Shown here piece by piece: positions 1 through 64,000 of a stretch of 64,000 nt of DNA (position 1 is the stretch's first letter; each line of letters begins with the position of its first letter). Below the pieces are notes generated by a model, which did no database searches, was not told the DNA's origin, and was given only the letters and a program-made list of their open reading frames with translations. Both the position numbers and the translations under genes were made by a program. The stretch covers positions 896,001 through 960,000 of the forward strand of contig OY970399.1 in assembly GCA_963720545.1 (NCBI GenBank), given 5' to 3'. This DNA comes from an uncultured Acidobacteriota bacterium (GTDB taxonomy: Bacteria > Acidobacteriota > Vicinamibacteria > Fen-336).

Positions 1-1099
1 CCGCGGTGCCCGAGAGAAACGCCGTCGGCAGCGTCCAGAAGACCGGCATGGCGCCGAAGACGCCGAAGCCGGCGACGCAAAACGCAAGCATCTTGAGCGC
101 CGGCTCCTGGAAGATGGCGGCCGCCGCAGTTCCGAACGCGGCAACCGCCAGCGGAAAGGCGACATGAAACCGTCGCTCCCGCCTGCGGTCGGAGCGGCGC
201 GACCACAGCACGATGCTGAGCGTGCCGACGAGATAAGGCAGCGCCGACACCAGGCCGATCTTCAGGTTCGACATACCAAACCCGAACCCCTGCACGATCT
301 GCGGCAGGAAGAACGCGAGCCCGTACAAGGTCGCGACCACGCCGAAATAGATCGCACTGAGCGCCAGCACCTTCGGGCTGCCCAGCGCGCGCAGCAGGCT
401 GAGGCCGTGCTGCTCCGAGTGCGCGTGCTCAACGGCGAGGCGGCGCACCAGCCAATCGCGCTCTTCGGTATCGAGCCACGTGGCCTCCTCGGGCCGGTCG
501 GTCAGGTGCCTGAACACCACGACGGCAAGCAACAGCGCCGGCAGCGCCTCGACGATGAACAGCCACTGCCATCCCTTCATCCCGAGCAAGCCGTCGAGCC
601 CCAGCACCAGCCCGGAAAGAGGCGCGCCGATCACCGACGACAGCGGAATGGCGGCCATGAAATACCCCATGATCCGCGCCCGGTGCGCCGCCGGAAACCA
701 GAGCGTCAGGAAGAAGATGATTCCCGGAAAGAACCCCGCCTCCGCGAGCCCGAGCAGGAAGCGCAGGACGTAGAAGCTCGCGGTGCCGGTGACAAACGCC
801 ATCCCCGCCGACAGCACGCCCCAGGTGAACATGATGCGCGCGATCCAGCGCCGCGCCCCGAAACGCACCAGCAGCAGGTTCGACGGCACCTCGAACAAGA
901 AGTACGCAAGAAAGAAGATGCCGGCGCCAAAGCCGTAAGCCGCCGCCGAAAGCCCAAGGTCCGGCTTCATCGTGAGCGCCGCAAAGCTCACGTTCACGCG
1001 GTCGAGATAAGCAGTGAAGTAACAGACGATCAGTAGCGGCAGGAACCGCCGCGAAACCTTCGCGACCGTCCGCGTTTCGACGGCATCCGCGCTGTTCAT
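1..1099 (-). CDS. MFS transporter, anion:cation symporter (tartrate/phthalate transporter-like); runs off the window edge
   Basis: Not in ORF track. Minus-strand translation from ATG at 1099: MNSADAVETRTVAKVSRRFLPLLIVCYFTAYLDRVNVSFAALTM...GAGIFFLAYFLFEVPSNLLLVRFGARRWIARIMFTWG, typical of ACS-family MFS. Confidence 0.9.
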   Translation of the reverse strand, partial: MNSADAVETRTVAKVSRRFLPLLIVCYFTAYLDRVNVSFAALTMKPDLGLSAAAYGFGAGIFFLAYFLFEVPSNLLLVRFGARRWIARIMFTWGVLSAGMAFVTGTASFYVLRFLLGLAEAGFFPGIIFFLTLWFPAAHRARIMGYFMAAIPLSSVIGAPLSGLVLGLDGLLGMKGWQWLFIVEALPALLLAVVVFRHLTDRPEEATWLDTEERDWLVRRLAVEHAHSEQHGLSLLRALGSPKVLALSAIYFGVVATLYGLAFFLPQIVQGFGFGMSNLKIGLVSALPYLVGTLSIVLWSRRSDRRRERRFHVAFPLAVAAFGTAAAAIFQEPALKMLAFCVAGFGVFGAMPVFWTLPTAFLSGTA

Positions 1100-1112
1100 G
1101 ACGCCGGGAAAA

Positions 1113-1661
<549 letters not shown>

Positions 1662-1700
1662 CGCCCAAGACTACGCTCTCCCGCCTGCCTCCTCGTCCAG

Positions 1701-1722
1701 CCACTGTGTCCGGACACAGTGG
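1701..1722. repeat. Perfect 22-bp palindrome
   Basis: CCACTGTGTCC|GGACACAGTGG with no loop, about 40 bp upstream of the RibD-C gene. Confidence 0.85.
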
Positions 1723-1919
1723 AGGAACAACGTTAGGGAGCCATCTATAGCGACCGCGGTGATATCGCCCGCGCGCTCCACTGGTTCCGGCGCGCGGTTA
1801 AGCACTGAGCGTGATTCTCTTTGGTGCCTGCCGGACAGTTCAAGGAATCACGTTCGACCGCCCGAGCCCTGAGCGCTCCTGACAGCGCAGCCCACTCCGG
1901 AACGGCCCGGGAATACTAC

Positions 1920-2525
1920 CTACGGGCCGCCGAAACTTTCGAGCTCCTTGACCCGATTTCCGCGGATGTTCATGAACCGTACGGTAGTCCCATCTGGCTG
2001 GGTGACGTCGCCGGACTGAACGAATGAAGTTGGCGTGATGTCGGTCCAGTACTCGTGCCAGACGGTGCGCTTGCCGTCGTGGGTTTCGATTTCGTCAATT
2101 TCGAACCGCTTGCCATCCCACGTCATGGTGATGTCGTTGAGTGCGCCCTTGAGATCGCAGGTAAACGACAGATGGCTATTGCACTCCATGCCGGCGAGTT
2201 GCTTCTTCGTACTGTCCCACCAAATGATGCCCATCAGGAACGTCTCGCCGTACGGCGAGGGAATGTGTTCCTGCTCAATGATATCGATGCCGCCGGGGCC
2301 CAAGCTCCACGACTCCTCGCCAGAGCCCTCGATCGCTTTGTTTCCAGTGGCGCTCCCAGGCTCGAAACGTACCTGAAGCTGCCACTTTCCGGAGAGCGCT
2401 TTGGCGAGTGTTGCGAGCGGCGTAGGAGCAGAGGATGCTGGCCGTGTCACGGACTGAGCGCGTCCAGTTGCGGTCACGGTTGCCAAAAGAGACAGGATGA
2501 TTGCAACAGCAGGCTGTGTGCTCAT
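1920..2525 (-). CDS. Secreted hypothetical beta-rich protein (possibly DUF1579-like)
   Basis: Signal peptide MSTQPAVAIILSLLATVTATGRA-Q; LSGKW...GSGEESW pattern; start reassigned to ATG 2525. Confidence 0.6.
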   Translation of the reverse strand: MSTQPAVAIILSLLATVTATGRAQSVTRPASSAPTPLATLAKALSGKWQLQVRFEPGSATGNKAIEGSGEESWSLGPGGIDIIEQEHIPSPYGETFLMGIIWWDSTKKQLAGMECNSHLSFTCDLKGALNDITMTWDGKRFEIDEIETHDGKRTVWHEYWTDITPTSFVQSGDVTQPDGTTVRFMNIRGNRVKELESFGGP

Positions 2526-2805
2526 GTGTTCCCTCAGCAGGTGTATGGAGGCACGGCGGTCCTGATGCCTCGGATCATTGCGTGAGCCGGCGTACGTGTC
2601 AAACGCGGCCACGGAATGCCGTCGGCTGCCCGACCAGCGGATGGGAAGAAGCCCACAGAACTGCATAGCTTGATTTACCAGCCCAAGCGTTAGCCGAAGC
2701 ACGAGAACAGTGCACGATAGCGTCCTAGTCGCTAACTGCTGACGCGCCGCAAGGGTAGCCGCGTCTGGCGGCGATGCTGGATGCTGGGGACGGCCCACAA
2801 TGCGA

Positions 2806-2832
2806 AGAGGTCGCCAGAAACGGGCGACCTCT
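2806..2832 (-). terminator. Hairpin just downstream of the tRNA
   Basis: 10-bp stem AGAGGTCGCC/GGCGACCTCT, 7-nt loop; weak U-tract. Confidence 0.5.
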
Positions 2833-2847
2833 CGCTGCAAGTTGTGA

Positions 2848-2924
<77 letters not shown>

Positions 2925-2952
2925 CCAGATATGAAACAGTATAACCCAAGCC

Positions 2953-2981
2953 TTGACCGCTCCGAGGTCCTAAGGGACACT
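2953..2981 (+). promoter_or_regulatory. Putative sigma70 promoter for the histone-like gene, divergent from the tRNA promoter
   Basis: TTGACC-N17-GACACT on +; TATACT -10 box on the minus strand near 2938-2943, upstream of the tRNA. Confidence 0.4.
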
Positions 2982-3011
2982 GCGCCTCTGGATTTCCTGG
3001 AGGAAAGAGCG

Positions 3012-3470
3012 ATGGTAGACCCTGACGGCGCGCCCGACGACGTCCTCGACAACGAGGGCCGCGCGGTAGTCGACCTGGATGCCGTGACCGAGTTCGTGAC
3101 GCCGGCCGACTTGACGGAAGAACCGATGGCCGACGAGCCTGAGGCTTTCGCAGCGCGCCCCGCACCGAGGAAAAAGGCGGCACGCAAGCCGAAGGCGAAA
3201 GCAGCGGCGCCACGCAAGGCCGCCGCGAAGAAGAAGCCGCGCAAGGCGGCCCGGAAAAAGGCCGCGAAGAAGGCAGCTGCCAAGCCGGCTCGGCGCAAGA
3301 CAGCGAAGAAAAAGGCTGCGAAGACGCGCAAGCCGAGCAAGGCTGAACGCAAGGCGCTGAAGGCGGCTGCGAAGGCCGCTCGCAAGGCGGCCAAGAAGGC
3401 AAAGAAGGCGAAGAAAGCCAAGAAGGGCAAGAAAGCCAAGAAGAAGGGCGGCAAGCGCAAGAAGCGTTAG
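3012..3470 (+). CDS. Histone H1-like Lys/Ala-rich protein with acidic N-terminus
   Basis: GAGGA-like RBS before ATG 3012; Asp/Glu-rich first ~45 aa, then KAAAKKKPRKAARKKAAKK repeats. Confidence 0.75.
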   Translation: MVDPDGAPDDVLDNEGRAVVDLDAVTEFVTPADLTEEPMADEPEAFAARPAPRKKAARKPKAKAAAPRKAAAKKKPRKAARKKAAKKAAAKPARRKTAKKKAAKTRKPSKAERKALKAAAKAARKAAKKAKKAKKAKKGKKAKKKGGKRKKR

Positions 3471-4489
3471 GGCCGGATCACCACCTTCAGGTCGCCCTCG
3501 CCGCGCGCCATCGCGGCGAGAAGCCGCGGCACGTCCGCCAGGGGCGCCTCGCCGCGAAGCAGTTCGTCGAATGGCAGGGCCTGCGCCTGCACTACCCCCA
3601 GCGCCTCGCGAATTGCGGCCGGGGTGTGGTGGAAGGTGCCGACCACCCGGATCTCCTCGTAGTGGACGCGCGCCGCGTCGAGCGCGAGGCGCGTGCCCTC
3701 GGCGCAGCCGCCGAACAGGTTGACGAGGCCGCCTTTCGCGACGCTGTCGAGGGCCAGCTGCGCAGTCTCCGCTAACCCGACAGCTTCGATGACGATGTCG
3801 GGCCTGGCACTGCGCAGTTGCTGCGCCGCGTCTGCGTCGAGGGTCGAAACGGTCGCTTGCGCGCCGAAGGCTTCGGCGCGCTGCAGCGGCTCGCGCCGCC
3901 TCCCCACCGCGATCACCCTGGCGCCGCGCCGTGCCGCAAGGCCAACGAGCATCAGGCCCAGGGGGCCGACGCCCATGACCGCGACCGTGCTGCCGGGAGC
4001 GACCCGCCCGTCCTCGATGCCGCGCAGCGCGCAGGCCAGCGGCTCGACGAGGGCCGCGTGTTCGAGGCGGACTCCCTGAGGGATCTTCAGGAGGTTGCGC
4101 GAGACGATGCGCGCCGGGATGATGCTGCGCTCGGCGTAGGCGCCGTTCCAGAAGAGCAGGTCGTCGCACAGGCTCTCGCGGCCGGCCCTGCAAAAGGCGC
4201 AGGCGCCGCACGGTGCGGAGTTCGCCGCCACCACCGCTTCGCCGGCGATGAAGCCGGTGACGCCGCCGCCGACCGCTGCGACGACGCCCGCCATCTCGTG
4301 GCCGAAGACGGACGGCGGCGTGATCATGCGCGCGTGGTAGCCGCGGCGGAACACCTTCACGTCGGTGCCGCAGGTGAGGGCGACGCTGTTGCGCACCAGC
4401 ACCTCGCCTTCGCCCGGCGCGCCGATGGCAACACTCTCGAGGCGCGCGTCTTCCCTGCCGTGGAGGACGACCGCCCGCGTCGGCGTCAT
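3467..4489 (-). CDS. Zinc-dependent alcohol/polyol dehydrogenase (MDR family)
   Basis: CGTD, GHE, structural Zn CGACAFC...C, GVGPLG Rossmann motif. Confidence 0.92.
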   Translation of the reverse strand: MTPTRAVVLHGREDARLESVAIGAPGEGEVLVRNSVALTCGTDVKVFRRGYHARMITPPSVFGHEMAGVVAAVGGGVTGFIAGEAVVAANSAPCGACAFCRAGRESLCDDLLFWNGAYAERSIIPARIVSRNLLKIPQGVRLEHAALVEPLACALRGIEDGRVAPGSTVAVMGVGPLGLMLVGLAARRGARVIAVGRRREPLQRAEAFGAQATVSTLDADAAQQLRSARPDIVIEAVGLAETAQLALDSVAKGGLVNLFGGCAEGTRLALDAARVHYEEIRVVGTFHHTPAAIREALGVVQAQALPFDELLRGEAPLADVPRLLAAMARGEGDLKVVIRP

Positions 4490-5538
4490 GCGCCGGCCCG
4501 GGTGTCGATCACCACTTTGAGGACCCCGGACGCCGGCTGCGAGGCGACGCGCACAGCCTCGACCGCTTGTGCGAGCGGGAAACGGTGGGTCACGAGGTCG
4601 CGGACGTTGATCTCGCGCTCGAACACGAGGCGCGCGGCCAGCTCCTGCACGTCCACCGACGCGCTGTACGACGTGAGGATCTGCTTCTCCGCGAGCGCCA
4701 GCTGGCCGAGGTCCACTTGCGCCGTTTCGCCCGGTGACGTCGCTGAGAACACCAGCACGCGGCCGCCCGGCCGCACGGCCTCGAGAGCCTGGCTGAAGGC
4801 CGCCGGACCCACGGCCGCGAGCAGCACGCAGTCAACGCCACGATCAGCGGTGAGGCCGCGCAGCTCGGCGAGCACGTCGCCGCGAGCATCGAGGGCCGCC
4901 ACAGCACCGAGCCTGCGGCTGATGGCGAGGCGGTCGTCGATCGCGTCGGAAGTGAAGACGCTGGCGCCCGCCCAGCGCGCGAGCTGCATGAGCAGCAGGC
5001 CGATCGGCCCCTGGCCCACCACCAGCACGGTCTCGTTGGGCTTGATGCGCGCGTGCAGCACCGCCTTGAGGCAGGTGTTCACCGGCTCGACGAACGCCGC
5101 TTCCTCGGCGAGGACGCCGTCGGGAATGCGGATGGTGCCGTCGCGCACGATCCAGTCCATCGCGCGCACATATTCGGCCATGCCGCCGCCCGACGGCTCG
5201 AAGCCGGCGGTCGTGCCGTTGCGCTTGTAGATCGCGCACTGTGCGTAGGCGCCGCGGCGGCAGAAGAAGCACGTGCGGCACGGAATGTGGTGGTGCACCA
5301 CAACGCGGTCGCCTTCCTTGAGGTTCGCGACGCCCTTGCCGGTGCGCGCCACGAAGCCCGCGATCTCGTGGCCGAACACGCGCGGCGGCTCGAGCAGTCC
5401 CTTCTCGATTTTCTTGATGTCGGTGCCGCAGACGCCGCAGACCTCGACGTGCACCAGGATCTCGCCCGCGCCGATCTCGGGGACGTCGATCTCCTCGACG
5501 CGCAGGTCGGAAGCGCCGCGATACACGGCTGCGAGCAA
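4486..5538 (-). CDS. Zinc-dependent alcohol/polyol dehydrogenase (MDR family)
   Basis: CGVCGTD, GHE, CRTCFFC...C, GQGPIG; TTG start; ATGA overlap with the downstream paralogue. Confidence 0.92.
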   Translation of the reverse strand: MLAAVYRGASDLRVEEIDVPEIGAGEILVHVEVCGVCGTDIKKIEKGLLEPPRVFGHEIAGFVARTGKGVANLKEGDRVVVHHHIPCRTCFFCRRGAYAQCAIYKRNGTTAGFEPSGGGMAEYVRAMDWIVRDGTIRIPDGVLAEEAAFVEPVNTCLKAVLHARIKPNETVLVVGQGPIGLLLMQLARWAGASVFTSDAIDDRLAISRRLGAVAALDARGDVLAELRGLTADRGVDCVLLAAVGPAAFSQALEAVRPGGRVLVFSATSPGETAQVDLGQLALAEKQILTSYSASVDVQELAARLVFEREINVRDLVTHRFPLAQAVEAVRVASQPASGVLKVVIDTRAGA

Positions 5539-5545
5539 ATTGAAC

Positions 5546-6391
5546 CTAGCCCGTGACCAGGCTCTTCAGGACGAACATCACGTTCTCGGGCCGCTCGCGC
5601 AGGCGCCGGGTGAAGTACGGGAACCAGTGCGTGCCGAAGGGCACGTAGATACGCACGTTGTGGCCGGCGCGGACCAGTTCGTCCCAGCGCTTCGGCCGCA
5701 GGCCGTAGAGCATCTGGAACTCGAAGCGCTTGCTCGGGATCTTTTCCGCGGCGACGTGCGCCAGCACGTGCTTCACCAGCGACTCGTCGTGCGTGGCGAT
5801 CGCCGGGTAGTTGGCCTTGCCAAGCAGGAGCTCCGCGCACGTGCGGTAGTTGGCGCGGATCTCGTCCATCCTCTGGAAAGCCACGGACTCCGGTTCCTTG
5901 TAGGCGCCCTTGCACAGGCGCACCCGATCGCCGCGCTCGATCGCCACCGCGACGTCCTCGCGGGTGCGCCGCAGGTAGGCCTGCAGCACGATGCCGACGT
6001 TGGCGTGCGTCTTGCGCAGCTTCTGGAAGGCGTCGATGGTGCGCTGCGTGTGCTTCGAGCCCTCCATGTCGATGCGCACGAAGCCGCCTACTTCCTTTGC
6101 CACGTCGAGGATGCCGGCGGTCAGCTCCATGCAGAGCGCCTCGGAGATGTCGAGGCCCAGCACCGTGAGCTTCACCGAGACGTTGCGCTCGACGTGCTGC
6201 GGTATGGCGCGCAGCAGCGCGATGTTGGCGGCGGCGGCGCGGCGCGCGGCTTCCGCCTCGGTCACGTCCTCGCCGAGCAGGTCGAAGGTGCTGCGGATGC
6301 CGCGCTGCGCCAGCGCCACGCCGGCGGCGATCGCGGAATCGGCGGTCTCGCCCGCCACGAAACGGCGCGCGAACACGGCGGGCAGTTGCAT
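5546..6391 (-). CDS. putB: Monofunctional proline dehydrogenase
   Basis: RRFVAGE, SVKLT, RIDME, VLQAYLRRT, RLCKGAYKE, IATHD, EFQMLYG, YFTRRLRERPEN; start ATG 6391. Confidence 0.92.
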   Translation of the reverse strand: MQLPAVFARRFVAGETADSAIAAGVALAQRGIRSTFDLLGEDVTEAEAARRAAAANIALLRAIPQHVERNVSVKLTVLGLDISEALCMELTAGILDVAKEVGGFVRIDMEGSKHTQRTIDAFQKLRKTHANVGIVLQAYLRRTREDVAVAIERGDRVRLCKGAYKEPESVAFQRMDEIRANYRTCAELLLGKANYPAIATHDESLVKHVLAHVAAEKIPSKRFEFQMLYGLRPKRWDELVRAGHNVRIYVPFGTHWFPYFTRRLRERPENVMFVLKSLVTG

Positions 6392-6393
6392 CG

Positions 6394-6777
6394 CTACTTT
6401 CTCCGCGGCTTGCGCCAGCTCGCCTCGACCACGGAGCTGATGCCGCCGCGCACGGCGAAGTCGCCGGTGACGGTGATTTCCCGCGGCGCGATCGCCGCGA
6501 CCAGGTCGTCGAGGATCTGGTTGGTGGCGGCCTCGTAGAAGATGCCGCGTTCGCGGTAGGCGAACAGGTAGAACTTGAGGCTCTTGAGCTCCACGCACAG
6601 CTTGTCCGGCACGTACGCGACGCGGATGGTGCCGAAGTCGGGATTGCCGGTGATCGGGCACATCGCCGTGAACTCCGGGCAGGTGTGGGTGATGGTGTAG
6701 TCGCGCCCGGGACGCGGGTTCGCGAAGGCCGCCAGCAGCGCGGCTGGCGCGGGCTTTCCCCGCTTCTTGCTGGGCAT
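6394..6777 (-). CDS. queF: NADPH-dependent 7-cyano-7-deazaguanine (preQ0) reductase, unimodular type
   Basis: PEFTAMCPITGNPDFG with catalytic Cys, QueF motif VELKSLKFYL, F..RGGI. Confidence 0.93.
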   Translation of the reverse strand: MPSKKRGKPAPAALLAAFANPRPGRDYTITHTCPEFTAMCPITGNPDFGTIRVAYVPDKLCVELKSLKFYLFAYRERGIFYEAATNQILDDLVAAIAPREITVTGDFAVRGGISSVVEASWRKPRRK

Positions 6778-6817
6778 GGGCAGAAAAAAGATTGTAGCCA
6801 CTTATGATTGGCACCGC

Positions 6818-8713
6818 TTGCGCTCTGCGTCACTGCCGAACACCTTGTGCCTCGCGGGCGCCGCCCTCCTCGGCGCGCTCGCGCCGGTCGCGGCGTGCCG
6901 GCTCAACCCGCACGTCCTCTTCAACTTCGGGCCATCCGACCACACGTACCTGCGCGGCTTCGAGCCGGAGTGGGAGATCGATCCCGACGGCCTCGCCACG
7001 CACTGGTCGTCGCACTCGGCACGGGTGCTGCTGCCGGCGGCGGTCGCCGGCGGACCCGCGACCCTCCAGGTGCGCGCGGCGCGCGTCTACAGCAACACGG
7101 CAACCACCACCGTCACGGTGAACGGTGCGCCGGTGGACAGCTTCGCGGCGCGCGGCGGACGCTTCGTCGAGCGCAGTATCGCGCTGCCGGACGCGGTATC
7201 GGGAAGCGGGCCGCTCGTCATCGGCTTCGACACCGCCGGCGACGAGGGACGCAACCGCGGCCTGCACCTCGACTGGCTGCGGCTCGATGCGCAACGCCTC
7301 GCGCCGACGGCGCGCGTGGTGGCGCTTGCCGCCGTGGTGAGCCTGGTGTTCGCCGCACTCGCGCTCACGTTCGTCGCGGGTCGTGGGTGGCAGGTGTGCG
7401 CCGCGCTGGCGGTGCCGGCAGCGCTCGCCATCTACGGAGTGGTGATCGGACCGTTCCCGCTTTCCCACCTGCTGCTGCGCACCGGCTGGCTGCTGATCGC
7501 GGCACCGCTCATCCTTTTGTGGCTGGGCCAGCGGGCGGCGACGGTCGAAGCGCGCCTGGCCGTTTGGCTGGCGCCGGTCGCCCTGCTGCTGCGCCTCGGA
7601 GGCCTGTTCCATCCGCTCTATTACTACCCCGACCTGCGCGCGCACGCCGGACTCGCCCGCATCATCGGCGAGGTCGGCCTCGACTTCTGGCGTCATCCCG
7701 CCCACTACATCGAGCAGCAGGGCGTGTGGGCGGAAGCGGCACTCGGCAAGACCTACGCCTTCCCGTTCTCGCCGGTGTTCCACGCGTTCTTCGCGCCGTG
7801 GGCAAGCGACCTGCTGCGTACCATGGACGCGATGAAGCTGGCGGCATGCGTCATCTCGAGCGCCGAGGTGCTGATCGTGTTCGCCATCGGCCGGCGTCTC
7901 GGCTCGCAGCGGCTCGCCATCTGGGCGGCAGCGCTCGCCGTGTTCTCGCCACCGTCCTTCTCACGCCTCGGCTGGGCGTTCCTCGCCGCGATCTTCGCGC
8001 ATTTCTTTGAGAGCCTCGCGCTCAAGACGCTGTTCGACGGCCCGCTTTTGGGACGCCGCGTTGCGGTGTTCGCCGCTTTCCTGCTCGCCGGGCTCGCGTC
8101 ATACCCGGGCAGCCTCATCAATTTCGGCATCTTCGTGCCGCTCGCCGGCGCGGCGTACCTCTTGGGCCGCGAACCGGGCATCCGCAGGGAGGGCCTCACG
8201 CTGCTGGCGACGAGCCTCGCCGTTGCGCTCGCGACGATCGGCATCGTTTACAACGAGTTCCTGCGGACGTTCCTCAGCGACATGTTGCCGCGCTTCGCCG
8301 CCGGCGAGTCGCGCACAGGCACGCTCGGTGCGGTTGCAACGCTCGCGATGATCTGGCGGCGGCTCTACGCTTTCTTCGGCTGGTGGTACGTGCCGGTGTT
8401 CGTGGCCGCCCCGCTCCTGTGGTGGCGCACGCCGCCGGCGCCGCGTCTCTGGCGCCTGTTGGCCGCGTGGGCGCTCACCTTCCTGGCGCTCGTGTTCCTC
8501 CGGACCGCCGCGCCCGACCTCTTCAGCCGCGTGAAGGAAATGCTCTGGGTGTCGCCGCTCGTGGCGCTCGCCGGCGGCCTGTGCCTCGCCCGCCTCGAGG
8601 CGTTGCGGGCACCTGGCCGCGCGGCCGCGTGGCTCGGCTTCGCGCTGCTCGCCGCCTACGGGCTCGCGTTCTACGGCTGGAACATCGCGGAAAAGTTCGT
8701 ACTCGCGAGATAA
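6818..8713 (+). CDS. Multi-pass membrane protein with extracytoplasmic beta domain, possible GT-C glycosyltransferase
   Basis: N-terminal TM, ~150-aa soluble domain, many TM helices, loop YYYPDLRAH; next to a DPM1-like GT2; start uncertain (TTG 6818). Confidence 0.55.
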
Positions 8714-8727
8714 TCCCCCGGCCACCC

Positions 8728-9495
8728 ATGCTGCACGGACAAAAAGTGATCGTCGTGCTGCCGGCCTACCGTGCCGAGCGCACCCTCGAGCAGACCTATC
8801 GCGACATCCCCCACGATGTCGTGGACGAAGTGCTGCTGGTGGACGACGCGAGCCCCGACGGCACGGCGCGGCTATCGCGCGAACTCGGCATCCCGACCTT
8901 CGTGCACGAGAAGAACCTCGGCTATGGCGGCAACCAGAAGACCTGCTACCGCGAAGCCCTGGGCCGCGGCGCCGACATCGTGGTGATGCTGCACCCCGAC
9001 TACCAGTACGACCCGCGGCTCGTCACGGCGATGGCGGCGATGATCGCCTCGGGCATCTACGACGTGGTGCTCGGCTCGCGCATCCTCGGCAACACAGCGC
9101 GCGGCGGCGGCATGCCGCTCTACAAGTACGTCGCGAACCGCGCGCTCACCGCCACCCAGAACCTGCTGATGGGCACCAAGCTGTCCGAATTCCACACCGG
9201 CTACCGCGCCTATCGCAGCGGGGTGCTGCGCGACCTGGCGCTGCGCGCCAACTCCGACGACTTCGTGTTCGACAACGAGATCCTGGCGCAGATCGCGGCG
9301 CAGGGCTTCAAGATCGGCGAGATCTCCTGCCCCACCAAGTACTTCCCCGAGGCCAGCTCGATCAACTTCGCGCGGTCGGTCGTCTACGGGCTGGGTGTCC
9401 TCGGGACGAGCATCCGCTACCGGTTGTGGAAGTGGGGACTTGCCAGGCCGCGGATCTTCTCGCGGGATGTGTCGCTGCGATTCAACGCTTCCTGA
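8728..9495 (+). CDS. Glycosyltransferase family 2 (polyprenol-phosphate glycosyltransferase, DPM1-like)
   Basis: [48 protein letters not shown]. Confidence 0.92.
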
Positions 9496-9554
9496 GGCTT
9501 TCCTGAGGACACGCCGCGATGCGTTTCCGTAGTATCCGCTGAGGAAACGAAATC

Positions 9555-12399
9555 ATGGGCGCGGTGTCGGCTGCGGCAGGTGTCCAAGGGGAGTATGCTC
9601 TTGAGCCATCACCACTTAGGTCTCGGCCACTGGACCCCTCCACTTGCGAGTCGTGCGGCAGCGGCGAACCCATTGCTGCCGGCCTCTGCCTGAAATGCTC
9701 CTCCGGCGCGCTCAACACCGAGGATGTCGCTTCTCAGGACCTCGGCGCCGTTTCGAGTGACGCGCCGCCCGGTGGCGGCGGTGACGGACGCCGTTCCCTG
9801 TTCGCGCCCGGCCAGGCGTTCGGCACGCGCTACACGATCGTCGAACAGGTCGGCTCGGGCGGCATGGGCACCGTCTACAAGGCGCGCGACGGCGAGACCG
9901 CGCGCACCGTGGCGCTCAAGCTGCTGCGCCCGGACGTGGTCACGCGGGTCGGCGCCCTGTCGCGCTTCAAGCGTGAGCTGGCGCTGGCGCAGACGATCTC
10001 GCACCCGAACGTCTATCGCGTCCACGACCTCGGCGAGGTGCAAGGCACCGCCTTCATCAGCATGGAGTTCATCGAGGGCCAGAGCCTCGACGACCTGATC
10101 CACTCGATGGGCCATCTCTCGCCGCGCCAGACGGTGGCGATCGGCCGGCAGATCTGCGGCGGCCTGCAGGCAATCCACGAGAAGGCAATCGTGCACCGCG
10201 ACCTCAAGCCGTCGAACATCATGGTGGACCTGAACGGCGTCGCGCGGCTGATGGACTTCGGGCTCGCGTACCAGACAGGCTCCGAGCACCTCACGAGCGA
10301 AGGTCAGGTGCTCGGCACCATGGCGTATCTCTCGCCCGAACAGGCGCGCGGCGAAACCCTCGGCGCCGCCTCGGACGTGTTCGCGATGGGCCTCATCCTC
10401 TACGAGATGCTCACCGGCAAGCGCCCGCCGGGCGACGGCAAGCCCATTCCGCTGGCGCTGCGCGGCATCATCGAACCGTGCCCGAAGCCAAGCGTGTTCG
10501 TCCCCGAGATCCCGAAGGCGCTCGACGCCATCGTCATGCGCTGCCTCGACCGCGAACCGGCGAAGCGCTTCCAGTCCGCCGAAGCGCTGGGCGCGGCACT
10601 CGCCGCCATCGCCGCCGGCCAGACGACGCGCATCTCGCTCGGCGCATTGCGCCGTGCGTCGGGCCCGTACGAGGCGTCACGGCGACGACGCTGGCCGTGG
10701 CTGCTCGCAGCAGCGTTGCTGTCCGCGGCGCTGTTCGCCGTGCCGGCGGTACGCAGCAAGGTCGCGGGAATGTTCGGCCGCCACGCCGCACCGCCGCCGG
10801 TCGGCGTCGAAGTCGTAGGCGTGCTGCCGCTGCGGGTGGCGGCGGGCGATGCCGATGGCCAGGATCTCGCGGTCGGCATCGCCGACATGCTCGCGACCGA
10901 TCTCGACGAGGCGGGTTGCGGCTCGGTCCTGCCGCGCACGGCACTGACACACCTCGGCACCGAGGACGTGGACGTGCGCAAGGTCGCGGCCGACCTCGGT
11001 CTCACGCGCGTCGTCACCGGCACTGTCTCGGGCACGCCAGCGGCGATGCGCATGGAGATCAACACCTTCGCCGCGGACGGCAGCCTGGGCCCCGGGTACG
11101 AGGCCGAAGGCGACGCGCTCACGCTGCAGCGGAAAGTGGCCGACCGCTTGGTGGCAATCACCTGCGTCGGTGGCAGCACGCGCGCCGCGCGCGCGCCCAC
11201 TGGCAACGCGCCCGCTTTCCTCGCCTATGCGAAGGGGTTGCGCCTCCTCGATAGGCGCGACCTGCCAGGCAATGCGGCGTTGGCGGTGACTTCGCTCGGG
11301 GAGGCCACGCGCCTCGACCCCAACTTCGCGCTGGCGCACGCGGTCCTTGGCAGCGCATACATGCGGCGCTACGAGGAGACGCGTGAGACCGCCTACACGC
11401 GCAGTGCGCTCAGCGAGATCAGCAAAGCGCTGATACTCGACGCGACACAGCCGCGCGTGCGGCTCATCTACGCCGATGTCCAGCGGTCCGTTGGCGAAGG
11501 AAAGGCAGCTCGCGACGAGATCGAAAAGCTGATCGCCGATCATCCGGAAAACGACGAGGCGCGAGCCCTCTACAGCACGCTTCTGGCTCAGGACGGCGAG
11601 ACGGCGCGCGCCCTCGAGACGGCGCAGGCCGCCGTGGCGCGGCGGCCGAAATATTTCCAGAACCACGCGGCGCTCGGCTACGCCCATGCGATGCGCGGCG
11701 ACTTGCAGGGGTGCATCGACGCGTACACGGCCGCCACCAGCCTGCAGCCCGACTACGCCGACGGCTTCATCATGATGGGCGCGTGCGCGCAGAACGCGGG
11801 CGACAACCAGCGGCGCCCTCGGCTACTACGAGAAGGCGCGCGCGATGGTCAGCGACGCGACGCTCGACTCGAACATCGGCACCGTGCTCTACGACCAGGG
11901 CGAATTCCGGCAGGCGGCCGCGGCGTACGAGCGCGCCGCGAAAGCCATGCCGGGCGAGATGCTCTTCTGGTGGAACCTCGGCGATGCGCGCGAGCGGCTG
12001 GGCGAGCGCGAAGCGGCGCGCGCCGGCTGGAGCCGCGCGGTGTCGGTCGCGCGCCAGGCACTTTCGGTAGACGGCGAAAACGTCCTGACACGCGCGCGCC
12101 TCGGCCTCTGCGAGGCGAAGCTCGGAATGCTGGCGGAGGCGCGGCGAGACATGGACCAGGCCGTGCAGCTCGCACCCCAACGCGGCGAGGTGCTGGCCCT
12201 GCAGGCCGCGGCGCTGGCGGTGGCCGGGCAAAACGAAGAGTCGCTCGCGGCGCTGCGCAAGGCACTCGCGAACGGCTACAGCCGCGAACGCGCAGCGATC
12301 GACCACGACTTGCGCAGCCTGCGCAAGCTGCCCGAATGGGCCGAGCTGGTTTCGGCCGCACAGACAACGCCCGCGTCCGGGCCAGGAGGAACGCGATGA
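9555..12399 (+). CDS. Zn-ribbon + Hanks Ser/Thr kinase + TM + TolB_N-like + TPR receptor-like kinase 1, with one extra base at ~11811-11814
   Basis: CESC...CLKC, GSGGMG, VALK, HRDLKPSN, DFG, SPE, TM WPWLLAAALL; TPRs continue in the frame of ORF 11845..12399 (GALGYYEKARAMVSD...), colinear with paralogue 2; start uncertain. Confidence 0.88.
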
Positions 12400-12878
12400 A
12401 AAGTACTTCGATGGGCGCCGTTTTGCTGTTGGGCACAACGCTCGGCTGCAGTGCGCACCTGTCACCAGTCGACTACTGGCGGCCGCCGAACGAACCGATC
12501 AAGGTGGTGGTGATGCTGCACCCCACACCAGCCAACAAGTGCGTCTCGGTGACGCTGCCGCAGGTGATCTGGGTCGATTCCGGCGACAAGGTGCAGTGGG
12601 ACGTCGTCAACACTTGTCCGGGCAATCCCGAAGTCGTGATGCGCTTCGAGCGCGCCGTGGTGGCGTTCCAGGCGATCGACCGCTTCCCCGGCGACAAGGA
12701 CGCCAAGAAGTACGAGGCCAGACGCGATGGCCGCCAGGAGGAGCAATCGCCGCCTTTCCGCTTTCGCGCCGAGGGCACCGCACAGGGAGAGCGTGGCCTG
12801 CGGGTGAAGTACCGGATCCTCGTGGACAGCCAGGAAGTCGAGGATCCGGGGATCGGGTTCAAGCCGCCGGGAAAGTAG
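12396..12878 (+). CDS. Small exported (lipo)protein, partner 1 of the kinase module
   Basis: RBS AGGAGG, ATGA overlap with the kinase stop, lipobox-like VLLLGTTLG-C; motifs KC..VT.P...GD.V.W...CP and KY...EDP.I. Confidence 0.8.
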   Translation: MKSTSMGAVLLLGTTLGCSAHLSPVDYWRPPNEPIKVVVMLHPTPANKCVSVTLPQVIWVDSGDKVQWDVVNTCPGNPEVVMRFERAVVAFQAIDRFPGDKDAKKYEARRDGRQEEQSPPFRFRAEGTAQGERGLRVKYRILVDSQEVEDPGIGFKPPGK

Positions 12879-12887
12879 CGGCGGCGG

Positions 12888-15617
12888 TTGGCCTCGGCGC
12901 TTTGCGACGTCTGCGGAACCGTAACGCCTCCGGGGAGCGGTGCGTGTCCGAGGTGCTCCTCCTCGGACGGCTTCGTCACCGCTGAGGTCGGGTCGGTGCC
13001 GGCCGATGGCCGTGACGAGCCGGTCGGGGCCGCCTTGCGGCGCGGTCCGCTGCTGCGCCTCGGGGAGCGGTTCGGGCCGCGCTATTCGATCGTCGAGCAG
13101 GTGGGCGCCGGCGGTATGGGCACCGTCTACAAGGCGGTGGACAACGAGACCGGCCAGGTCGTTGCGCTCAAGCTGATCCGCTCCGACCGCATCGCGCGCG
13201 CGGGTGCCCTGACGCGCTTCAAGCGCGAGCTGGCGCTGGCGCAGAAGGTCTCGCATCCCAACGTTTACCGGGTCCACGACCTCGGTGAAGTGGACGGCAA
13301 CGCCTACATCAGCATGCAGTACATCGACGGCCAGAGCCTCGAAGACCTGATCCACTCGATGGGCCACCTCTCGCCGCGGCAGACCGTGAAGCTTGGCCGG
13401 CAGGTGTGCGACGGCCTGCAGGCAATCCACGAGAACGCCATCGTGCACCGCGACCTCAAGCCATCGAACATCATGGTGGACACCGCCGGCGTGGCGCGTC
13501 TCATGGACTTCGGCCTCGCCTACGAAACCGGCTCGGAGCACCTGACCAGCGAGGGCACGGTGCTCGGCACGATGTCGTACCTGTCGCCCGAACAGGCGCG
13601 CGGCGAGCGCGTGGGGCCGCCGTCCGATGTGTTCGCGCTGGGCCTCATCCTCTACGAGATGCTCACCGGTCGCCGGCCGCCCGGCGACGCGAGCCCGGTG
13701 CCGCTCGCGATGCGCGACAACGGAGCGAGCTGCCCACGGCCCAGCCAGTTCGTGCCCGAGGTGCCGCGCGCGATCGACGCGCTGGTGATGCGCGCGCTGG
13801 AGCGCGACCCGGCGCGGCGCTTCCCCACGGCTGCCGCGCTGCGCGCCGCGCTCGACGCCATCGAGCCGCCATCCAGCGGCCATGCCACGCCGGCGCGGCC
13901 GCTGTCGCGGCCCTCCGGCGCCTTCGTGGTGCAGCGTTCGAGCCGCTGGCCGTGGCTCGCCGCCGGGTCTGTGGTCGCGGTACTGGCAATCGCGGCGGCA
14001 CGCGGCTGGCTCGCGCCACGGCCGGCGCCCGCTGCCGCGGTGGCGCCGATCATTGGTATTGCGCCGTGGAGCGTCGCGGCGGGCGATGGTGTCGCCGACG
14101 ACGTCTCGGCCGGCCTCGCCGACGGCCTTGCCACCGACATCGGCGACGGCGGCTGCGCAACCGTGGTCGCACGCACCGAGGTGGCGCGCGCCGATCCCGG
14201 AGGCCGCAGCCCCGGCGCCGCCGCCGCGCGGCTGGGGCTGACGCACGTGCTGAGCGGCAGCCTCTCGCGGTCGCCGGCCGGCTACCGCGTCGAGATGAAC
14301 CTGGTGGCTGCCGACGGCAACGTGGTGTCGCGCGTCGCCGACGCCGACAGCGACGCGTTCGCGCTGCGGCGCCGCCTGGCCGATGGGCTGGTGGGTGCGC
14401 TCTGCGTCGGCGCCGCGCGGCCCGTGGCGGCGCACGGCACCACAGACGTCGGGGCCTTCCTCGACTACTCCCACGGACTGCGCCTCCTCGAGCGTTCCGA
14501 CCAACCCGATGCGGTCGCGGCCGCCATCGCGTCCCTCGAGAAGGCGATCGCCGCCGACCCGGCCTTCGCCATGGCGCACGCCGCGCTCGGCGACGCCTAT
14601 CTTGCGCAATACCGGATCGCGCCCAACGAGGTGCTGCCCGGCAAGGCGCTGAACGCCGCAAGCGAAGCGCTCCGGCTGGCGCCGCGCGCACCGCGCGTGC
14701 GCCTCCTCTACGCCCGCGCCAAGCGCCTGATGGGCTCGAGCGCCTCGGCCGCTGCCGAGTTGCACGCGCTGGTCGAGGAGCGGCCGAAAGATCCCGAAGT
14801 CCACGCAGCTCTCGGCGCGCTCTATGTGGATCTCGCCGACTGGCCGAACGCAGTGGACCACTACCAGAAGGCGCTCGCCCTGCGCCCGGACTACTGGGGC
14901 AGCCACGCGCGGCTCGGCTTCGCTTACTTGAAGATGGGCCGGGTGGACGACGCGGTCGCGGCCTACATGCACGCGACCGTGCTGCAGCCCGACAACGCCC
15001 AGGCACTGCAGATGCTCGGGACCGCATACGTCGCGCAGGGCGACCTCCCGCGAGCGCGGGACAGCTACTCCAAGGCGATCGCGCTGCGTCCCGACTCGAT
15101 GTCGTTCCTCAACCTCGGCACGATCGAGTTCGACAGCGGCGACTTCGCGGCCGCGAAGCGCTCGTACGCGCGCGCGGTGGACCTCGACGAGGGCCGCGCG
15201 GCGCTGTGGCGGGGCCTGGGCGACGCGAACGCCGCGCTCGGAATGCGCGACGATGCGCGCCGCAGCTTTGAGGAGTGTGCGCGCCTCTCGCGACTCGCGG
15301 CCAGCCTCGATGGCGCCAATGCCGAGGCGCTCGCGGAGGGCGCGGTGTGCGCACAAAAGCTCGGTGACAGCGCCGCTGCAGAGCGCGACATCGCGCGGGC
15401 GGTGGCGCTCGCGCCGAAGAATGGCGAAGTGCTCTACCTGTCGGCGCTGGTGCGGCTGCTGCAGGGACGCGACCAGGACGCGATCGCGGCGGTACGCGAC
15501 GCGGTCGGCAGCGGCTACTCGGCGCAGCGGCCGAAACAGGACTACGAGTTCCGCAAGTTGCGCGACAATGCGGCATTCGCCAGCGCGCTCGCGGCTGGAC
15601 CGGACGGGAGGCACTGA
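12888..15617 (+). CDS. Zn-ribbon + Hanks Ser/Thr kinase + TM + TolB_N-like + TPR receptor-like kinase 2
   Basis: CDVC...CPRC, GAGGMG, HRDLKPSN, DFG, SPE, TM RWPWLAAGSVVAVLAIAAA, multiple TPRs; TTG start. Confidence 0.9.
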   Translation: MASALCDVCGTVTPPGSGACPRCSSSDGFVTAEVGSVPADGRDEPVGAALRRGPLLRLGERFGPRYSIVEQVGAGGMGTVYKAVDNETGQVVALKLIRSDRIARAGALTRFKRELALAQKVSHPNVYRVHDLGEVDGNAYISMQYIDGQSLEDLIHSMGHLSPRQTVKLGRQVCDGLQAIHENAIVHRDLKPSNIMVDTAGVARLMDFGLAYETGSEHLTSEGTVLGTMSYLSPEQARGERVGPPSDVFALGLILYEMLTGRRPPGDASPVPLAMRDNGASCPRPSQFVPEVPRAIDALVMRALERDPARRFPTAAALRAALDAIEPPSSGHATPARPLSRPSGAFVVQRSSRWPWLAAGSVVAVLAIAAARGWLAPRPAPAAAVAPIIGIAPWSVAAGDGVADDVSAGLADGLATDIGDGGCATVVARTEVARADPGGRSPGAAAARLGLTHVLSGSLSRSPAGYRVEMNLVAADGNVVSRVADADSDAFALRRRLADGLVGALCVGAARPVAAHGTTDVGAFLDYSHGLRLLERSDQPDAVAAAIASLEKAIAADPAFAMAHAALGDAYLAQYRIAPNEVLPGKALNAASEALRLAPRAPRVRLLYARAKRLMGSSASAAAELHALVEERPKDPEVHAALGALYVDLADWPNAVDHYQKALALRPDYWGSHARLGFAYLKMGRVDDAVAAYMHATVLQPDNAQALQMLGTAYVAQGDLPRARDSYSKAIALRPDSMSFLNLGTIEFDSGDFAAAKRSYARAVDLDEGRAALWRGLGDANAALGMRDDARRSFEECARLSRLAASLDGANAEALAEGAVCAQKLGDSAAAERDIARAVALAPKNGEVLYLSALVRLLQGRDQDAIAAVRDAVGSGYSAQRPKQDYEFRKLRDNAAFASALAAGPDGRH

Positions 15618-15618
15618 G

Positions 15619-16185
15619 GTGCGACGATCGAGGCTGGTTCGAAACGTGCTGGCGGCGCCGCTCCCGCTCCTTGCCCTGGCCGCGGCCGCCGCGCCGGCAG
15701 CGGCAGCTACCGTGACGATCACCGTGTTCCTGCGCGTGGACGCCGCCGGCAAGTGCACGACCGTCACGCCCGGTGTCGCCGAAGCGGCGCCCGGCGACAC
15801 GCTCGAGTGGCGGGTGGTGCACGTGCGCAGCGGCGGCAACGGCTGCCCCGCCGCGACGCGCCTGCAGGTGGAGTTCCCCAGGCTCGCCGTCGGCCACGTG
15901 GCGGCACCCGCGGCGCAGCCCGCAGCCGAGCAGGTGGAAGAGGCCGCGTTCACCACCCGGCGCGAGGCGCTCGACCGCCGCCTCGCCCCGGCCGACCGCG
16001 AGAAGCTGCGTCGCTTCGCCACCCGCGCCGAGCCCGCCCCGGGCGGCGAGATGACGATCGGCGCCGCGTTCGCCTCGCGCCTCACCGCGAAGGCGATCGG
16101 CGCGCCTGGTCTCTACAAGTACAACGTGCGCATCGTCGGCGGCGCCATCGAGGACCCGCCGATCAAGATCATGAGCCCGCCCTAG
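15619..16185 (+). CDS. Small secreted protein, partner 2 of the kinase module
   Basis: GTG 1 nt after the kinase stop; signal peptide LAAPLPLLALAAAAAPAAAA; same motifs as partner 1 (KCTTVTPG...GDTLEW...CP, KYNV...EDPPI). Confidence 0.75.
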   Translation: MRRSRLVRNVLAAPLPLLALAAAAAPAAAATVTITVFLRVDAAGKCTTVTPGVAEAAPGDTLEWRVVHVRSGGNGCPAATRLQVEFPRLAVGHVAAPAAQPAAEQVEEAAFTTRREALDRRLAPADREKLRRFATRAEPAPGGEMTIGAAFASRLTAKAIGAPGLYKYNVRIVGGAIEDPPIKIMSPP

Positions 16186-16194
16186 CCGAAGCCG

Positions 16195-17832
16195 TCAGAT
16201 GTGGACGCCCGGCGCCTCGTGGCCGGTGCGCTCCACGTACTCGACGTACGAGCCCGGGTAGAGGTGCGGCTGCGGTTCGGTGCCGGTCTCGCCGCCCAGC
16301 TCCAGCACGCGGTTGCTGAGGCCGCGCAGGAAGGTGCGGTCGTGAGAGACGAACAGCATCGTGCCCTCGTAGTCGCGAAGCGCCTCGACCAGCATTTCCT
16401 TCGTCGCCAGGTCGAGATGGTTGGTAGGCTCGTCGAGCACCAGGAAGTTGGGCGGGTCGTTCAGCATGCGCGCGATCACCAGGCGCGACTTCTCGCCGCC
16501 TGAGAGCGCGCGAATCTTCTTCTCGACGTCCTCCCCGGAGAACTGGAAGGCGCCGAGCAGCCCGCGCAGGGCGCCAACCGTCTCCATCGGGAAATCGCGC
16601 TGGAACTGCTCCCAGATGGTGAGGCTCGGGTCGAGCAGGTCGAGCGACTGTTGCGCGAAATACCCGAGCTTGAGGCTGGCGCCGAGCTTGACGGCGCCGC
16701 TGTCGGGCGCCAGCTGGCCCGCGACCATGCGCAGCAGCGTCGTCTTGCCGGCACCGTTTCGGCCCATGACGCACCAGCGTTCGCCGCGGCGGATCACCAT
16801 GCTCAGGCCGTCGTGGACCACGCGGCGGCCGTACGATTTCGCGACCGAGTCGAGGGTTGCCACCTCGTCGCCCGAGCGCGGCGGGCGGCGGAAGTCGAAG
16901 CGCACCACCACGCGCTTCTTCGGCAGCTCGATCTTCTCGATCTTCTCGAGCGCCTTCACCCGGCTCTGCACCTGCGCCGCCTTCGCAGCGTGCGCGGAGA
17001 AGCGGTCGATGAAACGCTGCTCCTTGGCGAGCATCGCCTGCTGGCGCGCGTACGCGGCCTCGCGATTCTGCTCGCGGATGGCGCGCTCGCGCTCGTAGAA
17101 GTCGTAATCGCCCGAATACACCGTGATCTCGCCCGAGTCGATCTCGGCGACCTTCGCGACGATGCGGTTCATGAAGGCGCGGTCGTGCGAGGTCATCAGC
17201 AAGGCGCTCGGCACCGACTGCAGGAACTGCTCCAGCCAGAGGATCGACTCGATGTCGAGGTGGTTGGTGGGCTCGTCCATCAGCAGCACGTCGGGCCGCC
17301 CCAGCAGCACCCGCGCCATCGCGACCCGCATCTTCCAGCCGCCGGAGAGGGCGCCGACGTCGCCGTCGATGCGCTCGTCGTCGAAGCCCAGGCCATGCAG
17401 CACCTCGCGCGCGCGGCTCTCGAGCGCGTAGCCGCCGAGGTGGTCGTACTCCTCCTGCACCTCGCCGAAGCGCGCCAGCACCTTGTCCATGTCGTCGGCT
17501 TGTTCGGGATCGCCCATCGCGTGCTGCAGCGCCTCGAGCTCGTGGTGCAGAGAACCGAGCCGGCCGCTGCCGGCGATCGCCTCGTCGAGCACCGAGCGCC
17601 CCGACATCTCCTCGACGTCCTGGCGGAAGTAGCCGATGGTGAGCTTCTTTGGCACCGACACCTCGCCGTCGTCGGCTGTCTCCTCGCCGACGATCATGCG
17701 GAAGAGCGTCGTCTTGCCGGCGCCGTTCGGGCCGACGAGGCCGACCTTCTCGCCCGGATTGAGCTGGAAGGAGGCGTCGACGAACAGGAGTTGCCGCCCG
17801 TACTGCTTGTTGACCGAGGCGAACGAGATCAC
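16195..17832 (-). CDS. ABC-F family ATPase (ribosome-associated)
   Basis: Two ABC domains (GPNGAGKT/LSGGW/DEPTNHLD and GRNGAGKT/LSGGE/DEPTNHLD), interdomain linker, no TM; GTG start overlaps the WYL stop. Confidence 0.93.
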   Translation of the reverse strand: MISFASVNKQYGRQLLFVDASFQLNPGEKVGLVGPNGAGKTTLFRMIVGEETADDGEVSVPKKLTIGYFRQDVEEMSGRSVLDEAIAGSGRLGSLHHELEALQHAMGDPEQADDMDKVLARFGEVQEEYDHLGGYALESRAREVLHGLGFDDERIDGDVGALSGGWKMRVAMARVLLGRPDVLLMDEPTNHLDIESILWLEQFLQSVPSALLMTSHDRAFMNRIVAKVAEIDSGEITVYSGDYDFYERERAIREQNREAAYARQQAMLAKEQRFIDRFSAHAAKAAQVQSRVKALEKIEKIELPKKRVVVRFDFRRPPRSGDEVATLDSVAKSYGRRVVHDGLSMVIRRGERWCVMGRNGAGKTTLLRMVAGQLAPDSGAVKLGASLKLGYFAQQSLDLLDPSLTIWEQFQRDFPMETVGALRGLLGAFQFSGEDVEKKIRALSGGEKSRLVIARMLNDPPNFLVLDEPTNHLDLATKEMLVEALRDYEGTMLFVSHDRTFLRGLSNRVLELGGETGTEPQPHLYPGSYVEYVERTGHEAPGVHI

Positions 17833-18803
17833 TCGAAGCTGCGCCGGGCTTTTTCGATGTCCTTCGCGACCGAGTCGCGCAGCGACGCCGGCTGGATGAC
17901 CCGCGAGTGCGGCAGGAAGCTCTTCACCCACGCCTGCAGCTCGAAGCCGGGCGAGACGTTCATCCGCAGGACCACCGAGCCGTCGGGCTTGTCGGTCAGC
18001 TCCTGGCTCTCGTGCCAGACGCGCTCGCGGATGTAACCCGCGATCTCGGCGTCGAAGGCGATCTCGACCTTCTCCGGCTTGCCGCCGGCGATGCCGAAGG
18101 CGCCGCGGCCGTAGTCGGCGATGTCGAAGTCGGCGGGCACCTGGAACTTCTCGTCGAGCACCTCGATGCGCTCGATGCGCTCCACCGCGAAGGTGCGCAC
18201 CTGCGCGTGTTCCTCGGAGCGCGCGTACAGGTAGAGGCCGCCGTGGTAGTAGACGACGCGGTAGGGATCGAGCGTGTACGACTTGGTGCGCTTCGAGCTG
18301 AACGAGAAGTAGGCGATGCGCGCGCGCCGCTGGTGCAGGGTCGCGTCGATCAGCGCCTCGATCACGTCGCGCTTCTTCGAGTAGTCCTTCCACGGATCGG
18401 GGCGGGTGGCGAACAGCCCCTGCACGCGCGCCAGGTACGGCAGGCTCTTCGCCGGCAGCGCCTCCTGGATCTTGGCGAACGCCGACTCGAGGTCAGCGGC
18501 GAACGGCGAGCCGCCGAGGAACGACATCAGGTTCTTGCTGAAGAAGAGCGCCGACAGCTCGGCGAGCGAGAAGGTCTGCGCGAGCTTCTGGCGGTAGCCC
18601 TCGATGAGTTTCCACACCTTCTTGCCGCTGTCGGCGCGCTCGTCGTAGAGCGGGAAGCCGGCTTCCTGCAGCGCCTCGATGTCGCGGCGGATGGTGCGCT
18701 CGGTGACGCCGTGCTCCGCCGCCATCGCCTGCGTGGTGGTGTAGCGGCCGGTTTCGATCGTCTTCAGGATCCGCCATTGGCGGATCACCTCGGCGTTGCG
18801 CAT
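17829..18803 (-). CDS. HTH-WYL-WCX transcriptional regulator (YafY/PafBC/DriD-like)
   Basis: wHTH GVTERTIRRDIEALQEAGFP; WYL LDPYRVVYYHGGLYLYA...RTFAVERI; WCX ERVWHESQ, VIQPASLR. Confidence 0.92.
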   Translation of the reverse strand: MRNAEVIRQWRILKTIETGRYTTTQAMAAEHGVTERTIRRDIEALQEAGFPLYDERADSGKKVWKLIEGYRQKLAQTFSLAELSALFFSKNLMSFLGGSPFAADLESAFAKIQEALPAKSLPYLARVQGLFATRPDPWKDYSKKRDVIEALIDATLHQRRARIAYFSFSSKRTKSYTLDPYRVVYYHGGLYLYARSEEHAQVRTFAVERIERIEVLDEKFQVPADFDIADYGRGAFGIAGGKPEKVEIAFDAEIAGYIRERVWHESQELTDKPDGSVVLRMNVSPGFELQAWVKSFLPHSRVIQPASLRDSVAKDIEKARRSFE

Positions 18804-18854
18804 CTTCGTTCGGAGCCGATTCTAAGCCGGTTCCACGGGCCGTTCCGGCCGCTG

Positions 18855-18884
18855 TGGACAGTTCGACGACCGTGCCTCTATACT
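18855..18884 (+). promoter_or_regulatory. Putative sigma70 promoter of the Zn-protein/nucleoside operon, divergent from the WYL gene
   Basis: TGGACA-N18-TATACT on +; TAGAAT -10 on the minus strand at ~18819-18824. Confidence 0.5.
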
Positions 18885-18911
18885 GCGCCCCTTCCCCTTC
18901 GGAGGACCCCA

Positions 18912-19256
18912 ATGTCGGAGCGTCCTTTGCGTCTTGGCGACGTCGTGGATGATTACTGCCCGAAGTGCCGGCTGCTGCTCAATCACGACATCGCCAGCAT
19001 CTATGACGGCCGCATCGCAAAGACCACCTGCCGGACCTGCCTCAACACGCACGACTACAAGGAAGGCAAGGCGCCGCCGAAGCGGGTCACCAAGAAGAAG
19101 GACAGCGTGCAGAGCCTGATGGACCAGGTGCTCGCGGGGATGCCGGGGATGAGCGCCGCCGCCGCCGCGGCGGAGTCGGTGGAGCAACCGGCGCCGCCGC
19201 CGGTGCGCAAGAAGCGCGACCTGTGGGCAGACCTCGAACGTATCAAGAAACGATAG
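18912..19256 (+). CDS. Small Zn-ribbon-like hypothetical protein
   Basis: RBS GGAGG; DDYCPKC...H...CRTC...H metal-binding pattern, basic tail. Confidence 0.75.
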   Translation: MSERPLRLGDVVDDYCPKCRLLLNHDIASIYDGRIAKTTCRTCLNTHDYKEGKAPPKRVTKKKDSVQSLMDQVLAGMPGMSAAAAAAESVEQPAPPPVRKKRDLWADLERIKKR

Positions 19257-19271
19257 GGGGCCAGAACTCGC

Positions 19272-20498
19272 ATGGAACGGTTCGTCTCGGTGTTCGGCAT
19301 CCTGCTGGTGCTCGCGATCTGCTACACGTTGTCGACGAACCGCAAGGCGATCCAGGGGCGGACCATCCTCTGGGGCCTCGGCATGCAGTTCGTGCTGGCG
19401 CTCTTCGTCCTCAAGACGCCCTTCGGCCAGGCAGCCTTCGCCTGGGTCGGCCACAAGATTCAGGCGCTGCTCGAACTGTCCTACGTGGGCTCGGCGTTCG
19501 TCTTCGGCAAGATCGGCATGAAGGGCGGCGGTGACACCAACGTCGGCTTCATCTTCGCCACCCAGATCCTGCCGGCGATCCTGTTCGTGGCGGCCCTGTT
19601 TGCGGTGCTCTACCACCTCGGCGTCATGCAGCTCGTGGTGCGCGCGGTCGCGAAGGTGATGACGCGGCTCATGGGTGCGAGCGGCGCCGAGAGCCTCAAC
19701 GTGGCGGCCTCCATTTTCATGGGTCAGACCGAGGCGCCGCTCACCATCCGGCCGTTCCTCAACAAGATGACGCAGTCGGAGCTCATGTGCGTGATGACCT
19801 CCGGCATGGCGCACGTCAGCGGCGGGATCATGGCGGCCTACATCGGCTTCGGCATCGAAGCAAAGCACCTGCTCGCGGCGGTCATCATGACGGCGCCCGG
19901 CACAATCCTGCTGGCGAAGATGCTGGTGCCGGAAACCGGCAAGCCCGAGACCGCCGGCGACGTCAACTTTTCCTCGCCGAAGATCGACACCAACATCATC
20001 GGCGCGGCGGCGCGCGGCACCGGCGAGGGCCTGCACCTGGCGCTGAACGTCGCCGCCATGCTCATCACCTTCCTGGCGCTGGTGGCGCTCGTGAACGTGT
20101 TGCTCGGCGCGCTCGGCGGCGTCGTCGGCATGCCGTGGCTCAGCCTCGAGCGAATCCTCGGCTGGGTGTTCGCGCCGCTGGCGCTCGCCATGGGCATTCC
20201 CTGGGGCGAGGCGCGCGTGGTGGGGAACCTGATGGGCACCCGCCTGGTGCTGAACGAGCTGATCGCCTATTCGCAGCTCGGCCCATTGCGCGAGACGCTG
20301 AGCCCGCGCACCTTCACCATGGCGACCTATGCCCTGTGCGGCTTCGCCAACCTCGGCTCGGTCGGCATCCAGATCGGCGGCATCGGCGCGCTGATCCCGG
20401 AGCGGCGCAACGACCTCGCGGCGCTCGGCCTGCGCGCGCTGCTCGCCGGCACCCTCGCGAACTTCATCACCGCCTGCATCGCGGGGGTGCTGTTGTGA
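19272..20498 (+). CDS. nupC: Concentrative nucleoside transporter (CNT, NupC family)
   Basis: GAESLNVAASIFMGQTEAPL, LVLNELIAY, YALCGFANLGSVGIQIGG. Confidence 0.93.
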   Translation: MERFVSVFGILLVLAICYTLSTNRKAIQGRTILWGLGMQFVLALFVLKTPFGQAAFAWVGHKIQALLELSYVGSAFVFGKIGMKGGGDTNVGFIFATQILPAILFVAALFAVLYHLGVMQLVVRAVAKVMTRLMGASGAESLNVAASIFMGQTEAPLTIRPFLNKMTQSELMCVMTSGMAHVSGGIMAAYIGFGIEAKHLLAAVIMTAPGTILLAKMLVPETGKPETAGDVNFSSPKIDTNIIGAAARGTGEGLHLALNVAAMLITFLALVALVNVLLGALGGVVGMPWLSLERILGWVFAPLALAMGIPWGEARVVGNLMGTRLVLNELIAYSQLGPLRETLSPRTFTMATYALCGFANLGSVGIQIGGIGALIPERRNDLAALGLRALLAGTLANFITACIAGVLL

Positions 20499-21340
20499 GC
20501 AGCGTCGTCGCAAAGCTAGACGAGGCAGTGCGCTTCATCTCGGGCCGCACCGCGCTGCGCCCGCGCACGGCCCTCGTCCTCGGTTCGGGCCTCGGCGCCT
20601 TCGCCGACACGCTGCAGGATGCGGTGCGCATCCCCTACAGGGACATCCCGCACTTCCCGGTCTCGACCGCCATCGGCCACAGCGGTACGCTCGTCATCGG
20701 CCGTTCGGAAGGCGTGGTGGTTGCGGTGATGGCGGGCCGCGTGCACTTCTACGAGGGCTACACGATGCAGGAGGTCGTGTTCCCGGCGCGCGTGCTCGGC
20801 CGCTTCGGCATCGACGCGCTGGTGCTCACCAACGCCGCCGGCGCCATCAACAAGGCGTGGAAGCCGGGCGACCTGATGATCATCGAAGACCACATCAACC
20901 TGATGGGCACGAACCCGATGATCGGCCCCAACGAAGACGAATTGGGGCTGCGCTTCTTCGACCTCACCGTCGCCTACGACGCTGGCCTGCGCAAGATCGC
21001 GGCCGCGGCGTGCGCGAAGGCAAGGCTGCGGGCGCGGCGCGGCGTCTACGTTGGGCTGACCGGACCTTCGTACGAGACGCCGGCGGAGATCCGCATGCTG
21101 CGCAAGATGGGCGCCGACGCGGTCGGCATGTCCACGGTTCCGGAGGTGATCGCCGCGCGGCAGATGGGCGTGCGCGTGCTCGGCATCTCGTGCATGACCA
21201 ACATGGCGGCCGGCATCCTCAAGAAGCCGCTGCATCACCAGGAGGTGCTGGACGTCGGCGAGAAGATCAAGGACCGGCTGATGAAGGTGCTGCGCGGCGT
21301 GATCGTCAGCGTCGAGAAGAGCCGTTCGAGGGGCAAGTGA
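20495..21340 (+). CDS. punA: Purine-nucleoside phosphorylase (trimeric type)
   Basis: VLGSGLG, GRVHFYEG, LTNAAG, GPSYETPAE, GADAVGMSTVPE; GTGA overlap. Confidence 0.93.
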   Translation: MSSVVAKLDEAVRFISGRTALRPRTALVLGSGLGAFADTLQDAVRIPYRDIPHFPVSTAIGHSGTLVIGRSEGVVVAVMAGRVHFYEGYTMQEVVFPARVLGRFGIDALVLTNAAGAINKAWKPGDLMIIEDHINLMGTNPMIGPNEDELGLRFFDLTVAYDAGLRKIAAAACAKARLRARRGVYVGLTGPSYETPAEIRMLRKMGADAVGMSTVPEVIAARQMGVRVLGISCMTNMAAGILKKPLHHQEVLDVGEKIKDRLMKVLRGVIVSVEKSRSRGK

Positions 21341-21780
21341 GGAAGAAAGCGAGCAAGCGGGCGGCGCCGGCGCGGCGCGCTTCCGCCACTTCGCTCAAGC
21401 TGCTCGCGGCGTTCGCCCACGACGCCCGCGAGCTGGCGCACGCGCCCTTCTCGAAGTTCAAGGTGGGCGCCGCGCTGCGCACGCCCACCGGCGAGATCGT
21501 CACCGGCTGCAACATCGAGAACGCCTCGTACGGGCTCACCCTGTGCGCCGAGCGCGTGGCCATCTTCAAGGCCGTATCCGAGGGCATCCGCAAGTTCGAG
21601 ACGATCGCGATCGTGGCGGACGCGCGCGGCAGCATCGCGGCGCCGTGCGGCGCCTGCCGCCAGATCATCTGGGAGTTCTGCGGCGACGTCTGGGTGCACA
21701 TGGCCGACCTGCGCGGCCGCTCGCGCACCGTGCGCATGTCCGAGCTTCTGCCGTACCCGTTCGACAGGAGCAACCTCTGA
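21337..21780 (+). CDS. cdd: Cytidine deaminase (homotetrameric type)
   Basis: APFSKFKVGAA, GCNIENASYG, CAERVA, PCGACRQ. Confidence 0.95.
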   Translation: MRKKASKRAAPARRASATSLKLLAAFAHDARELAHAPFSKFKVGAALRTPTGEIVTGCNIENASYGLTLCAERVAIFKAVSEGIRKFETIAIVADARGSIAAPCGACRQIIWEFCGDVWVHMADLRGRSRTVRMSELLPYPFDRSNL

Positions 21781-21785
21781 AGCTC

Positions 21786-23180
21786 GTGCTGCGCTTCACC
21801 TTCTGCCTGCTCGCGGCAGCGGTGACCTCCAGCGCCACGGCCGCACCACGGCCCGTAGACCTCGTCGTCACCCACGGCACGCTCGTCACCATCGATCCGA
21901 AGCGCCGCGTCATCAAGGACGGCGCGCTTGCAATCGACAAGGGCGCGATCGTGGCGGTCGGCACGGCCAGCGAGGTGGCCGCCGCATACAAGGGGCGCGA
22001 CACCATCGCCCTCGCCGGCGACCTCGTCATCCCCGGCCTAGTCAACGCCCACACCCACGCGCCCATGGTCCTGTTCCGCGGCATCGCCGACGACATGGAC
22101 CTCATGGACTGGCTGCGCAACTACATCTTCCCCGCCGAGGCGCGCAACGTGACCCCCGAGTTCGTGCGCGCCGGCATGCGGCTCGCGGCGCTCGAGATGA
22201 TCCGTTCCGGCACCACCACCTTTTTCGACATGTACTACTTCGAGGATGCGGTGGCCGAGGTGGTGAAGCAGGCCGGCATGCGGGCGGTGCTCGCTGCAAC
22301 GCTCATCGAGATCGAGGCGCCGGACGGCAAGACGGTGGCCGACCAGGCGCGCGCGGCCGAGGCGTTCCTCACCCGCTGGCAGGGCGACCCGCTCATCACC
22401 CCCGCGGTCGGGCCGCACTCTCCGTACCTGTGCGGCCCCGATACGCTGCGCATCGCGCGCGAACTGGCCGACCGCCACAAGGCACCGGTACTGATCCACC
22501 TGAGCGAGTCGCCGTTCGAGCAGAAGATCGTCGCCGAGCGCTACCACCAGACCTCGACCGAACTGCTGCGCGATGCCGGGCTGCTGCGCAAGGGCCTGGT
22601 CGGCAACCACGGCGTGTGGTTGTCGCCCGAAGACCGCAAGCTGCTGCTCGATGCCGGCGCCGGCGTCGCCCACTGCCCGCAGAGCAACATGAAGCTCGCT
22701 TCGGGCGCCGCGCCCGTCAACGCCATGATGAACGAGGGAGTGCGCCTCGGGCTCGGCACCGACGGCGCCGCCAGCAACAACGACCTCGACATGTTCGAGG
22801 AGATGGCGACCGCGGCACTCCTCGGCAAGCACTCGACCGGCGACCCGAAGGCGACGCCGGCGGCGAAGGTGCTGGAGATGGCGACCCTCGGCGGCGCGCG
22901 CGCCATCGGCATGGAAGACCGCTTCGGCTCGCTCGAGACCGGCAAGCGCGCCGACGTCACCATCGTCGGCATCGATGCTTTCCGCATGCACCCGCTGTTC
23001 GACCCGGTGTCGCACCTCGTGTACGCCGCCAAGGGCGCCGACGTCCGCCACGTCATCATCGACGGCCGCGTGGTGATGCGCGACCGCAAGGTGCTCACCC
23101 TCGATGCCGACGCGGTGGTCGCGGAAGCCGATCGCATGCGGCAGCAGGTGGTGCGCACGCTCGGCGAACGCAGCCAGTGA
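21786..23180 (+). CDS. Amidohydrolase, 5'-methylthioadenosine/SAH deaminase-like, with apparent signal peptide
   Basis: PGLVNAHTH, SGTTTFFDMY, IHLSE, HCPQSNMKLASG, GTDGAASNNDLDM; N-term LRFTFCLLAAAVTSSATA. Confidence 0.85.
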   Translation: MLRFTFCLLAAAVTSSATAAPRPVDLVVTHGTLVTIDPKRRVIKDGALAIDKGAIVAVGTASEVAAAYKGRDTIALAGDLVIPGLVNAHTHAPMVLFRGIADDMDLMDWLRNYIFPAEARNVTPEFVRAGMRLAALEMIRSGTTTFFDMYYFEDAVAEVVKQAGMRAVLAATLIEIEAPDGKTVADQARAAEAFLTRWQGDPLITPAVGPHSPYLCGPDTLRIARELADRHKAPVLIHLSESPFEQKIVAERYHQTSTELLRDAGLLRKGLVGNHGVWLSPEDRKLLLDAGAGVAHCPQSNMKLASGAAPVNAMMNEGVRLGLGTDGAASNNDLDMFEEMATAALLGKHSTGDPKATPAAKVLEMATLGGARAIGMEDRFGSLETGKRADVTIVGIDAFRMHPLFDPVSHLVYAAKGADVRHVIIDGRVVMRDRKVLTLDADAVVAEADRMRQQVVRTLGERSQ

Positions 23181-24124
23181 AGCGCCGCCCCGCGCCATTG
23201 CCGAAGGCGCCACCCTCAGCCTTCGGCGTGCTCCCGACCGAACAGCGCAACCCGCGCAGCACCGGGCTCGACACGATGAGCGCCCAGGCCATCGTCAAGC
23301 TGCTGCTCGAGGAAGACCGGCGGGCGCTGTCCGCCGCCTTGCGCCAGGTGGCGCCGCTCGCGCGCGCCGCCGATGCGTTCGCGGCGGCATTCGCAGGCGG
23401 CGGCTCGGTGCTGTTTGCCGGCGCCGGCACCAGCGGCCGGCTCGGCGTGCTCGAGGCGGCCGAGTGCCCGCCGACGTTCGGCGTCGACCCCGAGCGCGTG
23501 CGCGCGTCCATGGCGGGCGGCGAGCGCGCGGTGTTCCGCGCCGTGGAAGGCGCCGAAGACGACTTCGAGAGCGGCCAGCGCGAAGGCCGCACCTTACAGC
23601 GTGGCGACCTGCTGATCGCGATCTCCGCGAGTTCGGTGACGCCCTTCGCGCGCGGCACCCTGGCCGGCGCGCGCGGCCGAGGCGCGGCTACGGTGCTCGT
23701 CACCTGCGCGAAGACCCGCGCGCTGGCAACACTCGCCGACATCGTGATCGCGATCGCGACCGGGCCGGAGGCGCTCACCGGCTCGACCCGCCTCAAGGCC
23801 GGCTCCGCCACCAAGGCCGCCCTCAACGCCATCACCACGGCGGCGATGGTCAAGCTCGGCAAGGCCTACCAAAACCTGATGGTGGACCTGCGTCCGGGGT
23901 CGGTGAAACTACGCGACCGCGCGCGCCGCATCATTGCCGCCACCACCGGAGCCGGCCCCGACCACGCGAGCCAGGCGCTCGCCGACTCGCAGGGCGAAGT
24001 GAAGACCGCGATCGTGATGCTGGCGCGCGGCGTGGATGCGGTTGCGGCGCGCACCCTGCTGGAGTCGGCCGGCGGCCACGTCCGCCGTGCGCTGCGACTG
24101 CGCCTTCCGTCAAACGGCAGATAG
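23177..24124 (+). CDS. murQ: N-acetylmuramic acid 6-phosphate etherase
   Basis: TEQRNP, GAGTSGRLG, AAECPPTFG, EGAED, GPEALTGSTRLKAG, NLMVD. Confidence 0.93.
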   Translation: MKRRPAPLPKAPPSAFGVLPTEQRNPRSTGLDTMSAQAIVKLLLEEDRRALSAALRQVAPLARAADAFAAAFAGGGSVLFAGAGTSGRLGVLEAAECPPTFGVDPERVRASMAGGERAVFRAVEGAEDDFESGQREGRTLQRGDLLIAISASSVTPFARGTLAGARGRGAATVLVTCAKTRALATLADIVIAIATGPEALTGSTRLKAGSATKAALNAITTAAMVKLGKAYQNLMVDLRPGSVKLRDRARRIIAATTGAGPDHASQALADSQGEVKTAIVMLARGVDAVAARTLLESAGGHVRRALRLRLPSNGR

Positions 24125-24130
24125 CAACGC

Positions 24131-24685
24131 TTAGCCGCGGGTCGGCTCCACGGGACGCAGCACCACGCGGCCGCCGTGGCGCAGGTGCGGGCACTCGCGC
24201 GCGATGCGCAGCGCCTCGGCTTCGGTCGCGGCGCGCACCAGGAAGAAGCCGCCCAGGAGGCCACCGGGCGCATTGGCCCGCGCTTCGCGCCGCTCCTCGC
24301 GGTCCCGCACGAACGTCACCTCGGCGCCGCGCAGCTTCTCGGCGCCCACCAGGCTTTGTGATGCGGCAAGGGCGCCGGCCCATGCCGAATACTCGCTGAC
24401 GCGGGCTGCTTCCTCGGCCGGCGGCGTCTCGGAACCGGGATCGTCGTACAGGAGCAGGAGGTACTGCGCGCGAGGATCGCCCGCTTCGACAACGGCGGCC
24501 GGCGCCGCCATGCGACGTCCGGCTGCGGCGCCCGCCACGAGACAGACGATCGCGGCCGCAGCGGCGGCGAGCGCGTTGACGCGGCGCTTCTGTTTGCCCA
24601 GCACCCCCGCGCGGCGCAGCGCTGCCACCGTGCGCTCCTCGGCGTCCGCGGGCGGCTGCAGTTCAGGCGGCAACGATTCCAGCAT
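24131..24685 (-). CDS. Membrane-anchored YciI-domain protein, putative anti-sigma factor
   Basis: Short N-terminal segment, TM ALAAAAAAIVCLVAGAAAG, then YLLLLY...EYSAWA...LGGFFLVRA..EAEALRIARECPHL..GG.V.LRP. Confidence 0.75.
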   Translation of the reverse strand: MLESLPPELQPPADAEERTVAALRRAGVLGKQKRRVNALAAAAAAIVCLVAGAAAGRRMAAPAAVVEAGDPRAQYLLLLYDDPGSETPPAEEAARVSEYSAWAGALAASQSLVGAEKLRGAEVTFVRDREERREARANAPGGLLGGFFLVRAATEAEALRIARECPHLRHGGRVVLRPVEPTRG

Positions 24686-24701
24686 CGTCTTCCTTCCTCT
24701 C

Positions 24702-25232
24702 TCATCCCCTGGCGGCGGATTCGCCGCCAAGGCGCAGGCGCAGGATGCCGCGCGCCCGGAACAACTGGCTCTTCGACGTGCCCGGCTCGACGCCCAGCAT
24801 CGCGGCGATCTCTTCGTGGGTGAAACCCAGGACATCGTGCAGCAGCAGCACCTCGCGGTGGCCCGGGGCGAGCGACGCCAGCGCCGCATCGAGGTCGAGG
24901 CGCACTCCGGGGTCCTGCGCATCGCCTTCTTCAGACACGTCGCCTTGCGGCGAGCGCCGGCGCAGCGCTTCGCGCGCGCAATTCACGACATAGCCGCACA
25001 GCCACGAGCGCAGCGACGAGCGCCACTCGAACCTGGAGAAGGCACCGGTCGCTCGCAGCCACGCCTCCTGCAGCGCGTCCTCGGCGTCGGCGCGCTCGCG
25101 CGTCAGGCGCACGGCGAGGCCGAACATGGCGGGCGCGTGCCGGCGGTAGAGGACGCGGAACGACTCCTCGTCGCCGGCACGCAGCACGGCCGCCACCAGC
25201 TCGCGGTCGCCGCGCGCGTCGTCCTCCTTCAG
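24702..25232 (-). CDS. ECF RNA polymerase sigma factor
   Basis: GDEESFRVLYRRH, DAEDALQEAWL, SSLRSWL (region 2); REVLLLHDVLGFTHEEIA..LG...GTSKSQLFRAR (region 4); start uncertain. Confidence 0.9.
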   Translation of the reverse strand: MKEDDARGDRELVAAVLRAGDEESFRVLYRRHAPAMFGLAVRLTRERADAEDALQEAWLRATGAFSRFEWRSSLRSWLCGYVVNCAREALRRRSPQGDVSEEGDAQDPGVRLDLDAALASLAPGHREVLLLHDVLGFTHEEIAAMLGVEPGTSKSQLFRARGILRLRLGGESAARG

Positions 25233-25666
25233 GGCAGGTCCTCGATCGGCCGCAGCACGATGGTGCCGCCGTACTTGAGGTGCGGGCAGCTCCTGGCGAT
25301 CGCGAGCGCTTCGCTCGAGTCCTTTGCTGCGATGACGAAGTAGCCCGCGAGGCCGCCCGGCTTGCCTTGCGGCAGTTCCGCCGCCGTCACCGCGCGTGCC
25401 TTCGCGCCGTTCAGCACCGTACCGGCGTCCTGCAGCTTCTCGCCGCCGACCATCTGGCCGCGCTCGCCGAGTTCCTTCGCCCACGCCTGGTACTCGGCGA
25501 CCCGGTCGCTTTGCCCGGGAGCGGCGCTCGCCTGGTAGCTCGCGTCCTCGTGGAGGAGCAGCAGGAAACGCGCTTTGGCTGGTGGCGTCGCGGTTTGGGC
25601 ATGCGCCACGGCCGTGGCGGCCAGTGCCGCGCCGAGGCCGATGAAGACGGCTCTATCGATTCTCAT
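25229..25666 (-). CDS. Secreted YciI-family protein
   Basis: Signal peptide MRIDRAVFIGLGAALAATAVAHA-Q; FLLLLH...EYQAWA...LAGYFVIAA...EALAIARSCPHL..GG.IVLRP. Confidence 0.8.
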   Translation of the reverse strand: MRIDRAVFIGLGAALAATAVAHAQTATPPAKARFLLLLHEDASYQASAAPGQSDRVAEYQAWAKELGERGQMVGGEKLQDAGTVLNGAKARAVTAAELPQGKPGGLAGYFVIAAKDSSEALAIARSCPHLKYGGTIVLRPIEDLP

Positions 25667-25754
25667 GATGGTCCTCGCCTTTCAAGGCTTGCGAGCCGGC
25701 GGGGCCGGACGCAAGGGTTCGCTGCTTGGTGAGGCAGTGCCCCCGAAAGGTTGC

Positions 25755-26459
25755 TTACAGGCGGCTCGCGGCTTCCCGGTCGACGAGCAGCGTCAGGTCG
25801 GCGTGCGCCGCGAGGAACGAGCAGGGCCAGCGCGGATCCTCCGGTCCGTTCGCGAGCGCCCGCACCGCTTCCGCCTTGGCGGCACCGGTCGCCATCACCA
25901 GGATCCGGCGCGCGCTCCTGATGGTGCCGATGCCCATGGTGATGGCGCGCAGCGGCCATTCGGCGTGCGGGATGTCGAGGGCGGTCGCGAGGCCGTCGGG
26001 CAGCCGTGTGACATGGGTCGCGAGCGCCAGCGGTCCCGGCATGTTGTAGGCGATGTGGCCGTCGGCGCCGAGGCCGAGGATCGCGAGGTCGAGGCCTCCG
26101 GCCGCGGCCAGCGCGGCCTCGTAGCGGCTGCATTCGCCTTCGGGGTCGGAAGCCTCGCCGTCGGGGATGTCGCAGCGCGCGCGCAGCAGCAGCCCGGGGC
26201 CGTAAACGTGCTGCTGCATGTACGAATGGAACGAGCGCGGGTCGTGGCGCGGCAGCAGCAGCTCGTCGAGGTTGAAGCCGCGCGCGCCGGTGAGGTCGAT
26301 CGCGCGCAGGAGCAGGCGGCGGTGCAGCTCCGCGTACATCGCAATGGGCGTGCGGCCGGTGGGCAGCGCCAGCACGATGTCCGGCCGGTAGGCCGCGACC
26401 ACGAAATCGGCGGCGGCGCGCGCCACGTCCGCGGCCCGCTCCAGTGTCTCGATCTTCAT
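25755..26459 (-). CDS. nagB: Glucosamine-6-phosphate deaminase
   Basis: LALPTGRTP, FNLDE, GGLDLAILGLGADGHIAYN, AITMGIGTI, ATGAAKA. Confidence 0.9.
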   Translation of the reverse strand: MKIETLERAADVARAAADFVVAAYRPDIVLALPTGRTPIAMYAELHRRLLLRAIDLTGARGFNLDELLLPRHDPRSFHSYMQQHVYGPGLLLRARCDIPDGEASDPEGECSRYEAALAAAGGLDLAILGLGADGHIAYNMPGPLALATHVTRLPDGLATALDIPHAEWPLRAITMGIGTIRSARRILVMATGAAKAEAVRALANGPEDPRWPCSFLAAHADLTLLVDREAASRL

Positions 26460-27220
26460 AGGGCCTCGAAGTTGATGCGCTCGACGCCGAGGGCGCGCAT
26501 CATCGAGCGCACCCGGATATCCTGCAGCGCCTTGCGCTCGGCCTCGCGCGGTTCGGCATAGCCGCTGCTGCTGCGCAGTTCCTCGTCCACGTGGGCCGGA
26601 TGGCACATGAGCTCGGTGGTGCCCGCCTCGAGGCTGTACAGCACCTCCTCGAGGGTGTCGACGTTGGCCGTGCCACCGAAGAACGATGCGACGAAGCGGT
26701 CGGTCGTGCGTACGCCGCTGGCGCGCAGGCGCTCGGCCATCTCCGGGCCGGTGTTGCGCACCGGCCGTTCACATTCGCGCGCCAGCGTCACCACCGCCTC
26801 GAACACCACGGGCAGCTCGTGGCTGTGATGGTGGGAATCGAAGTGGGTTGGCTGGCGGCCCATGATCGTCTGAAAGAGCTGCAGTTGCGCGCGCGCCTCG
26901 GCCAGAACCTCGCTCGGGTCGGGGCCGAGCGCCGCCAGGCCTTCGGGCTTGGCGGCGAGCCGGCCGCTGGCATCACAGAGGCTCGGGATCTGCGCGGCGG
27001 GCAGTGCGGAAGCGCCACCCGTCAGCGCCACGTGCAGGCCGATGCCAAGGCCCGGATGCGCGCGCGAGAGTTCGGGCACGTTGCGGGCCGCCTCGTAATT
27101 CACCATCATCGTGGCGCTGGTGACGACGCCCGCCGCGTGCGCCTCGAAGACGCCGCGGTTGATGCCGCGGGTGCGGCCGAGGTCATCGGCGTTCACGATC
27201 AGGCGCTTCTTCATCGTCAT
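26456..27220 (-). CDS. ChbG/HpnK (YdjC) family carbohydrate deacetylase
   Basis: LIVNADDLG, GVVTSAT, GIGLH, PTHFDSHHH, ELMCHP; ATGA overlap. Confidence 0.9.
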   Translation of the reverse strand: MTMKKRLIVNADDLGRTRGINRGVFEAHAAGVVTSATMMVNYEAARNVPELSRAHPGLGIGLHVALTGGASALPAAQIPSLCDASGRLAAKPEGLAALGPDPSEVLAEARAQLQLFQTIMGRQPTHFDSHHHSHELPVVFEAVVTLARECERPVRNTGPEMAERLRASGVRTTDRFVASFFGGTANVDTLEEVLYSLEAGTTELMCHPAHVDEELRSSSGYAEPREAERKALQDIRVRSMMRALGVERINFEAL

Positions 27221-28140
27221 TGGGGGCGCGCTCGCAAGACCAGCTCCAGCGCCAGCCGCACCGCGCCGTGCGCGGGACTGCGATCGAGCAGGTGCGGATC
27301 GGCGTGCGCGAAGCCGGGATCGGCGGTCAGCGCAAAGGCAACACTGGGGCACGCCTTGAAGGCGCCACCCGCCATCACGAAGCGCACCGCGCCGTCCTGG
27401 AAGTCGAGCTGGCGGTGCACCGCCGCGGCCGACGCGCGCAGCTCGAGAATGCCCTGGTCGCGGATCAGGGTCGCGGCCTCATCGCCTTCGTTCGCGGCCA
27501 TCTCCACCAGCGGCGCGAGGTCGGCGATCTCCGCGGTGCCGAGACGCTGCTCGTAGACGACCGGCACCAGGTCGGAGACGACCGTCGCGCCGAGCGCCGC
27601 GAGCACGCCTTCTTCCAGCAGGCTCTTCTGCCCACGCCCGTCCGACGACTTGATGGCGGCGCGCAACGCCTGCTCGCCGAACCAGTAGCTCGAGCCCTGG
27701 TCGGCCATGACGTGGCCGAGGCCGCTGGCGCGCGCGGTGGTGCCCGCCGGGTCGATGCCGTAAGCCATGGAGCCGGTGCCGGCGATGACCACGATGCCGC
27801 GGCAGGTCGGCGACCCGGCCGCGAGCGCGATGGCGGCGTCGTTCACCACCCGCGAATTGTCGCGGAAGCCGAGGCGGCGCAGGATGCCGTTCATGAGTTC
27901 GGCGTCCTTCGGCCGGTCCACGCCGGCCATGCCGATACAAAAGGCCGCCGGCCGGCCGGGCGGGCCGAGCTGTTCGATCAGGTCGTCGAGCGTCTTCTCG
28001 ACGCCCAGCTCGCCGTGCGTCTGCAGGTTGGCGCCCGGCCCCTTCACCTGGGCCAGCACCTCGCCTTCGCCGTTCGCAAGCAGCGCCGTCGTCTGGGTGC
28101 CGCCGGCGTCGATGCCGACAACGAACAGGGCCGGGTCCAC
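27217..28140 (-). CDS. BadF/BadG/BcrA/BcrD-type N-acetylglucosamine/N-acetylmuramic acid kinase
   Basis: GIDAGGTQT, IGMAG, VNDA, IAGTGS, ADQGSSYW. Confidence 0.88.
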   Translation of the reverse strand: MDPALFVVGIDAGGTQTTALLANGEGEVLAQVKGPGANLQTHGELGVEKTLDDLIEQLGPPGRPAAFCIGMAGVDRPKDAELMNGILRRLGFRDNSRVVNDAAIALAAGSPTCRGIVVIAGTGSMAYGIDPAGTTARASGLGHVMADQGSSYWFGEQALRAAIKSSDGRGQKSLLEEGVLAALGATVVSDLVPVVYEQRLGTAEIADLAPLVEMAANEGDEAATLIRDQGILELRASAAAVHRQLDFQDGAVRFVMAGGAFKACPSVAFALTADPGFAHADPHLLDRSPAHGAVRLALELVLRARPQ

Positions 28141-28154
28141 GCGCAACCGGCCCG

Positions 28155-28664
28155 CTACTGGCCGTACACGACGATGTCGGAGAGGTTGCGGTACTTCTCG
28201 TTGTAGTCGAGACCGTAGCCGACCACGAAGCGGTCCTCGATCTCGAAGCCGACGTAGTCCGCCTGCACCTGCACCAGCCGGCGCGACGGCTTCGACAGCA
28301 GCGAGGCGACCTTCACCGAGCGCGGCCCGCGGTTGCGCAGCAGGTTGATGAGGTAATTGAGCGTGAGGCCGGTGTCGACGATGTCCTCCACCACGATCAG
28401 GTCCTTGCCCTCGAGACCCTGGTCGAGGTCCTTGATGAGGCGCACCTCGCCGGAGGTCTTGGTGGCTGCGCCGTAGGAGGAGACCGCGATGTAGTCGAGG
28501 GTGAGCGGCAGGTCGATCTGGCGGCACAGGTCGGTCATGAACGAGCACGCGCCTTTCAGCACGCACACCATGTGCGGCTCCCTGCCCGCGTAGTCCCTGG
28601 TGATCGCGGCGCCCAACTCCTGGATGCGGTCCTGGATCTGGGCGCGCGAGAGAAGAACCTTCAT
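28155..28664 (-). CDS. hpt: Hypoxanthine phosphoribosyltransferase
   Basis: VLKGA, VSSYG, VEDIVDTGLTL, FVVGYGLDYNEKYRNL. Confidence 0.95.
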   Translation of the reverse strand: MKVLLSRAQIQDRIQELGAAITRDYAGREPHMVCVLKGACSFMTDLCRQIDLPLTLDYIAVSSYGAATKTSGEVRLIKDLDQGLEGKDLIVVEDIVDTGLTLNYLINLLRNRGPRSVKVASLLSKPSRRLVQVQADYVGFEIEDRFVVGYGLDYNEKYRNLSDIVVYGQ

Positions 28665-28776
28665 TTCGGTCAGGGCTCACTCCTTGAATGAAGACGGTGC
28701 CGGATGGCAAATTATAAGTGCTATATTCAGCCACCTTCCCAAAGACGCGGCCTTTTTGGCATTCCCTCGGAGATTC

Positions 28777-30165
28777 TTGGCGACCATCCTTGTTGTCGAC
28801 AACGATCCGGAGACGGTCGGCCTGACGCGGGCGGCCATGGCCCTCGCAGGCCATGAGGTCCTGACGACACTCGACCAGTCGAAGATCATCACGCTCGCCA
28901 AGGCGGCGCACGTGTCGGCCGTGGTTCTCGAGGTGCTGCTGCCCGACTTCTCGGGCTTCGACGTGCTGCGCGCGCTGCGCAAGGACCCGGACACCGCGAA
29001 GATGCCGGTGCTCATCACCTCGGTGCTCGGTTCCGGCGGCGACCGGGTGCGCGGGCTGTATGAGGGCGCCGACGATTACCTGACGAAGCCGTTCGTGCCG
29101 CTCGAGCTGGTGCTGCGCACCCAGCGGCTCATCGCGCGCGCCGAGGCCGACACCGCCCAGGACCAGAGCGAGTCCATCCGCCGCAGCCTGGCGCGCATCG
29201 AGCACCTGCGCGCCGAGGGCAAGCCGCTGACCGAGGTGGTCCTCGGCCGCTACCAGGTCACCGACATCCTCGGCGAAGGCGCCATGGGCACCGTGTTCCG
29301 CGGCTTCGACCCGCGCCTCAAGCGCTCGGTGGCGCTCAAGACCATCCGCCTCGTCGAGCATGTGGTGGAAGGCGACCCGAGCGAGCGCGTCCACCGCCTG
29401 CTGCTCGAGGCGATGATGGTCGCGCAGATCTCGAGCCCCAACATCGTCGCCGTCTACGACGTCGGGCACGCCCGCGACGCCGGCTACATCGTCATGGAGC
29501 TGGTGGACGGCCCCTCGCTGGAGACGCTCCTGGCGCGGGTCGGCAAGCTGACCGCGGCGCAGGCCGTGCCGCTCGCAGCCGCAATGTTCCGCGGCCTCGC
29601 CGCTGCCCACGACCATCGCCTCGTGCATCATGACGTGAAGCCCGGCAACGTGCTGCTGGGGCGCTCCGCCACCGTCAAGCTCACCGACTTCGGCGTCGCG
29701 GAGCTGCTGTCGGGCTGGGTGAAGGACTCGGAGAAGGTGTTCGGCACGCCGGGCTACCTGCCGCCCGAGGCGATCCGCGGCGACGGCTACGACCAGCGCG
29801 GCGACATCTTCGCGGCCGGCGTCGTCCTCTACCAGTGCCTCACCGGCGAGCGCGCGTTCGCCTCGGACACCGTCGAGGGCACGCTGCTGAAGACGGTGCG
29901 CGAACCGCTGCCGGCGACGTCGAAGACCAACGACACCGTGCCCGAGGAGCTCGATGCGCTGGTCGCCGAGCTGACCGCGAAGCACAAGTCGGCGCGCACG
30001 CGCACCGCCACTCTCGCGGCCGAGCGCCTCGAGAAACTGGCGTCGCGGAACGAATGGCGCTGGGACGCGTCGATCCTCGACATCCCCGGACGTCCCGAAG
30101 TCGCTGAGCAGGAGGCGCTTCGCGCGCGCCCCGTGCCGACCGCGCGCGTCGACCCCGCGCCTTAG
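28777..30165 (+). CDS. Receiver domain-Ser/Thr kinase fusion (cytoplasmic)
   Basis: ILVVDND...VVLEVLLP...GADDYLTKPF, then GEGAMG, VALK, HHDVKPGN, DFG, GTPGYLPPE; TTG start after GGAG. Confidence 0.88.
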   Translation: MATILVVDNDPETVGLTRAAMALAGHEVLTTLDQSKIITLAKAAHVSAVVLEVLLPDFSGFDVLRALRKDPDTAKMPVLITSVLGSGGDRVRGLYEGADDYLTKPFVPLELVLRTQRLIARAEADTAQDQSESIRRSLARIEHLRAEGKPLTEVVLGRYQVTDILGEGAMGTVFRGFDPRLKRSVALKTIRLVEHVVEGDPSERVHRLLLEAMMVAQISSPNIVAVYDVGHARDAGYIVMELVDGPSLETLLARVGKLTAAQAVPLAAAMFRGLAAAHDHRLVHHDVKPGNVLLGRSATVKLTDFGVAELLSGWVKDSEKVFGTPGYLPPEAIRGDGYDQRGDIFAAGVVLYQCLTGERAFASDTVEGTLLKTVREPLPATSKTNDTVPEELDALVAELTAKHKSARTRTATLAAERLEKLASRNEWRWDASILDIPGRPEVAEQEALRARPVPTARVDPAP

Positions 30166-30290
30166 CGTCTCGCGCGCGTAACGGCGCCGTCACGAGCCAT
30201 CCTTAGCCTTGACCGGCGAAGGGAAGAAGGCTCAGACTACTCGCGCTTTTTCGAAGCACCCTTCCTCAACGAGAACCCCAGGAGATCCCG

Positions 30291-33200
30291 ATGAACTGGC
30301 GTCCGCGCACCTTCCCCGGATGGCTCGCAATCCTGCTGCTCGGCACCCTCATGCCGGCGGCGCTCGCGCAGAACACGACCACAGGCGGCCTCAGCGGCAC
30401 GATCGCCGACAACAGCGGCGCTGCCCTGCCCGGCGCAACCGTCACCGCGGTGCACACCCCCACGGGCACCCGCTACCAGACCGTGAGCGGAGCAACCGGC
30501 AAGTATTCGCTCCTCAACATGCGCGTCGGAGGCCCGTATGCGGTCAGCGCCACGCTCAGCGGCTTCAAGGACTGGTCGCGCAAGGACGTGTTCGTGAAGC
30601 TCGGCGAGGAGGGCATCGTGAACGCCTCGCTCGAGCTCGGCACGCTTACCGAGGAAGTGACGGTGACGGCAGAGGTCAGCCTCATCAACCCCACCAGCAC
30701 CGGCCCGGCCGCGAACGTCGCGAAGGAAGCGATCGAGAGCCTGCCGACCATCGCCCGCGGGCTCGAGGACTTCGCCCGCGTCTCGCCGTACTTCGACGCC
30801 AAGGGCTCGGGCGACGGCACCGACCGGCCCGTGCTCTCGGTCGCCGGCCGCAACAACCGCTACAACAACATCCAGATCGACGGCGCAGTGAGCAACGACC
30901 TGTTCGCGATCAGCGACTCGAGCGCACCCGGCAACGGTTCGGACGGCCAGCCGATCAGCCTCGACGCGATCCAGGAGATCCAGCTGCTGGTCGCGCCCTA
31001 CGACGTACGCCAGGGCGGTTTCACCGGCGGCGGCCTGAACGCCATCACGCGCAGCGGCGCCAACGCGTTCTCGGGCACCGCCTACTACTTCTTCCGCAAC
31101 GACTCGCTCACCGGTGACGGCCCCACCCACACGCCGATCGCCCCGTACAGCGACAAGCAGTGGGGTGCCAGCCTCGGCGGGCCGATCGCGAAGGACAAGG
31201 CGTTCTTCTTCGCGAACGTGGACATCGCGCGCCGCCAGGCGCCGTCCGGGTTCTCGCTCGATGGCAGCTCCGGCACCAACTGGGGCCACACCGACGAGGT
31301 GGACCGCTTCCTCTCGATCCTGAGCTCGAAGTACAGCTACGATCCGGGCGGCAAGTCGGAGTTCGTGCGCAACGCCAACGCCGACAAGGTGTTCGGCCGC
31401 ATCGACTGGAACCTCGCGCCCAACCACCAGCTGACGCTGCGCCACAATTACCTCAAGGGCGTCACCGACCGCGGCTTCCCCTCGAGCCGTACCTACTACA
31501 TGCCCGACAACTGGTACCAGCCGCACGACAAGGTGCACTCGAGCGTCGCGCAGCTGAACAGCACCTTCGGCACCTCGGTCAACGAGTTCCGCGTCTCCTA
31601 CCAGCGCATCCGCACCGTAACCGACGGCCCGACGCTCTTCCCGCAGGTGATCGTGGACCTCGCCGACGGTTCGCAGATCCGCGCCGGCCGCGAGAACTTC
31701 CGCCATGCGAACGAGCTCGACCAGGACGTCTTCGAGCTGACCGACGACTTCACGCTGCATCGCGGCAATCACACCATCACGCTCGGCACCCACAACGAGT
31801 TCTTCAAGTTCCGCAACCTGTTCATCCGCGACCTGTTCGGCTCGTACCGCTTCAGCAGCCTCGACAACTTCGACGCCGGGCTGGCGCAGCAGTACGACCG
31901 CAGCTTCTCGCTGACGGGCCTCGCCCTGCAGCCCGCGAAGTTCAGCGTGCATCAGCTGGGGTTCTACGCCGGCGACACGTGGCGCGTGCGCTCCAACTTC
32001 ACGCTCACCTACGGCATCCGCCTCGACAAGCCGATCTTCCCGGACAAGCCGACCGCCAACCCGCTGCCCGAGCAGCTGTTCGGCTTCGCCACCAACGTGG
32101 TGCCGAGCCCGACGATGATCGCGCCGCGCCTCGGCTTCAACTGGAACCCCGGCGGCGCCGGCCGCCAGCAGGTGCGCGGCGGGCTCGGCATCTTCTCCGG
32201 CCGTACTCCCTACGTATGGCTCTCGAACCAGTACGGCAACACCGGCATCGAGTTCCAGCGCATCGGCGCGAGCTTCAGCACCACCAACCAGATTCCGTTC
32301 GTCGCCGACCCCAACGGCCAGCCCTCGACCGTCACCGGCGCCACGGGCACGGCGTTCCAGAACGAGATCGACGTGGTGGACCCGGACTACAAGTTCCCCA
32401 AGGTTCTGCGCACCAACATCGCCTACGACCGCGAGCTGCCGTTCCTCGGCCTCACCGGCACCGTCGAGTTCCTCTATTCGAAGGTGCTGCAGGACATCAA
32501 CTACCGCAACCTCAACCGCGTTCCCGGAACGACCACGCGGCCCGACGGCCGGCCGATCGCAACCCGCGTCTCGACGGCGCTCAGCGACGTCATCCTGCTG
32601 ACGAACACCACGCAGGGCCGGCAATGGTCGGTCGTGGGCAAGGTCGAGCGGCCGTACCGCAACGGCCTGTACGCGTCGCTCTCGTACATCTACGGGCGCT
32701 CCTACTCGATCAACGACGGCGGCAGCTCGCAGGCGGCTTCGAACTGGGGCAACGTCTACGTGCCGGGCGACTCGAACTCGGCGCCGCTGGCGCTTTCGAA
32801 CTACAGCCCGGGCAGCCGCATCAACGCGAGCCTGGCCTACAACTTCAACCTCGGCAAGATCGGCACCACCGCGGCGCTCTACTACAACGGCCAGTCTGGC
32901 CGTCCGTATTCGTTCGACTACAACGGCGACGCGAACGGCGACGGCCGCACCACCAACGACCTGATCTTCGTGCCGAGTAGCGCCGACCAGGTGATCTTCC
33001 GCAACGGCACCTTCGACCAGTTCCTGGCGTACGCGCAGAACGACCCGGCGCTCGCCACGGCGATCGGCGGGATCGTCGCGCGCAACGCCGGCCGTGCGCC
33101 GTGGACCGACCAGCTCGACCTGCGGCTCGCCTTCAAGATCCCGACGCCGGGCCGCAAGGCGACGCTCGAGCTGACCGCGGACGTCGTCAACCTGCTCAAC

Positions 33201-33398
33201 CTGATCGACAGCAGCAAGGGCGCGATCAACCTGGCGAGCTTCAACGACCTGAACCCGATCCGCTTCGCCACCGATCCGCTGACCGGCAAGTACGTCTACG
33301 ACCTTGCGACCATCAACGCCGCGACCTACGTGAAGTTCGACCGCGACGACCTCCACTCGCGCTGGCAGATGCAGCTGGGGGCGAGGGTCAGGTTTTAG
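30291..33398 (+). CDS. TonB-dependent receptor (Oar-like, N-terminal carboxypeptidase-regulatory-like domain)
   Basis: Signal peptide, ALPGATVTA, GGFTGGGLNAITRSG plug motif, APRLGFNW, C-terminal QLGARVRF. Confidence 0.93.
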   Translation: MNWRPRTFPGWLAILLLGTLMPAALAQNTTTGGLSGTIADNSGAALPGATVTAVHTPTGTRYQTVSGATGKYSLLNMRVGGPYAVSATLSGFKDWSRKDVFVKLGEEGIVNASLELGTLTEEVTVTAEVSLINPTSTGPAANVAKEAIESLPTIARGLEDFARVSPYFDAKGSGDGTDRPVLSVAGRNNRYNNIQIDGAVSNDLFAISDSSAPGNGSDGQPISLDAIQEIQLLVAPYDVRQGGFTGGGLNAITRSGANAFSGTAYYFFRNDSLTGDGPTHTPIAPYSDKQWGASLGGPIAKDKAFFFANVDIARRQAPSGFSLDGSSGTNWGHTDEVDRFLSILSSKYSYDPGGKSEFVRNANADKVFGRIDWNLAPNHQLTLRHNYLKGVTDRGFPSSRTYYMPDNWYQPHDKVHSSVAQLNSTFGTSVNEFRVSYQRIRTVTDGPTLFPQVIVDLADGSQIRAGRENFRHANELDQDVFELTDDFTLHRGNHTITLGTHNEFFKFRNLFIRDLFGSYRFSSLDNFDAGLAQQYDRSFSLTGLALQPAKFSVHQLGFYAGDTWRVRSNFTLTYGIRLDKPIFPDKPTANPLPEQLFGFATNVVPSPTMIAPRLGFNWNPGGAGRQQVRGGLGIFSGRTPYVWLSNQYGNTGIEFQRIGASFSTTNQIPFVADPNGQPSTVTGATGTAFQNEIDVVDPDYKFPKVLRTNIAYDRELPFLGLTGTVEFLYSKVLQDINYRNLNRVPGTTTRPDGRPIATRVSTALSDVILLTNTTQGRQWSVVGKVERPYRNGLYASLSYIYGRSYSINDGGSSQAASNWGNVYVPGDSNSAPLALSNYSPGSRINASLAYNFNLGKIGTTAALYYNGQSGRPYSFDYNGDANGDGRTTNDLIFVPSSADQVIFRNGTFDQFLAYAQNDPALATAIGGIVARNAGRAPWTDQLDLRLAFKIPTPGRKATLELTADVVNLLNLIDSSKGAINLASFNDLNPIRFATDPLTGKYVYDLATINAATYVKFDRDDLHSRWQMQLGARVRF

Positions 33399-33401
33399 CT
33401 C

Positions 33402-33441
33402 ATCGACGGATCGGCTGAAGTTCCCCGGCCGATCCGTCGAT
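33402..33441 (+). terminator. Strong hairpin after the TonB receptor (terminator or REP-like)
   Basis: 14-bp stem ATCGACGGATCGGC/GCCGATCCGTCGAT starting 4 nt after the stop. Confidence 0.7.
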
Positions 33442-33603
33442 CCGTTCCTTCGGTCGTTGCGCTGTTCGCTAACGAACACCCCTGTCCCGGAACAGGGAAT
33501 TCGCCGGGCACCGGTTTGTTTCCCGGGCGAAGTCACGGACAATAAAAGGGATCTTTCGCCGGAATTGCAGCGTCTCAAGGTCCGGGAGCGCATCCATATG
33601 CGG

Positions 33604-33619
33604 TGGCCCGCTCCGTGCA
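33604..33619 (+). promoter_or_regulatory. Possible sigma54 -24/-12 promoter of the TolC-family gene
   Basis: TGGCCC-GCTCC-GTGCA: GG-N10-GC spacing kept, 2 mismatches to TGGCAC-N5-TTGCW. Confidence 0.4.
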
Positions 33620-33662
33620 AGTAGTCCAGCGATTTCGATCTTTCCGGAGGGGTTCCTCGAAT

Positions 33663-35381
33663 ATGAAGGGTGTAAGCGCTCTGACGGTCGCCGCGGCGGC
33701 CCTGGCTTCGTTGCTGCTCGCGGGTCCAGGCCGCGCCCAGGATCCTTCGCCAACCCCATCGCCATCGCCATCGCCGTCGCCGTCCCCTGACCAAAGTGCG
33801 CAGCCCCTGCTGCAGAACACCCCCGCGACGGCGCCCGGCACCGGCACCGTCGATGCGCCCGACCGGCCCGTCCTCGAACTTGGACTCCAGGACGTTGTCG
33901 AGCGCGCGATGAAGAACAACGCGAGTATCGCGGTGCAGGCCTACGACACACGGCTCAGCGCAGAGGCGATCCGCAGCGCCAATGGCGCCTACGACCCGTT
34001 CATCACCTCGACCGTCAGCCGTCAGTCCGACACCCGGCCGTCCACCGGTTCGCTCTCCGGCGCCGCCACCCCCGAGTCGACTCAGGTCGTCTTCAACGTC
34101 GGCGCCTCGAAGATCCTCGAGACGGGCGGCCAGCTCGACGTGAACTTCGACAACAACCGCCTCAGGACCAACAGCATCTTCACCAACCCGAACCCGCAGT
34201 TCTCGAGCAACCTGCAGGCACAGCTGACGCAACCGCTGCTGCGCAACTTCCGCATCGACGCCTATCGCCAGAACGTGCGCGTCGCGAAGAAGAACAAGGA
34301 AATCTCGGACGTGCAGTTTCACCAGCTGGTCGTCAACACCATCGCCAACGCCAAGCAGCTCTACAACAACCTCATCGGCCAGATCGACAACCTGAGCGCG
34401 CAGCGCAAGAGCCTCGACCTGGCGAAGAAGCTGCTCGGCGAAAACCAGATCAAGGTCAAGGTCGGCACCATGGCGCCGCTCGACGTGGTCGCGGCCGAAT
34501 CGGAAGTGGCGAGCCGCGAAGAAGGCGTCATTCTCGCCGAGGCCGCCGTGGGCGACGCGGAGGACGCGCTGAAGGCGGCGATCTTCGCGCAGAGCGATCC
34601 CGACTCGTGGGCGTTTCGCATCGTGCCCAAAGACCGGCCCACGGCCGATGCCATGCCCATCAACATCGCCTCGGCCCTGCAGACGGCGCTCGAGAAGCGC
34701 TCCGACATCGTGGCGGCGCGCATGAACATCGAGAACGCCGACTACGCGGTCGGTTACACCGCCAACCAGGCGAAGCCGCGCGTCGACCTGATCGCCTCTT
34801 ACGGCCTCGCCGGCCTCGGCGGCACCACCCTGCCGGTCGAGCCCGTCCCCGGCGAGGAGCCGGTACCGACCGCGGCCTTTCCGCGTGGCTTCGGCGGCGC
34901 CCTCGGCAACGTCTTCAGCTTCGACTTCCCCACCTGGAACCTCGGCGTGAACTTCGCGTTTCCGCTCGGCAACCGCACCGCCAAGGCGGCGAACGCCCGC
35001 GCCCGCATCACCAAGGACCAGGCGCTCGCCGACTTCCGCCGGCTCGAGATCTCGGTGACCAACGAGGTGCGCTCCGCCGGCCGCGCGGTCGAGACGAACT
35101 TCAAGCGCGTCGAGTCGACGCGCGCCGCGCGCGTGCTGGCCGAGCGCCGCCTCGACGCCGAGCAGAAGCGGTTCAACGCCGGTATGTCCACGAACTTCCT
35201 CGTCACCCAGGCACAGCGTGACCTGAGCCTCGCGGAAGTCGGCGAGATCCAGGCGATCAGCGACTACCGCAACAGCGTCGTGAACTTCGAGCGCGTCCAG
35301 GAAGCGGGCGGCAACGGCGTCACCTTCGTCGGCTCGTCGGTCGGCACTTCGTCCGGCACCTCGACGCCTTCGGCCCGCTAG
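33663..35381 (+). CDS. TolC-family outer membrane factor with N-terminal Pro/Ser linker
   Basis: Signal peptide, PSPTPSPSPSPSPSP, LTQPLLR, KVGTMAPLDV, EQKRFNAGMSTNFLV; two OEP repeats. Confidence 0.9.
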   Translation: MKGVSALTVAAAALASLLLAGPGRAQDPSPTPSPSPSPSPSPDQSAQPLLQNTPATAPGTGTVDAPDRPVLELGLQDVVERAMKNNASIAVQAYDTRLSAEAIRSANGAYDPFITSTVSRQSDTRPSTGSLSGAATPESTQVVFNVGASKILETGGQLDVNFDNNRLRTNSIFTNPNPQFSSNLQAQLTQPLLRNFRIDAYRQNVRVAKKNKEISDVQFHQLVVNTIANAKQLYNNLIGQIDNLSAQRKSLDLAKKLLGENQIKVKVGTMAPLDVVAAESEVASREEGVILAEAAVGDAEDALKAAIFAQSDPDSWAFRIVPKDRPTADAMPINIASALQTALEKRSDIVAARMNIENADYAVGYTANQAKPRVDLIASYGLAGLGGTTLPVEPVPGEEPVPTAAFPRGFGGALGNVFSFDFPTWNLGVNFAFPLGNRTAKAANARARITKDQALADFRRLEISVTNEVRSAGRAVETNFKRVESTRAARVLAERRLDAEQKRFNAGMSTNFLVTQAQRDLSLAEVGEIQAISDYRNSVVNFERVQEAGGNGVTFVGSSVGTSSGTSTPSAR

Positions 35382-37711
35382 CGAACCGGCTCGAGCACCA
35401 GCCGGTTCTTCGTCTCGCGCAGAACCGCAGCGTCGCTGAACGGCAGCGGCGCATAGGTGCCGGCGAGCCAGCCCTTCAACAAGTCGTCGTAGTGCGGACT
35501 GCCGGGCTGGCCTGACTGTCCCGGCGCGCTGGTGAACACCGAGCGGTCCCAGTCGCCCAGGTCCAGGAGTTCGCGGAACGTGGCGCCGCCCACCTGCGCG
35601 TAGCCCTTGCTGGCCCGGTAGGTGCAGTTCACGGTGTCGTTGTCGCCCGGCCGAGGGTATGGACCGAGGTTGAAGAGCTTCCTGGTGGCGGCATCCCTGG
35701 CAAGAAAATGGCGGAAGGTCGCCTGATGCGCCTTGCCCCATGCCCACGACGCCGGATTGGGGCCAAGCACCTTGCTCAACTCGGCGTGGGCGGCGCGCAG
35801 CGCCTGGTCGAACAGCGACACCGTGGACGCGGCCGGCGGCGCTTTCGCCAGCTCCGCGATCATGGCCTCCGCCGACACCAGGCGCGCCAATGCCGCCGTG
35901 GGTTTCACTGCAGACGGCAGCATTGAAAGCGCATAGGTTTCCGATAGCTTGTCGAAGAAGACCGCGAACGCCGCCGCCGCAGCGCTGTCGCTGGTGAAAC
36001 GGTAGTCCCAGCCGCGCCACAGCGCGCGCAGCGCCTCGGCTTCGGCGCCCGCCACAGGCGCCGCCAGCACGGCCGGGACCAACGCGCGGGCCGGCCGCGA
36101 GAGCACGTCCTGCTGCAGCGCTTCGAGGTCGGCGAGGCTGTGCTTGCCCCGCCCGCGAAGCACCTCCTCGACACGGTCGAGACGAAAGCGCGGCGCCCAT
36201 TCGTAGCCGATCGGGTGCTTGTACGACTTGCCCATGGTGTTGTTGTTGGCAGTGGCGAAGAAGCCCTCCTCGGGATTGGTGACGCTCGGCAGTTCGCCCG
36301 GATCGAGGAAGCCTTGCCAGTCGAACTCGCCACTGTCGCCGGGCGCCGGCACCAGCCCGGATCCGGGCTTGCGAATCGGCGTCAGGCCCGTGGCCTGGTA
36401 GCCGATGTTGCCCTTGCGATCGGCCCACACGAAGTTCTCGCCGGGCATGCGCCAGCGGCGAGAGGCTTCGCGGAACGAGGCGCCGTCCTGCGCGCGGTCG
36501 AGGGCGAGGCCGGCGAGGTAGCCGGCTGTCCCCGGCTCGCCGCCCGTCCACTGCAGTGCGAAGGCGCGGTGGCCGGCGAGGTCCTCGAAGACGACCGGTC
36601 CGTGCCGTGTGTAGCGCAGCTCCACCTTCACCGCAGCCGAGCCCTTGATCCCCACTTCCTCCGAGACGACGCTCATCCGCTCCCAGCCGCCCGGTGTGCG
36701 GTAGCGCAGCGGTTCCGCCGGATCGGTAGCTTCGATGAACAGGTCCTGGGCATCGACCTGGAAGATCGTCAGGCCCCAGGCAACGTGCTCGTTGTGGCCG
36801 ATGGCGACGCCCGGGAACCACGGCACCACTGCGCCGATGACGTTCCAGCCCGGCGCCTGCAGGTGCACGAGGTAGCGCAGCGATGGATGGTCGAGTGAGC
36901 GGTGCGGGTCGTTCGCGAGCAGCGGCGCGCCGGTGGTGGTGCGCGAGCCGCTGAGTACCCAGTTGTTCGAGCCGTCATCGTCGCTCGCCACCTGCGCGGC
37001 GCCACCGATCAGCCCGAGCGCAGCGCCGAGGCCCGACGGGATGGTGCTCGGGTCGAAACCGGGCGGCACCAGCGGCGCGTCGCCGGGCTGCAGCGGCGCC
37101 AGCGCAAAGAGCGCCTCCTTGCCGAGGATGCCGAGTGCTGTGGCGCGCTCGACCTCGCGGCGCGCGTTGCCGCTCATGCCGAACGCCTCGGCGCGCGCCA
37201 GCAGGTCCTCCGCCTGCCAATGCTCGAGGGCGATGCCGGCGAGCGCGAACTCGCGCGGCTGCCTGCCGCGGAGCGAATCGACGTAGGCGTTTATGCCGCG
37301 CACGAAGCTCTCGCAGATGCGCTTTGCCTCGGGGTCGTAGCTCGCCCACTCCACCGCCATGTCGCCGCGGTAACGGGTCACCAGTCGCGTGATGCGGTCG
37401 CGCTCCACCCATTTCGGCCCGAGAAATTCCGCGAGCCGCCCCTGGGTCGAGCGGCGCCACAACTCCATCTGGAAGAGCCGGTCCTGCGCCTGCACGAAGC
37501 CCTGCGCGAAGAACATGTCGTCCGCGCCCTGCGCCTTGATGTGCGGAATGCCGCTGCGGTCGCGGCGCACCTCGACCGGCGCCAACAGCCCCTTGATGCG
37601 GATCGTGCCCGAGAGCTGCGCGAGCTCGGCGCGCGGTGCTCGTTCCCTGGCATGCGCAAGTGCCGGCGCGAGCAGCACAAGGCACGACAGGATCGTAATG
37701 GCACGGCGCAT
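35378..37711 (-). CDS. Penicillin acylase family Ntn-hydrolase (secreted)
   Basis: RDRSGIPHI, QGFVQAQDRLFQM, G|SNNW autocleavage site, LANDPH, TANN, PGQSG.P.SPHY. Confidence 0.92.
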   Translation of the reverse strand: MRRAITILSCLVLLAPALAHARERAPRAELAQLSGTIRIKGLLAPVEVRRDRSGIPHIKAQGADDMFFAQGFVQAQDRLFQMELWRRSTQGRLAEFLGPKWVERDRITRLVTRYRGDMAVEWASYDPEAKRICESFVRGINAYVDSLRGRQPREFALAGIALEHWQAEDLLARAEAFGMSGNARREVERATALGILGKEALFALAPLQPGDAPLVPPGFDPSTIPSGLGAALGLIGGAAQVASDDDGSNNWVLSGSRTTTGAPLLANDPHRSLDHPSLRYLVHLQAPGWNVIGAVVPWFPGVAIGHNEHVAWGLTIFQVDAQDLFIEATDPAEPLRYRTPGGWERMSVVSEEVGIKGSAAVKVELRYTRHGPVVFEDLAGHRAFALQWTGGEPGTAGYLAGLALDRAQDGASFREASRRWRMPGENFVWADRKGNIGYQATGLTPIRKPGSGLVPAPGDSGEFDWQGFLDPGELPSVTNPEEGFFATANNNTMGKSYKHPIGYEWAPRFRLDRVEEVLRGRGKHSLADLEALQQDVLSRPARALVPAVLAAPVAGAEAEALRALWRGWDYRFTSDSAAAAAFAVFFDKLSETYALSMLPSAVKPTAALARLVSAEAMIAELAKAPPAASTVSLFDQALRAAHAELSKVLGPNPASWAWGKAHQATFRHFLARDAATRKLFNLGPYPRPGDNDTVNCTYRASKGYAQVGGATFRELLDLGDWDRSVFTSAPGQSGQPGSPHYDDLLKGWLAGTYAPLPFSDAAVLRETKNRLVLEPVR

Positions 37712-37763
37712 GGGGTTCTCCTCGAGAGGTGCGGTGAGCGGGATTATGTATCATGCGCGCACC

Positions 37764-38693
37764 ATGAACACGATGACCACCTGGCGGGTACGCACAGCAG
37801 GCGTAGTCCTGGCGGCCGCCGCTTTGTCGGCCGCGCCGGCCGTCGCCGCCGACGCGCAGACACCAAAGGAACAAGCCCTCTGGAGCCAACTGCGCGCGCG
37901 CATCGCCGCAGCCGCCGAAGGGCTCGACGGCGTCGCCGGCGTGTTCGTCAAGGACCTCAAGACCGGCGACGTGATCGAGCTGCGCGCCGACGACGTGTTC
38001 CCGCAGGCGTCGAGCATCAAGCTCACCGTGCTCTACGAGCTCTATCGACAGGCGGACGAGGGCAGGATCGACCTTGGCGAGGTGACCCGTCCGCCGCTGC
38101 CGCGCGCCGGCGGTGGCGGCGTCCTGCAGGAACTGGGCGGCGACGTCAGCCTGACGTGGCGCGACCTCGCTGTGATGATGATGGGCTGGTCTGACAACGA
38201 GGCCACGAATGTCCTTATCCGGCGCCTCGGCATGCCCGCGATCGGGGCTCGGCTCACGGCGCTCGGGCTCAAGGAGACGCGCCTGCGCCGCGTCATGATG
38301 GACGTGGCCGCCGCGCGCCGCGGCGACGAGAACGTCTCGACGCCCCACGAAATGGGCCGGCTTATGGAGCTGTTGCAGCAGGGTTCCGGGCTCAAGCCGG
38401 CCTCGGCGCAGGACCTGATGAAGGTGGCGTCGGTGACCAAGGATTCGCCGTTTCGCGCACCGTTCCCGGAGGACCTGCCGGTGGCCGACAAGCCGGGCAG
38501 CCTGGAGGGCGTGCGCTGCGTGACCGCATTCGTGGCGCTGCCCGGGCGGCCGTACATCGCGGCGATCATGACGACGGCTTTGCAGCGGGAGCCCGACGGC
38601 GATGCCTTCATCACCGCGACCTCGCGCATGCTCTACGAAGTCTTCGGCCGGTTTGCGAAGGCGTCTCCTTACGGCCGCCTCGTCAACGAATGA
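37764..38693 (+). CDS. Class A beta-lactamase-related serine hydrolase (secreted)
   Basis: Signal peptide; FPQASSIK (SxxK), WSDN, DKPG (KTG-like); no evident omega-loop Glu (RRVMMD). Confidence 0.85.
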   Translation: MNTMTTWRVRTAGVVLAAAALSAAPAVAADAQTPKEQALWSQLRARIAAAAEGLDGVAGVFVKDLKTGDVIELRADDVFPQASSIKLTVLYELYRQADEGRIDLGEVTRPPLPRAGGGGVLQELGGDVSLTWRDLAVMMMGWSDNEATNVLIRRLGMPAIGARLTALGLKETRLRRVMMDVAAARRGDENVSTPHEMGRLMELLQQGSGLKPASAQDLMKVASVTKDSPFRAPFPEDLPVADKPGSLEGVRCVTAFVALPGRPYIAAIMTTALQREPDGDAFITATSRMLYEVFGRFAKASPYGRLVNE

Positions 38694-38794
38694 CAATCGG
38701 CCGCGGGCTGTTTGTAGATTCGTCGTCTCGCGGACCGGGTCGCGAAACGTATAAAGAGCGCACCCGTCGTTCCAACCACAAGAGTTAGCCGCAC

Positions 38795-38810
38795 CGGCAC
38801 GCCGCTTGCT
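38795..38810 (+). promoter_or_regulatory. Sigma54 -24/-12 promoter of the oxidoreductase pair
   Basis: CGGCAC-GCCGC-TTGCT, 11 bp before ATG 38822; upstream inverted repeat 38724-38749. Confidence 0.7.
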
Positions 38811-38821
38811 GGAATGACGGC

Positions 38822-39925
38822 ATGCCCTCCCGCGCCCAAAAAGTACCCGTACGCTACGCCGTCGTCGGCCTCGGCCACATCGCCCAGGTGGCGGCCATGC
38901 CCGCATTCGCCCACGCCAGCGCCAACTCGCGCGTCGTGGCCGTCGTCAGCGGCGACGCGAAGAAGCGTCGCGCGCTGGTCAGGAAGTACCGGCTCGAAGC
39001 CGCCTACGACTACGCAGACTACGACGCCTGCCTGCGCACGGTCGATGCCGTGTACATCGGCCTGCCCAACTCGATGCACGCCGAGTTTGCAGTGCGCGCC
39101 GCGGAAGCGAAGGTGCACGTGCTGTGCGAGAAGCCGCTCGCGGTCACCGCCGGCGACTGCGACCGCATCGTCAAGGCGTGCGCCGACAACGGCGTGCGCC
39201 TGATGACCGCCTATCGCCTGCACTTCGAGGCGGTCAACATGAAGGTGGCGGAACTGGTGCGCAGGGGCCGCATCGGCGAGCCGCGCTTCTTCAACTCCTG
39301 CTTCTCGATGCGGGTCGAGAAGGACAACATCCGCGCGCAGAAGACGCTGGGCGGCGGCAGCCTCTACGACATCGGCATCTACTGCATCAACGCCGCGCGC
39401 TGGCTGTTCCGCTCCGAGCCGGTCGAGGTGGCGGCGATCTCGACCAACCCGAACGAGCGCCTCGCGGAGATCGACGCCACCACCGGCGCCCTCCTTCGTT
39501 TCGAGGACGGCCGCGTCGCCGCGTTCGTCACCAGCTTCGATGCCGCGGACACCGGCAGTTTCACCGTGGTCGGCACAAAGGGCAGCATCTCTGTCGATCC
39601 GGCGTTCGAGTATGCGGAGGCGCTCGCCTACACGCTGAAGGTCGGCGAGCGCATCAGCAGGGTCCGCGGCAAGCGGGTAGACCAGTTCGCCGCTGAACTC
39701 CTCTACTTCTCCAACTGCATCCGCAAGGGAATCGAGCCCGAGCCCTCCGGCGAGGACGGCGCCCAGGACGTGCGCATCATCGAGGCGCTCTACGAAGCCG
39801 CGGAAACCGGCAAGGTGGTGGCGATACCGCCCTATCGAAGCTCCCGGCAGCCGTCGCAGGCGCAGAAGATCTCGCGGCCGCCGGTACGCAAGCCCAGGCT
39901 CGTCAACGTGGCGCAGGACAGTTGA
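38822..39925 (+). CDS. Gfo/Idh/MocA family oxidoreductase
   Basis: [42 protein letters not shown]. Confidence 0.92.
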
Positions 39926-41781
39926 TGCCGTTGTCTCCCGCGCGGCCATGGCCGCCCGCGGATGCGGCTGCGACGCCGCTGCCGACAGGCGCTGACATCG
40001 CAACGGAGGTCTGCATCGTCGGCGCGGGCGTCGCCGGCCTGTCGGTTGCGTGTGCCCTCGCCGAAGCGGGCATGGCGGTGGTGGTGCTCGACCGCGACGG
40101 CATCGCCGCCGGCGAAACCGGCCGCTCCACCGCGCACCTCACGGCGTTCTTCGACGGCGGGTACGCTGGCCTGGAAAAGCTGCACGGCGAGGAAAAATCG
40201 AAGCTCGCGGCCGCCAGCCAGGCCCGCGCTTTGGAGAGGATCGCTGCATGGTCGGCGGGCGCCGACACCGGCTTCGAATGGCTCGACGGTTGGCTGTTCC
40301 CGGCGCCGGGCACCGATGGCGACGAAGCGAAGTCCATGTGCGAGGAGGCGGAGGCCGCGCAGCGCGCCGGCATTCCAGCCGCTTGCGTGGACAACGCGCC
40401 TCTTCCGTTCCCGACCGGCCGGTCGGTGCGCTTCGCGCGGCAGGCACAGATCGACCCGGTCGCCTACGTCGCCGCGCTGGCGCGACGCCTGTCGGGACGC
40501 GGCGGGCGGATCTTCCACGCCGCCGCGGTCTCGTTCGAGGACGGAGAACCCTGCATCGTGCGCACCGTGAAGGGCCCGAGCGTCCTGGCGCGCGCGGTGG
40601 TGGTCGCGACCGACAGCCCGGTGAACAACCGCGTCGCCATCCATACGAAGCAGTTCTCGTATCGGACTTACGTGCTCGGGCTCGAGCTCGGCGCCGCGTT
40701 CCCCGCCGGCATCTTCTGGGACACGGAGGAGCCATACCACTACCTGCGCGTGGCGCAGCGCCGCGTCCGGCCGCCGCTGCTGATGGTCGGCGGCGAAGAT
40801 CATCGCACCGGCGCGTCGGAGCATGGCGAGCACGAGGGCGAGCAGCGCTTCGCGGCGCTCGACGACTGGGCGCGCGCCCGCGTTCCAGGCCTCGGCCAGG
40901 TCGTGAAGCGCTGGTCCGGCCAGGTGCAGGAGCCGGCCGACGGCCTCGCTTACATCGGGCGCAACCCCGGCGACAAGCACACGTACGTCGCCACGGGATT
41001 CAGCGGCAACGGCATGACCTACGGCGCTGTGGCGGCCGAGCTCATCGGCGACCTGGTGCGTGGCGTGCCCAACGAGCTCGCGGAGCTCTACGCCCCGGGC
41101 CGCATCACGCTCGGCGCCGCGCGCGCCTTCATCGGCGACGGAGTCGCCGCCGCGGGTGGCTTTGCGGCGCTCGTCACCCCCGGCGATGTCGCCGACACGG
41201 CGGAGATCGCGCGCGGCAGCGGCGCCGTGATCCGCCGCGGCCTCCACAAACTCGCGGTCTTCAGGGACCAGGACGGCCGACTGCACGAGCGTTCGGCGGT
41301 CTGTCCGCACCTCGGCTGCGTCGTCGCGTGGAACCCCGCCGAAAGCACCTGGGACTGCCCGTGCCACGGCTCGAGGTTCGACACCGACGGGGCGGTCTTG
41401 CACGGCCCCGCCGTCAGCCCGCTGGCGAAAGCCGGATTCGTCTTCCTGAGCGCCCCGTCCGTTCCCTGGCGCGAAGGATCTGTCGTCATCGGCGGATGGC
41501 TGCTGTTCCCGTCCATCCGCCGATTTCCGTTGTCAGAGGCTTGTTGCCGTTCCTTGGCGCTCAGTTCGTTGTGCCGTTTTCCTGAGCGCTCCCGTCGTTT
41601 CCTAGCGCGAAGGATCTCGGAGTCCGCGTCACTGTTCACTCGTCGCTCCGGAACCACGAGCCTCGAACGAACGAAGGTAGCGGCAAGGCATCCCGAGAGG
41701 GAAAGCACGGAAATGGGCAGATGGGTCGGCCATGCCGCCCATCTGCCCATGGCGTTAGTTCGAGGTGAAGGTCACCGCTGA
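39925..41781 (+). CDS. FAD-dependent oxidoreductase with C-terminal Rieske [2Fe-2S] domain (YhfW-like); homology ends near 41433 and the ORF reads through a repeat region
   Basis: [34 protein letters not shown]...[10 protein letters not shown]. Confidence 0.88.
41439..41750. repeat. Composite REP-like element: two 43-bp direct repeats plus two related hairpins
   Basis: 41439-41481 and 41575-41617 match at 36/43 positions (CGTYTTCCTGAGCG...GCGCGAAGGATCT); 12-bp stem 41488-41524; 13-bp stem 41713-41750. Confidence 0.75.
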
Positions 41782-44700
41782 GGGCTGCGCCTTGGAGCGG
41801 CAGATGCGGTGGGTCTGGGCCTTGTAGTCGCCGTCCTTTGCTTCGAAGATGTTCGGCACGAAGTTCTGCGGGTTGCGGTCGATGATCGGGAACCAGGTGC
41901 TCTGCACCTGCACCATGATGCGGTGGCCCTTCAGGAAGCGGTGCGCGCGGGTGTGCAGGTCGAGGTTGATCTCCTGCACCTTGCCCGGCACGGTCGCCAC
42001 CGACTTCTCGAAGCCGTTGCGGTAGCGCGCGCGGGTGACGTCTCCCGAGACCATCAGCTCGAAGCCGGCGAGGTTGTGGTCGGCGCCTTCCTCGACCTTT
42101 TCCGGCAGCACGTCGATGAGCTTCACGATCCAGTCCGCGTCCGAGCCGGTGGTGGCGGCGAACAGCTTCGCGTCCACCTTGCCCGCTACCACAACGTCTT
42201 CCGTGAGGTAGTCGGTGACGTAGGTGAGGACGTCGGGACGGCCGTCCACGAAGCGCTGGTCCTCGGACAGCCACGACCACCAGCGCGAACCGTTCGAATA
42301 ATGGGGTTCGACGGGGCGGTAGCGGTACGGCACGGGCTTCGCCGGGTCGGAGACGAACGCGTCGCAGGTGTCGCCGGCCGCGGCCGGCGGATCGAACGAC
42401 AGCTTGCCGTTCTCACGCAGGTACAGGCTGCGGACCTTCGCATCCTTCTTCGCCGGCCACGCGTCGCGCTTCACCCACTTGTTCGAACCCGTCTCGAAGG
42501 TGAGCGCCTCGTCGAAGTCGGCCTTGCCCTGGTCCTTCAGGTAGAAGGCGAAGAAGCGCGCCTGCAGCTTGCGGAACTCGGACGAGGTGTCGCTGCCGAA
42601 GTCGATCTTGCCGAGGTTGCGGCCGGTGCCGTGCGCCCAGCCGCCATGGTTCCACGGGCCGACCACCAGGAAATTCTGGTTGCTGGCATCGTGGTTCTCG
42701 AGCGCGCGGTAGATCGTCTGCGGCCCGTAGAAGTCTTCCTGGTCGAACCAGCCGGCGACGTTCAGGGTCGGCACGGCGACGCGCGTCAGGTATGGCTTCA
42801 CCGACTGGCGCTGCCAGAACGCGTCGTAGTCGGGATGCTTCACGAAGTCGTTCCAGCTCGGCCGCTGTCCCTTGAAGTACCGGGTGTTCACGTTCGAGAG
42901 GGCGCCGAGGTTGAGGTACCACTCGTAGGTGTCGGCGCGATCGAACTCGAAGCGCTCGACGTCCTTCGAGGTCTCCAGGCTGTAGACGTACTCGAAGCCG
43001 TAGCTGAGGCGGAAGGCGCCGTTGTGGTGGAAGTCGTCGCCGATGTACATGTCGGCGGGCGACGCCTGCGGCGAGACCGCCTTCATCGCGGGGTGGGGGT
43101 CGAGCATCTCCATCACCGTGAGCCACCCGCCGTAGGACACGCCGAGCATGCCGGCGCGGCCGGTGTTACGGGTGTTCTTCAGCAGCCACTCGATGGTGTC
43201 GTAGGTGTCGGTGCTCTCGTCGATCGCCTTGGGATCCTTCGGGTCGCGCGGGTTGCGCAGCATCACGAAGCTGCCTTCCGACTTGCTGCGGCCGCGGATG
43301 TCCTGGTACACGAAGATGTAGCCGTCGTCCGCCAGCTCGCGGTACGAGCCCTCGATGTTGCGGCGCATGCCCTCGGCATCGTCGGAGAGGCCGTACGGGG
43401 TGCGGGTCAGGATCAGCGGCAGCGGGCTCGCGGCGCTCTTCGGCGTGTAGATCTCGGTGTGCAGCTTGACGCCGTCGCGCATCGCGATCATCTCGTCGCG
43501 GCGGTCGAACTCGATCGGCGGGCGAGAGGATGCGCCCTGGGCCGCGGGCGCCGTGGTGCTCGCGGGAAGCGACTCGAAGGTCTGGTTGCCGACCGGGTAC
43601 TTCGCCCAGTCCTTGTAGTCGAAGTGCCACCACTCCCACTGGTAGACGTTGAAGCCCTGCGCTTCCATCGCGTCGCGCAGCACGCGCCGGTAGTAGCGCT
43701 GCAACGAGGTGCCGCCGGGATAGTCGGGGAAGGAACGCGGCGACATCTCGTCGTAGAGGCCCACCATCTCGAGCGGCTTGCCGTCCGCGAGCGAGTAGAG
43801 GGTGAGGTCCACGGCGCAGCCGCGGTTGTGGCGCGAACCCTGGCCTGGGTCGGCGACGAAGATCTTGCCTTCCGCCGGGGTCGCATCCCAGAAGACCTTG
43901 GTGACGTACCACGGCCGGTATCCGTCATGGATGAGGAGCCCGAGTCCCTGGCTCGCGAGCGCCTTGTGGGCGCGCACCAGCGCCTCCGCGGCCGGGCGCT
44001 GCATGAAAGCACGAGGCTGCTTGTAGACAGGCGTGCCCAGGAAGTTGTCGTTGCCCGCGTAGCGGATGTCGAGGCGGATCGAGGGGTCGAGCGAGGTCAG
44101 CTCGGCGAGGTCCATCGGCAGCAGGTTGTCTGCCTGCTTCGGCGGCGTTGCCTTCAGCGCGGCCTCGGTGAGTTCGGCCACCGGACGCTGTGGCTTGATC
44201 TGGAACACCGCCTGCCCCTCGCCGCCGACGTTGCGCCGCTTCCAGGCGACGTTCGCCGCCACCACTTCGGTGGCGCGCCCAGAGGCGTCGCGTTTGAAGA
44301 GCGCCGTCTCGTTGTCGTAGAGCCCGGTCTTCGGGAAGCGGTACAGGTCGTCCTTCTCCTGCTCGAGCGGGTACGCGGTGAACCACTCGATGAGCGTCCA
44401 CAGCCTGCCGTCCTTCTCGTAGACGTAGAGCGTGTTGTGGTCCCAGCCGTACTCGCCGATGAGCCCCTTGAACTTGTCGTTCACGGGCGCAGGCTTCTTC
44501 GTCTTCTGCTTCGTGAAGACCGCGTCACCCTGTGTCAGCTTGTCGCCCGCAACCTTGTAGACGGTGCCGTGGCCGATGACGTCGTCGGTGACGAGGTCGG
44601 TGCCGTCGCGCCGCAGGCGCAGCGTCACGTCATCGTCGGAGCGCGACACGAACAGCTTGCCCTCGCGCTCCTCGAGGTCCACCGAGACGTCGTCCTTGCC

Positions 44701-45948
44701 GTAGCGGCCGGCCATGGCGCGCGCCTCGGCCGGGTCGATGTCGGTGAGCACCTTCGGTTCGGGCAGCGGCTTGCCGTCCTTGCGGGCCAGCATCATGCGC
44801 AGCGCGCTGATCGCGATCTGGTCGATCACGGCGTTGGCACCGTCCTTGGTGGCGACCGCCACGACGCCGAGACCGACGTCGGGCAGCGCCATCAGCGTGG
44901 TGGCGAAGCCGTAGACGGCGCCGTCATGGCCCACCCAGCGCTGGCCCTCGAGCTCGTTCACGGCGAAGCCGATGCCGAAGCCGCGCTTGGCGTCTTTCGC
45001 GGCGAACTGCGGCGTCCACATCGCCTCGAGCGTCTGCGGCTTGAGGATCGCCTTGCCGCCGCCGAGGTCGCCTTTCGCGAACAGCACGCTCATGAAGCGC
45101 CCGAGGTCCAGCACTGTCGAATACATGGCGCCACACGGATCCATGCCGAAGCGGAACCCCGGGGCGTCGAACGTGCGCCCGTCGTAGGTCCACATGGTGG
45201 CCTTCGCCAGGTCTTTCATGAGAGCCGGCTTCTTCTCGAACGAGCTGCGGTTCATGCCGAGCGGCTGCAGCACGGCCTTCTCGAGGTAGGGCGCGAACGG
45301 CTGCTTTTGCGTCAGCTCGAGCGCATAGCCGACGGTGGCGATGCCGGCGTTCGAGTACTTGGCCTTCTCCTCGGGGTGATAGACGAGCGTCGTGTCGTTG
45401 AGGCTTGCGATGGTGGCGGCGAGCGTCGGCTCGTCGGTCGTGAAGTAGTTGCCGACCGGAGGCTCGCGGATGAGGCCCGAGCGGTGCGACATCAGCATGC
45501 GCAGCGTTATGGGCTTGTCCCCCGGCCACGGGTTCTTCGGCGCGAAGGTCGGGATGTAGGTCGTGAGCGGCGCGTCGATGTCCATCTTGCCCTGTTCGGT
45601 CAGCCGCATGACGCCGATGTCGGTGAACAGCTTCGAGACGGAGCCGACACGGTAGATGGTTTCGGCAGTCGCCGGCCGCTTGGCCGTGGGATCGGCAAAG
45701 CCGAAGCCCTGCGCCCACACCACCTTGTTGCCCGCGACGAGCGCGATGGAGACGGCGGGCAGCCCCTTGTCTTCCATCTCGGCCTTCACCTGCTTCTGCA
45801 GGGCGGCGGCGATCGCCGCGTAGCCGGGGGCAGGCGCCACGGTTTCGCGCCGCGCCTCCGCGGCGCGCGCGCCGGCCGGCAGGGCGACGCCGACGGCGAC
45901 GGCGACGAACAGAGAAGCGGGGGCGGCGAGGCGTAGGCACAACTTCAT
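41755..45948 (-). CDS. Exported three-enzyme fusion: AmpC-like serine hydrolase + D-Ala-D-Ala dipeptidase (VanX/M15D) + CocE/NonD hydrolase
   Basis: ATG 45948 overlaps the permease stop; signal peptide; [59 protein letters not shown]. Confidence 0.9.
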
Positions 45949-47333
45949 GAAGCGCTTCCTCCAGTGGATTGTCCCGGCCGCCGCCACAGCCAATAGGCGG
46001 GAATGCCGGTAGCAACGATGAGCAGGCCATAGGCGGCCTGCGAAGGCTGGGTGGCGATGGTGTTGAGGACGATGAAGGCGGCGGCAACGACGAACGCGAG
46101 CGGCGTCCACGGATAGCCGGGGACGCGGAACGGCCGCGGCGCGTCCGGCCGCCTGCGGCGGTCGACGAACAGGCTCGCCGCGCCGAGCCCGTAGAAGAGC
46201 CATGAGGAGAAGACGGCGTATGTCAGGAGCGTCTCGAAAGTGCCGGACGCCGCCAGCACCATCGACCAGACCGTCGTGGCCGCGACCGCCACGTGCGGCG
46301 TGCCGAAGCGCGGGTGCACGCGGCCGAGCGACGCCACGAACACGCCATCGCGGGCCATCGCGAAGAACACGCGTGAGGCGGTCAGCACCAGGGCGTTGGC
46401 GGCGCTGAACATCGAGACGAGCGCGACGGCCGCGATCAGCTTCGAGGCGATCGGCCCGAACACCGCGCCCACCGCCTCGGCGGCGATCCGCTCCGACTGC
46501 GCGGCGCGCACCGGGCCGAGCGCCTGCAGGTAGCCGAGGTTCGCGAGCAGGTAGACGGCCATCACCGCCACCGCGCTCAGGATGATGCCGCGCGGAAAGG
46601 TGCGCTGCGGGTCGCGGGTCTCGCCCGCCGAAAAGGTGACGTATTGCCAGCCCTCGTACGACCACAGCACCCTGATCACCGCGATGCCGATGGCGCCGAG
46701 CGCAACGGCGCCGGCCGGTGCAGCCGCCACGGCGCCGGCCAGCGGAGCCGCCTGTGTCGAAACCAGCAGCAGGATGGCCATGGCGATCACCGCCGTGAGC
46801 TTTACGGCCGTGGTCAGCGCCTGCACGTTGGCGCTCTCGCGCGTGCCGATGACGTTGAGCACGCCGATGACGGCGATCATCAGCAGCGCGGCAAGCGTGG
46901 CGCCGAGCGGCGAGACCGCGAGGAATTCCCTCAAGTAGCCGGAGAACGCGACCGCGAGGGTCGCAACCGAGCCGGTGACGATGACGAAGAAGTTGCTCCA
47001 GCCGTAGACGAACGCCGTGTGCTTGCCGAAATTCTCGCGCAGGTAGACGTAGAGGCCGCCGGCCTCGGGGCGCGAGGCGCCGAGTTCGCCGTAGGTGAGG
47101 GCGCCGAGGATCGAGAGGATGCCGCCGATCACCCAGACGGAGAGCGCGGCCGTGACGCTGCCGCCGACCGAACGCAACACGGCGGCGGGCACGATGAAGA
47201 TCCCGGAGCCGATGACGGCGCCGATGCCGATGAACACCAGGTCGCGCAGGCCCAGCATGCGCGCGAGGGAGCCGCCTTGCTGCTGGCCGGCAGGGCGTGC
47301 GGACGTCGCTTCGCTCGGGCTCACTGGAGGCAC
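45945..47333 (-). CDS. APC-family amino acid permease
   Basis: IGSGIF, YGELG..P.AGG.Y.YL, WSYEGW, GETRDPQR, SRVFFAMARDG, RPFRVPGYP; start uncertain. Confidence 0.92.
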   Translation of the reverse strand: MPPVSPSEATSARPAGQQQGGSLARMLGLRDLVFIGIGAVIGSGIFIVPAAVLRSVGGSVTAALSVWVIGGILSILGALTYGELGASRPEAGGLYVYLRENFGKHTAFVYGWSNFFVIVTGSVATLAVAFSGYLREFLAVSPLGATLAALLMIAVIGVLNVIGTRESANVQALTTAVKLTAVIAMAILLLVSTQAAPLAGAVAAAPAGAVALGAIGIAVIRVLWSYEGWQYVTFSAGETRDPQRTFPRGIILSAVAVMAVYLLANLGYLQALGPVRAAQSERIAAEAVGAVFGPIASKLIAAVALVSMFSAANALVLTASRVFFAMARDGVFVASLGRVHPRFGTPHVAVAATTVWSMVLAASGTFETLLTYAVFSSWLFYGLGAASLFVDRRRRPDAPRPFRVPGYPWTPLAFVVAAAFIVLNTIATQPSQAAYGLLIVATGIPAYWLWRRPGQSTGGSAS

Positions 47334-47413
47334 ATTCAACACTCGTTGCGCCGCGCATTCAAGTGGCAATGTGAACCCTGGCATTCATGCGCGAACCATG
47401 GTACAAACCCGCA

Positions 47414-48581
47414 ATGCCAAGCCTTGCTGCACCAGGTGTTGCATCGCGGATAGCGCTGCCCGCCCCCCTCAACCTCGAATCGATCGAACTCGTCGAGGTC
47501 TCGCTGCCGCTCACCGAACCCTTCGAAACCAGCTTCGGCCGCACCGAAAAGCGGCGCATATGCCTGGTCGCCATCGGCAGCGGGCCGCACACCGGCTGGG
47601 GCGAGATCGTCGCGGCCGAAGACCCGCTCTACAGCTATGAAACGGTCGACACCGCCTGGCACATCGTGCGCACCTTCTTCGCACCGGCGCTGCTGCAGGG
47701 CGAGGTGGGCGGCCTCGACGACGTGGTGGCGCGGCTCTCCGCCTTCAAGGGCCATCCCATGGCGCGCGCCGGCCTCGAGCTCGCGTTCGCCGACCTGTGC
47801 GCGCGGGTGCGCGGCGTGACCCTCTCGTCGCTGCTGGGCGGCACTCGCGAGCGGGTGGCGGTCGGCGTCAGCCTCGGCATCCAGGCCCGGCTCGACGCGC
47901 TCCTCGAAAGGGTCGATCGCCACCTGGCGCTCGGCTACCAGCGCATCAAGCTCAAGATCAAGCCGGGCTGGGACATCGACGTGGTGCGCGCCGTGCGCGA
48001 GCGCCATCCCAGGGATCCTGCTCTCGGTGGACGCAAACGCCGCCTACCGCCTGGCCGACGCCGAGCACCTCATGCAGCTCGACCAGTTCGGCCTGTTGAT
48101 GATCGAGCAGCCGCTCGACCACGACGACCTCGAGGACCACGCGCGCCTGCAGGCACGCCTGCAGACGCCGGTTTGCCTCGACGAGAGCATCACCTCGGCG
48201 CGCATCGCGAGGCGCGCGATCGACGGCGGCAGCTGCCGGATGGTCAACATGAAGGTGGGCCGGGTGGGCGGCTACTCGCAGGCGCTCGAGATCCACGACA
48301 TCTGCGTGCAGCGAGGCATTCCGCTCTGGTGCGGCGGCATGCTCGAGTCGGGCGTCGGCCGTGCGCACAACATCGCGCTCGCCAGCCTCCCCGGCTTCAC
48401 GCTGCCGGGCGACATCTCCGCGAGCCGCCGCTACTTCGCGCGCGACATCATCGACCCCGGCGTCGAGGTGGCGCCGGACGGCACCGTGGCGGTGCCGGGC
48501 GGCCCGGGCTTCGGCTTCACACTCGACCTGCCGTTCCTCGAGCAGCACGTGGCCACCCGGGAGCGTATCGTCCGCCCATGA
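47414..48581 (+). CDS. N-succinyl/N-acylamino acid racemase / o-succinylbenzoate synthase (enolase superfamily), with one extra base at ~48011
   Basis: PFETSFG, KLKIKPG, then in the shifted frame SVDAN, IEQP, LDES, KVGRVGG, WCGGMLES, PGDISAS; start uncertain. Confidence 0.85.
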
Positions 48582-49705
48582 GCGCCGAGCTGCTGCGCGG
48601 CTTCGAAGCCGGCAAGGACGTCCTCATCGCCGACCTGCGCGCGCTGGTCGAGATGGAGAGCCCGTCCGACGACGCGGCGCGCGTCTCGTCGCTCGCGGCC
48701 TGGACCGCCGCGCGCCTGCGCGACGCCGGGGTCGCGGCCCGCACCGTCTCCTGTCCGCCGCGCGGCGACGCGGTGCTTGCGGGTGCCGCCTGCGACGCCT
48801 CGGCGCAGGGGCTCGGCGCGCTGCTGATGGGCCACATCGACACGGTCTGGCCGGTCGGCTCGCTCGCCGAGCTGCCGTTCCATGTGGATGCCCGCGGCCA
48901 CGCCACCGGCCCCGGCATCTTCGACATGAAGGCCGGCGTCGCCGTGGCAATCGCGGCGCTCTCGCACCTCGGCGGCCGCGGCCGCGCTTCGCTGCTGCTG
49001 GTGAGCGACGAGGAAGTCGGCACCTTCGCCTGCCGCCCCCTGCTGCGCGAGGTCGCGCTGCGCCACCGCGCGGTGCTGGTGCTCGAGCCGTCGCTGGACG
49101 GCGCCGTCAAGATCGCGCGCAAGGGCGTCGGCACCTTCACTGCCCACTTCGCCGGCCGCGCCGCCCACGCCGGGCTCGACCCGGAGCGCGGCGCCTCGAG
49201 CCTCGTCGAGATGGCTCGCTACACGCTGTTCGCCGCGGGCCTGGGCGACGCGGCGCTCGGCACCACAGTGACGCCGACGGTTGCGAACGCCGGCACCACA
49301 CTGAACGTAGTGCCCGAGAAGGCATCCCTGATTATCGACGCGCGCGTCTGGCAGGCGGGCGAGGCGGCGCGGGTGACCGAGGCCCTGCGCGGCTATCAGC
49401 CGCACGACAACCGGGTGCGCCTGACCCTCGAAGGCGGCTTCGACCGGCCGCCGCTCGAAGACACGGATGCCAGCCGCTCGCTCTATGCGCGCGCGCAGGA
49501 CATCGCCGCGGCCATGGGCGTCGAGCTCAAGGCGGCGCGGGTGGGCGGCGCATCCGACGGCAACCTCACCGCGGAGGCCGGCGTGCCCACGCTCGACGGC
49601 CTCGGCCCGCGCGGCAACGGGGCGCACGCGCGCGACGAATACGTGGAGACCAGTGACCTGCCCTTCAGGGCCGCGCTGATAGCGGCGATCGCGGGCGGGT
49701 TTTGA
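48578..49705 (+). CDS. M20 family metallopeptidase (glutamate carboxypeptidase-like)
   Basis: LVEMESPS, GHIDTVW, GPGIFDMKAG, SDEEVG, RKG, GGASDGN, GAHA; ATGA overlap. Confidence 0.9.
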   Translation: MSAELLRGFEAGKDVLIADLRALVEMESPSDDAARVSSLAAWTAARLRDAGVAARTVSCPPRGDAVLAGAACDASAQGLGALLMGHIDTVWPVGSLAELPFHVDARGHATGPGIFDMKAGVAVAIAALSHLGGRGRASLLLVSDEEVGTFACRPLLREVALRHRAVLVLEPSLDGAVKIARKGVGTFTAHFAGRAAHAGLDPERGASSLVEMARYTLFAAGLGDAALGTTVTPTVANAGTTLNVVPEKASLIIDARVWQAGEAARVTEALRGYQPHDNRVRLTLEGGFDRPPLEDTDASRSLYARAQDIAAAMGVELKAARVGGASDGNLTAEAGVPTLDGLGPRGNGAHARDEYVETSDLPFRAALIAAIAGGF

Positions 49706-49738
49706 CGTGCAGATGACGGCTTTCGAGGAGGCGTGACC

Positions 49739-52597
49739 ATGTTCGAGCGTTCGAGATTCATCCGGCGGGTGTCGATCGCGGCGGCGGCATTGCTCGCGGC
49801 GATCGCACCATCAATACACGCGCAGACATCGACGGTGGTGATTCGCGGCAAGGTCGTCGACGAACAGGGCGCCACCCTGCCGGGCGTCTCGATCACCGCG
49901 CGCAACGTGGCGACGAGCGCGAGCCGCAGCGTCGTCAGCGAGGCGAACGGGCAGTTCTTCATCCCCAACCTGCAGCCGGGAACCTATGAGGTGACGGCGA
50001 GCCTCGGCGGCTTCTCCGCCAGCAAGCGCGCCGGCCTGCTGCTGCGCGTCGGCCAGGAAGCGACCGTGGACTTCACCATGAAGGTGGGCACGGTGGCCGA
50101 GGAGATCACGGTCACCGGCGACTCGCTGGTGCTGGAGACGACCAAGAATTCCATCGGCACCATCATCGACAAGGACCAGATCGACGCGCTGCCGGTGCTC
50201 GACCGCGACTTCGCGTCGCTCGCCAAGCTGTCGCCGGGCGTTACCACCGGGGCCGGTGGCAACGGCGATTCGCTGTCGTTCAACGGCCAGCACGGCTACT
50301 CGAACGGCTTCTTCGTCGACGGCGCCTCGGCGGAGTGGAACTACTACGGCAAGCAGTCCTCGACCTTCGTGCAGGACTGGATCCAGGAATTCCAGGTGCT
50401 GACGAACTCCTTCCCCGCCGAGTTCGGCACCGCCTCGGGCGGCATCATCAACGCCGTCACCCGCAGCGGCGGCAACGAGTTCCACGGCCGCGCCTACGGC
50501 TTCTTCCGCAACGACGCGCTCGACTCCGGCAACTTCACCGGCGCCTTCGTGAACGGTGAGCCGCAGTTCTTCGAGGGCGACGAGAAGCCCCAGCTGAGCC
50601 AGAAGCGGCTCGGCGGCTTCCTGAGCGGCCCGCTGGTCAAGGACAAGCTGTTCTTCTTCGCCGGCTACGAGCGCTTCACGCGCGACTCGTCCGAGGCGCT
50701 CGGCATCACCGACTACTGGCGCGACCGCGGCGTCAAGTCGGTGGTGCCGATCGAGGGCCACGACAACCCGTTCATCGTCAAGCTCGACGCCGACGTCAAC
50801 GGCAGCAACCACCTGTCGCTGCGCTACGACCGCACAGACCGCATCGACACCAACCAGTCGCAGGTGAGCGGCCCCACCGACACCGAGGAGGTCCGCTACA
50901 GCTTCGGCGGCCCGATCTGGAACATGGTCGGACAATGGACGACCACGCTCGGCAACAGCAAGTTCAACGAGTTCCGCGCGGTCTACGGCTCGAACGAGCC
51001 GCCGATCATCTGCAACAAGTCGGGGACGGGCGGCCAGGGCAACCTGCAGCAGCGGCCCGGCACCTTCTCGACGCAGATCTACCCTGGCGCCACTTTCGGC
51101 TGCCCGATCTTCACCGGCCTCGAGGGCGAGAAGACGCTGCAGATCATCGACAACTTCTCGTTCGTCAAGGGCAACCACCAGTTCAAGGTCGGCGGCCAGG
51201 GCTACCGGGTCAACACCATCATCGACGTCACCAACTTCCACGACGGCTACTGGCAGTTCCCCAGCGACCTGCTCTTCGACATCAACAACCCCGCGAGCTA
51301 CCCCGACGTCTTCCAGGGCAACATCGGCACGGTCAACGTCAACGTCAAGCAGTGGAACGTGTACGGCTACGCCCAGGACACGTGGCAGCTCAACGACAAG
51401 TGGGTGCTGAACCTCGGCATCCGCTACGACCTCGACAACAGCGTCAAGGCCGGGAACGAGTACGTCGACCAGAAGAACGCGCAGCTTGTGGCGCGCTACG
51501 GCGGCACGGCGCCGCTGCAGAAGACCAAGGCCGACAAGAACAACTTCTCGCCGCGCCTCGGCATCGTCTACACGCCCGGTGCCGACAAGCGCACCACGTT
51601 CCGCGCCGCTGCGGGACGCTTCTACGACCAGAACCACAACAACTTCAACGCGATCTACTACGCCAACACGCTGCTGGCCGACCGCTTCATCGTGTTCGAC
51701 GCCAACGATCCGTTCTCGGCCGAGCCGTTCGGCGGCTCCGCCGCCCTGCGCCAGTTCCTGGCGAACGCGTTCCCGTTCTTCCCCGACCTGACGCTGGCGC
51801 CGGCGCCCTCGGACATCATCAACCGCAACGACCCGAACCTGAAGGTGGCCTATACCGACCAGCTGACTGCCGGCGTCGGCCATGACTTCGGCAACGGCCT
51901 GCGCGTCGACGCCGACCTCGTCTACACGCGCGGCGAAGGCATCCCGATCTACATCGACGACAACGTGGCGCTGGTGAACGGCCAGTACATCCAGGTCGAT
52001 CCGCGCTTCAACTCGGTGTCGACGCTCAAGAACGTGGGCTGGAGCCGCTACAAGGCGCTCCTCACCCAGGCGCGCTACCGCCGCGGCAAGGGCAACATCG
52101 ACCTCTCGTACACGCTGAGCAAGACCACCTCGAACAACAACACCAACATCTTCGGCAACAGCCCCACCAACCCGCTCGACCTGTCCGAAGACGAGGGCCC
52201 CGACACCATCGATCGCCGCCACAACCTGGTGGTGAACGCCAACTACACGTTCCCCCTCGACTTCCAGGTGGCGGGAATCTGGACCGTGCGCAGCGCGGCG
52301 CCCTACAGCGCCACCCAGCGCTTCAACAGCGACCCGGACGATCCGTTCAACGATCGGCCCGAACCGCGCAATTCGCGCCGCGGCGACAGCTTCAACACCG
52401 TGGACCTGCGCCTGTCGAAGATGTTCAAGCTGGGCGGCGACGTGCGCGTCACCGCGTTCTGGGAGGTGTTCAACGCCCTCAACACCACCAACTTCAACAC
52501 CTTCTTCACGCGCATCGACATCCCGGACACCTTCGGCCAGCCGAACTCGGCGTTCGAGAAGCGCCGCCAGCAGGGCGGGCTGCGCATCGACTTCTAG
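49739..52597 (+). CDS. TonB-dependent receptor (Oar-like)
   Basis: RBS GAGGAGG, signal peptide, AEFG.ASGGIINAVTRSG, QDTW, LNLGIRYD, SPRLG, C-terminal GLRIDF. Confidence 0.93.
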   Translation: MFERSRFIRRVSIAAAALLAAIAPSIHAQTSTVVIRGKVVDEQGATLPGVSITARNVATSASRSVVSEANGQFFIPNLQPGTYEVTASLGGFSASKRAGLLLRVGQEATVDFTMKVGTVAEEITVTGDSLVLETTKNSIGTIIDKDQIDALPVLDRDFASLAKLSPGVTTGAGGNGDSLSFNGQHGYSNGFFVDGASAEWNYYGKQSSTFVQDWIQEFQVLTNSFPAEFGTASGGIINAVTRSGGNEFHGRAYGFFRNDALDSGNFTGAFVNGEPQFFEGDEKPQLSQKRLGGFLSGPLVKDKLFFFAGYERFTRDSSEALGITDYWRDRGVKSVVPIEGHDNPFIVKLDADVNGSNHLSLRYDRTDRIDTNQSQVSGPTDTEEVRYSFGGPIWNMVGQWTTTLGNSKFNEFRAVYGSNEPPIICNKSGTGGQGNLQQRPGTFSTQIYPGATFGCPIFTGLEGEKTLQIIDNFSFVKGNHQFKVGGQGYRVNTIIDVTNFHDGYWQFPSDLLFDINNPASYPDVFQGNIGTVNVNVKQWNVYGYAQDTWQLNDKWVLNLGIRYDLDNSVKAGNEYVDQKNAQLVARYGGTAPLQKTKADKNNFSPRLGIVYTPGADKRTTFRAAAGRFYDQNHNNFNAIYYANTLLADRFIVFDANDPFSAEPFGGSAALRQFLANAFPFFPDLTLAPAPSDIINRNDPNLKVAYTDQLTAGVGHDFGNGLRVDADLVYTRGEGIPIYIDDNVALVNGQYIQVDPRFNSVSTLKNVGWSRYKALLTQARYRRGKGNIDLSYTLSKTTSNNNTNIFGNSPTNPLDLSEDEGPDTIDRRHNLVVNANYTFPLDFQVAGIWTVRSAAPYSATQRFNSDPDDPFNDRPEPRNSRRGDSFNTVDLRLSKMFKLGGDVRVTAFWEVFNALNTTNFNTFFTRIDIPDTFGQPNSAFEKRRQQGGLRIDF

Positions 52598-52603
52598 GCC
52601 GGG

Positions 52604-53803
52604 CTAGGAGAGACGCTCGGTAGCGACGAGGTCTTCGAAGGTTTCGCGGCGGCGGACCAGTTGCGGTCTGCCGCCGCGCACCAGCACCTCGGCGGCGCGC
52701 GGCCGCATGTTGTAGTTCGACGACATGCTGAAGCCGTAGGCGCCCGCGTCGCGCACCACCAGCAGGTCCCCCGCCTCGACCGCCTCCAGCTCGCGCTCGC
52801 GGGCGAGGAAGTCGCCGCTCTCGCAGACCGGGCCGACGATGTCGGCGACGATCGTGCCGCGCCCCCGAGGCTGCACCGGCGCGATGCGGTGGAATGCGCC
52901 GTAGAGCGCCGGGCGCAGCAGGTCGTTGATGCCGGCATCCACCACCACGAACTCGCGGCCGTGGTTCTGCTTGCGGTACAAGGTCCGCGTCAGTAGCACG
53001 CCGGCGGGACCGACGATGGAGCGCCCCGGTTCGAGCAGCACGGTGAGCGGCACCTGTCGAAGCACCGGCACGAGCGCCGCGGCCAGGTCGGCAGGCGCGG
53101 GCATGCCCGTGCCGTGGTAGTCGATGCCGAGCCCGCCGCCGACGTTGATCGTCTCGAGCGGAAAGCCGCACTTCAAAAGGTCCCGCGACAGATCGACCAC
53201 AGCCTGCGCCGCGGCCGCCATCGGCGCCACTTCCGTGATCTGCGAGCCGATGTGGCTCTGCACGCCGACGAGGCGCACGCCGACGAGCCGCGTGGCGCGC
53301 TCGAAGATGCTGACAGCATCGTCGATGTCGACGCCGAACTTGCTGTGCCGCAGCCCGGTGGAAATGAAGGGATGCGAGCGCGCGTCGATGTCGGGGTTGA
53401 CGCGCAGCGACACCCGGGCGGTGTGCCCCATCGCGGCCGCGATCGCCGCCAGCCGGCGGATCTCGTCTTCGCTCTCGGCGCAGAACTCGCCGATGCCCTC
53501 GTCCACGCCCTGCGCGAGCTCGCCGTCCTGCTTGCCGGCGCCGGCGAAGTAGATGCGCCCGGCCGGGAAGCCGGCGCGCCGCGCGGCGAGCAGCTCGTAA
53601 CCAGAGACGATGTCTGCCGAAAGCCCGGCCTCGGCCAGCATGCGCAGGATGGCGCCGTTGCTGTTGGCCTTCAGCGCGTAGCAGATGCGGTGCGGCAGCG
53701 CCGCGAACGCAACCGCGTATTGCGCCACGGCAGCGAGGATCGCCTCGGCGTCGTAGACATAGAGCGGCGTGCCGTAGGCGCGGGCGAGCGCTTCCAGGTC
53801 CAT
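52604..53803 (-). CDS. lysA: Diaminopimelate decarboxylase
   Basis: YGTPLYVY, YALKAN (PLP Lys), SKFG, HIGSQ, NVGGG, EPGR, GPVCESGD, GAYG..MSSNYN. Confidence 0.95.
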   Translation of the reverse strand: MDLEALARAYGTPLYVYDAEAILAAVAQYAVAFAALPHRICYALKANSNGAILRMLAEAGLSADIVSGYELLAARRAGFPAGRIYFAGAGKQDGELAQGVDEGIGEFCAESEDEIRRLAAIAAAMGHTARVSLRVNPDIDARSHPFISTGLRHSKFGVDIDDAVSIFERATRLVGVRLVGVQSHIGSQITEVAPMAAAAQAVVDLSRDLLKCGFPLETINVGGGLGIDYHGTGMPAPADLAAALVPVLRQVPLTVLLEPGRSIVGPAGVLLTRTLYRKQNHGREFVVVDAGINDLLRPALYGAFHRIAPVQPRGRGTIVADIVGPVCESGDFLARERELEAVEAGDLLVVRDAGAYGFSMSSNYNMRPRAAEVLVRGGRPQLVRRRETFEDLVATERLS

Positions 53804-53811
53804 GCTGCCCT

Positions 53812-55158
53812 CTAGCGCGGCGCGTCGCGGCGCCCGGGGCTCGCGGCCAGTGCCGCGGCCGCCACACCTGAGAGGCCGATGAGGCCGACAATGTTCGGGA
53901 ACACCTGCAGGGTGTTCATCAGGTCGCCGTAGTTCCAGACGGTCTCGACCTTGGTGGTCGCGCCGAAGAAGATCAGGCCGCAGTAGATCCAGCGATACGG
54001 CATCACCACCCAGCGGCCGAACACGTATTCGAGGAACTGCTCGCCGTAGTACGCCCAGCCGATGAGCGTCGTGTAGCCGAAGAGGAACGCGCAGATCGCG
54101 ACGATGTAGCCGCCGTAGGCGGGCATCGAGGCGTTGAACGCCGCGGCCACGGCGGCGGTGCTGGTGAGCCCCGACCGCCAGGCGCCGGTGAGCAGGATGG
54201 TGAGCGCGCTGATCGACGAGGTGACGAAGGAGATGATGAACACCTCCATCACCGCGTTCAGCCCCTGGTGCACGGGGTCGTCGGTCTTCGCGGTGCCGTA
54301 CATGACCGCCGCAGTGCCGTAGCCGGCTTCGTTCGCGTAGATGCCGCGCGCGAGGCCGTAGCGCATCGCCTGCGACATGGCGATGCCGACGGCACCGCCG
54401 CCGGCGGCGGTCGGCGTGAAGGCTTCGTGGAAGATCGACGCGAACACCGCGGGCAGCTGGCTGGCGTGGGTGACGATAACCACCAGCCCGCCGATGAGGT
54501 AGAGCCCCACCTTTAGAGGCGAGAGCCGCTCCGCGGCGCGACCGATCGACGAGATGCCGCCGATGATGACGAGCCAGGCGAGGATGGCGAGGAAGATGCC
54601 GGACGCGTAGGGCGGGATGCCGAACTCGCTCTTGAAGGCGACGGCAATCGAGTTCGGCTGCGTCATCGGCGTGGTGGTGAGCGCCGCGACCCCGGCGAGG
54701 AGCGCATAGATCCAGCCGAGCCACGGCAGCTTCATGCCGTCGCGCAGGTAGTGCATGGGCCCCGCGGACAGGCGCGCCTGGTCGGTGCGGCGGTACTTGA
54801 TGCCGAGCACCGCTTCGGTGAACTTCACCGCGGTGGCGAAGAAGCCGTAGCACCAGATCCAGAACACCGCCCCCGGGCCGCCGGAGACGACGGCTGTCGC
54901 AACGCCCGCGATGTTGCCGGTGCCGATGGTGGCGCCGAGCGCCGCCATGAAGGACTGGAACGGTGTGAGGACGCCGCCGCCCTTGGTGCCGGCAGAACGC
55001 GGCCACATGGTGAAGAAGGCGTCCTTGAAGCGGACCACCTGCACGAAGCGCAGCCGCAGCGTGAGAAAGAGCGCCGTGCCGAGGAACAGGAAGCGCGTCC
55101 ACGGACCGAAAACGAAGTCCGCGGCCTGCTGGATGAGGGTGGCGACGTCCACGGACAT
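53812..55158 (-). CDS. Alanine/glycine:cation symporter (AGCS family)
   Basis: IGTGNIAGVA, GGPGAVFW, ANEAGYG, FGYTTLIGWAYYGE. Confidence 0.92.
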   Translation of the reverse strand: MSVDVATLIQQAADFVFGPWTRFLFLGTALFLTLRLRFVQVVRFKDAFFTMWPRSAGTKGGGVLTPFQSFMAALGATIGTGNIAGVATAVVSGGPGAVFWIWCYGFFATAVKFTEAVLGIKYRRTDQARLSAGPMHYLRDGMKLPWLGWIYALLAGVAALTTTPMTQPNSIAVAFKSEFGIPPYASGIFLAILAWLVIIGGISSIGRAAERLSPLKVGLYLIGGLVVIVTHASQLPAVFASIFHEAFTPTAAGGGAVGIAMSQAMRYGLARGIYANEAGYGTAAVMYGTAKTDDPVHQGLNAVMEVFIISFVTSSISALTILLTGAWRSGLTSTAAVAAAFNASMPAYGGYIVAICAFLFGYTTLIGWAYYGEQFLEYVFGRWVVMPYRWIYCGLIFFGATTKVETVWNYGDLMNTLQVFPNIVGLIGLSGVAAAALAASPGRRDAPR

Positions 55159-55191
55159 TGGACGCGATGTTAGCGGAGAATAGCGGCGGCC

Positions 55192-55797
55192 ATGCGCGAG
55201 GTGATCACCGCGGAAGACGTCCGCCTGGTAGCGCCGGGCGGCGAGATCGTCGTGGCGCCAGGCGCGCTGGTGACGCCCTGGGCCATCGAGATCGCGCAGT
55301 CGCGCGGCGTGCGCATCGTCCACGGCACGATCGCGGCCAAGGCCGCGGCGATCGCGATCGGCGCCGACCACGGCGGCTACGCGCTGAAGGAAGAGCTGAA
55401 GGGCTGGCTCGCGCGCTGCGGCTACCGCTTCCACGACCTCGGCACCCACAGCAAGGATCCGGTCGACTACCCGGACATCGCGCACGCCGTCGCGAACGCG
55501 GTGCGGCAAGGCGACGCGCGCTTCGGCATCCTGGTGGACGGCGCCGGCATCGGCTCGGCGATGGCCGCGAACAAGGTGCCCGGAGTCCGCGCCGCTCTCT
55601 GCCGCGACGCCGCCGCCGCGCGTAACGCCCGCGAGCACAACGACGCCAATGTGGTGACGCTGGGCGCCGGCTGGGCCGACGTCGCCGCGGCCCAGCAGAT
55701 CCTCGAGGTGTTCCTGAACGCCCAGTGCACGGAGGAGCGCCACCTGCGCCGGGTGCGCAAGATCGACGCTCTCGACGAGAATTACAAGGGCCAATGA
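55192..55797 (+). CDS. rpiB: Ribose-5-phosphate isomerase B with EutQ-N-like N-terminal extension
   Basis: [41 protein letters not shown]; extension VITAEDV...[10 protein letters not shown]...GV.I. Confidence 0.88.
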
Positions 55798-56678
55798 CCG
55801 ATCCCCGCCTGGTCGAGACGATCGTCCGCGCCGTTCTTGCGCAGCTTGGCGCGAAGGAAGACGCGGCACCGTGCGCGTGCCATGGGGCGCTGCGCGGCTG
55901 CTGCCCCGACCGCATGGACCGCCTGGTCGGCCACGGTGCCGAGCGCTTCGGCCTGCAGGCGGGCGGCACCGTCTATCCGCCGCAGATCGCGCGGCTCATC
56001 GACCACACGCTGCTGAAGCCGGACGCCAGCCGCGAGCAGCTCGAGACCTTGTGCCGCGAGGCGCGCGAGCACGGCTTCGCGACCGTCTGCGTCAACCCCG
56101 CGTGGGTGGGCCTGTGCGCGGCCCTGCTGCAAGGCTGTGAAACGCGCGTCTGCACCGTGGTCGGCTTTCCGCTCGGCGCGACGCTGCCGGAAGTGAAGGC
56201 GTTCGAGACCGAGCGAGTCATCGCCGCGGGTGCCTGCGAGGTCGACATGGTGATGAATGTCGGCGCGCTGAAGTCGGGCGACTACCGCCTGGTGGAGCGC
56301 GACATGGCGGGTGTGGTCACGCCCTGCCGGCGTGCCGGTGTCGTTTCCAAGGTCATCATTGAAACAGCGCTCCTCAGCGACGACGAGAAGGTGCGCGCCT
56401 GCGTGCTCGCCAAGGCGGCCGGCGCCGACTTCGTCAAGACCTCGACCGGCTTCGCCTCCGGTGGCGCGACCGCCGAAGACGTCGCGCTGATGCGGCGCGT
56501 GGTCGGCCCCGCGATGGGCGTGAAGGCGGCCGGCGGCGTGCGCGACCTGAAGTCGGCGCAGGCGATGATCGACGCCGGCGCCGACCGTATCGGCGCGAGC
56601 GTCGGCGTGAAGATCGTCCAGGAGAGCCGCGGCCTGGCGTCTGCCGCCGCGGCGGGCGAACCGGCCAAGGGCTACTAG
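55794..56678 (+). CDS. deoC: Deoxyribose-phosphate aldolase with encapsulation-peptide-like N-terminus
   Basis: IDHTLLK, VGFPLG, EVDMV, KVIIE, FVKTSTG, VKAAGG, RIGAS; ATGA overlap with rpiB. Confidence 0.93.
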
Positions 56679-56686
56679 GCAGCCGG

Positions 56687-57958
56687 TTGGCGGCAGTCGA
56701 CGTCGGGCCGATCCCCACGGCGGAGCAGAACCAGTCCGCCACCGACCTCTTCTTCATCGTCGCCGGCGCCAACATCGTGGCGACGACGCTCGTCACCGGC
56801 GCGGCACTCGCGGGGCGGCTGGCACCGGGCCGCGCGCTGGGGCTCATCGCCCTCGGGGCCGTGGCAGGGACGCTGCTGGTGGCGGCGCTGGTGCCGGTCG
56901 GCTCACGGTACGGCGTGCCGTCGATCATCGCCGCGCGCGCCGCGCTGGGACGCGACGGCGCCTCGGTGCTGGCGGTCGGCGTGTACCTCACCAACTTCGC
57001 GTGGATCGCGGTCAACAACGTGATCGCCGCGTCCGTCTGCGCCGCGGCCATGCCGGGCGGGCCGTCGAGACGTGTGTTTGCCGTGATCCTCGGGCTGCTG
57101 GCCACCGCGATCGTGGCCGCAGGCCCGCGCCTCGTCGCGCGCGCCGACCGGCTGGCCGTGCCGCTGATGCTGCTGGTCGGCGTCCTCATGACATGGGCGG
57201 CTGTGCGCCTGCCCCACCTGCCGCCGGAAGCGCTGCCGCTGCCGGGCGGCGTCCTGCCCATTGTCGCTGGCCTAGACATCGTGATCGCCTACCAGGTGTC
57301 GTGGCTGTTCTTCTTCGCCGACTACCCGCGCTTCACGCGCAGCCCGAAAAAGGCCCAGGCCGCCGTCTTCCTGGGGCTCGCGCTCACCAGCGCCTGGTTC
57401 ATGTCGCTCGGATACCTCTCGGCGCGCGCGGCGGGCAGCACCGACCCGGGCGCGATGATGGCGGCGCTCGGCCTGATGGGCCCCGGCGCGCTGCTGCTGG
57501 CGCTCGCCACCATCGCCAGCAACTTCGTCAACATCTACATGTCGGCGCTCGCCTGGAAGAGCCTGTTCCCGCGAACCCGCGACGCGGCGTCGGTCTGGGC
57601 GATCGGCGGCATCGGCGCCGCGCTGAGCCTGCTCGACCAGGGCTGGCTCGCCCGCTACGGCGCCTTCATGGCGATTCTCGGCGGCTTGTTCGTGCCGGTG
57701 GCCGGGATCCTGTTCGCGCGCTTCTTCCTGCTGCGCCGGCCGGTCGTGGTCGAGGCGCTCTACGCCAAAACCGGCAGCGGCTCCAGATACGATCGCCCGG
57801 CGCTCGCGGCATGGGTGGTGGGCGCCGCGGTTTACTTGTTCTTTTCCTTCGCCTTCACGGCGGCGCCGATCGGCGGCACGCTGCCGTGCCTCGCCACCGC
57901 GGTGGTTTGCTACCTGCTCTTAACGCGCGCCGAGGCCCAGCGGCGGCTCGCCGCCTGA
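56687..57958 (+). CDS. NCS1 nucleobase:cation symporter (CodB/CytX-like)
   Basis: GANI, GSRYGVPS...RAALG, SWL...ADY.RF, N..N.Y; many TM helices; TTG start. Confidence 0.82.
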   Translation: MAAVDVGPIPTAEQNQSATDLFFIVAGANIVATTLVTGAALAGRLAPGRALGLIALGAVAGTLLVAALVPVGSRYGVPSIIAARAALGRDGASVLAVGVYLTNFAWIAVNNVIAASVCAAAMPGGPSRRVFAVILGLLATAIVAAGPRLVARADRLAVPLMLLVGVLMTWAAVRLPHLPPEALPLPGGVLPIVAGLDIVIAYQVSWLFFFADYPRFTRSPKKAQAAVFLGLALTSAWFMSLGYLSARAAGSTDPGAMMAALGLMGPGALLLALATIASNFVNIYMSALAWKSLFPRTRDAASVWAIGGIGAALSLLDQGWLARYGAFMAILGGLFVPVAGILFARFFLLRRPVVVEALYAKTGSGSRYDRPALAAWVVGAAVYLFFSFAFTAAPIGGTLPCLATAVVCYLLLTRAEAQRRLAA

Positions 57959-58516
57959 AACCCGCTTGAGGTAGGAATCGCACACGTCCTTGGAGTCGAG
58001 CCCGAGGACGCGGCAATAGGCCTGCAGGTAGCCCTTGAGATAGAGCGCCGCGGGGAACGCGCTGTAACGGTCGGTCTCGATGCTCTCGAGGTAATGGGTG
58101 CGGATCTTGGTTTCGCGGGCGATCTGCTCCAGCGAGACCCCGCGCGCCGTGCGGTAGGCGCGCAGCACCTTGCCGCTGAACGGACCCACTGGCGGCGGCA
58201 CCGTGGTGTTCTTCGGGATCGGCGCGACCACGGGGGGATGCTGCACCACCTCGCGGTCCTTGCCGCGGCGGTCGGTGCCGTTCATCTTGCGGGCGCGATC
58301 GTAGGCGCGGCGCAGCGTCGGATCGCGCAGCACCTTGTACGCCTCCTCGATGCTTTCGCGCTGCGCGGCGAGTTCGTCCGGTTTTCCGCCCAGCTGCGCC
58401 CCGAGCGCGGGATCGGCGTAGATTCCCTTCACGAACAGGTAAGCGCGTTCTATCTGGGCGACGGGGGCATCCGGCTCGAGGCCGAGAATTTCGTAGTGCC
58501 CCTTGTTGGAATCCAA
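57920..58516 (-). CDS. J-like domain + RodZ-type helix-turn-helix protein
   Basis: RBS GGAGGAG before TTG; HYEILGL...IERAY...EEAYKVLRDP..RRAYD without HPD; G..LR..R..RGVSLEQIA..TKI...YL..IE...YLKGYL..Y...LGLD. Confidence 0.8.
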   Translation of the reverse strand: MDSNKGHYEILGLEPDAPVAQIERAYLFVKGIYADPALGAQLGGKPDELAAQRESIEEAYKVLRDPTLRRAYDRARKMNGTDRRGKDREVVQHPPVVAPIPKNTTVPPPVGPFSGKVLRAYRTARGVSLEQIARETKIRTHYLESIETDRYSAFPAALYLKGYLQAYCRVLGLDSKDVCDSYLKRVSGGEPPLGLGAR

Positions 58517-58583
58517 GGCTTCGCTCCTCCGGATCCTGTTGACCGCCATGAGGATAGCCCACGCGGGCGCCCCCCGGCAACAC

Positions 58584-61500
58584 CTAGTCCGACGCCGGTT
58601 CCAAAGACCTGGCGGCGCTGAATGAGGCAAACAACCCCGCGATCGACTCCGGGTCGAGGGGCCGGTGCAGGACCGAGCGGAAGGATGCCGGGTCGCTGAT
58701 CGTCTCCTGCTCGCCCAGCAGCACCACCAGGGGGATTTCGGCCGTGTTTGGCGAGAGCTGCAGGCGGTCGGCGACGTCGCCGGCGCCAAGCGGCGGCAGC
58801 AGCCGGTCGATGAACACGGCGGCCGGCGCCAGGCGCCGCACCGCCTCGACCACGTCCACACCGTCGGCTTCCTCGCGCACCCCGAAGCCGCCGTCGGCGG
58901 CGGCCTTGCGGATGAGCCGGCGTGCCGCGGCATCGGCGGTCGCCACCACAACCACCGGCCCGCGCGCCTGCGCGGCAGCGCCGTAGACCGGGATCGCGAA
59001 AGAAAACGTCGAGCCCTTGCCCACCTCGCTCGCCACCGCCACCGCGCCGCCGTGCGCCTTGACGATGCGCTGGCAGATGGTCAGGCCGAGGCCGGCGCCC
59101 TTCACGGCGATGAGTTCGCGGTGGCGCAGCCGGACGAACGGGCGGAACACGCTGGCAAGGTCGTCCTGGGGGATGCCCACGCCGGTGTCGCGCACCCTGA
59201 AGACTGCTTCCTCATTGTCGATGTCGATCGCGAGCTCGAGCGTGACGGTGCCGCCGGCCGGCGTGTACTTGAACGCGTTCGAGAGCAGGTTCTCGACCAC
59301 CTCCGCGAGCCGGTCGCGGTCGCCCCATACCGGAACCGGGTCGTCGCTGAGCTCGGTGACGAGTGCCCTCTGCGGATCCTCCGGCCAGCGCGACAGGACG
59401 CTGCGCACCACGGCGCCGAGGTCCACGATATCGAAGTGGAACGGGAATTGTCCCGAATCGAGGCGCGTGCTCTTCAGCGTCTTCTCGACCAGGTTCGCGA
59501 GATACGAGACGCCGCCGATGATGGCGCGCGCGTTGCGCACCCGCTCCTCGGCGGGGGCGTCGTGGCGCTCCTCGAGCAGCTCGGCAAAGCCCAGCACCCC
59601 CGCGAGCGGCGAGCGGAAGTCGTGCGCCACCAGGTTCACGACCTCGGTCTTGAGGCGGTCGGCGTCGAGCAGCTTCTCGTTGGTGCGGCGCAGGTCCTCG
59701 TAGAGGGTCGCGTTTCTCAGGATGATGCCGATCGAGTCGGCGAGCGTCTCGAGCGCCAGCAGCTGGCCGCGGTCGAACGCCCAGCGCTGGTCGCTCTCCA
59801 CCGTGATGACGGCCGCAACCTCGTCGCCGGCGCGCACCGGCACCGCCACCATCGAGCGCGTGAAGCCGAAGAGGGGCAGTGCATTGGGCGCCTGCGCCAG
59901 GTCCTCGATGCGCACGGTGCGCGCCTCGGCCACCGCCTGGCCGACGGCACCGTCGCCCACCGCGCGGTCGCGCCGCCGGTCGTTCACCAGGCCGGCGTTC
60001 TCGGCGTCCATCGCGGCCACGCGGCACACCTGCGCCGCCTGGTCCACCCAGTAGATGGTGACCGCCGGGAAGCCGAACGACTCGCGGATGCGCAGCGACG
60101 CCGTCTTCAGGATGTGGTCGCGCGACTGGCTGCCCGAGATCTCGCGCACCAGGTTGTTGACGAGCGCCAGCTGTTCGCTGCGGTCCTTCTCGAGCGCGAA
60201 CGCGAGCGAGTTGGCGACCGCGATCGACAGCTGCGAGGCGAAGTGCGTGAGGTACTCGAGGTCGCCCTTCTCGAACGGCCGCGCGCCCGGGATGCGGCTG
60301 GCGTTCAGCACGCCGAAAAGGGTCATGGCCTGCCGGTCGGGATCCCAGTGCGTGAGCGGCACGCAGATGATGCGCGACACCGGGTTGGCGCGCACCACGA
60401 ACTCGGGCAGCGCGGCGGGGTCGTTCGCCATCAGCGGGATGGCGTCGCGCGCCACCAGTCCGGCGACCCCCTCGCCGAGGCGGAACGCTGGCGGGTTGGC
60501 CGAGGCGTAGCTGCCTTCGGGGATCCACGGCGTGAACAGCCGCAGCCTTTTCTCGTTGTCGTCCCAGCGCAGGATCGAGGCGTGGTCGGCTTCGACCAGG
60601 CGGCCGGCTTCCTCGGTGGCCTTGAAGAGCAGCTGGCGCAGGTCGCGCACCGATGCGGTCTCGAGCCCTAGGTCGTAGAGGTTCGCCATGCGCCGCGCCA
60701 GCGCCTCGGTCTCGTCGATGCTCTCGGCCTTCTGCAGCGCCGCCGACAGCTGGCCGGCGAGCGTCGAGAGCAGGCTGACTTCCTCGTCCTCGAACGGCCC
60801 CTCCTCGGCGCGCACCACGTGCAGCACGCCCAGCGGCCGCGCGCCCACCACCGGCAGCGCCAGCGCGTAGGCGCCGCTCGGGTCGTCGAGGCGCAGCGGC
60901 GCGCTCGACTTCAGCGCCCAGCGCAGCGGTTCGGCGTAGAACGGCGCAGCGTCGGGCGGCTCGCACGCCTCGCGCTTCAGCTTGTCGTCGCCGGCGGCGA
61001 AGAAGGCGACGCGCGCATAGCCGAAGTCGCGCTGCACGCGCGACACCAGCAGGTCCTGGAGCGCCTGGCGGCCAGTGGTGCCGGCGAGCGCGCCGGCGAT
61101 GTCGGAAAGCCGCGCGAGCCGCGAGGAGTAGCGCTCCTGGCGCTTGTAGATGGCGCGGCTTTGCAGGAAGGTCGCCGCCGGCCCGGCGAAGATCGAGAAC
61201 AGGCGCGCGTCGCCGTCGTCGAAGCCGCCCGGCTTGTCGGCCGCCACCAGCAGGCCGATCACCTGGCCCGCCGAGAGCAGCGGCGCGACCAGGATCGACT
61301 CGAGGTCCATCTTCTCGACCACCTCGCGGAACAGGTGGCTCTCGGTGCGCGCGGCGTTGCTGACGAACGAACGGCCGGTCTCGAGCAGCGTCATGCCGCG
61401 CTGGCCGGGCTGGATGACGAACGACAAGCCGCGCACGCGCGCGTCGTCGATGCCGTGCACCGGCACCGCCGGGTCCATCGTCTGGCGGATCGGGTCGTAG

Positions 61501-62063
61501 TGCGCGATGCCGACCACCGGCGCGCCGATCAGCGCCGCGAGGCGGCCGGTGACCATGCGGTGGAATTCCTCCGGCTCGGCGATCAGCGACCAGTCGCGGC
61601 CGATGCCGTGCAGCGCCGCCAGGTCGCGAGCGCGGCTCTGCGCCGACATGCGGTGGCGCACGGTCTCGTCGTGCATCGCCTTGAAGCGCAGGAAGGCGCG
61701 CACCTTGAGGATGAGGAGCGGGGTGTCGACCGGCTTGTGGAGGAAGTCGTCGGTGCCGGCCTCGTAGCCCTGGCGCAACGCGGTCGCGTCGCCGAGCGCC
61801 GTGAGCATGATGATCGGCAGCGCCGCGCCGTGCTTGCGGCGCACCGCGCGGCAGGTCTCGAAGCCGTTCATCCCCGGCAGGTTGATGTCGAGGATGATGA
61901 GGTCGTGGCGCGCCTCGTCGAGGATGCGCAGCGCCTCCTCGCCCGAGCCGACGCTCTGCGCGCGGTAGCCGTGGACCGCCAGCAGCTCGATGAGGGTGGA
62001 CGCCACCATCGGCTCGTCGTCGACGACCAGGATCGGCTGCGGCGCTGCGTCGGCTGAAGCCAT
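58584..62063 (-). CDS. Hybrid sensor histidine kinase (REC-4xGAF-HisKA-HATPase-degenerate REC), cytoplasmic
   Basis: ILVVDDE/IILDINLP/KP receiver; four GAF-like repeats; AHDFRSPL; NLLSNAFKY, DTGVG, GAGLGL; C-terminal receiver-like domain. Confidence 0.92.
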   Translation of the reverse strand: MASADAAPQPILVVDDEPMVASTLIELLAVHGYRAQSVGSGEEALRILDEARHDLIILDINLPGMNGFETCRAVRRKHGAALPIIMLTALGDATALRQGYEAGTDDFLHKPVDTPLLILKVRAFLRFKAMHDETVRHRMSAQSRARDLAALHGIGRDWSLIAEPEEFHRMVTGRLAALIGAPVVGIAHYDPIRQTMDPAVPVHGIDDARVRGLSFVIQPGQRGMTLLETGRSFVSNAARTESHLFREVVEKMDLESILVAPLLSAGQVIGLLVAADKPGGFDDGDARLFSIFAGPAATFLQSRAIYKRQERYSSRLARLSDIAGALAGTTGRQALQDLLVSRVQRDFGYARVAFFAAGDDKLKREACEPPDAAPFYAEPLRWALKSSAPLRLDDPSGAYALALPVVGARPLGVLHVVRAEEGPFEDEEVSLLSTLAGQLSAALQKAESIDETEALARRMANLYDLGLETASVRDLRQLLFKATEEAGRLVEADHASILRWDDNEKRLRLFTPWIPEGSYASANPPAFRLGEGVAGLVARDAIPLMANDPAALPEFVVRANPVSRIICVPLTHWDPDRQAMTLFGVLNASRIPGARPFEKGDLEYLTHFASQLSIAVANSLAFALEKDRSEQLALVNNLVREISGSQSRDHILKTASLRIRESFGFPAVTIYWVDQAAQVCRVAAMDAENAGLVNDRRRDRAVGDGAVGQAVAEARTVRIEDLAQAPNALPLFGFTRSMVAVPVRAGDEVAAVITVESDQRWAFDRGQLLALETLADSIGIILRNATLYEDLRRTNEKLLDADRLKTEVVNLVAHDFRSPLAGVLGFAELLEERHDAPAEERVRNARAIIGGVSYLANLVEKTLKSTRLDSGQFPFHFDIVDLGAVVRSVLSRWPEDPQRALVTELSDDPVPVWGDRDRLAEVVENLLSNAFKYTPAGGTVTLELAIDIDNEEAVFRVRDTGVGIPQDDLASVFRPFVRLRHRELIAVKGAGLGLTICQRIVKAHGGAVAVASEVGKGSTFSFAIPVYGAAAQARGPVVVVATADAAARRLIRKAAADGGFGVREEADGVDVVEAVRRLAPAAVFIDRLLPPLGAGDVADRLQLSPNTAEIPLVVLLGEQETISDPASFRSVLHRPLDPESIAGLFASFSAARSLEPASD

Positions 62064-62082
62064 CAGGCTTCCCGCCCCCTGG

Positions 62083-62733
62083 TCAGGCGCGGACCGCGCG
62101 GCCAGGAATGGTCGAGAGGTCGTTCTCCGTGAGCACGACGTCGCCGTAGCGGCTGTAGAACTTCAGGCTGCGCCGGTAGCAGGTGTGTTTCTCGAGGTCG
62201 AACGCGACGCAGGAATCGATCGGCTTGCTGTAGACGTGCAGCGAAATCACCGGCTCTTTCCCCTGCACCACCACCTGGTGGATGGTCTGGGTCTTGTCGA
62301 CCGTGTTGATGGGGCCGTCGGGGTAGCACTCCTGCACCTCGCGGCGGTCGAGGTCGAGTTCGGTGGCGCCTGCCAGGCAATCGAGGCCACCGACGTTCTG
62401 GTTTTCCGCGGCGTTGCAGCCTTGCCACTGATAGTTGATGACCGCGAGGGCGCCGCGCTCCACCGACATCCAGCCGAGCTGGCCGTTGTGTGTATGGATC
62501 ACAGTCCGCTGGCCGGGCATCCAGCACACCGCCATCACTTCGAAAAGTGGATCCTGGTAGATCAGATTTCGGGTGTAGATGTCCTTGTTGAAGTGGACGT
62601 AGCGGTCGAGGTCGGACATCTCCGGCTTCTTGTCGTGAAGCAGGTCGAGGACCTTGTCGGTTGTGACCGTGCCCTCGCCCATCGCGGCGATGGAAGCGAC
62701 GAGGTCGCCCACGGCGGTATCGCGGCGCGCCAT
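62083..62733 (-). CDS. Cysteine dioxygenase-family (thiol dioxygenase) cupin
   Basis: YTRNLI, CW.PGQ.T.IHTH, IHQV, SLHVYS. Confidence 0.85.
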   Translation of the reverse strand: MARRDTAVGDLVASIAAMGEGTVTTDKVLDLLHDKKPEMSDLDRYVHFNKDIYTRNLIYQDPLFEVMAVCWMPGQRTVIHTHNGQLGWMSVERGALAVINYQWQGCNAAENQNVGGLDCLAGATELDLDRREVQECYPDGPINTVDKTQTIHQVVVQGKEPVISLHVYSKPIDSCVAFDLEKHTCYRRSLKFYSRYGDVVLTENDLSTIPGRAVRA

Positions 62734-62799
62734 GCGAAGAGTCTAGCCGCCACCCTGATCAAGTCAACGGCGTTGAGGGTAGAATCCCGCGGGCCTCGG

Positions 62800-63771
62800 A
62801 TGAACGACCAGGACGACAGTGTAGTCACCAAGGGAACGCCGGAATTCGAGCCGGGGCCCGAGCGCCTGTACCTGGTTGGCCTCACCGGGCCCGACGCCGG
62901 CGTCGAATTCCACCTCAACCGGCCGTCGATGGTGCTGGGCCGCGGCCCGGGCGCCTCGCTCATCGTCGGCGACACCGCCGCGTCGCGCCGCCACGTGAAG
63001 GTGCTGCTCATTCCCGACCCGCAGACGCCGACCAACCGCCGCGTGCAGCTCGTCGACCTGCAGAGCACCAACGGCCTGTTCGTGAACGGCGAGCGCATCA
63101 GCCGCGCCGTGTTGCATCCTGGCGACAAGGTGGCCGTCGGCAAGACCATGTTCCGCCTGGAGCGCCGCGACAACTTCGACGCCGCCTTCTACGACCGCCT
63201 GCACCAGATGGCCACCACCGATTCGCTCACCGGGGCGGGCAACCGCTGGTCGCTGGAGCAGGAACTGGAGCGCCAGGAAAGCGAGCGCGAGCGCTACAAC
63301 CGCATCTTCTCGCTCATCATCATCGACATCGACCACTTCAAGCAGGTCAACCAGCGCTGCGGCCACAGCGGCGGCGACCAGGCGCTGCGCGCGGTGGGCG
63401 CAATCATCCTCGCCAACCTGCGCGACTCGGACCGGGTGTTCCGCTATGGCGGCGACGAGTTCGTGGTGCTGCTCGCCCAGAGCGACGCCGCCGGCGCGCA
63501 GCGGGTCGCCGAGCGCATCCGCGCGGGTGTCGAGGGCCTGGTGTTCGAGCACCTCGAGAAACAGGTGCCGCTGACCGTCAGCATCGGCGGCGCCGAAGCC
63601 GGCGGCGCGGGGCTCCTGGAACGCGCGGACAAGGCCCTGTTCGATGCCAAGAGCGAAGGCCGCAACCGCGTCGCCTTCAACACGGATGCCACGACCAAGG
63701 TCACTACCGCGCGCCTGCAGAAGGACCCGGTCGAACGGCCGGGCGCCAGCACCGTCATCGAAGGAGAGTAG
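62800..63771 (+). CDS. FHA-domain diguanylate cyclase
   Basis: LGRG...SRRH...DLQSTNG.FVNG (FHA); DSLTG, DIDHFK.VN, RDSD I-site, RYGGDEF; TAGAAT -10 at 62780-62785. Confidence 0.92.
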   Translation: MNDQDDSVVTKGTPEFEPGPERLYLVGLTGPDAGVEFHLNRPSMVLGRGPGASLIVGDTAASRRHVKVLLIPDPQTPTNRRVQLVDLQSTNGLFVNGERISRAVLHPGDKVAVGKTMFRLERRDNFDAAFYDRLHQMATTDSLTGAGNRWSLEQELERQESERERYNRIFSLIIIDIDHFKQVNQRCGHSGGDQALRAVGAIILANLRDSDRVFRYGGDEFVVLLAQSDAAGAQRVAERIRAGVEGLVFEHLEKQVPLTVSIGGAEAGGAGLLERADKALFDAKSEGRNRVAFNTDATTKVTTARLQKDPVERPGASTVIEGE

Positions 63772-63789
63772 GCCGCCGCGACCGGCGCC

Positions 63790-64000
63790 TCAGATGAAGA
63801 GGTGTTCGTCCTCTTCCACCGCCCGTCGGGCGGTGCGCGGGGCGCGCGGCTCGTGGTCGTGGGCCGACAGGCTGCGGTAGACGTCGAAAGCCTTCTCGAT
63901 GCCGCGGAACAGCGCCGCGGCATTGGCAAGTGGGCCCACCGGACGGGTCAGCAGCGAGCTGATGTGGCTGGTGGTGCGGTCGAGCTTGTCGAGCGTCGTC
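63790..64000 (-). CDS. 3' end of a hypothetical coiled-coil protein (DUF948-like); partial
   Basis: Minus frame ...TTLDKLDRTTSHISSLLTRPVGPLANAAALFRGIEKAFDVYR...EEDEHLFI-stop. Confidence 0.6.
   Translation of the reverse strand, partial: TTLDKLDRTTSHISSLLTRPVGPLANAAALFRGIEKAFDVYRSLSAHDHEPRAPRTARRAVEEDEHLFI

Follow-up and report, generated by a model that had tools for sequence, protein, structure and literature searches.

The closest known parallels to the locus analyzed here are sensor kinases encoded next to an accessory protein. In Enterobacteriaceae, the sensor histidine kinase QseE has an accessory outer-membrane lipoprotein, QseG, encoded alongside it, and QseG is reported to make its contact with QseE on the periplasmic side and to govern how that kinase is phosphorylated (PMC6075780, PMC12691602). 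In Actinobacteria, the gene for the sensor kinase MtrB is followed by that for the lipoprotein LpqB. Receptor Ser/Thr kinases with tetratricopeptide repeat (TPR) ectodomains are abundant in soil phyla, and to our knowledge signals and partners have been described for hardly any of these bacterial receptors. In the open-access literature (listings and abstracts), no publication dealing with a partner protein of Hanks-type kinases of the TPR type was found, and public annotation of kinases with TolB-like and TPR ectodomains reads "serine/threonine-protein kinase" or "TPR repeat protein/TolB-like protein".

Within the window (the whole 64,000-nucleotide stretch of DNA that was analyzed, from an uncultured Acidobacteriota bacterium), four closely packed genes occupy positions 9555-16185 of the forward strand in the order K1-S1-K2-S2, where K stands for a receptor-like kinase and S for a small protein encoded behind it (Table 1). 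A sequence-only reading of this DNA had proposed a tandemly duplicated unit of a kinase and a small exported protein; the four genes, and the same gene order recovered elsewhere with an S profile, establish that the unit is real. As that reading had also noticed, the unit is hidden in the track of open reading frames: S1 shares an open frame of 1107 aa with the N-terminal part of K1, and the frame of S2 stays open back to position 15253. The K1 stop and the S1 start overlap in the sequence ATGA, and the S2 GTG start lies 1 nt past the K2 stop. Shine-Dalgarno motifs precede both small genes (AGGAGG, 6 nt upstream of the S1 ATG; GGGAGG, 7 nt upstream of the S2 start). A promoter and terminator scan of the locus gave nothing useful.

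Table 1 Features of the K1-S1-K2-S2 locus (positions in the window; domain boundaries in residues of each protein).
Feature	Position	Strand	Description
K1, N-terminal part	9555..11807	+	751 codons; four-Cys ribbon, kinase domain, transmembrane (TM) helix, TolB-N-like domain, first TPRs
K1, extra base	within 11805..11812	+	+1 frame shift; window sequence read directly
K1, C-terminal part	11812..12399	+	195 codons; TPR array, next frame; stop TGA 12397-12399
K1, domains			Four-Cys ribbon aa 31-48; kinase domain aa 93-345; TM helix about aa 379-399
S1	12396..12878	+	160 aa; lipobox signal peptide (..TTLGC), conserved pair of Cys, beta sandwich of 9 strands (predicted)
K2	12888..15617	+	909 aa; four-Cys ribbon, kinase domain, TM helix, TolB-N-like domain, TPR array
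K2, domains, N-terminal side			Four-Cys ribbon aa 6-23; kinase domain aa 66-318; TM helix about aa 354-375
K2, domains, C-terminal side			TolB-N-like domain aa 385-520; TPR array aa 521-905
S2	15619..16185	+	188 aa; starts with GTG; Sec-type signal peptide lacking a lipobox Cys; Cys pair as in S1

Both kinases belong to the Pkinase family (Pfam PF00069), which they match with E values of 4e-50 and 1e-52 and with scores of 171.1 bits (K1) and 179.4 bits (K2) against a curated cut-off of 31.7. The catalytic motifs of Hanks-type kinases are the VAxK lysine, the HRDxKxxN loop, and DFG. K1 and K2 contain VALK, HRDLKPSN, and DFG, and VAxK, HRD, and DFG occur in 18 out of 18 kinases checked; judged by these motifs, K1 and K2 are active-looking, catalytically competent Hanks-type Ser/Thr kinases. 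Each also carries a CxxC-x10-CxxC motif (CESCGSGEPIAAGLCLKC in K1, CDVCGTVTPPGSGACPRC in K2), which is a putative zinc ribbon by knuckle spacing (the criterion being a pair of CxxC knuckles with some 10-20 residues between them). No Pfam zinc-ribbon profile matched K1 or K2, and among the 18 kinases checked this ribbon is restricted to K1, K2, and one relative. The ectodomain comes after a single TM helix, an arrangement in which the kinase domain would be cytoplasmic and the TolB-N-like domain and TPR array would lie outside the inner membrane. For the stretch from the TM helix to the TPRs, an AF2 model (pLDDT 86) was compared by Foldseek, and TolB N-terminal domains were the best matches (E values of 2.5e-6 to 2e-5, TM-scores of 0.54-0.61, 16-22% identity), filling ranks 1-15 of the rows listed ahead of PelC, LpoB, and FlgT. 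The TolB_N Pfam profile gave no match to K1 or K2 at E values up to 0.1, and the TolB-N-like assignment is one of predicted fold, not of sequence profile. TPR_2, TPR_11, TPR_1, TPR_19, and other Pfam repeat profiles scored above cut-off in K2 and in both parts of K1.

Aligned over 726 aa, K1 and K2 share 50% identity, with 76% in the kinase domain, 39% in the TolB-N-like domain, and 38% in the TPRs. The distances between them are 0.29 for the kinase domain and 1.17 for the ectodomain, and S1 and S2 are separated by 1.93. The kinase domains are thus the close paralogues that the sequence-only reading had taken them for, and the identical runs it had cited, DLIHSMGHLSPRQTV and AIVHRDLKPSNIMVD, both appear in the K1-K2 alignment; equally, the identities and distances agree with its statement of strong divergence in the ectodomains and small proteins, which is far greater than that of the kinase domains. 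The extracytoplasmic Cys pairs to which it drew attention (GCGSV/TCVG and GCATV/LCVG) are in this alignment too, but such a pair is confined to these two kinases. Gene conversion was considered for the kinase domains and set aside: K1 and K2 are sisters in both partitions of the trees, so conversion is not needed. Four-fold third-position identity is about 64/96 in the core kinase windows (K1 aa 99-298) versus roughly half in the ectodomain, an excess that, in a genome of 70% GC, is suggestive only as a sign of conversion.

S1 and S2 are homologous to each other (27% identity, pairwise E value of 6e-8), S2 having an insertion of about 30 aa relative to S1, and each begins with an export signal, a lipobox in one case and a Sec-type signal peptide in the other, as had been read from the sequence. 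The signal peptide of S1 ends in MKSTSMGAVLLLGTTLGC, followed by S, which by eye fits a lipobox with Cys at +1; the pattern used for such calls is of the PROSITE type. S2 has no lipobox Cys. From these export-signal and localization calls, which were made by eye for the S proteins, S1 is a predicted lipoprotein and S2 a predicted soluble periplasmic protein at this locus. Both retain the conserved Cys pair, which probably forms one disulfide in each protein. In an alignment of 28 S sequences, P55, Y139, D150, and P151 are invariant, and T53, W68, G134, K138, and E149 are nearly so. No match to the S family was found in Pfam, NCBIfam, or the PDB sequences, nor any sequence relation to a named family, and the open-access literature (listings and abstracts) contained no described family or paper for the S protein.

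The S1 model has a mean pLDDT of 65, with values of 72-87 in blocks 4-9 (aa 31-90). It aligns with cupredoxin-like and chagasin-type (ICP) beta sandwiches: VIA Z scores were 8.6 for EhICP2, 7.6 for nitrosocyanin, and 6.8 for plastocyanin and chagasin, and Foldseek returned laccase and NirK domains (E values of 2e-4 to 1e-2, TM-scores of 0.4-0.6). Since the best Z score of 8.6 is at the level of the background stated for the tool (7-8), the fold is generic and gives no functional pointer, and functions suggested by fold (cupredoxin, ICP, MakD, SO1698) were not retained, their matches being at background level. A blue copper cupredoxin was further discounted by the lack of any invariant His or Met and by the loss of the Cys pair in signal-less members; the ICP loop motifs are absent from S1 and S2, and no sequence-level match linked S to cupredoxins or ICP. 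The DP-EP family (PF08985), which reached a protein atlas score of 0.75-0.76, was likewise rejected: its profile matched none of the 28 S members at E values up to 1 and nothing in the genome at E values up to 10. One of the 28 S-profile matches, P0019, was examined as a fused S, but it is a 3639-aa receptor tyrosine phosphatase of the eukaryote type that contains 34 FN3 stretches, and we take its resemblance to be that of a generic beta sandwich; there is no other long protein among these matches. A scan of metagenome contigs with S1 recovered one short, distant locus, and a scan of genome contigs one locus.

The association between the two genes extends well beyond this genome. Elsewhere in the phylum, 66 places could be assessed; at 59 of them a K-type gene ends just upstream of S (14/16, 21/22, and 24/28 by sample), and at the other 7 S has no upstream K-type gene. 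This result upholds the check that the sequence-only reading had proposed, namely that S homologues should sit directly downstream of kinase-TM-TPR genes; the upstream genes are of the kinase-TM-TolB_N-TPR type. The places were drawn from a class-wide sample, in which S is carried by 58 of 401 genomes and in 27 of 164 genera. K and S overlap by 4 nt in 8 of 14 loci closely examined in other genomes, and no third conserved gene was found around the pair, the neighborhood being otherwise variable. The present 4.1-Mb genome has 38 Pkinase matches, several of them with TolB-N/TPR ectodomains, and only two S genes, which sit behind K1 and K2. K plus S is a conserved unit, and its occurrence in many related genomes indicates that the two proteins probably work together; we consider it highly probable that they make up a functional unit.

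Duplication has affected kinase and small protein alike. Trees of the kinase domain, the ectodomain, and the full-length protein all place K1 and K2 as sisters (support of 98, 99, and 100/100), and S1 and S2 fall into one clade (97 SH-aLRT; 81/99 in the careful tree). A K-S-K-S tandem arose independently in another family, where it was found in three species (G747, G517, and G628); in this second lineage one S is signal-less and the other is a lipoprotein. We read K1-S1-K2-S2 as a single operon, in which a conserved signaling unit of two genes was duplicated in tandem within this lineage. A comparison of partner and ectodomain phylogenies, which the sequence-only reading had proposed, gave no signal beyond shared descent when made with distance matrices and with kinase-domain distance controlled (partial r 0.09, p 0.29). 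S distances follow those of the kinase domains (partial r 0.38, p 0.0006, with distances near saturation). Because S distances approach 2 substitutions per site, this mirror-tree result is weak.

In our preferred model, to which as a whole we give slightly less than an even chance, S is made together with K through translational coupling, and on the periplasmic side each S would assist its own kinase as an accessory subunit or co-sensor, where it would set or relay the signal that switches kinase activity; the working model for S1 and S2 is that of QseG. After the duplication, the ectodomains and S proteins would have diverged while the kinase domains were kept at 76% identity, yielding two inputs with similar outputs. 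Physical binding between K and S, its site, and the direction of control are parts of the model that we infer, and the proposal that S1 and S2 act via the ectodomain of their own kinase is a tentative one, to which we give somewhat less than an even chance. Complex prediction with the K2 ectodomain (525 aa, 15-row alignment) and mature S2 (159 aa, 25-row alignment) returned a score of 0.00 in both runs (mark 0.32), which bears on binding in neither direction.

Among 67 S homologues, about 25 lack a signal peptide, and these still lie directly behind a kinase gene. The signal-less homologues that were read have no Cys pair, and some possess a Lys-rich N-terminal tail; a few further homologues start with a TM helix whose flanking charges, read by eye, hint at a cytoplasmic domain. 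Linkage thus does not require contact between S and an ectodomain, and the idea that every S binds a TPR ectodomain fails as a general rule; going by the predicted export signals, such binding cannot in general account for the linkage. A wider view, which is possible if on balance doubtful, holds that S is a dedicated stoichiometric partner of one receptor Ser/Thr kinase subfamily, that it has repeatedly moved between the periplasmic and cytoplasmic faces, and that duplicated pairs are insulated by parallel divergence of S and sensor. The family would then comprise lipoprotein, soluble periplasmic, TM-tethered, polybasic-tailed, and soluble cytoplasmic forms, with coupling to the kinase kept throughout. 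If true, this would give the Hanks-type kinases of bacteria a first accessory-protein system, and it would be a natural experiment on how the membrane side of kinase control is rewired.

We regard as improbable a functional pair that makes contact somewhere other than the TPR ectodomain, with S as a substrate, adaptor, or regulator. Signal-less S proteins would in that case meet the kinase at the membrane or at its cytoplasmic part, and the exported S1 and S2 would be derived forms in which the contact changed or was lost. The linked homologues without export signal or Cys pair fit such an arrangement, as do the Lys-rich tails or charge-biased TM anchors that would hold some S proteins at the cytoplasmic face, the agreement of S distances with kinase-domain distances, and the mixed second tandem lineage. 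However, the export signals of S1 and S2 are clear and their Cys pair is conserved, so that these two would be unable to meet the kinase domain, and the invariant or near-invariant core residues T..P, W, G..KY, and EDP are common to exported and signal-less forms, which argues for one conserved surface and not two modes.

S could also be merely a co-expressed envelope protein, such as a binding protein or inhibitor required by the kinase pathway at the same moment, that makes no direct contact with K, the duplication having copied a piece of an operon. Our analysis yielded no sign of K-S contact, the surrounding genes vary, and the modeled fold is like that of small periplasmic inhibitor or binding domains (chagasin-type ICP, MakD, cupredoxin-like), at background-level scores. 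Nevertheless, the strict linkage to one kinase subfamily across the class, the frequent stop/start codon overlaps, the two independent co-duplications of the pair, and the confinement of S genes to this locus within the genome leave such a passenger role a low probability. Should S prove to be a passenger, the finding would shrink to an ordinary duplicated kinase operon.

The frameshift in K1, at about position 11807, does not belong to the system. Near-identical soil contigs from two studies (runs X1 and X7) have one base fewer at 11807, and an orthologue, P0036 (946 aa, 95-96% identical), reads uninterrupted through the site. A second near-identical assembly, P0035, also reads through here and is frameshifted at other places, a pattern that fits indel errors. 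By these sequence comparisons, the +1 shift appears to be an assembly error or a strain-private lesion. A first unit decaying in this strain, with K1 a pseudogene by a real frameshift, S1 an orphan, and only K2-S2 working, would account for the extra base in the window but is very unlikely in view of these intact relatives and of the C-terminal part of K1, which still reads as an open frame of TPRs, with 37% identity to K2.

An unannotated S that is strictly linked, coupled, and co-duplicated with one kinase subfamily provides a concrete handle, in the form of an expressible two-protein system. The paralogous pairs K1/S1 and K2/S2, together with the g44 tandems, allow specificity swaps, and the split of the S family into exported and non-exported members is of interest in itself.

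Among Hanks-type kinases with TolB-like and TPR ectodomains, K1 and K2 are ordinary members in their Pkinase domain, motifs, single TM helix, TolB-N-like domain, and TPRs. The S gene is found behind the K subfamily only, and the other kinases among the Pkinase matches of this genome do not have it. MtrB/LpqB resembles K-S in that a sensor kinase gene precedes a lipoprotein gene in an order conserved across a large clade, but it is a histidine kinase system. LpqB is a much larger lipoprotein, of a family unrelated to S. QseE/QseG shares with K-S a sensor kinase in the membrane and, directly downstream in one operon, the gene for a small lipoprotein; QseE, however, belongs to the histidine kinases, is paired with a response regulator, and is not known to have a TolB-N/TPR ectodomain, whereas K is of the Hanks Ser/Thr type. 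Binding is reported for QseG, while the case for K-S is built from gene order, coupling, and a shared compartment. Overall, by analogy, K and S would appear to be a variation on a known theme, that of a sensor kinase plus an accessory protein.

Four forward-strand genes lie head to tail between positions 9555 and 16185 of the window in the order K1-S1-K2-S2, each Hanks-type Ser/Thr receptor kinase (K1, K2) being followed by a small β-sandwich protein (S1, S2). The genome around them (G000) is a 4.09-Mb single contig of ~70% GC, with named relatives in the Vicinamibacteria (Acidobacteriota). The upstream neighbor is a family-2 glycosyltransferase and the downstream neighbors, on the opposite strand, are an ABC-F ATPase and a WYL/WCX regulator; none of these flanking genes is a conserved partner. 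An HTH-WYL-WCX regulator just past the four genes is also found directly after the single kinase/small-protein pair of G023 (L004/L037), a synteny seen only in these two relatives. An Arg/Ala-rich open frame of 1207 aa on the strand opposite S1, K2, and S2 is typical of chance ORFs at 70% GC and has no bearing on the finding. In another ORF of the window, aa 63-172 form a response-regulator receiver domain and aa 218-470 a Pkinase domain, making it a two-component/Hanks hybrid.

Coordinates of the features discussed (window positions, except for the last line)
Feature	Position	Strand	Remarks
K1	start 9555; frame break ~11807; remainder one frame over at 11812-12399	+	sequence reading
S1	12396-12878	+	ATG overlaps K1 stop as ATGA; AGGAGG 6 nt upstream
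K2	12888-15617	+	begins 9 nt past S1 stop
S2	15619-16185	+	GTG start 1 nt past K2 stop; GGGAGG 7 nt upstream
Antisense open frame	12462-16085	-	
HTH-WYL-WCX regulator	17829-18803	-	
Receiver-Pkinase ORF	28600-30165	+	
Trans_reg_C + FHA gene	L022:48-866	-	Vicinamibacteria MAG

Contigs of two public soil runs, from two different studies, have one base fewer at 11807, which restores the K1 frame, and the contig of a third run ends at this site. The two K1 parts match, at 96% and 95% identity, a 946-aa ortholog (P0036), encoded on a 1.06-Mb contig, whose frame runs on unbroken across the junction, and the break is absent from a second near-identical assembly (a 44.3-kb public contig with the K1 and S1 orthologs P0035 and P0006). 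We conclude that the K1 break reflects either an indel error or a lesion private to this assembly and is not part of the system. On the same 44.3-kb contig, the K1 and S1 orthologs are truncated by frame breaks at other sites, which suggests that assemblies of this organism are indel-prone.

K1 and K2 showed Pkinase matches far above the cut-off and many TPR matches in Pfam, and both keep VALK, HRDLKPSN, and DFG. Their N-termini carry a CxxC-x10-CxxC pattern that, among 18 related kinases examined, was found elsewhere only in G023. One hydrophobic helix follows the kinase domain, and the 150 residues past it are predicted to form an α/β domain (pLDDT 86), for which Foldseek gave the TolB N-terminal domain in every row listed through rank 15 (E 2.5e-6 to 2e-5, TM 0.54-0.61). 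The Pfam TolB_N profile did not detect this domain, so the "TolB_N-like" label of the sequence-only reading is correct at the fold level but not at the sequence-profile level. The ectodomain Cys pair pointed out in that reading is present in K1 and K2 and in 0 of 14 other aligned homologs. The two kinases are 50% identical overall, with 76% identity in the kinase domain, 39% in the TolB-N-like part, and 38% in the TPR part. Across its 4.09 Mb, G000 yields 38 Pkinase matches, several of which have C-terminal parts of TolB-N/TPR type; K1 and K2 are ordinary members of a known kinase architecture.

The 160 residues of S1 and the 188 of S2 align with 27% identity (pairwise E 6e-8), and the two proteins have in common two Cys, one Trp, and near-C-terminal G-x-x-K-Y and E-D-P motifs. 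Judged by eye, S1 begins with a short signal peptide with a terminal lipobox, and S2 with a Sec-type signal peptide that is positively charged, rich in Ala and Leu, and free of a lipobox Cys. Apart from scattered single chance rows, S1, S2, and 28 family members were unmatched in Pfam at E up to 1 and in NCBIfam at E up to 0.1, and the S family profile gave nothing under E 0.25 among PDB sequences. Searched against 1.84 billion cluster representatives, the profile yielded just 28 proteins with E ≤ 0.001, nearly all of 94-190 aa; by sequence, the family has no named relatives. The AF2 model of S1 is a nine-strand β-sandwich with a middling mean pLDDT of 65 (72-87 in blocks 4-9, aa 31-90). Its structural neighbors (cupredoxin-like domains, chagasin-type inhibitors, MakD, and SO1698) all score at the tool's stated background and no copper-ligand pattern is conserved in the family alignment, so the fold points to no function.

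Homologs were recovered with the S profile from 3 of 41 close relatives, 15 of 401 genomes in a phylum-wide sample, and 58 of 401 genomes (27 of 164 genera) in a class-wide one, and we checked the context of every place that those searches reported outside G000. The sequence-only reading had proposed, as its test, to ask whether S homologs lie immediately behind kinase-TM-TPR genes elsewhere, and such linkage was found at 59 of 66 assessable places, covering at least 27 genera, with fewer independent observations than this count since kin are not independent. In set 1 (16 places, 4 kb upstream each), 14 were linked to a full-length kinase-TM-TolB_N-TPR homolog that covers K2 residues ~60 to ~900 in the alignment and whose end abuts or overlaps the start of S (a 4-nt stop/start overlap in 8 of the 14); the two unlinked places are distant members from other families. 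Set 2 was linked at 21 of 22 places, mostly with 1.5 kb upstream, so that homology to the K2 ectodomain rather than to the kinase domain is shown. Among the 29 weaker places of set 3, 24 were linked, 4 were unlinked, and 1 lay at a contig end. The neighbors of the pair vary between loci, and within G000 S occurs only behind K1 and K2, despite the 38 Pkinase matches, several with similar ectodomains. We are fairly sure that kinase and S form a conserved functional unit.

Some loci show particular arrangements. At L022, the kinase gene is immediately preceded, on the other strand, by a Trans_reg_C + FHA gene, whose EmbR-like layout is typical of readers of Ser/Thr phosphorylation. At L091 (G536), the open frame of the kinase ends in a weak S-like match (44 aa, E 1e-4), which may be due to either a fusion or a frame error. 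Two loci of one genus, L077 (G720) and L073 (G740), have S-like lipoprotein genes with no K1/K2-like gene within 3 kb upstream; G720 has a second weak S-like ORF behind the first.

Trees of the kinase domain (support 98), the ectodomain (99), and the full-length protein (100/100) all pair K1 with K2 as closest relatives; in the first and third of these trees, the single kinase of G023 is the next to join them. S1 and S2 fall with context-less metagenome proteins in one clade (97 SH-aLRT in a quick tree, 81/99 in a careful one). The tandem duplication of kinase and small protein noted in the sequence-only reading is confirmed. Both S1 and S2 have nearer relatives of their own (P0012 and P0009-P0011, respectively), so their split is not very recent. 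The K1-K2 distance is 0.29 for the kinase and 1.17 for the ectodomain, and that of S1-S2 is 1.93, the ectodomain and S values being equal to those to the G023 orthologs. Divergence since the duplication has therefore been much quicker in the sensor part and in S than in the catalytic part. A second such tandem occurs in a genus of another family, where three species carry it (G747, L060; G517, L061; G628, L093), and both of its kinases lie inside the clade of their own family, indicating an independent duplication; the pair has thus been copied as a unit at least twice. Its first S lacks a signal peptide in all three species, with a Lys-rich N-terminal tail in two, and its second S is a lipoprotein.

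S-homolog N-termini were classed by eye into four groups. Many are lipoproteins or signal-peptide bearers, about 25 of 67 have neither lipobox nor signal peptide (e.g. L024, L025, L035), some of these signal-less forms carry a Lys/Ala/Pro-rich tail (e.g. L026, L027, and the first S of the second tandem), and a few have an N-terminal helix with flanking charges suggesting a cytoplasmic domain. Five signal-less forms had no hidden signal peptide in their upstream frames, and the Cys pair is absent from them. All forms, exported or signal-less, keep their position directly behind the kinase gene. The signal-less forms argue against a simple exported-ligand model, and they show that the linkage can persist without ectodomain contact.

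Each partner had been proposed to bind its own TPR ectodomain. Once shared descent was allowed for, S and ectodomain distances showed no remaining signal (partial r 0.09, p 0.29), and S tracked the kinase domain instead (partial r 0.38, p 0.0006); with distances near saturation, this comparison is weak. S1, S2, and the sensor part of the kinases all lie outside the inner membrane here, which makes the likeliest mechanism one in which S would work on its own kinase's ectodomain, as an accessory or co-sensor protein. We hold action through ectodomain contact to be a tentative proposal; contact of S with the kinase elsewhere and mere co-expression with it share the remaining probability.

No family model matches S and, at the level of titles and abstracts in the open-access literature, no paper on such a pair was found; neither the S family nor its strict association with a single kinase subfamily appears to have been described. 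We file the accessory-protein reading under a known kind of system, in which a sensor kinase has an accessory protein dedicated to it. QseG is reported to be an accessory lipoprotein that acts on the ectodomain of QseE (PMC6075780, PMC12691602). QseE is a histidine kinase, and for S the contact is one that we infer, but the two systems would be alike in combining an accessory lipoprotein with a sensor kinase.
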